DNA of 63,279 nucleotides, filler included, from Octopus bimaculoides (taxonomy: Eukaryota): NCBI RefSeq assembly GCF_001194135.2. It is 4 parts of 4 records of this genome, joined end to end, with 100 filler letters (N's around TTAATTAATTAA, not from the genome) between each part and the next. Parts side by side here need not be neighbours in the genome. Positions count along the whole stretch, not along the records: positions 20,630 to 44,974 come from NC_068981.1; 3 more parts are not named here. The stretch is one strand, 5' to 3'. Made by a program: the position numbers and the translations under genes. Below the pieces are notes generated by a model that made no database searches, was not told the DNA's origin, and saw nothing but the letters and a program-made list of their open reading frames with translations. Position 1 is the stretch's first letter, and each line of letters begins with the position of its first letter. Below are positions 1-63,279 of the stretch, one piece after another.

Positions 1-984
1 ATATATATAAAATTATATATATATAATAATTATATATATATTATATATATATATAACATATATATATAATTATATGCTGGCTATCCTAATTACAACTTCA
101 ACATAATAAACTGGAAGATAAATGAATAGAAAAACTTAGAAAAAAAAGAAGCTCCTGACAGTGTTCTGAAACCACCACTCAAGAGCTGATTTAGAATGAC
201 TATGCATATCTTTAACACAAGGAAGGGAAGCAAGATTTGAAACAGATAGATAACTACTACAAAATAACAATAGTAGAACTAGAAAAAGATTTAGAATTAG
301 GAAAAAGGAAGCTGATAAGTATAATAAAGAAACATGTAAAATAAACAACTTTTCCTGTATATATGGAAAAGAGAAAAATAGAAACAGTTAACTAACATCA
401 CTAAAATAACAGATTTAGGTAAGTCCAAAACAGCTGAATGCATTAGAAAGAGAAAGAACAAAACCAAAAGAATGTACCAAAACATATTGATGCAAAAATG
501 GTGAGAAAACCACTCTGAGTCCAATATCTCACAATACTCCACAGTTAGGATGTAAGCATAAGTAAAAGCCAACAATAGCTCAAAAGTTTTTGACTAAAAG
601 GCTGAAACAGAAAGTTTGATACTGGTTTTAGAAGACTAATGGCTTGATCACAAACAACTACGAAAATAAAATGGAAAAAGAAAGTGCAAATTCAATTGTA
701 GACTATGAAACCAGTACATTGATTGACTACATCTCCTTCCAGACTACCCAGTCCTTGTTAAGTTAGAATGTTTTTGCAGTTGATCAAGTTTGTGGCTTAG
801 TCCAATGGGTAATATGCCAACAATTCAATATTAAAACAGACAAGAAATGGTATAACCATGAACTAAACATGGTATTTGACAACAACCTAACTATAATCAT
901 CTTGGTTATCTCTGTTCAAATTACAAGGAAAGTGAAGCAAACTATCCAGATATTGTAATCAAGGAAAGTAAAGCAAATACATGA

Positions 985-1355
985 TGATGATGATCATGAT
1001 CATCATCATCGTTTAACGTCCGCTTTCCATGCTAGCATGGGTTTGACGATTTTACTGAGGACTGGTGGAACCCGAAGGCTACACCAGGCTCCAATCTGAT
1101 TTGGCAGAATTTCTACAGCTGGATGCCCTTCCTAATGCCAACCACTCCAAGAGTGTAGTAGGTGCTTTTACGTGTCACCCGCACGAAGGCCAGTCAGGCG
1201 ATACTGGCAACGGGCCATGCTCAAAATGGTGTGCCACCCAAAATGGTGTGCCACCCAAAATGGTGTGCCACCCACGCAAGAGCCAGTCCAGGGGCACTGG
1301 CAACAATCTCGCTCGAAAGTCCTTACACATGCTGCGGGCACAAGTGCCAGTGATA
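985..1355 (-). mobile_element. SINE family E (RTE-like 3' tail ...GGACGTTAAACGATGATG)
   Basis: Reverse complement matches 11700-11955. Has a (GAT)n tail and splits the LINE endonuclease region. Confidence 0.8.
1222..1272 (+). repeat. 3 x 17-bp perfect tandem repeat CAAAATGGTGTGCCACC
   Basis: Read directly at 1222, 1239 and 1256. Confidence 0.95.
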
Positions 1356-1856
1356 GACAACATAATCATCTATGATCAAAACATTGTTCAAAAGGAAATG
1401 GAGAAACAGTCCAAATTAAAGGATGTTGAAAGTAAAATTAACAGGATATGAGTCATTGAAGTAAAAACAGTACCAGTAACAATTAAAAAATATGAGCAAA
1501 ATCATATGAGCCATACTTAGTTTCACAGTATTACAATATTACCTCCAGACCAGAAAATTGCTTTACTAGGTGCAGTCCATATCCTGTGCAGAGCACTTTT
1601 AATTCAATAGTACAACTCACACAACACACTCTCTGCACACAAAACATCCTGTGCAATAAGCACCTAATAAAATAAATCAACTAAAACTGCACATATACAT
1701 AATCATTACCCAACAAAATTAAACAGCATAGTCCTATATAACTGATAACTGGCACTATATTGCTGATAATTCACACAAATGTCATTCTACACAACCACTG
1801 TACATTAATGCTACATAGACCTTGCACGATATAGTGTGCATAATAATAATAATGAT

Positions 1857-2070
1857 GTTTCAAATTTTGCCACAAGGGCAGCAGTTTTGGTGGGGTGGAC
1901 GAGTTGATTACATCAACCCCAGTGTTCAACTGGTTCTTTTTTTATCGACCCCAAAAGGATGAAAGGCAAAGTTGACCTCGGCGGAATTTGAGCTCAGAAT
2001 GTAGCAACAGACAAAGTACCGTTAAGTATTTTGTTCAGCACGCTAATGATTTTACCAGGACGCCACCCTG
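1857..2070 (-). mobile_element. tRNA-derived SINE family A
   Basis: Minus strand has a B-box-like GAGCTCAAATTCC and a body matching GAGGTCRACTTTGCCTTTCATCCTTTYGGGGTCGAT, with an (ATT)n tail. About 10 copies in the window. Confidence 0.85.
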
Positions 2071-2097
2071 CATGACAACAACAATAATAATAATAAT

Positions 2098-2133
<36 letters not shown>

Positions 2134-2137
2134 AATA

Positions 2138-2665
2138 GGCTTTCATGGCTTCTCATCTTAACTGACTGGAAGTGTTATCATGTACATTGTTTTGTCTTGG
2201 TATAAAAGATGGGCTACAGCAAATATTCTGCTCAATATCACAGATTTGCTTGTCAGTTGTTTGACCTTAACCAGTTGAGCATGTCCCTTAGTGGCTGATG
2301 ATATGTGCACTAATTACTAGCAGAAGTAGTTGGGGAGCATGATAGCTATGTGTTGAGAGGAATTCTTTGGGGTTTGGATAATTCAACTCTGGAAACATGG
2401 GTGTTTCATTCAGCGTCCTTAAACAACCCTTATTCAGGGACCTTTTGAGTGGGATGGGCTACTCGACCTGAAGAAAATTCTAACTGGGCCCCACCTGCAA
2501 GGTCATGCACTGTTTATCTTGATATGAGATCACCATGTCACACATACATGGTTGTGATGCATGTGCCTGATGTACCGTTATCAGAAGTGTAGTCATGATG
2601 GGTATACTGGGCTTTGTATATTTTACCCCAGTGTCACTTTGATGGCATGCACTGCTCTCTCACTC
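2138..2665 (+). mobile_element. Non-coding ~530-bp interspersed element F, copy 1
   Basis: Colinear with 30315-30902, 33844-34357 and 38470-38966. Flanked by (AAT/AAC)n. Confidence 0.85.
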
Positions 2666-2686
2666 AATAATAATATAATGATAATG

Positions 2687-2889
2687 ATTTCAAATTTTGA
2701 CACAAGACCTGCAGTTTTGAGGGCGGGGTTAAGTCAATTACATCAACTTCAGTGCTCAACTGGTACTTATTTCATCTACTCCAAAAGAATGAATAGTAAA
2801 GTTAACCTCGGTGGGATTTGAACTCAGAAAGTACAGATGGACAAAATGCCTCTAAGCATTTTGCACAGTATGCTAATGCTTCTGCCAGC
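2687..2889 (-). mobile_element. SINE family A
   Basis: Homologous to 1857-2070 and abuts (TAA)n. Confidence 0.85.
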
Positions 2890-2919
2890 AAGAATTTAGT
2901 CTGAAAACTGTAAAGGTTG

Positions 2920-3165
2920 TGTCTAATAATAATTGGTGCATTGGGAACTGTAAAGATAGACAAAGGGTTGAAGGAGATTGGAATCGAATGTCCTGTAGAG
3001 AGCTTGTGCTGAAAGTTTGTCTCTTAGGGACAGGGAAGATTATCAGGAGGATCTTAAGCACTTGAAAAACTATTGAAAGCTTGTGGATACCTATGGTTAC
3101 AGGTTGTAACCTGCTACCCACATAAATTTTACGAGGATTAAGAATGAACCTGAGTCAAATAAATA
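2920..3165 (+). mobile_element. R4/Dong-like LINE extreme 3' end (distinct lineage)
   Basis: Encodes IIIGALGTVK...GIECPVE...VCLLGTGKIIRRILST*, followed by a 3' UTR and (TAA)n. Confidence 0.75.
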
Positions 3166-3183
3166 ATAATAGTAATAATGATA

Positions 3184-3441
3184 ATCCTTTCTAGTAAAGG
3201 CACAAGACCTAAAAATTAGGAGGAGGGTACTAGTTGATTACATCAACCCCAGTGTTTCATTGGTACTTAATTTATCGACCCCAAAAGGATGAAAGGCAAA
3301 GCCAACCTCGGTAGAATTTGAACTCAGAATGTAGTGACGGGCGAAATACCACTAAGCCTTTTGTCCAGGTGCTAACGACTCTGCCTGCTCACCGCCTTCT
3401 CTCTGCCAGCTTGTCACCTTACTCTGCTTGCTCACTGCCTT
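3184..3441 (-). mobile_element. SINE family A with triplicated 5' head
   Basis: Body spans 3184-3398. Three diverged CTCTGCC.GCT..C.GCCTT units at 3377-3441. Confidence 0.8.
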
Positions 3442-3569
3442 AAGAAGAAGAAGAAGAAGAAGAATGATAATTTCTAATTTAGGCACAGAATGTAAAACGC
3501 AGAAACAAATATCACAAGGCATTTTTTTCTAACTTGCTTATGATTCTGCCAATCCAACACCCTCAAATA

Positions 3570-3719
3570 CTACTACACTCCTGCTGCTGCTACTGCTGCC
3601 ACCACTATCACAACCACCACTGCTGCTGCCGCCCTCACTACTACTATTACTACTACTACTACTACTACTACTACTGCAACTACTACTACCACCACCACCA
3701 CCGCCGCCGCTGCTACTAC

Positions 3720-3750
<31 letters not shown>

Positions 3751-3805
3751 ACTACTACTACTACTACTACTACTACTGCTGCTGATGATGATGATGGTGA
3801 TGATG
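3570..3805. repeat. Compound trinucleotide microsatellite (TAC/TGC/CAC/GAT)
   Basis: Direct reading. Confidence 0.95.
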
Positions 3806-3809
3806 ATTT

Positions 3810-4560
3810 CTATAAATTCCTAGGCATGGATGATTAGTATAAGTGTGTTGTTTGAAAGCTTTGCCAAAGCAATGAGAAATGAATATTTGAGTGTCAAAAT
3901 ATTTTCAAAGATCCATTTCAGTAGCAAGGCAACCATATGTACCATGAAGACATTTGCAGTGTCAGCCAAAACAGATGGTTCTGTAATGTTGGGTTGGAAC
4001 ACATCTAGATTCTATAGACTGTAATATTAAAAATCTATTTAAATAAAATATCATATACCACATAGTAATCCTGACATCCAGTGACTATACATCCTTCAAA
4101 AGAGGTGGTAGGAGTCTATTGAGTTTCAAGAAATAGTTTCAGAAGATAGTTATTAATGTTGCTTCCTACCTTTCTGATAAATGTGAAATCCTGCTACAAA
4201 GCCTTGTTGACTATGACCATACAGCACGTAGTGGATTTATTATCTACAGAGCAAGAAAATTCTTCTAAGAAATTGGATTAGGTTTCAAACTATTAATTTC
4301 TAAATTGATTATTAGCAGTAAAAGCTGATATACTGTTGGCATACAAAATGACTTGGTGAACAATCATGAAAGTGTGCTTTTACTTTGCTAATAACTTTGT
4401 GGACTGAATATAAAACTTGACTTGGAAGAAAAGATCCAGATTGAATGAGATAGCAAAAGGAACAATATTCACCATGAAGGAACACCCTATCTCCACTAGA
4501 TATAATGAAAGAAATGTTTAGATGATAAATAGCAATTGTGTTGTGCATTTGCTGAAGTTA
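3810..4560 (+). mobile_element. Decayed RLE-type LINE, post-RT region
   Basis: KAMRNEYL..KIFSKIHFSSKATICTMKTFAV, ...KRGGRSL (GGRGL-like motif, ~4095-4120) and GTIFTMKEHPISTRY (~4460-4500). Confidence 0.6.
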
Positions 4561-4589
4561 TATATATGTATGATGGACTCTCCTATTAA

Positions 4590-4870
4590 AGACGGTGTAT
4601 AAGTGTTTAGCTTTTGCCAAACGACTTGCACAAATGATTTGTTTATAGTGATCAAATGTATGTGTGGTACATTAGCTCACTCCTTCCATCAAATCAATGT
4701 TGCCTGAACAGGTGCATGTTGTGCCACATGTCAGTTGTTGACGTGATGGCAGAGCAACATGTGATGAAGTGTTTTGCTCAAGAACACAAAGCACCATCCA
4801 TTCTAGGAATTGAAACTACGATCTCGTGATCGTGAATGCAACACCCTAACCACTAGGCTGTGCATCCTCA
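4590..4870 (-). mobile_element. tRNA-derived SINE family C
   Basis: Minus-strand head CAGCCTAGTGGTTAGGG...GTAGTTTCAATTCC (A/B boxes), then GTGTTCTTGAGCAAAACACTT (CORE-like). Confidence 0.8.
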
Positions 4871-7840
4871 CTATATATATATATATATATATATATNNNN
4901 NNNNNNNNNNNNNNNNNNNNNNNNNNNNNNNNNNNNNNNNNNNNNNNNNNNNNNNNNNNNNNNNNNNNNNNNNNNNNNACACACACACACACACACACAC
5001 ACATACACATATAGACATGGATATATGGGTTATGAAGTTCACTTTGTATCAACATGGCTTTGATTTGGTCCCACGTTCTGGCACATGAAGCAAATGTTTA
5101 CTATAGCCCTGAGCCAACCAAATCCCTACCATCACCCATCTTTATTGCCATCAGTCACACTTTCCCTCACATTACTCTCGCTGGTGCCTGTCACTCATTA
5201 TTGACATACATCACCCTCGTTTCTCTTTCATCATTCTGTATGCCAGTCTTTCTCTCATCCTTCATCACATGGCTCATGCTGTTCTTCTTTTCAACCACCT
5301 TACTGGTAAATGACATATAGCTGTCATTACTGCTTTTTCCCCATTATTTTCCCACCTATTATTCTTTTGCCCCTGTCACCTGTTTCCCTATATATTTTCT
5401 CTTCTTTCATTCTCTCACTCTGGTTCTCATTTTGTCATCTCTCTCTCTTCTCTTCTTCTCTCAGTCACATTGCCTTGAATGAATAGTAATGAATAGTGAT
5501 CACTGTTTAGCCTTACATGGACAAAGTAACTTCAGTTGTTCTGATGCTGCAATAAAATTCACCTCGTAACTGTTTAAAATGTTTGGTAAAAGAACAGAAA
5601 CAACATAAGATCGAAAAGATTCTCTTAGCCTTGCTGTGGACATGTCAACCTTTCTAGTGATGAGGTCATCATAAAATGCTACCAGTGCACTCTGTAATGT
5701 GGTAGACATTAGGAGGGTATCCAGATGTAGAAACATGCCAAAAAGAAACATGCAAATGAGATGTGGTCTTAAACCTAATTATAATGGTATCAACTTCAAA
5801 TAAGAACTGACTTAGGTTGTGATGACCCATCCAACTCATTCCGTCGATAAAATATGGATGTAAAATGATGATGAGGACACTAGAAATGTATTTTAAGATG
5901 GCTACAACAGCTTACAGCTGAAAAAGGCAGTAATTTTGATATGTATTGGAGGGGAAGACCTTTGTGAAATTTATTATACACTTAATGACAACAAAATAAT
6001 TTTTTGAGCACAAAAAGACTTAACTAACATTATATTTTAGCCCACAAAAAATTTTGACTTCTGATAGCTGCATGGTCTGGTTTATTTCAGCCTTAGATAA
6101 AGAGTCTTTGTTTTGTGAATTCCTTAGCTGAAAACAAATGCAAGAACGTGATTTTGATAAGTGTGATAATGATACTGCAATAGTAGATAATTTCATTAAG
6201 AAGATAAATCACTCTGTGAAAATAAAACTGTTGTAGTCACCCAGCATTATACCTAAGAAGTTGATAGCATTCGTGCAGGTAACCCAGCAGCAACCAAAAT
6301 GCACAGAAGAAAGTCTATCTATCACCTATAATGAAGAACATATTGATTATATCAAATATATCAGGCAATCATAAACTAATGATTATAGAAAGAAATAGAT
6401 CTTCTATGTGTGTTGTTTCATATTTCATATCTTTTCTGATTCAATATATCTGGTGAAGAGGAAAATCTGCTTCTCATGGAAGATGTCAGCTTTTTTGCAA
6501 ATATATGCAAATCAAAGAAACTGCTTTTTTTTTTCACAACTTCAGTAATACTTTATCACTTCTGCTTACACTAAAACATGAAGAGCAATTACATTAAGTT
6601 ACATGGATAAACACTGTCAGTCAATAATGATGAATTTATATTTTAGACCAAGGGTGATTATCAACTAAAACATCAACAAATAAAAGTCATAGATTAGTCA
6701 CATCATTCACTATCGATTCTAGAGCAACATGTAATTTAATTGATAAAGCTGCATTTAATAAAATCAAGTTTAATTAAATCCTGAAACAATTATTCAATCA
6801 TGCAAAATGAAAATATTTACCATAGGCTCAACTGCTTTTCTAGCTTTACTTGGGGGTCATTCAGGCTGCACTTGAAATTGACTCAATTCTCTACCTTTAT
6901 AGAATATTTGTTACCATATCTATGACTGGTAATTGTTTATTGGGATGTGAGACAGCTTCATCCTTTGACTTAAAGTAAGCTCTATAAATAATCTAACAAC
7001 AACAACAACAACAACGAGTGATTCATTTTAATTACTAAATAATTTGCTGAAGGCAGTGTTAATTTAAAAGACTTTATGTTAAAATAATTAATCAGATATA
7101 ATATAAAACCTATAATACAACCTTTGAGAAAAATATCTTTTCAAGTAAAGAAACGAGTAGAGATCGAATGGTAAAGGCTCTAAAACATGGTTCTTGCTGT
7201 TGATTGTAATACAAAAAAAAAAAAATAAAACAAAAAAAAAATAAGATGGCTACATATGTTTGTTTGTGGAACTATGCAGAGTAGTTACAACTATCCAAAG
7301 GAGATATCTAATACCTACTCATGATATGATAAGGTACTGGAAAATTTTTATCAATCATGCTTCTTTTCAAAACTGGATATTAATAAGAGCTGTTATAAGG
7401 TAGAATTAGAGCTTTAGTCATGTCATATAACAAGATTTGCTTCTTCCAGTGGGCTGTATCAGCATAAATGTTTGGTTCTTGGAATTTCCACAGCATTTGA
7501 AGTTTTTCAAAAAGTCATTAGCAGTCTTTTCAATTCTGAACTTAATATAAGTAATATTGCAGATGAGATTCTAGCAGATTTAAAAAAAAATATGACACTA
7601 AATCAATGTTTAATGATATTGTGTAAATAGCCTGACATTAAATTACAAGAAGTGTGTTTTCTACATTAAGATATTTTGGCTTCATTGTTTTGAATGAGAG
7701 ATTTAAACTGTCAGGGAATAATATTTAAATGTCCCAGAACAGAACCCCAATTCAGTTTTATATTTAAGAGATGAGGAATTATTAACATTATTTACATTAT
7801 TTACATTTGACGGATATTTGTCCTCATCTTGTTTGTTGTT

Positions 7841-7886
7841 AACACAACGTTTCGGCTGATATACCCTCCAGCCTTTGTCAGGTGTC
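7841..7886 (-). ncRNA. Minimal type-I hammerhead motif (core CUGACAA, G8A)
   Basis: GACAC-CUGACAA-A-GGCUG/CAGCC-GAAA-CG-UU-GUGUU: stem I GACAC/GUGUU, stem II 5 bp, palindromic AACGUU stem III. Confidence 0.65.
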
Positions 7887-8156
7887 TTGGGGAAATTTCG
7901 AACCTGGGTTCTCATTCCTAACGATGTTACTATTATTTTATTATTATTATTAATGGCGTAGTGGTTAAGAGCCCAGGCTACTAACCCCAAGGTTCCGAGT
8001 TCGATTCACGGCAGCGACCTGATTAATAATAGTAATAATAATAATAAAATAATAGTAACATCGTTAGGAATGAGAACCCAGGTTCGAAATTTCCCCAAGA
8101 CACCTGTCGAAGNNNNNNNNNNTAGGAATGAGAACCCAGGTTCGAAATTTCCCCAA

Positions 8157-8202
8157 GACACCTGTCGAAGGCTGGAGGGTATATCAGCCGAAACGTTGTG
8201 TT
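8157..8202 (+). ncRNA. Minimal type-I hammerhead motif (core CUGUCGA, A6U)
   Basis: Same fold as 7841-7886; predicted GUU cleavage after 8197. Confidence 0.65.
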
Positions 8203-9495
8203 AACAACAAACAAGATGAGGACAAATATCCGTCAAATGTAAATAATGTAAATAATGAGAACCCCAATTGAATTAAGAAATGTTTTCTTGGTTGCATCAG
8301 GTAACATGTAACTATTAAGACAAATTATACTATGGAAATAGAAACTGGAAAGATGGAGAGAGAGAGAGAGAGACAAAGAGAGAGAGAAAGACAGGGGGCA
8401 GAGAAGGGACTTCAGAGAGCTGTTGAACAAGAGAAAATATTTCTGGAATTAAGATTGTGCAAAACGTCATATATAACATTATCATACTTTAATACCAAAC
8501 AAAATGCTTCCATTGATGCTGACACCAGTCCTGTTGGATTTTGCACTGTACCAGTACAACATGATTCCCAAGACAAATGTCATATAATTTCCTTTGCATA
8601 CAAAACACTTTTAACAACTTTTGTCCAACTGTGATGTGGGCAAGTAAAAATTTCCACACATATCCATACAGTAGGCAATTGACAAACATCTTTAGTGAGC
8701 CTCAATTGCTATAAATATTATTTAGTGCATAAATGGAGTGTTTGCCAAGAATATTTCACTGGTGACTTAGATTGATGTCCTACAATTACAAACTGCAGTC
8801 CATAAAGAGCGTCAGCGGCATTGTTACATCAGCCAATACCAACAATAGAGTATGTTGATGAGGATGACTGTTGTGAATGATATGTAAATTTTGTAATTGC
8901 AAATGCTTTTCCTAAAGCCATGACCTTATCTAATTTGTTAAAACATTCAAAGGAAAACTCATCTACAGAAGTATTTCAAAATGATAAATGAAAAATTTCA
9001 GCTGTTTGAATTTATCTGCTTATAGAACAAGAGCTTATAGAGGAATAAGGTATTGTTCTATGAGGAGATCAAATCTTCATTACTTTTGCATTAACAACAT
9101 GAGTATCATTTTGAATTGGAGAAAAAAAAAAAAAAGCAACAACTGAGAAGTAAAGTATGGTGGCCCAACTTCAGCAGAATTATACAGTTGGAAATTAGAA
9201 ATTGTTTGATATGTGTGTGTCATTTGAACCATTTAAACCATTAATAATGTGGTAGCACTGCATGCTTCACACAAATTGTTTGAGATGTCATGTGACACAA
9301 CTTGATAGTCAGGGGATCAGAACCATTAAACATGGTTACCCATTCAATGAAAAAAGTTTGTTTATTCATCTGAAGAAGGCTTCCTAGAAGTAAAAGATCT
9401 CTTGCATCAATGGCTTTGTTTTAGATAAACACTTTCCTTTAAAACTACATAAGCACATTATTATTATTATTACCACAAGGCATTTTTATTATATA

Positions 9496-10260
9496 CTAGC
9501 AGAGGCACCCGGCGTTGCTTGGGAATGAAATTGTTGCTTATATACTTGAAGAAAAAAAGGCAAAATATGCTGTATAGAAATTTGAGAGGACATTCTGTAG
9601 ATGGACTCTCAGATGAATGATGGCTGGGTGCCTCTCATGAATGGGGAAAATTGAAGATGTGCCAAAAAGCCTCATTGGTACTTGGAAACTTTTACGAAAA
9701 TTAAAATGGGGATTAAATGAAAAAAATGATTTACGTGAATATCCTCACAAGAGTNNNNNNNNNNTCACTCACACTCTGTCTCTTACAAACACGCACGCGC
9801 GCGCATACACACGTGTGTCTGTAAATATGTTTGTATACATTTATGTATGTGTGTGTTTGTAAGAGACAGAGTGTGAGTGAGTCAAGGTGTGTGTGTGTGC
9901 GTGTGTATGTGTGTGAGACAGAGTGAGAGAGCGGTGTGTATGTAGTATTTACTCTCTCTCTCTCTCTCATACACACGAACACACACACTCACACACAAAA
10001 TAGAGAGTGAAGCTTTTTGCCGTTGTTACGTCAATACCGGAAGTTGACATTGAGGAACCCTTTTAAAGAAGTTAATCTTAAATATAAAGCAATATTATTT
10101 AGTTTTAATTAAAAAAATCAAATGAAGAGCCTAAGATTTATCCGAGGTCAAATTATTCATGCATTACAAGTATGGAAGCATTTGGTGAAGTCGATTTCAC
10201 GTGAAAAGCGATTACACACACATCTCTGTTTTATATATAGTATAGATTATGTATATTATG
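9496..10260 (+). mobile_element. Helitron/HINE (DINE-1/Lep1-like) non-autonomous element
   Basis: 5' (A)CTAGCAGAGGCACCCGGCGTTGCTTGGG hairpin end, internal microsatellites, and 3' ...TTTTATATATAGTATAGAT. Assigned by resemblance only. Confidence 0.55.
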
Positions 10261-10904
10261 TATTATTACCACAAGGCATTTTTATTATATATGAACAACA
10301 ATCATAGAAAAAATTAAAATAATGATAGTAACAATGGTCTTGTATTTAATGATAATATTAAAGATTTCTTTATTTTTCACATACAGGCTAATTATGACAG
10401 AAGATATATTCAACTAATATTGCCTGAAATGCTTTTGGTTGGCTTTGTTGTAATTTCTAATGTGATGTGCAGCTGACCTGTCCAACCCATTTGTAAAGTA
10501 GACAGTAAATCATTGCTATTGCCACAAGTGATAATAATGGTACACATATGTAGATGCTACTTACCTAAAGTTATCCAACTCAAGAATGTGTGTGGATTCC
10601 ACTCCAAGAGAAAAGTATTTCATGAGAGGAAGAGCATTCTGTTGTAGAACATCTGTACCTGGAACATAAAACTAATATCAAGATTAGTGTATTCAGTGTA
10701 GTTACACATCATTGTTATCATCATTTTATGTCTGCTTTTCCATGTTGACATGGGTTGGATGGATTTTCTGAGGCATTATTTCATGGCTCAGTGTTCTTCT
10801 TTCTGCCAATCATTTTTCATCACTTCTTACAATATACAGAGGTATAGTTTAACTATTCTGAAACAGGGAGGCACACAATAGAATACACAAACATAGTAAA
10901 TTGA

Positions 10905-11296
10905 GGTGGTTGTGTGGTAAGTAGCTTGCTTACCAACCACATGGTTCTGGGTTCAGTCCCACTGTGTGGCACCTTGGGGAAGTGTCTTCTACTATAGCCT
11001 CAAGCCAACCGAAGCCTTGTAAGTGGATTTGGTAGATGGAAACAGAAAGAAGCCTGTCGCACGTATATATATATGTGTGTGTGTTTGTGTGTCTGTTTGT
11101 CGCCCCATCATCGCTTGACAACCAATGTTGGTGTGTTTATGCCCCCATAACTTAGCAGTTTGGCAAAAGAGACTGATAGAAGAATAAGTACTAGGCTTAC
11201 AAAGAATAAGTCCTGGGGTTGATTTGTTTGACTAAAGGCAGTGCTCGAGCATGGTCACACTCAAATGACTGAATCAAATAAAAGAATAAAAGAATA
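10905..11296 (+). mobile_element. SINE family D, full length
   Basis: tRNA-like head (TGTGTGGTAAG...GGTTCAGTCCC), CORE-like GCACCTTGGGGAAGTGTC, internal (TA)/(GT)n and (TAAAAGAA)n tail. Homologous to 19191, 47697 and 62058. Confidence 0.85.
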
Positions 11297-11504
11297 TTGT
11301 TTAATAAGCTTTCAACTTCCATTTCCCTTTTCATCTTTTTGTATTCGTCACTCTCATTGTACCGAACACATCAAAGTAGTCTTGAATTGAATCACCAAGG
11401 GAGCTACTACATGGTCTCCAAACTGCAAGAAATAGTTACCAAACTCCCTGAAATCACTTCTTGCTTTTATTTTTTTGTATAAATGAAGGAAATATTGTAA
11501 AATA

Positions 11505-11960
11505 ACTCTGCTAGCGAAGACCTGTTGAGGCAAGTGTAATCGAAATCGAACTAAATTCGACGACTGGCACCCATGCCAACGTTGTCTCCTTCATTGGACA
11601 CGAAACTCGGCTTGCGAAGACCTGTTGGGGTAAGCGAAGCGAAATCATGATGGCACCTGTGCCCAGCGTCGCCTTTCTGGCACTTGTGCTGGTGGCACAT
11701 GTAAAGACATTTGAGCAGGTGGCACGTAAAATACACCATTTTGAGCGTGGCCGTTGCCAGTACCTCCTGACTGGCCTTCGTGCCGGTGGCACATAAAAGC
11801 ACCCACTACACTCTCAGAGTGGTTGGTGTTAAGAAGGGCATCCAGCTGTAGAAACTCTGCTAAATCAGATTGGAGCCTGGTGTAGCCATCTGGTTCGCCA
11901 GTCTTCAGTCAAATCGTCCAACCCATGCTAGCATGGAAAGCGGACGTTAAACAAAGAAGA
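11505..11960 (+). mobile_element. SINE family E, long copy with internal duplicated modules
   Basis: 3' end GGAAAGCGGACGTTAAAC. GCGAAGACCTGTTG is duplicated at 11516 and 11613; GGTGGCAC modules repeat. Confidence 0.8.
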
Positions 11961-12739
11961 AGTTATAGTCTAGATACACTATGTCTGGGAAATAAATGAG
12001 GAAAATAAAAGACAGAATCAATCACAGGTGAAACTCTTTTGATCATTGGTTTGCTTTTAAGGCTGGCCTGGTGTTAAACAACAGTAGCAACAAAATAATC
12101 TTAAAACCTGGTGAATTGCAAGGGAGTTTCACAAATCAAATTTTATTTCTAACAAATATTTGTAAGTAATGGTACCTAAAGACAATCAGAGCAGAGGATT
12201 TATTTAAAAAAAAAAAAAAAAAAAAACTTCAAGATAAGTAAAATGCCAGAAAAGCACAAAACTATAGTTTATTTAAATAACTTTGTTTATCTAGTTTAAT
12301 ATCTGAACTACAAAGTTTGTTCAGTCCACAAAATTTTTGTACTTCTTATAAGTATATTTATATATAGCAGTTTATCTCCATACAATACATATTTCAGTAA
12401 TCGTGTATATTTATTTATAAAAATGAAATAAAAAATTAATAACAAAATAAGAAAATCACAGCCATCACTCAAAAGCGAATATTACTTAGCAGCATGTACT
12501 ATGTTTTGCTAACATTTTCATGTACCTAAGTAGTTGTGTGGACACTTTACTCAACCCTCCTTCTCTTGACCTTACTGACCACCTAAAATGTGAGAGCAGA
12601 AAGGAGAAAGGGTTGGCTGCACAACTCTAAGCTGATGCTCACCAGACTGGAGTGAAGCACCTGACATGAAGTGCCTTGCTCAAGGACACACTGTACTGCA
12701 ATAGTAAGCTATGTACCTTCATAACTGTTCATTAGTATT

Positions 12740-15000
12740 GTTTTGAGAGACACATCAAGTATTTGCTTTCTTCTTTTTTTTCAAAAAGAATTAGGTATAT
12801 CTTTGAAAATATGTATAATAATGCTCCAGTTTAATAAATTCTATGCGACTATGTTTGCTGATCTTAATGTTGTTACTTTCTTGTATGTTTCTATGTCTAT
12901 CTTAATAGATAATCTGTCCAAGTCATTACATAAGTGGTTGTGCATCACTCCAATTATGCCACTTACAAATGAGATAATGGACACATTCTTTAACTGCTTT
13001 AATGTTCCTAATTCAACATCAAAGTCATTGTTATTTGTTAGCTTTTCAGTGCACTTCCACACAGCTCTATTATTATTTGGTATTACTGTGTTGATTATTA
13101 ATACACTATTGTCATTTCTGTCATGGAAAACAATGTCAGGCTGTTATATGTTGGTCTTTCTCTACTAAAGTTCTATAGTATCTCTTCATTGTCATTTTCT
13201 AAGACAGTTGGAGATTTACATGAATAACAAAACCTTTTCTCTGAATAGGTGAAACTAAGTTGTCAGGTTCATATAGTGCATCTTCACTATGTTATTGTTT
13301 TCAAGTACATTTCTTGAGAGCTAATGTTGGAAACCCTGAGGCAATGTGATATATTCTTTCAGAAAACACACCATGTAGGAATTCTAGATAATGCTTTTGA
13401 CATGTCTTCCAGTGATGGCTTGCACCTGAATGATGAATATTATTGCTTCTGCTGTTTCGTATACATCTAGGCAAGCATCAGGTTTTTATTCCTGTACAGG
13501 GCATTCTGTTTACAAAAGAGACAATGGACATTTCTTAACTTTCTACTTCCATCTCTTTCTTGAGCTCCTCACTTTCTATGCCCTCATTATGCTGGCACAT
13601 CAAAAAACATTAAGTGTATGCCTATGCTGACTATATTGTAGTCATCACAAATGAAGACTGTTGTCATGTGGAGTTGATGCTTTCTTCTTTTTGCATTTTT
13701 AGTATCCAATGCCTAACCCTCACCATCTTCTACTTTTTCCATCCTACCTGTCATTGCATGTCTCCAGGTAACACTGCTTGATTCTATGCCCTTATCCTCC
13801 CATAACTCTATTTCAATCCATACAAAACAGGTGTCTGTTTCAAGTAAGGGTGACCTGTTCAGCACGACTCACATTCAATCTCGGAGATCTTCCATTTGTG
13901 TGATACCTTGTGCAGATGTGACACAAGTACTGATCTTTATTGTTTAATGACCTCAGGTAAGATAGCATAATTTCCTGGTGCTTTACTATTGTTGAGATCA
14001 TTGATGGCTTTACTAAATATTCCATGGCTGGTTCAATGTTAAGCTTCTCAATTACTGGTAATATTGAGATGCCGATGAGGGCTTCAACAGACTGAATTCT
14101 CTGTAGAGAGCAGTTACGAGTGATGCTCCACTCCATCTACATTTTTATAAGTTTAATGTAGTTAGTAATGACTTCTCTAGATTTTGATTTTAAGGGAGCT
14201 GTTTCTTACATGGTTTGCTTAATGGTTTATCTGATGACTTCATGCCCTAATATTGCTACTGGAAGAGATATATTCAGAGAAGAGCTTAACTGTAATCAAT
14301 ATTTGTTAACACACCTTTTGTCTCTCGTTTGAGAATAACTCCTAGATATCTTTAAGTTTTGCGGGGTTATGTCTTCCTTTCATTTTCTGAGAGCTTGTCT
14401 TTTAGTATGTATGTGCTTTGGAAATTGGCTTCATACCTTTATTATTAAATGCTGTAATACTAGACTTGTAAATGATGGAACTAAGATGGCAGTATCTAAC
14501 TTCTGCAGATATATCAGTGTCCATTGGGGAAATATCATTGATGAGAGAAATGAACTTGTTTCTATCTGTGTCATTTTAACAAACTGTATGGATCCACTGA
14601 CTTACTCAATGAAGCATTTTACTTGGTTATCTTATAATTTGATGATAATGAGAGAGCATTCAGTGTTACAGTTAGCCCTGTGGTAGCTTCATGTGTTATA
14701 AAATTTGGGCAAAGTTTGGCAAAAACAAATCCATTTTGTGTCACTGATGTAATCTTGGATGGACCCATGAAAGTCTGTGCTTGTACTTCAGTAATCATTT
14801 TCTTGACTTAATTTTCTTTCTAGTATCAGATATTGTTCTCATTGGAGACATTGCAAACTTTATTGTTTTGGCAATGTTGAATTTTTCTCTCATATGAAAC
14901 CTTTGTTAAACATCAATTTTGGTATCTAGTGTAACCTCCTTAAGGTTCCTTTCCCCAATACTACTTTCAGTTCCATTTGGCTTCTTTCTATGCATCATGA
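12740..15000 (-). mobile_element. Decayed R4/Dong-like LINE (RT + RLE remnants)
   Basis: Minus strand reads ISILPVIEKL...KDQYL (RT domains 1-2, ORF 13840-14136), then DIVFHDRNDNSVLII...EKL and ORF 12841-13062 (RLE C-terminus). The 5' limit is approximate. Confidence 0.65.
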
Positions 15001-16049
15001 ATTCTAAGTAAATTCAATAGCAGTGGCAATCAACAAATATATATTTAAAAAACAACATCTGGAAAGAACCATTTTGTAAGATAAAAAACATTGTTGTTTT
15101 ACTGCAGTGGATGTAAATATGGAAATGAAATGAAAAGGTGAAGAAGTGAGGAAGGAAACTGAATGAATATTTTTAGTTGAAAGGTTGCTAGGTTCATAGG
15201 CATTTTGCCTCTTGCATCCCAAACTTGAACCATAAAATACCCACACATGCATGCACACACATATGCATGTACATGCACATACACATGCACATTCTGTTGT
15301 GTTGATCTACAACTTATATTACTATGGACTTTGTGATCATATTGTTACAATTATCGAGGTATTTAGTTGGTATAGGTCCTTCAAAAGTTAGTGCATTGGC
15401 AATGGCTGTTGTTGTAAGGGTTTTGGTGTTGATGATAGTAGTGGTGATGAAAATTAATTTATACATACATACATACACACACACACACACGCAGATGGAT
15501 AGATAAAAATATAAGTAGTGATTATAGGTTTTTCAAATTGTTCAAATTTATTTGAGTTTCCATAAGGCTGAAATTGCAGGCTATATCCCAACATTTGTAG
15601 TCATACTTTACAGTTTTGTTAGTGTGAAATCTTGTAACCTGAGATAGCAATCACACAGATTAAGGACCTGTAAATACATATTACAGAATATATGTATATG
15701 CGTATATAGGTGTATACTGTCATCACCACCAGTGGTGGTGATGATGGTGGTAGTTTCACAACTGCTACCTAGGTAACAACAGTAAGTCACCCATATAATT
15801 CTAACTAGGAAAGGGCAAAGTAAATGTCATTATCTCTAGTCTTTAGTAGTGTCAAGGGCTTTAAGCAAATAAGAAACAAACCTCTCACTGAATAAGTTAT
15901 CAATTTGCAATTAAATCCTTACCTCAAAAGTATGACATTTAGTCTTGCAAGCTATTGAGTGGTTTGTAGGTCTCACACAATGGTTACTGCTTAGAGTAGA
16001 CAATGGTGCTAATCTTCACTACGTATGCCAAGTGAGGTTAAACTCCAGA

Positions 16050-16235
16050 TCAACCGTGATCAAGCAGATCTATGACCAAAGGCCTTCCAGTCATGACCAG
16101 CCCATTTTTGTAGGCATTGTGTATCAAGGATTACATTATTCAGTGTATCCTTTTATTTTTTTTTAAGATGGTTGGCTGTGATTTGAGGGAGACTTACTAT
16201 TATTACTTCTAGCAGGTTGAGTGAACTCATAAAGC
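16050..16235. mobile_element. Fragment of another interspersed repeat (GTGATTTGAGGGA...TTCTAGCAGG motif)
   Basis: Motif recurs at ~24445-24490 and in reverse at ~62510-62550 and ~63135-63165. Confidence 0.5.
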
Positions 16236-16439
16236 AGTGGTTTCCAATGTTTCTGTGACTTCATTACACTTTTTCCCTATCTGTAAGGGATGCAAAACAC
16301 TAGGTTTACTACAAATTCATTGGAAAATCTTTTAGGCTTAATTGCAGCATCTCATTCACTCTGCACTGTTCCATTTTTGGAATACAGATTTGATATATTT
16401 TAGTCAATTGTAATGTTTAAATTTCAAACTTGTGATACA

Positions 16440-16810
16440 TCGTTGTTGGCACTCCGTCGCTTACGATGTCAAGGGTTCCAGTTGATCCGATCAATGGAAC
16501 AGCCTGCTCATGAAATTAACGTGGAAGTGGCTGAGCACTCCACAGACACGTGTACCCTTAATATAGTTCTCGGAGATATTCAGTGTGACACAGTGTGACA
16601 AGGCTGGCCCTTTGAATTACAGGCACAACAGAAACAGGAAGTAAGAGTGAGAGAAAGTTGTGGTGAAAGAGTACAGCAGGGTTCGCCACCATCCCCTGCC
16701 TCGTGGAGCTTTAGGTGTTTTCGCTCAATAAACACTCACAATGCCCGGTCTGGGAATCGAAACCACGATCCTATGACCGCTAGTCCGCTGCCCTAACCAC
16801 TGGGCCATTG
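16440..16810 (-). mobile_element. tRNA-derived SINE family H
   Basis: Minus-strand head TGGCCCAGTGGTTAGGG...GGTTTCGATTCCC. Tail shared with 48955-49120. Confidence 0.85.
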
Positions 16811-16967
16811 TGACACATCAAACTACAATTAAAGATACTTTGGTCGAACAACATTGACGTTGAAAATTAAGTGTCTCCAACAGGGAGTCACTCCAATGCC
16901 AGTAACAAAATATGAACTGCTCTGTCAGTTGTCCACCATCTGATAAACTCAACCAACCATACCGACA

Positions 16968-17192
16968 TATGAGGGGGTGCTGAAAAGTTCCTGTCTTTGG
17001 GTAAAAAAAAATACAGGAGGATCAGTTAATTATGATTTAATTCAACATATTTCCCTCTCAGATTTACACACTTATTGCAGTGGTCCTTCAATTTTTCTAA
17101 GCCCTGTAAAAGAACTTGGAAAGTTGGGCCTCCAACCAGGCCTTTCATGATACCCTTAAAGCCAGGAACTTTTCAACACCCACTTCCTTGTA
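16968..17192. mobile_element. Mariner-derived MITE
   Basis: TIRs TA-TGAGGGGGTGCTGAAAAGTTCCTG / CCAGGAACTTTTCAACACCC...TA. Minus strand encodes DHCNKCVNLRGKYVE, typical of a mariner transposase C-terminus. Confidence 0.8.
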
Positions 17193-17377
17193 CTATATCA
17201 AGATAATCTCCCCATATAACTGATGAATAAAACTGAAGGAAAAACAGCCAAAGCTAAATAGGAAACTATTATAATGCTTCTTTATTTGCAGTTGAGTAAT
17301 ACAACTACCCCTTTCTCTCCTGTCTCCTTACATCTTCAGTCTATCAATATAACACAAAATTCAGTTCTATTCTTCTT

Positions 17378-17647
17378 TATATATATATATATATATATAT
17401 GTATCAAATGGATGTCTTATAAAACTATCCTGCACATAAAATTACAGCCATACCTACAATCCAACATACCTCCATCATCAGCCACCCCAAGGATCTCATT
17501 ATGGTTTCAACGCCTGGGCAGTACCATTCAATCTGACAGTGTCAACAGCACTAAAATAAGTGTTGTTTGGGAACAAACATACCTTTGATATCACCACATT
17601 CATTTAATCTTAATCAATTAAACTACAACAGAGAAACCACATTTACC
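17378..17647 (+). repeat. Direct repeat, copy 1 (identical to 18680-18946)
   Basis: 17401-17647 matches 18700-18946 with no difference seen by eye; both start in (AT)n. Confidence 0.9.
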
Positions 17648-17974
17648 TTTTGTCTTCTGATCTGTCTTTTGATCATTCTTTCTTCCTTCTCTCTTGTGTG
17701 TTCTCCCTCTCTCCCTCCCTTCCCCCTCACTCAATTTGATCTGTTATCTTATTGACTATCTATCTCTTTGCATGTACATATTTGTGTATGTATGCATGTG
17801 CGAAACTACAAATGTATGTAAGTGTGTATGTATGCGTGTGCGAAACTACAGATGTATGTAAGAGTGTATGTATGCATATATGTAATTTTTATGTATGTGT
17901 GTGTATGTATATCTATATCTATATCTATATATCTATCTATCTATCTATACATACATACATACATACATACATAC

Positions 17975-18082
17975 ATCATCATCATCATCATCGTTTAACA
18001 TCCGCTTTCCATGCTAGCATGGGTTGGACGATTTGACTGAGGACTGGTGAAACCAGATGACTACACCAGGCTCCAATCTGAT
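17975..18082 (-). mobile_element. SINE family E 3' end (runs into gap)
   Basis: (CAT)n-CGTTTAACATCCGCTTTCCATGCTAGC, as at 1000-1100. Confidence 0.85.
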
Positions 18083-18330
18083 NNNNNNNNNNNNNNNNNN
18101 NNNNNNNNNNNNNNNNNNNNNNNNNNNNNNNNNNNNNNNNNNNNNNNNNNNNNNNNNNNNNNNNNNNNNNNNNNNNNNNNNNNNNNNNNNNNNNNNNNNN
18201 NNNNNNNNNNNNNNNNNNNNNNNNNNNNNNNNNNNNNNNNNNNNNNNNNNNNNNNNNNNNNNNNNNNNNNNNNNNNNNNNNNNNNNNNNNNNNNNNNNNN
18301 NNNNNNNNNNNNNNNNNNNNNNNNNNNNNN

Positions 18331-18394
<64 letters not shown>

Positions 18395-18444
18395 GCATGC
18401 ATGGATGTATGGATGTATATGTGTGAGGTGAGTATATATATGGT

Positions 18445-18650
18445 GTCATGCAACTGGCACCCATGCCAATGGCATATAAAAGCACACATTACACTCTTGG
18501 AATGGTTGTCATTAAGAAGAGCATCCACATAGAAACCATGCCAAATCAGACTGGAGTACGGTTCAGCCCCTCAGCTTACCAGCCCTTGTCAAACCATCCA
18601 GCCTATGCCAACAATGGCCTTTACATGATGATGATGATGATGATGATATA
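18445..18650 (+). mobile_element. Diverged SINE family E 3' part
   Basis: AAAAGCAC...GAAGAGCATCCA...CAAATCAGACTGGAG...(ATG)n tail. Confidence 0.65.
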
Positions 18651-18679
18651 TATGTTTATATACATACATATGTGCATGG

Positions 18680-18946
18680 ATATATATATATATATATATG
18701 TATCAAATGGATGTCTTATAAAACTATCCTGCACATAAAATTACAGCCATACCTACAATCCAACATACCTCCATCATCAGCCACCCCAAGGATCTCATTA
18801 TGGTTTCAACGCCTGGGCAGTACCATTCAATCTGACAGTGTCAACAGCACTAAAATAAGTGTTGTTTGGGAACAAACATACCTTTGATATCACCACATTC
18901 ATTTAATCTTAATCAATTAAACTACAACAGAGAAACCACATTTACC
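18680..18946 (+). repeat. Direct repeat, copy 2
   Basis: See 17378-17647. Confidence 0.9.
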
Positions 18947-19093
18947 CTATGTATAAAAACAGTATCGGTAAATTAATAATTCTATAAATAAGCCTAGGGT
19001 GTGTGTGCATAAGCACATTTCTGTGTATACGTGTATATATGTATGTGTTTGTGTATGTATGTGTGCTTATGTAAGCATCAATGTATGTAAGAA

Positions 19094-19190
19094 TTCAGCA
19101 GTACATATACTAAAATGGGAATGATACAGAGAAGATTAGCATGGCCCCTGTGCAAGGATGACATGTAAATTCATGAAATGTTCCATATTT
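19094..19190 (+). pseudogene. U6: U6 snRNA retro-pseudogene, ~8 nt 5'-truncated
   Basis: TTCAGCAGTACATATACTAAAATGGGAATGATACAGAGAAGATTAGCATGGCCCCTGTGCAAGGATGACATGTAAATTCATGAAATGTTCCATATTT aligns to metazoan U6 with the ACAGAGA box intact. All 6 CpGs of the canonical sequence are TpG/CpA here. Confidence 0.95.
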
Positions 19191-19380
19191 CCCCCTACCA
19201 TCGTTTGACGACCGATGCTGGTGTGTTTATGTCCCAGTAACCTAGCGGTTTGGCAAAACAGACTGATAGAGTAAGTACTAGGCTCACAAAGAATAAGTCC
19301 TGGGGTTGATTTGTTCGACTAAAGGTGGTGCTCCAGCATGGCTGCAGTCAAATGACTGAAAAAATAAAAGAATTAAAGAA
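19191..19380 (+). mobile_element. SINE family D, 3' half, fused directly to U6
   Basis: Matches 11100-11296. Confidence 0.85.
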
Positions 19381-19613
19381 TGCATACAAGTATGCCTGAA
19401 TGTCTGAATACACATATGAGTGTATGTAGGTCAATATTTGTGTCTATTACATGGAACTTCGTGTTTGCAATCTGTCTGTTAGGTGGAATAATACATACAT
19501 ACATACATACATACATACATACATACATACATACATGCATGCATACACTCACACACACACTCCCACACACACACATACACAAACATATGTATGCATGTAC
19601 GCATGTATACTCA

Positions 19614-19890
19614 CATCTTTCCATACTGGCCTGAGTTGGACAGTCTGACAGGAGGTGGCCAGGCAGAAGACCAGGCACCATACTTCTGTGTCTGTTTTGG
19701 CATGGTTTTTATGGCTGGATGCCCTTCCTAGCACCAATCAACCCGCAGAGTGAGCTGAGTGCTTTTTATGTGATACTAGCACAGGTGAGGTCAGTTTTGG
19801 CATGGTTTTACAGCTGGATGCCTTTCCAAATGCCAACCACTTTACATTGTGAACTGGATGTTTTTTACATGGCACCTGCACTGGCAGGAT
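19614..19890 (-). mobile_element. SINE family E-related fragment with internal duplication
   Basis: TTTTGGCATGGTTTT..GCTGGATGCC.TTCC occurs twice (~19695 and ~19795). Confidence 0.6.
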
Positions 19891-20529
19891 CACCAAGTAT
19901 CTTACAAGACAAGGAGTCTTTGAGAGGAGAGGGGACTTTGGCAGTGGTGTTCTTGTGTCTGATGAGTAGTGTGACAGAAAGACAGGAACAAATGTCTTGC
20001 TGTAGAGGAGATACATGACTACCCAGCCAGAAAGAGAGAGAGAGAGAGTTTACAAGAAAGAGGGTGTGCATGCACACACATATACATACACACACAGATC
20101 TATATATATATATATATATATACTTACATATATTTATATATATATATATATAATCATAAATATATACTGAGAATTCAAAGAACTACTGATTTCAAAACTA
20201 CAAATTATTACTCTAGATTGATAGCGATATTTTTGATACACACAGAACAAAAAACAGTAGAGAAGAGTAAACTAAAGGCAGGTGTTTTTTTTACTCTTCT
20301 CTACTGTTTTTTGTTCTGTGTGTATCAAAAATATCGCTATCAATCTAGAGTAATAATTTGTAGTTTTGAAATCAGTAGTTCTTTGACTGCTATTTCTGAA
20401 TTCTCAGTATGTTGGAGAAGCAGGTTACTGTCAATCCCTATATATTTATGATTATAAATGATTTTTACCGAAAAGGTTTTTTCATACTGAGCTACCCGGC
20501 AAAATTGTTAATTATAAATTTTATTACTA

Positions 20530-20629
20530 NNNNNNNNNNNNNNNNNNNNNNNNNNNNNNNNNNNNNNNNNNNNTTAATTAATTAANNNNNNNNNNNNNNN
20601 NNNNNNNNNNNNNNNNNNNNNNNNNNNNN
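20530..20629. other. Artificial scaffold-join spacer (44 N + TTAATTAATTAA + 44 N)
   Basis: Identical 100-bp construct at three places; the palindromic linker carries stop codons in all frames. Confidence 0.95.
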
Positions 20630-20761
20630 GTGTCTATGTATGCGCGCAGATACAGACCTCTTACACGTTATCTTAGTCCCATAAAATGTTGCTCTATTAA
20701 TGATATCGTAGTACAACTACTGAAAAACATTTACAGGAATATATACATATAGATATATATA

Positions 20762-20859
<98 letters not shown>

Positions 20860-21624
20860 TGTATATATATATGTGTGTGTGTGTGCGTGTGTGTGTTTGA
20901 GTGTGTGTGTGTGTCTGTATATGTATATATGTATGTATACGTATATATGCATATGTGCTTAGTTACGTATGAATGCACGGAAGCCCAATGGTAATCTCAT
21001 GCTCTTCGTCAAATCTCAGACACGGGACAGATATTCTGCGTCTGAACCGCTGAACTATCTTGTTAATTGGCCTACCATCTAATCTTACATACGGGCTTAG
21101 CCCTCCTCCTTTCGCACTCGAAATTTCGCTGTGAATAATTTTGCCTCTTGTTCTTCAAGTGTTTAGAAATACGTACCAGTTAAGAAGGTATGTCGTATTT
21201 GAAACCAACGACACTACTCTAAAGAAGATACGCCGCCGTTGAATTTCAAATTTATCGTCCATATACTCTGTGTTCTACCCCAAAAGAATTCGACTTAGCA
21301 TTTCATGAAATAAGACTTCAGATGTTAAAGTCTTGAAGTAGCGTGGTGAAGAATGATGCCGTAAAGTACCCTATCAGATATGGACATCTACAAAACGCTA
21401 CAGGTGCAACAACAGCATCAGCATAAACAACATCAACAACTCATTATCATTCTCATGTTACCGTCTTTTCCTGTCTCTTCCTCTCAGTTATATAACTTCT
21501 TCGTAAACATTGCAGGCTGTCATCATGAGGCTCCTTTCATCCTCATCAGCAGCAACATCATCATCATCATACGAAAAATAATAATCATTATTATTGTTTT
21601 CGTTGTTGGTTAGGTGGGGCTAGG

Positions 21625-21855
21625 GTAGCTGGGTATATTGTTAGCACGCCGGCGCAAAATGCTTTGCAGTATTTCATCTGTCTCTATGTTCTGAGTTGAA
21701 ATTCTGCCGAGGTCGACTTTGCCTTTCGTCAAATCGTGATCGATGAAATAAGCATTAGTCAAGCACTGGTGTCGGTGTAATCGACGAGCCCGCACCCCAC
21801 CCACTCCCACCCATCCCCCAAAATTCAGGCCTTGTGTCGTTAGGAGAATGAATTA
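21625..21855 (+). mobile_element. SINE family A
   Basis: GTTCTGAGTTGAAATTCTGCCGAGGTCGACTTTGCC...GGCCTTGTG...ATTATTA. Confidence 0.8.
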
Positions 21856-21924
21856 TTATAGTTGCTATTGTGGTTAATGCGCTGGATTGGCTGAATCGTA
21901 GGAGTTTCAGGTAAAATACATTTA

Positions 21925-22085
21925 CGGTGTGTTTTCTGACTCACTAAAGTCCGAGTTCAAATTCTGCCGGGTGTCATCTTTGCTTTTCTTCCCTTAGGAG
22001 TTGATATACAGTATATACTAGGTGTCGATGACATCAAATAACCTCCTCTCTTCAAATCTATGGCCTTATGACTAAATTAGAAACG
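21925..22085 (+). mobile_element. Degenerate SINE family A
   Basis: CCGAGTTCAAATTCTGCC...GGCCTTATGACTAAATTAGAAAC. Confidence 0.55.
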
Positions 22086-22784
22086 TTTGTCTTTAATTAT
22101 TCTTGCTGATGTTGTTTCTTTGTTACTGTTGAAGATGATGATGATGCTGTCGTTGTAGATGACAAAATCCATAGAAAGCCGGTTAACATTTCACGTGGCA
22201 TATAGTTCCACTCGTTCACGATTTAAACCAATTTTCTATCGAGTCGTCTATTTATTGAAGTAAACAGCCAATGCATGTAGGTGGCGCCCGGATTAAAGAA
22301 GACTCTAGGTGATACAGCTTGATTGTCTTTTCAGGTTTTATTAGTCAAAGAAGTAGGTGAATAATGACAAAGATGCCATTACAAAGCAGAAAAGTGAGAT
22401 GGCAAGGTTCGATATACAAGTGGAAACCAGATTGACCGTGAGATGAACATAATCACAATGTCAACCATATGTAAACTAATTCGTCGACAGGTACAAGTGT
22501 TACGCTGAAGCATAAACAAAACACCAAACACGGACACACAAAAGACTGAGGCACAATATATATATATATATATATATATATGTATACATATATGTTTTTT
22601 TTTTTATAAATGTATCTCTGTTTTTATATCTTTTACATATTTAAAGATACGTGTATGCGCTTGCATAAATATATATATATGTAAGTGTGATATTGTTACA
22701 AGAATGAGAATGTATATATGTGTGTGAATATATATATATATATATATATATATAGGTTCACACACATATACAAACACACACACA

Positions 22785-22843
<59 letters not shown>

Positions 22844-23452
22844 NNNNNNNNNNNNNNNNNNNNNNNNNNNNNNNNNNNNNNNNNNNNNNNNNNNNNNNNN
22901 NNNNNNNNNNNNNNNNNNNNNNNNNNNNNNNNNNNNNNNNNNNNNNNNNNNNNNNNNNNNNNNNNNNNNNNNNNNNNNNNNNNNNNNNNNNNNNNNNNNN
23001 NNNNNNNNNNNNNNNNNNNNNNNNNNNNNNNNNNNNNNNNNNNNNNNNNNNNNNNNNNNNNNNNNNNNNNNNNNNNNNNNNNNNNNNNNNNNNNNNNNNN
23101 NNNNNNNNNNNNNNNNNNNNNNNNNNNNNNNNNNNNNNNNNNNNNNNNNNNNNNNNNNNNNNNNNNNNNNNNNNNNNNNNNNNNNNNNNNNNNNNNNNNN
23201 NNNNNNNNNNNNNNNNNNNNNNNNNNNNNNNNNNNNNNNNNNNNNNNNNNNNNNNNNNNNNNNNNNNNNNNNNNNNNNNNNNNNNNNNNNNNNNNNNNNN
23301 NNNNNNNNNNNNNNNNNNNNNNNNNNNNNNNNNNNNNNNNNNNNNNNNNNNNNNNNNNNNNNNNNNNNNNNNNNNNNNNNNNNNNNNNNNNNNNNNNNNN
23401 NNNNNNNNNNNNNNNNNNNNNNNNNNNNNNNNNNNNNNNNNNNNNNNNNNNN

Positions 23453-23483
<31 letters not shown>

Positions 23484-23508
23484 CTCACTATATTTCTTCC
23501 TATCTGGC

Positions 23509-23599
<91 letters not shown>

Positions 23600-25169
23600 A
23601 CATTAACAATTACCTACTTATTTTTCAAAGTAATCAAATAAGCTGGGCGAGGGTAAAAGACATACAACTCACTGTCTGTGATTCCTGATTATTTACATGG
23701 TGTATCTTCGAACTATATATACTGTATGTACCTATGTATGAATATATGTATGTATGTGTGTTTGAGAAGAAGCGCTACTGTTCATCAATGCTTTGATTCT
23801 TATGCAAAAACGCTTAAATTACTCAAGCTCCTCGGCTTGTGAATGTATGTGTGCGTAAATGTATGTGTGTGTGTGTGTGCGCGTATGTGTATGTGCATGT
23901 GTGTGTGCGTGTGTGTGAAAGCATGCATGTTTAGCTAGATGGATGAATGTGTAGATGGATGGACGGATGGATATTGGGAACACACACTCAGACACGCACA
24001 TGCATATATATGGATGAGTGTCCGAGTGTGTACGAACGTATTGTTGTGATTATGTTTTCGTGATTGTGTAAGTATGATAACAAACTGTATGTTAGCAGAT
24101 CCAATGAACTGCAATGCAGCTACAAATTCCTGTAGAATTGAACTCATGTCTGCAGGCAAACCTAACACTCGATACCTGTGCATTACAAATTATATTTTAC
24201 AATGATGAATAACTTCTTTTTGTTTTTTTGTTTTTTTAAAGCGTTGTACGGGAACATTCTATGCTTATAGATATAAGAAAATCGCGTCAATCTCAGTACT
24301 GACTGACCTTATTGTGATGTATGTTATTTCTATTATTAAAGCTGCTTTAATCGAATGTTTTATCAAAGGTATTCCAACCGTAACAATCCCATCTTTTGTT
24401 TTTGGATATTGTATTTTATACCATTACCTAATTTGGAGATTAGTGCATGATTTGAGGGAAATTGTGATGACTTTTCTACAAGTCAGATCAACCAAGTATG
24501 GGCTTCGGTGGTGGCTCCTGCAATTGCTCCATCGCTGGATTTCTCGAAAAGCTATGTTGTATCAAACAGGGCAGGATATTTTCGAGTCTAACGAGTATCA
24601 GTCGGTATGAATACCTGTTTGGCATATATAAACAATATTTAGCGTGCTTTCAAGGATTATCTCTTAAAAGCACGCTAAATCTCATTCTACGTTTGCTGGT
24701 ATTCTTCTTTTTTTCTTGTTATTGTTGCTTATGCCTTCTCAGTCGCAGTTTTGTTGTTGGTGATGTTGTTGCAGCTGTTGATATTGCCGTTGTTGTTGTC
24801 TTTGTTGTTTAAGTAACAGCTCGATTTTAATAGAACAGACATGTGATCAAAGAAGTCCAAGCCGAGACCAATCAATATATTATACTGTAAGACCGACCTA
24901 CAAATAGCGTACTGGTATTCTGACAATATCTGCGACAAATTGGTACCCATTGCAAAGATAATGGAACACGGAACCACATTGTTAAGCCTCTAAAATAAAA
25001 TTTTAAAAATCCTTGAAATAATTAACCGCTTTTTCATGGATAGTTCTCTCTATACGAAGAAAATGGATATTATGTTTCGTGAAAGAAATTGACTATGGTG
25101 GTGGCAGTGGGTATGATGTCGACGGCGTCGGGTGAAATGGCGATGATGAAGACGATTATGACGACAACA

Positions 25170-25209
25170 CTGATAAATATAATAATATTAATAATAATAA
25201 TAACAATAC

Positions 25210-25255
<46 letters not shown>

Positions 25256-25256
25256 T

Positions 25257-25340
<84 letters not shown>

Positions 25341-25355
25341 TTAATAATAATAATA
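25170..25355. repeat. (TAA)n microsatellite
   Basis: Direct reading. Confidence 0.98.
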
Positions 25356-25589
25356 ACACGATAATGTAGTTATCACTCCCTAGAGATAATAATGTATTCG
25401 AATCAACAGACGGTAATATATCTGTAAAAAGGAATAGAGAGATTATCGAAAACATAACAAATGAATAAATAAAAAAAAATAACGATCTGGAATTAAAGAT
25501 AACCAGAATGTGGGAAATGAAAACAAACAATCCCTATAATAATGCTTTAGGCGAATAAAGAAAATCATTATGTCTTGTGACTAAGTAAG

Positions 25590-25591
<2 letters not shown>

Positions 25592-25636
<45 letters not shown>

Positions 25637-25657
25637 GTCGTCATCATCATCATCATC

Positions 25658-25701
<44 letters not shown>

Positions 25702-25722
25702 AATCTTCATCACCCTCATCAC

Positions 25723-25765
<43 letters not shown>

Positions 25766-25775
25766 GTCAGCATCG

Positions 25776-25832
<57 letters not shown>

Positions 25833-25845
25833 CCACCACCACCAT
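25592..25845. repeat. (CAT)n microsatellite with CGT/CAC variants
   Basis: Direct reading; source of the poly-M and poly-D ORFs. Confidence 0.98.
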
Positions 25846-25999
25846 TACTATTATAATTTAACAGAAAAAAGCTATGTGAAACATAAGTATACATGGAATA
25901 TAAATGTTGTATAATAATATTATTATAATAAGTTAGTGCCCGTGATACAGGGCAACCTCCTTATAGGTCAAGGAAACCAATAGATCCAAAATTACCCGG

Positions 26000-27850
26000 A
26001 ACACCAAGAACAAGTATCCTCCCTAAATGTCGTTTTCCAAACTATAATCGTATAGTTAGAGTAGTTCCATCGACTCCTTCCATATTCGTGACTCTCACTC
26101 ATGTTTCAATAAATTTACTTGAGTACAGCACTTTCTTCTCCACCTGCACTTTCTTCTTCATATGAAGCATGAAAAAAAAATCTATGAGCTCTAGAGTATA
26201 AGCCAAATTTCTCTCCTCAATCTATTCAGACTAATCCTACACATAAAATCCTATAGCTAGAATTATCGGACAGAAGGAAACAGCTACTGCTTTCTTTGTC
26301 CGTTTAAATAAGGTCGACGAGGCACTTAATCATGACGATGGATTCGGCTAATGACCGTATTCTACTTATACGTGACAGCAGTTGTTAGACATATCTCCAT
26401 ATTTCAACAATACTCAGTCACCGAACAGGTGCATAGAAAAGGATTTCAGCTCGGAAAGGTTATTCTGGAGATACGTCGGTACCTATAAAATGTTGATTGA
26501 AGCGGTTGGATGCCTCCATAGTATGACCAGACCAAGGTTTTCATGAAATTAATCATATTAATCTCCGACCACATCAACCAGTTTGTTCTAGTCAAGGCCC
26601 ATAACTTTTCAAGGAACGTCATTGTACTTCCCCGCCTCTAAATCTCTACAGCTTGCTAAAGTAGATCTTCCAAATAATAACACTCGTTTCTATGTCCCAC
26701 AAGAGCGATATCATATGTAAAATATTGCAAAGCAAGTACAAAAATGAAATAATGGTGTGTGATTATGTAGACCTGTATACTAGAAAATATTTATGGAAGC
26801 AATAATATAAAAGATAAACATTCTATGGAGACAGCTACATTGAGTCACTCATTGACCTCTGTAAACTTCCGGTTTGTAACAACTTTTGTGGGAAGTGACC
26901 ACTCATGTCTGTATCATCCACATGCATGCTAAGACTAAAGCTAAGTACTCAATGGCTTTTGAGCAAAGTTGTTGGAATCTATCACCTCCTTCTTAAAATC
27001 TCCTTCTCCAAGTGGACTTGAAGAAGTTGATGAAATGATGGCCGAATAGAAACCAACCATCAAATTTTGCCAGTATTGTTCTCCTCAAATCTTTAACACC
27101 ATAGCCACTTTATCAAGAACTGCCAGCATTTTCCGGTTAAAGAAAGGCGGTGATGTGATTGCAATGATTGTATGGAGTGTATACATGAATCTGATCGACA
27201 TGCACAGCTGCTTCTGAACGCCGTAAGGCAGAAATACTCAACTAGTAAAGTATGCGTATAGTTTTGTCACATTGCGTGTATTTCGCATAGTTCAAACTCA
27301 CGTTACTCCCTTCTATGTAGAGTTTATCCCGATTCAGTTATGCTAATACAGCTATGAGATGTTGGGAAATTATTCACAATCTTCCAGACCTCTGGCGTAG
27401 GCTATTCGGTGAATAGATATCAACTACTTTTCCCCCAATAATGTTTTGCACACCAATATAATCTTTTATAGAATACTATAGGTGATATCTCTTCGCCATT
27501 AAACAACAGCTAGAGAACTGTGAGCGTATGCCATCCTATATGTCATCCTGTTAAGTGTCTTCGATCAAGCAAGGATTGCTTCAAGGTCAGCAACATAGAC
27601 TGTGAGAATACATGCCTGACTGACGAAGATTAAAGCTCTTAAACATCCATCAATCTCTTCAGACGCCCTAAGCTCAGTATATGCCTGCATATTATCAGCA
27701 ACAGCTCGTTCTAAATATGTTTTGGGTGTGCTGGTTGTAGACGTATCTCCTGATTAATGGAAGGCATCCGATTCACAACATGAGAAATATGTGAAGCTCC
27801 AACATCAGATAAAAACTGAGACAAAGAAAAACGACCAAATGGCTATAAAT
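26000..27850 (-). mobile_element. Highly decayed RTE-like LINE RT/C-terminal remnant
   Basis: Minus-strand traces: QACIL...LEAIL (QGCILSP-like, ~27570-27620), YA--TVLLA (YADD with deletion, ~27505-27530) and HRIAYAR (~27395-27415). Limits approximate. Confidence 0.4.
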
Positions 27851-27906
27851 TTAGAAAGTCTATCACAACCCATCATTCACTATCCATCTTACTCACAATG
27901 TAAAAC

Positions 27907-28101
27907 TACGAGGGTTTGCTGAAAAATTTCTCGCTTTAAGGGTATCACGAAAAGCTTCGTTGGAGCTTCGAACTTCAGAGATCTTTTACAGAGCTAATAA
28001 AAACTGAAATGACCACTGCAATAAGTGTGTGAATCTGAGAGGAGAATATGTTATATAAAATCATAATTAACCGATCTTTTTTTTCAGCACTTCCTCGCAT
28101 A
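27907..28101. mobile_element. Mariner-derived MITE, second copy (opposite orientation to 16968)
   Basis: TACGAGGGTTTGCTGAAAAA...TTTTCAGCACTTCCTCGCATA; interior matches the reverse complement of 17020-17160. Confidence 0.75.
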
Positions 28102-28888
28102 TTGTTAAAGCATTCTTAAACAGCAATTGATCACCTTCGATAGTTTCAAATATACTTTGAAAATTGTCCTGAAATAGTGTCGATTTCTTGACGTAGTAAA
28201 ATATATTCTTTGATATAAATCTGAAACCATACTTTATGACGATTCTGTTTAATTTTGATTACAATCATATTGATATAATATGATTTTAGTAATATCTATA
28301 AACATTTCCATAATTTTCAAGGTGAAGATGATGTTTTTTTTCGTTAGTAAGATGATGGTGATAATGATGGCGGTGGCGTCGTGGTTGTTGTTGGTGATGG
28401 TAGTGGCGGCGGCTGTGGTGGTGGTGGTGGTGGTGGTGGTGGTACTGATGGCGGTGGTGAAGTCAAAGATAATGACAGGCAGGTCACGACAAAGAAAAAG
28501 AAATCAAAGACTTGAAATAAAACAAATAATTATGAACAGGACAGGAGAGAAAAAAGACAAGCGATACTGAAAAGCGGCGGGTGGTGGTGGTAGTGGCTGA
28601 GAATGAGAAAGAAACAAGGTAGGATCGCCTATAAAATGAGGTGTGTACAAAATACAAACAAGCAGGAAGGGAAACAATATCAGCCGTCATATCAATTTTC
28701 TTCTTTTTTCTTTGTTTCGAGTATTCTTCGTTCGACTGCAGGTGTGTGCTGCTGATAAACAATTTTCGACTAGTTGTCAAAAATTATCATTTTCTTATAT
28801 TCTAATCTTCTCTATTATGGTTCTTCTCCTTCTTCTTCTTCGTCTTCTCGAACAACTTCATATTTTCACACACTAGACAATCACACAG

Positions 28889-28929
<41 letters not shown>

Positions 28930-29133
28930 CACACATGAATAGCTGTTTGTAAATATGTGCGTGTATGTCTGTGTAGGTGTGTCTATGTGTGTTCTCTGTA
29001 CGCACCTATATATACGTAAATAAATACACACACATATGTATAAACACATGCATTTGCATATACATATATATATATATCTACGTATATGTATATACATATA
29101 CGCGTAATCCCCTATATAAGTATGTATGTATAG

Positions 29134-29190
<57 letters not shown>

Positions 29191-29699
29191 NNNNNNNNNN
29201 NNNNNNNNNNNNNNNNNNNNNNNNNNNNNNNNNNNNNNNNNNNNNNNNNNNNNNNNNNNNNNNNNNNNNNNNNNNNNNNNNNNNNNNNNNNNNNNNNNNN
29301 NNNNNNNNNNNNNNNNNNNNNNNNNNNNNNNNNNNNNNNNNNNNNNNNNNNNNNNNNNNNNNNNNNNNNNNNNNNNNNNNNNNNNNNNNNNNNNNNNNNN
29401 NNNNNNNNNNNNNNNNNNNNNNNNNNNNNNNNNNNNNNNNNNNNNNNNNNNNNNNNNNNNNNNNNNNNNNNNNNNNNNNNNNNNNNNNNNNNNNNNNNNN
29501 NNNNNNNNNNNNNNNNNNNNNNNNNNNNNNNNNNNNNNNNNNNNNNNNNNNNNNNNNNNNNNNNNNNNNNNNNNNNNNNNNNNNNNNNNNNNNNNNNNNN
29601 NNNNNNNNNNNNNNNNNNNNNNNNNNNNNNNNNNNNNNNNNNNNNNNNNNNNNNNNNNNNNNNNNNNNNNNNNNNNNNNNNNNNNNNNNNNNNNNNNNN

Positions 29700-30290
29700 G
29701 AGCTGGGACCTATATACACTGGAAGCTATGCCAACACTATGGAATAACAACAGAAAAAAGATGGTATAAACACACGCCAGAAAAGGTCACAGAAAACGAG
29801 AAAGCAACCATACTCTGGGACATGCCAATACACACAGATAGAGAAATTAATGACAATAGACCAGATATAGTTGTCAAAGATCATGAAGAAAAAAAATGCT
29901 TTCTAATTGATGTATCAATACCAGCAGATGACAACGTTTCTCTAAAAGAAATGGAAAAACTTTCAAAATACAAAGACCTGGAAATAGAGATAACTCGAAT
30001 GTGGAATCTAAAAACAGAAACAATTCCTATCATAGTAGGTCCCTTAGGTATAATAAAAAAAAATATTCAGACAAATACATAACCAAAAATACCAGGACAT
30101 ACAAATATATATAACGTACAGAAAATTGCACTACTGGGTACTGCACACATTCTACGCAAAACACTTTCTATACAGTAAACATAAGAGCACCACAGAAAAC
30201 CACAGCACATACCCAAGGCGCACAGAGCTGCGCTTGGTAGTGAAGTGAAAGCACGTTATAAAAATAAAACTACTGAACAATAATAATAAT
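29700..30290 (+). mobile_element. R4/Dong-like LINE 3' end with well-preserved RLE domain
   Basis: WYKHTPEKV...ILWDMPIHTDREINDNRPDIVVKD...FLIDVSIP...EKLSKYKDLEIEITRMW...PIIVGPLG; then QKIALLGTAHILRKTL; 3' UTR ends in (TAA)n. Confidence 0.9.
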
Positions 30291-30314
30291 AATGATAAAT
30301 GACCTGATTCAGTA

Positions 30315-30902
30315 GAAGCACTGGCTCTGAATGTTCTGATGCTGTAATAGGCACTGGCTCTCAATGCCCTGATGGCACTGGCTCTCATGATTGCTGATCT
30401 TAACTGATTGGAAGTGTTATCATGTACATTGTTTTGTGTTGGTGTAAAAAATGGTGTACCGCATATATTCTGCTGAGCACCATAGATTACCTCGTCACTC
30501 GTTTGACCTTAACCAGTTGAGCATGTCCTTTGGTAGATGCCGATATGTGCGTTTCTGATCACGAGTAGTAGTAAGGGAACATCATATCGATGCGTTGAGA
30601 GGAATTCTTTGTAGTTTGAATAATTCACTTCTGGAAACATAATTGCTTCGTTCAACACCGTTAAACAACCCTTATTCAGGGAACATTGGAGTCGGATGGG
30701 CTAGTGGACCGGAAGAAAATTCTAACTAGGCCCCTCTTGCTAGGTCATGCGATGTTTATCTTCACATGGCAACGCAATATCGCGCACATATGGTTGTGAT
30801 GCATGTGCCTAGTGAACCCTTATCAGATGTGTAGTCATGATGGGTATACAGGGTATATTTTACCTCTGTGTCACTTTGATGGCTTGCAGTGCTCCCTCAT
30901 TC
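30315..30902 (+). mobile_element. Element F, copy 2
   Basis: Colinear with 2138-2665; 5' end has 3 x GCACTGGCTCT. Confidence 0.85.
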
Positions 30903-30938
<36 letters not shown>

Positions 30939-31004
30939 ATTTTATTATTATTACTATTATCATCATCATCATCATCATCATTATCATTGATGTTATCGTT
31001 GCTG

Positions 31005-31920
31005 TTTTACGAAACCGCACAGCTTAGTTTGCTGGGTATGATGGAATATATCAGCTGTCCCACAGCCAGCAGACTAAGGTGAAAATTGTTTTACAAATCA
31101 TACTTCAAGAAACCTGGGAAGAACTCTTGCAGCTCCAAGCAATGCTGATTTTTGTAGGTCTTCTACCTTCACACTTGCACCGTTTTTTTTTTCAGCCATG
31201 TTTGTAGCTGAGAGCTGCTGCTTCTAAGTGTACCAATTACAAGTAATGTCACGTCTACTCTCTTCATTGGCCACGACCTTCGCATATCCCACTTCAATTC
31301 GTCATTGTTTTTTTGTTTTTTTTTTCACATCGACCCTGTTGTCGCCGGGGCATGCTACGTTGATTATTATACATGCTCATTGCAGGCCGCGGTTTTAACA
31401 GAGCTCTCAATGGATCATTCTTGCTACATTGCCATGGCATCTTTTATGTTCACGTTGTGTCAATTTCGGGTATTCGCTAACGATGTGCCATCCCGTTTCA
31501 CTCCTCTCAGCACCTACTTTGCATTTCTCGCTACCGGTAGTGTTATCTATTCATATAGTTGGTCCTTCACGCTTGTTCCTGACCTGCGCATATAAGTGCT
31601 TCTATCTGTATCACCAGGTCACTCCTCCTCATCCATAGCCACCAGTCCTCTGCATCTGTTTTGTCGTTCACATCTCTTCCAAGCTTACCGTACATTCTCT
31701 TTTCCTTCCATGTTTTTTCTTTATTTTTTGATAATTCCTTGTTTAAATTTATCTTTAGTTACAGAATTTTCGCTGTTGATGACGCCAGCTTTCTCCGTGG
31801 GTTTCAACAGTGGCTCCACAGCATTTTTTATATAACACTCTCGGCTGTTTTCCTCTGCTTCGATAGTCCTGGCAACTGATTATAACTCTCACACCCTTTC
31901 TTCTAGATAAGTATAGATTA
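31005..31920 (-). mobile_element. Decayed R4/Dong-like LINE 3' part (third lineage)
   Basis: Minus strand: WKEKRMYG...EALICAGQEQA; degenerate CCHC (CKVG...HIVSEY); ...VKVEDLQKSALLGAARVL. Confidence 0.8.
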
Positions 31921-32034
31921 TCAGTCTAACTCTTAGGGAGGAAGGCCCCATGTACTGTCAACATTTATCGGGTCTTGGTACCTATCTATATTCTTCACTT
32001 CTCTCTTTTGCCATTTTGTAATTGCCGCTACATA

Positions 32035-32076
<42 letters not shown>

Positions 32077-32977
32077 TATCATCATCATTTTTATTGTTGC
32101 TACTTGTCTTTTTGGTGGCAAAGCACCCGTCAAAATTGACGGTGTTTACTTCAGGTTCATTTCAATAATTCTTATTCTTACTGCATCAAACTTTATTCAG
32201 TTTTCTTCCTACATAACCTTTTGTCTTCTTTTACTACTTCTTGTCCGTTCGTTCTTCACTCAGTCGCCTTCGTTATCCGCATTACCTCACTCACGTAACA
32301 CGTTATTCTACCAGGTTTCTACTTTGCTCTCCATTACGTTATCAATTTCTGTACATTTGCATTACTTACTGTACAGCTTATGTTTATTATAGTACATCTT
32401 AAATACCGTCCATTGTAGGACTTTATGTTTCTTCTTTCCACCTCCCTTTTCTCGCGCGCCATTTTCTCACTCTCTTTCTCGTCTCTCTTCTCATATTTCA
32501 TTGTTTGCTCACCTTATCGTTCTGTGACCGTAACCCTTTTCGCCTTCTTCTCTGTCCCTCTCTGCCCCCAACTTCATTCAAACCTATCAATTTCCACGTA
32601 ACTATTTGTTTTTCTACGTCTGTTTAACATATTAGTCTTCTTTTCTCTAACTTTCTTAGCGCAACAAGGGCTTTCATTTATCCAGCGTGACAGAGAAGAT
32701 CATAGAACAAAACGAGATGCAGGAATTAGCATTTTCTATTCACGGATTGACAGAATCGTAAAGAAATCGAAAAAGATATCTACCTCGCGATGTTGCTTTC
32801 GACTCATTACAATTTCTGTTCAAATACAAGTTCTAAAGTCAACTTTACATTTTATCCTTTTGGGGTCGATATGATATTGTGTCGGTGAAGCACTGGGGTT
32901 TATGCTATCGAGTAAAGCTGTACAAACACAATTTTGTTGCCTATATTATTTTTATTGTTGTTGTTGTTTTTGTTATT

Positions 32978-33014
<37 letters not shown>

Positions 33015-33052
33015 GAGTCAAAATTAAAAGAAGAGTGCCATTTGTTATCTAG

Positions 33053-33093
33053 TGAACGATATTTCGACATCTCGTGTGTCTTCAACTGGTTCA
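33053..33093 (-). ncRNA. Minimal type-I hammerhead-like motif (core CAGUUGA)
   Basis: Reverse complement of 33510-33550. Confidence 0.55.
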
Positions 33094-33204
33094 AAAAATA
33101 AATTTGTCAATCTACTTCATTTTGGTTAATATAGAAAGGATTGAGGTAATTCCTCCTGAAGATATAGAGTCAAAATTAAAAGAAGAGTGCCATTTGTTAT
33201 CTAG

Positions 33205-33245
33205 TGATCGATATTTCGACATCTCGTGTGTCTTCAACTGGTTCA
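33205..33245 (-). ncRNA. Minimal type-I hammerhead-like motif (one stem I mismatch)
   Basis: As above, with TGATC instead of TGAAC. Confidence 0.5.
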
Positions 33246-33353
33246 AAAAATAAATTTGTCAATCTACTTCATTTTGGTTAATATAGAAAGGNNNNNNNNN
33301 NTAATAATAATAATAGAGTCAAAATTAAAAGAAGAGTGCCATTTGTTATCTAG

Positions 33354-33394
33354 TGAACGATATTTCGACATCTCGTGTGTCTTCAACTGGTTCA
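33354..33394 (-). ncRNA. Minimal type-I hammerhead-like motif
   Basis: As above; this copy may duplicate 33053 across the 10-N gap. Confidence 0.45.
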
Positions 33395-33509
33395 AAAAAT
33401 AAATTTGTCAATCTACTCTTCTTTTAATTTTGACTCTATATCTTCAGGAGGAGTTACCTCAATCCTTTCTATATTAACCAAAATGAAGTAGATTGACAAA
33501 TTTATTTTT

Positions 33510-33550
33510 TGAACCAGTTGAAGACACACGAGATGTCGAAATATCGTTCA
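33510..33550 (+). ncRNA. Minimal type-I hammerhead-like motif (core CAGUUGA, AUC site)
   Basis: UGAAC-CAGUUGA-A-GACA(CACGAGA)UGUC-GAAA-UA-UC-GUUCA: stem I 5 bp, stem II 4 bp, palindromic AUAU stem III. Confidence 0.55.
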
Positions 33551-33805
33551 CTAGATAACAAATGGCACACTTCTTTTAATTTTGACTCTATATCTTCAGG
33601 AGGAGTTACCTCAATCCTTTCTATATTAATAATAATAATAATAATGATAATAATAATAATAATATTTTCCAATTGATTTGGATTCTATTACATATTCCGA
33701 CAGGGTCTCAACTAGGAGACCTAGGACACGTATATATTTGACGGAGAGAAACTTCGTGAGAATATCGCCGGTTGATTTCCAAGGGACCTTGTCAAAAATG
33801 TTTGC

Positions 33806-33843
<38 letters not shown>

Positions 33844-33844
<1 letters not shown>

Positions 33845-34356
33845 GTGAAAGAGCAGTGCATGCCACCAAAGTGACACCGGGGTAAAATATACGAAGCCCA
33901 GTATACTCATCATGATCTGATATGGGTACACAAAGCGGCACATGCATCACAGCCATAAGTGCACGACATGGTGATCTCATATCAAGATAGCAGGTAGGGC
34001 CAAGCAGAACCTTCTTCAGGCCGAGTAGCCCATCGTGCTAAAAATGTCCCGGGATAGGGTTGGTCAAAGGATGATGAGCAAAAACCGATGTTTCCAGGAA
34101 TGAATTATTCAAACCGAAAAGAATTCCTCTCAACACATATTTATGATGCTCCCCGATGACTCCTGCCCGTGATCAGAGATGCACATAGCTTTAACCACCA
34201 AGGGACAAACTCAACCGGTTAGAGTCAAAGAAGTGACAAGTAAATCTGTGGTATTGAGCAGATTTTGGTTATAACCCATCGTTGAAACCAAGACAAAACA
34301 TATATATTATAACACTTCTAAGCAGTAAAGATCAGAAGCCATGAGAGTTAGTACCT

Positions 34357-34357
<1 letters not shown>
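33844..34357 (-). mobile_element. Element F, copy 3
   Basis: Reverse complement is colinear with 2138-2665; (TAA)n on both sides. Confidence 0.85.
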
Positions 34358-34436
<79 letters not shown>

Positions 34437-34438
<2 letters not shown>

Positions 34439-61879: not shown

Positions 61880-61957
61880 AAGACACACACACATGCACAC
61901 ACACATACACATGTATGTATGTATGTATGTATGTATGTATGTATGTATGTATGTATG

Positions 61958-62057
61958 NNNNNNNNNNNNNNNNNNNNNNNNNNNNNNNNNNNNNNNNNNN
62001 NTTAATTAATTAANNNNNNNNNNNNNNNNNNNNNNNNNNNNNNNNNNNNNNNNNNNN
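61958..62057. other. Artificial scaffold-join spacer
   Basis: 44 N + TTAATTAATTAA + 44 N. Confidence 0.95.
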
Positions 62058-62189
62058 TTAGCGGTTCGGCAAAAGAGACCAATAGAATAAGTACTAGGCT
62101 TCCAAAGAATAAAGTCCTGGGGTCGATTTGCTCGACTAAAGGCGGTGCTTCAGCATGGCCGCAGTCAAATGACTGAAGCAAATAAAAGA

Positions 62190-62190
<1 letters not shown>
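62058..62190 (+). mobile_element. SINE family D 3' end
   Basis: Matches 11150-11296. Confidence 0.85.
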
Positions 62191-62225
<35 letters not shown>

Positions 62226-62231
<6 letters not shown>

Positions 62232-62387
62232 GGCGAGCTTCTTTCAGTTTCTGTCTACCAAATCCACTCACAAGTCTTTGATTGACCAGAGGCTATAGTA
62301 GAAGACATTCGGCCAAGGTGCCACGCAGTGGGACTGAATCCGGAACCATGTGGTTGGGAAGCAAGTTTCTTACCACACAACCACTCT
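62226..62387 (-). mobile_element. SINE family D 5' half
   Basis: Reverse complement of 10905-11065. Confidence 0.85.
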
Positions 62388-63279
62388 TACACCTATTACC
62401 ACACAGCCATCCCTGCGCCTATTGTGTATATATACATGCATATTCTACACGTATTTTTGCATAATCATTCCAAGCAAGGCAGAAAAGGAACACCTTTACA
62501 ATGACTTGGTTTGCTAGAAATAGAAGCCCTATTTCCTTCAAACTTCACCCAATAGTTCTAGAAATTGAAGACTATGCTGGTTAATTTACAGCTGAATATG
62601 AAATACACCAGAAGAGAAGATATGTATGTTGTGAATGGAACGCCCCTTGGACGATGAAATTTTGACACAAACACGTACAGCAATACGCCATTCAGCGTGA
62701 TATCACACTGACGACTGTATGGAAGAATAATTAATTATTAAATTTAATTATGTGAAAGAATAATGACGTTACTAATGTAATTGTCCGTCTGTCCTCATCG
62801 ACGATGATGGAAATGTCATTAACCAGTGTCAATTAAAACACAATTAACGAGTAATTAATGTTAAGAGAATTCCCACGTGATACTAACTATACTTTGATTC
62901 TTAGCCAAAATGTGAAACTATTTATCAATTACAACATAGAGAAAGTGAAAGAGATAGAGTGAGAGTGTGAAAAAAGAGAGAGAGAGAGAGAGAGAAAGTA
63001 AGAGTGTGAGAGAGAAGAATTATTTTCTAGAGTTCATTCGAGAGGTTCACCTTTTTCATTTATACTTTCTTACATCAATTTTTTCATAACATGTGAGGGA
63101 GCCAACAAAGTAGTCCCTGTGTGATGGCCCGACCGGCTAGAAATAGCAGCAAAATATCTTTCAAGTTACAATTTTGAGTCTTATAAACAAGCGGAGACAT
63201 ACGAAAATATAGACTTTGGTATGGAAAGAAAGGTGGAATTTTTACAAATTCAACGCCTTTAACCTTGGGCTGCTTGAAC

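What the first reader, a model, noticed from the sequence alone, without database searches (positions are those of the whole stretch)
33013..33629. 152-bp tandem array with one hammerhead fold per unit: candidate cephalopod non-LTR retrozyme / circular-RNA template
Seen: units start at 33013 and 33165 (period 152), with a third at 33314 and an inverted arm with the same period. Each unit holds UGAAC-CAGUUGA-A-GACA/UGUC-GAAA-UA-UC-GUUCA, meaning a perfect 5-bp stem I, a 4-bp stem II, GAAA, a palindromic AUAU stem III and an NUH (AUC) site. Known: short tandem repeats with one type-I hammerhead per monomer define metazoan non-LTR retrozymes (e.g. Schistosoma SMalpha, newt satellite 2), and Penelope-associated hammerheads with a diminished stem III cleave as dimers (Cervera & de la Pena 2014; Lunse et al. 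2017). Inference: a read-through transcript would supply the dimer partner in cis and release 152-nt monomers that could circularise. The core (CAGUUGA vs CUGAnGA) deviates at U4 and A6, so these copies may be dead or a novel variant.
Basis: partly seen in the sequence, partly recalled or inferred. Interest (0 to 1): 0.9.

Follow-up and report, generated by a model that had tools for sequence, protein, structure and literature searches.

The report
Hammerhead-like 152-bp repeat cluster in octopus-like DNA
A young cluster of a 152-bp repeat, in direct and inverted copies inside a TAA microsatellite, looks like the footprint of a Penelope-type retroelement and carries a near-miss hammerhead ribozyme motif, but the catalytic core is wrong, so it cannot be called a working retrozyme.

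Summary
The repeat is real. A 152-bp unit occurs as 1.8 direct copies, then the 10-N gap, then a further 104-bp partial copy, then 1.4 inverted copies. All copies are 98.7-100% identical and sit inside a (TAA)n microsatellite. The array is not continuous across the gap: the 116 nt right of it repeat the left junction exactly, so the 'third unit' may be a false duplication.

It has three hallmarks of Penelope-type minimal hammerheads: an extra base after A9, a G10.1-C11.1 pair and a palindromic AUAU. Its 5' box is CAGUUGA, wrong at U4 and A6, and the only substitution within the motif breaks stem I. No Rfam hammerhead model matches.

I found a second near-miss on the opposite strand, with perfect CUGAAGA and GAAA boxes but almost no helix III.

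In the motif's polarity the two arms lie head-to-head and 5'-truncated, with a 39-nt tail. That is the Penelope-like or twin-priming layout.

No other copy could be found, because no cephalopod genome was searchable by DNA.

Best reading (0.4): a retrozyme-like, Penelope-style insertion with a dead or degenerate hammerhead. Retrozyme membership fails on the core. Interest 0.35.

The parts
32980..33012 (.). (TAA)11 microsatellite, left flank of the cluster
   Evidence: TRF 32980-33014, 100% matches; sequence.
33013..33164 (+). Unit copy 1, full length. U1-152 lies on the + strand, so the proposed RNA sense R is the - strand.
   Evidence: Reference copy.
33165..33291 (+). Unit copy 2, U1-127, cut by the gap.
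   Evidence: 99.2% identical to copy 1.
33292..33301 (.). Assembly gap of 10 N. The array is not in phase across it.
33302..33417 (+). (TAA)4 plus unit copy 3 (U1-104). It is 100% identical to 33001-33116, so it is either a possible false duplication of the left junction or a second block.
33415..33438 (-). Inverted partial unit (rc U1-24). It is joined to copy 3 through a 3-nt overlap, ACT, which is the head-to-head centre of the cluster.
33439..33590 (-). Inverted full unit (rc U1-152), with two substitutions: U22 A>T and U138 T>C.
   Evidence: 98.7% identity.
33591..33629 (-). Inverted partial unit (rc U114-152). This 39-nt extension beyond a full unit is 'tail'-like. It also carries U138 T>C.
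   Evidence: PLE tails of 30-40 bp are described in PMC8557442.
33630..33664 (.). (TAA)n microsatellite, right flank, in the same strand phase as the left flank.
   Evidence: TRF 33623-33664.
33510..33550 (+). Core CAGUUGA; GAAA at 33538-33541; predicted cut after 33545.
   Evidence: The fold scores -6.6 kcal/mol against an MFE of -6.8.
33354..33394 (-). The same motif in copy 3.
33053..33093 (-). The same motif in copy 1.
33205..33245 (-). The same motif in copy 2, with stem I broken (GAUCA).
33130..33166 (+). Second hammerhead-like motif, U sense, in type II order: UAUA-GAAA-GGA-UU|GAGG-UAAUU-CCUC-CUGAAGA-UAUA. It spans the junction between units 1 and 2. Both catalytic boxes are perfect, but helix III is a single A-U pair.
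33589..33625 (-). Second copy of the U-sense motif, with loop 1 variant UAACU.
33437..33473 (-). Third copy of the U-sense motif, with loop 1 variant UAACU.

Best explanation
This is a young cluster of a 152-bp non-coding repeat embedded in a (TAA)n microsatellite. Its layout is best explained as the product of target-primed reverse transcription of a multimeric or circular RNA.

Proposed mechanism (inferred, not shown):
- Both strands of the nicked TAA tract primed cDNA synthesis at short UA-rich microhomologies.
- The two cDNAs ran towards each other and were joined at a 3-nt microhomology (ACT).
- This left two head-to-head arms that are 5'-truncated at R49 and about R129. Each arm is longer than a partial unit, and one ends in a 39-nt 'tail'.

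This is the architecture described for Penelope-like elements and their non-autonomous derivatives: partial tandem copies, an inverted 5'-truncated copy, microsatellite targets, a 30-40 bp tail, and trouble for short-read assemblies.

The unit carries a Penelope-type minimal hammerhead look-alike 40 nt from its 3' boundary. Its 5' catalytic box is CAGUUGA instead of CUGANGA, so I expect little or no self-cleavage.

The element is therefore best called a retrozyme-like or PLE-derived repeat with a dead or degenerate ribozyme, not a demonstrated retrozyme.

Shown: the anatomy, the motif and its statistics. Inferred: RNA-mediated origin, PLE machinery and loss of catalysis.
For: Anatomy and junctions:
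- All three outer junctions abut (TAA)n in one strand phase. TAA-type tracts cover only about 3% of the piece.
- In R sense the arms are head-to-head, with different 5' truncation points and 1-3 nt of junction microhomology.
- A 39-nt partial unit lies at one end only.

PLE hallmarks quoted from PMC8557442:
- Partial tandem copies.
- An adjacent inverted 5'-truncated copy.
- A 30-40 bp tail at one end.
- Microsatellite insertion bias.
- Short-read assembly problems.
- Non-autonomous derivatives that make head-to-tail multicopy insertions.

The motif:
- It has the PLE min-HHR signature features of PMC4209133: a base between 9 and 10.1, G10.1-C11.1, palindromic 15.2/16.2 and a 4-5 bp helix I.
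- The narrow descriptor gives 1.7 hits per Mb of composition-matched random sequence. None of the 69 random hits had all three extras, and there is no other hit in the 24-kb piece.
- Helices I and II are the centroid structure of the monomer.

Background in cephalopods:
- They have active Penelope families (PMC13282606).
- The giant squid genome has 235 Rfam Hammerhead_1 hits (PMC6962438).

Expected loss of activity:
- Core mutations generally cause drastic loss of activity. Only single variants such as U4C or C6 are known to keep weak activity (PMC3088659).
Against: - No other copy of the unit could be found, so family status, a consensus core and covariation are all unknown.
- No PLE reading frame was seen in the piece. 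Pfam scans of the larger ORFs were negative, and the neighbouring RT fragment is LINE-like.
- The 5' box fails, and no Rfam hammerhead model matches.
- With a permissive descriptor, 2.6-3.5% of random or real 152-nt units give a fit with <=2 mismatches.
- Copies differ at 3 positions (4 variant instances), and the two right-arm copies share a variant absent from copy 1. A single circular template therefore does not explain everything.
- DNA-level template switching can also produce microhomology junctions.
- Part of the structure may be an assembly artefact.
Confidence: 0.4

Rival explanations
1. Working non-LTR retrozyme. Read-through R-sense transcripts would fold into dimeric hammerheads that tolerate the CAGUUGA core, release 152-nt monomers and circularise. 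The circles would template new insertions.
For: - Everything listed for the best explanation also applies here.
- Copy identity of 98.7-100% means recent amplification with this very core.
- The HHR-like fold at -6.6 kcal/mol passes the < -5 kcal/mol stability filter used by Li et al. 2026.
- PLE min-HHRs are known to be very weak in vitro even with consensus cores.
Against: - There are two simultaneous changes at conserved core positions, U4A and A6U. No natural precedent was found in the papers read.
- No Rfam hit.
- The dimer helix III would be four A-U pairs.
- Only copies 1 and 2 could pair in cis, and copy 2 has a broken stem I.
- The right arm has a single motif.
- The junctions do not coincide with the predicted cleavage site at R107/108.
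- The circular monomer is not unusually self-paired: z = -0.37, 57% paired.
- At 152 nt it is below the 170-400 nt RNA size range reported.
Confidence: 0.08
2. Local DNA-level rearrangement. A unique 152-bp segment next to a TAA microsatellite was duplicated in tandem and then partly inverted by replication slippage or template switching. Both hammerhead-like motifs would be coincidences.
For: - The unit was found nowhere else.
- Junctions show 1-3 nt microhomology, which is typical of template switching.
- The region is very rich in microsatellites.
- Neither motif is a complete hammerhead.
- A permissive fit is found in about 3% of units.
Against: - It needs several independent breakpoints that all fall at TAA tracts.
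- The independent perfect-box motif on the other strand has p about 2e-4.
- Having both by chance is roughly 1e-6 to 1e-4 per unit (14 per 100,000 random units fit on both strands).
Confidence: 0.3
3. Largely an assembly artefact. Two allelic or overlapping contigs were placed side by side with a nominal 10-N gap, and/or a chimeric fold-back join created the inverted arm.
For: - 33302-33417 duplicates 33001-33116 at 100%.
- The piece is a gap-rich short-read scaffold whose other contig ends sit in microsatellites.
- PLE-like structures are known to break short-read assemblies.
Against: - The inverted join is asymmetric (U104 against U24), not a simple fold-back.
- The arms carry private substitutions: U44 in copy 2, U22 in copy 4, and U138 in copies 4 and 5 but not copy 1. 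They are therefore distinct sequences, not the same reads used twice.
- The direct 152-bp period lies inside one contig.
Confidence: 0.12
4. DNA copy of an ambisense, viroid-like element with hammerhead motifs in both polarities: an R-sense type I min-HHR and a U-sense type II motif with perfect boxes.
For: - The two motifs do not overlap and lie on opposite strands, half a unit apart.
- In random units, a perfect-box solution occurs in 0.019% and solutions on both strands in 0.014%.
- No perfect-box solution was found in 2499 real-sequence windows.
Against: - Both motifs are defective.
- The U-sense motif has helix III reduced to one A-U pair with a non-palindromic GGA loop, and an all-A-U helix II without G10.1-C11.1. 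Its HHR fold (-3.8) loses to an alternative fold (-5.3).
- No Rfam hit.
- From my own knowledge, 152 nt is smaller than any known replicating circular RNA.
- Neither polarity folds better than shuffled sequence.
Confidence: 0.05

Closest known systems
Metazoan non-LTR retrozymes (Cervera & de la Pena 2020, PMC7229834; Li et al. 2026 preprint)
   Same: A short, AT-rich (31.6% GC) tandem repeat at the low end of the 150-450 bp monomer range. It has one type-I hammerhead-shaped motif per monomer, and it occurs in an animal lineage that carries PLEs.
   Different: - The catalytic box is CAGUUGA, not CUGANGA.
- No loop-loop tertiary contacts are recognisable.
- Only about 2 consecutive units are present, one with a broken stem I.
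- The monomer is not highly self-paired.
- No family, expression data or circular RNA is known.
Minimal hammerheads of Penelope-like elements (Cervera & de la Pena 2014, PMC4209133; Lunse et al. 2017, not held in the library)
   Same: A 5-bp helix I, an unpaired base between A9 and 10.1, a G10.1-C11.1 pair, GAAA, a 1-bp helix III with palindromic AUAU that could extend in a dimer, and a UC cleavage site.
   Different: - The 5' box has U4A and A6U.
- Helix II is 4 bp, where PLE motifs usually have 6-8 bp.
- It is not located in the pLTR of a recognisable PLE.
- No family with covariation is available.
PLE insertion architecture and non-autonomous PLE derivatives such as MRC1 (Craig et al. 2021, PMC8557442)
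   Same: Partial tandem copies, an inverted 5'-truncated copy abutting the 5' end, a microsatellite target with no discernible target-site duplication, a 39-bp extension at one end, and an assembly break.
   Different: - The target is (TAA)n, whereas (TA)n, (CA)n and (C)n are the reported targets.
- No autonomous partner with 3'-end similarity has been identified.
- Cephalopod Naiads are reported as old remnants, so a canonical Penelope family would have to be the driver.
Twin priming of LINE-1 (Ostertag & Kazazian 2001; cited from my own knowledge)
   Same: Two cDNAs are primed from both nicked strands and joined by microhomology, which gives head-to-head 5'-truncated segments.
   Different: Here each arm is longer than one unit, so the template must be multimeric or circular. 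There is no poly(A), and the neighbouring LINE-like elements end in (TAA)n.
Type II (GSC) hammerheads (Perreault et al. 2011, PMC3088659; PMC10085705)
   Same: The U-sense motif has the order GAAA, then the cleavage site, then CUGANGA, and all conserved core letters are present.
   Different: Helix III is essentially absent and helix II is all A-U. Type II hammerheads were first found among newly identified, largely bacterial and phage-associated examples, and from my own knowledge they are not described in eukaryotic repeats. No Rfam Hammerhead_II match.

Membership tests
Metazoan non-LTR retrozyme | Tandem repeat of monomers of about 150-450 bp, from dimers upward | tested here: met
   Period 152. 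There are 1.8 consecutive units in one contig and 1.4 in the inverted arm. The range comes from PMC7229834.
Metazoan non-LTR retrozyme | Complete type I hammerhead with a consensus core (CUGANGA ... GAAA ... UH) in at least two consecutive units | tested here: not met
   The core is CAGUUGA in every copy. The descriptor gives no hit with 0 or 1 mismatch. No Rfam hammerhead hit at E<=10. Copy 2 also has a broken stem I. The criterion comes from Li et al. 2026.
Metazoan non-LTR retrozyme | Low GC content (<45-50%) | tested here: met
   31.6% GC.
Metazoan non-LTR retrozyme | Monomer RNA predicted to be stable and highly self-paired | tested here: not met
   Circular MFE -17.6 kcal/mol, 57% paired, z = -0.37 against shuffles. 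Linear folds give z = -0.04 and +0.44.
Metazoan non-LTR retrozyme | Multi-copy family in the genome, with linear and circular RNAs expressed | not testable with these tools
   No cephalopod genome or transcriptome can be searched by DNA here. The piece, the metagenome and viral collections and the protein collection gave nothing.
PLE minimal hammerhead | Conserved catalytic boxes | tested here: not met
   GAAA and UH are present. The 5' box has two mismatches, U4A and A6U.
PLE minimal hammerhead | [quoted passage not shown] | tested here: met
   The sequence reads A | GACA...UGUC | GAAA-UA-U. The features are listed in PMC4209133. None of 69 random hits had all three.
PLE minimal hammerhead | Consensus families with covariation and compensatory changes | not testable with these tools
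   Only four near-identical copies are available, and the single substitution in the motif is not compensated.
PLE minimal hammerhead | Located in the pseudo-LTR of a PLE that encodes RT and a GIY-YIG endonuclease | tested here: inconclusive
   No PLE reading frame was recognised among the larger ORFs of the piece. The nearby RT fragment has LINE-like relatives. Short decayed fragments were not scanned exhaustively.
PLE-type insertion (pLTR architecture) | Partial tandem copies plus an adjacent inverted 5'-truncated copy, a microsatellite target and a 30-40 bp tail at one end | tested here: met
   Anatomy. The definition comes from PMC8557442. The topology is met; the mechanism is inferred.
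Type II hammerhead | Three helices around the consensus core, with a helix III able to position the cleavage site | tested here: not met
   The U-sense motif has a perfect core, but helix III is one A-U pair with a GGA loop. The HHR fold is not the MFE. No Rfam match.

The most novel reading that the evidence does not exclude
The 152-nt unit is the monomer of a cephalopod retrozyme or viroid-like element that carries hammerhead-type motifs in both polarities. One is a Penelope-type minimal hammerhead whose U4 and A6 are swapped (CAGUUGA) and which still cleaves as a dimer or with host factors. The other is a junction-spanning type II motif with a perfect core. It would be the smallest ribozyme-bearing circular-RNA template known and would define a new tolerated hammerhead core.
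Probability: 0.05. Interest if true: 0.8.

Novelty: new member of a known kind. Interest (0 to 1): 0.35.

Why it matters
Retrozymes and Penelope-associated hammerheads have been described in cnidarians, bivalves, flatworms, insects and amphibians. In the papers I could search, none has been described in cephalopods, although cephalopod genomes hold active Penelope families and Rfam hammerhead hits.

If genome-wide copies show that this unit belongs to a dispersed family whose consensus carries a working core, it would add cephalopods to the retrozyme map. It would also give a very small (152 nt) model element.

If the CAGUUGA core turns out to be the family consensus and still cleaves, it would widen the known sequence space of the hammerhead.

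If not, the locus remains a tidy example of a Penelope-style tandem and inverted insertion in a microsatellite. It also shows how near-miss ribozyme motifs arise, and how a short-read scaffold can duplicate a junction across a nominal gap.

Tried and rejected
- **Rfam.** I ran cmscan at E<=10 on 1.1 kb and on two 71-nt stretches, and at gathering score on the whole piece. There was no hammerhead or any other ribozyme. The MIR1435 hit (33 bits against a gathering score of 94) only reflects the long AU-rich inverted repeat.
- **tRNA-derived SINE.** ARAGORN found nothing.
- **Alternative registers of the R-sense motif.** UUGAAGA has one mismatch but loses helices I and II (and hand check).
- **Alternative U-sense helix III.** AGGA/UCCU leaves no room for helix I.
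- **Foldback or TIR-transposon reading.** The two outer termini (U1 and U114) are not inverted copies of each other in register.
- **Other copies.** I tried blastn of the unit against the piece. I also tried exact-ORF look-ups of two ORFs, two metagenome scans and two viral-contig scans with degenerate patterns, and a protein search with both long stop-to-stop translations of the array. Blastn against four loci fetched through the neighbouring RT protein was also run. All were empty. None of these collections is a cephalopod genome, so the negatives say little.
- **Literature string search for the motif.** It found only unrelated siRNA sequences.
- **Lunse et al. 2017.** The paper is not held in the library.
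- **Pfam on the larger ORFs.** No hits.
Full report
**1. What is in the sequence**

The piece (20630-44974) is 35% GC. It is full of microsatellites and has five N gaps of 10-609 nt, so it is a short-read scaffold. A reverse-transcriptase fragment 2.3 kb to the right has its best named relative in Octopus vulgaris (66% identity).

Taking U as the + strand reading of copy 1 (33013-33164), the locus reads as follows:

| Coordinates | Content |
|---|---|
| 32980-33012 | (TAA)11 |
| 33013-33164 | U1-152 |
| 33165-33291 | U1-127 |
| 33292-33301 | 10 N |
| 33302-33313 | (TAA)4 |
| 33314-33417 | U1-104 |
| 33415-33438 | rc U1-24, overlapping the previous block by ACT |
| 33439-33590 | rc U1-152 |
| 33591-33629 | rc U114-152 |
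| to 33664 | (TAA)n |

Copies differ from copy 1 at only three positions:
- U44 A>T in copy 2.
- U22 A>T in the full inverted copy.
- U138 T>C in both right-arm copies.

The unit occurs nowhere else in the piece.

**2. The gap**

The left edge of the gap is unit position 127. The right edge is (TAA)4 followed by unit position 1, not positions 128-152. The array is therefore not continuous in phase, and the 149-nt spacing of the 'third unit' is an accident of the nominal gap length.

33302-33417 is 100% identical to 33001-33116. There are two possibilities:
- A second block starts behind its own TAA tract.
- The scaffold holds the left junction twice, either as overlapping or allelic contigs or as a gap-closing walk that took the wrong branch.

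The other four gaps in the piece are each flanked on at least one side by simple repeats, except the 14-N gap at 35855-35868. A contig starting inside (TAA)n fits the assembler's behaviour.

The inverted arm is not a trivial fold-back. The join is asymmetric (U104 against U24), and the arms carry private substitutions.

**3.

The 41-nt string is present exactly as described, at 33510-33550 (+), 33394-33354 (-) and 33093-33053 (-). In copy 2 (33245-33205, -) the U44 substitution turns GUUCA into GAUCA, which breaks stem I without compensation.

Features that match the hammerhead architecture:
- A 5-bp helix I.
- A 4-bp helix II whose closing pair is G10.1-C11.1.
- GAAA.
- A15.1-U16.1 enclosing U15.2-A16.2, so the AUAU is palindromic.
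- A UC cleavage site.

Cervera & de la Pena (PMC4209133) list four things as features outside their descriptor that argue against chance in Penelope-type minimal hammerheads:
- G10.1-C11.1.
- Palindromic 15.2-16.2.
- Families with covariation.

They also note a short 4-5 bp helix I. Three of the four listed features are met here. The fourth, covariation, cannot be tested.

Against membership:
- The 5' box is CAGUUGA, so U4 is A and A6 is U.
- Core mutations generally abolish activity. Only single natural variants such as U4C or C6 are reported to keep weak activity (PMC3088659). I found no precedent for this double change.
- No Rfam hammerhead model (types I, II, III, HH9, HH10) matches, even at E<=10 on 71 nt.
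- Whether those models detect minimal PLE hammerheads at all is unknown to me, so this negative is moderate evidence.

**4. Could it be chance?**

| Descriptor | Null sequence | Result |
|---|---|---|
| Narrow: contiguous type I, helix I 5 bp, helix II 4 bp, loop 3-12, <=2 core mismatches, 0-1 spacer | The 24-kb piece itself | Only the three intact copies hit |
| Narrow | 40 Mb of first-order Markov sequence of the same composition | 69 hits, or 1.7 per Mb, about 5e-4 per 304 nt of unit; none with all three PLE extras |
| Permissive: any circular permutation, helices >=4 bp, long closures allowed | Random circular 152-nt units | 2.6% fit with <=2 core mismatches |
| Permissive | Real windows from this piece and two fetched loci | 3.5% fit with <=2 core mismatches |

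The motif is unusual but not overwhelming, and the answer depends on how many arrays the scan looked at.

**5.

The opposite strand (U sense) carries a different motif that spans the unit junction: UAUA-GAAA-GGA-UU|GAGG-UAAUU-CCUC-CUGAAGA-UAUA. It lies at 33130-33166 (+), 33625-33589 (-) and 33473-33437 (-).

- The order GAAA, then site, then CUGANGA is the type II (GSC) permutation (PMC10085705).
- All conserved core letters are present.
- A perfect-box solution occurs in only 0.019% of random units and in 0 of 2499 real windows.
- Solutions on both strands occur in 0.014% of random units.

The motif is nevertheless structurally poor:
- Helix III is one A-U pair closing a non-palindromic GGA loop.
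- Helix II is four A-U pairs.
- The hammerhead fold (-3.8 kcal/mol) loses to an alternative pairing (-5.3).
- Rfam is silent.

I regard this as unexplained. It raises the odds that the unit descends from ribozyme-bearing RNA, but it is not a working hammerhead by current rules.

**6. Architecture and likely mechanism**

| Arm | Strand | Content |
|---|---|---|
| Left | - | R49-152, then (after the gap) R26-152 and R1-152, ending at R152 against the TAA tract |
| Right | + | about R129-152, R1-152 and R1-39, ending against the TAA tract |

Key features:
- The 5' ends are truncated at different points and meet at a 3-nt microhomology.
- The 3' ends lie at UA-rich sites that share 1-3 nt with the microsatellite.
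- One end carries a 39-nt extension beyond a full unit.

This is what Craig et al. (PMC8557442) describe for Penelope-like elements:
- Partial tandem copies.
- An inverted 5'-truncated copy adjacent to the 5' end.
- A 30-40 bp tail at one end.
- A strong microsatellite insertion bias that hides target-site duplications.
- Trouble for short-read assemblies.

[quoted passage not shown] They also describe non-autonomous derivatives that make multicopy head-to-tail insertions. Li et al. (2026 preprint) argue that animal retrozymes are such derivatives.

TAA-type tracts cover about 3% of the piece, so three junctions at TAA tracts are unlikely for random breakpoints. Arms longer than one unit require a multimeric or circular template.

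All of this is inference from topology. Replication template switching at a microsatellite could give similar junctions.

The predicted cleavage site (R107/108) does not coincide with any junction. That is neutral for a circular template and argues against a cleaved linear one.

**7. Features of retrozymes that are not met**

- The consensus core is absent.
- There are not two consecutive complete motifs (the criterion).
- The RNA is not stable and highly self-paired. Circular MFE is -17.6 kcal/mol with z = -0.37, and linear folds give z of about 0, against the description.
- The size, 152 nt, is just under the reported 170-400 nt RNAs.

**8. Searches elsewhere**

None of the available collections is a cephalopod genome searchable by DNA. 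The following all returned nothing:
- Degenerate-pattern scans of the metagenome and viral contigs.
- Exact-ORF look-ups.
- A protein search with the array's translations.
- Blastn against 83 kb fetched through the neighbouring RT.
- A literature string search.

Family size, consensus core and covariation, which are the decisive facts, remain unknown.

**9. What is known in cephalopods**

- The giant squid genome annotation lists 235 Rfam Hammerhead_1 loci (PMC6962438).
- O. vulgaris has 30 Penelope families with recent insertions (PMC13282606).
- Cephalopod Naiads, which lack canonical hammerheads, are old remnants.
- I found no paper describing a cephalopod retrozyme.

**10. Verdict**

| Reading | Confidence |
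|---|---|
| Young Penelope-style (twin-primed) insertion of a short retrozyme-like repeat whose minimal hammerhead has a defective 5' box | 0.4 |
| Purely local DNA rearrangement with coincidental motifs | 0.3 |
| Substantial assembly artefact | 0.12 |
| Working retrozyme with a novel core | 0.08 |
| Ambisense viroid-like derivative | 0.05 |

It cannot be filed as a retrozyme, because the defining core was tested and not met. It may still work like, or descend from, one.

Interest is 0.35. It is worth one genome-wide BLAST and a look at long reads and RNA-seq, after which it will either become a new cephalopod retrozyme family or an ordinary local repeat.

Noticed in passing
It has perfect CUGAAGA and GAAA boxes but a one-pair helix III. 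A perfect-box fit occurs in only 0.019% of random 152-nt units.
   Followed up: yes
window 33302-33640: A transcript of either strand would fold into a roughly 105-bp near-perfect hairpin (MFE about -185 kcal/mol for 339 nt), which could be a substrate for small-RNA pathways. The Rfam MIR1435 hit (33 bits, gathering score 94) is only this hairpin.
   Followed up: partly
window 34358-36480 (-) and 29700-30300 (+): Two decayed LINE-like elements are present: an RT fragment at 35923-36480 and conserved C-terminal ORFs at 34857-35183 and at the end of 29126-30082. In each, the 3' UTR runs into a (TAA)n/(AAT)n tract. TAA tracts here are therefore partly retroelement tails, and a TAA-primed LINE is an alternative mobiliser.
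   Followed up: partly
window 33807-34561, 30149-30938, 38469-38938: An interspersed repeat of 450-800 bp (67-70% identity between copies) is bounded by TAA-type microsatellites. One copy starts 140 nt to the right of the array.
   Followed up: no
window 22844-23452, 29191-29699, 42133-42545: These three gaps in the piece are flanked by simple repeats such as (CA)n, (TA)n and (AT)n, so contigs of this assembly end at microsatellites. That bears on how to read the (TAA)4 right after the 10-N gap. The 14-N gap at 35855-35868 is not flanked by simple repeats.
   Followed up: yes
window 33074-33253 (+), 33112-33246 (-): The tandem array creates ORFs of 44-59 aa that run through more than one unit. 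They have no homologue among 5.8 billion proteins and are best treated as accidents of the repeat.
   Followed up: yes
window 33067-33072 and 33157-33162 (unit positions U67-72 and U145-150): TCTTCA and TGAAGA form a 6-bp inverted repeat that links the 5' box regions of the two hammerhead-like motifs. Both strands therefore contain UGAAGA.
   Followed up: no
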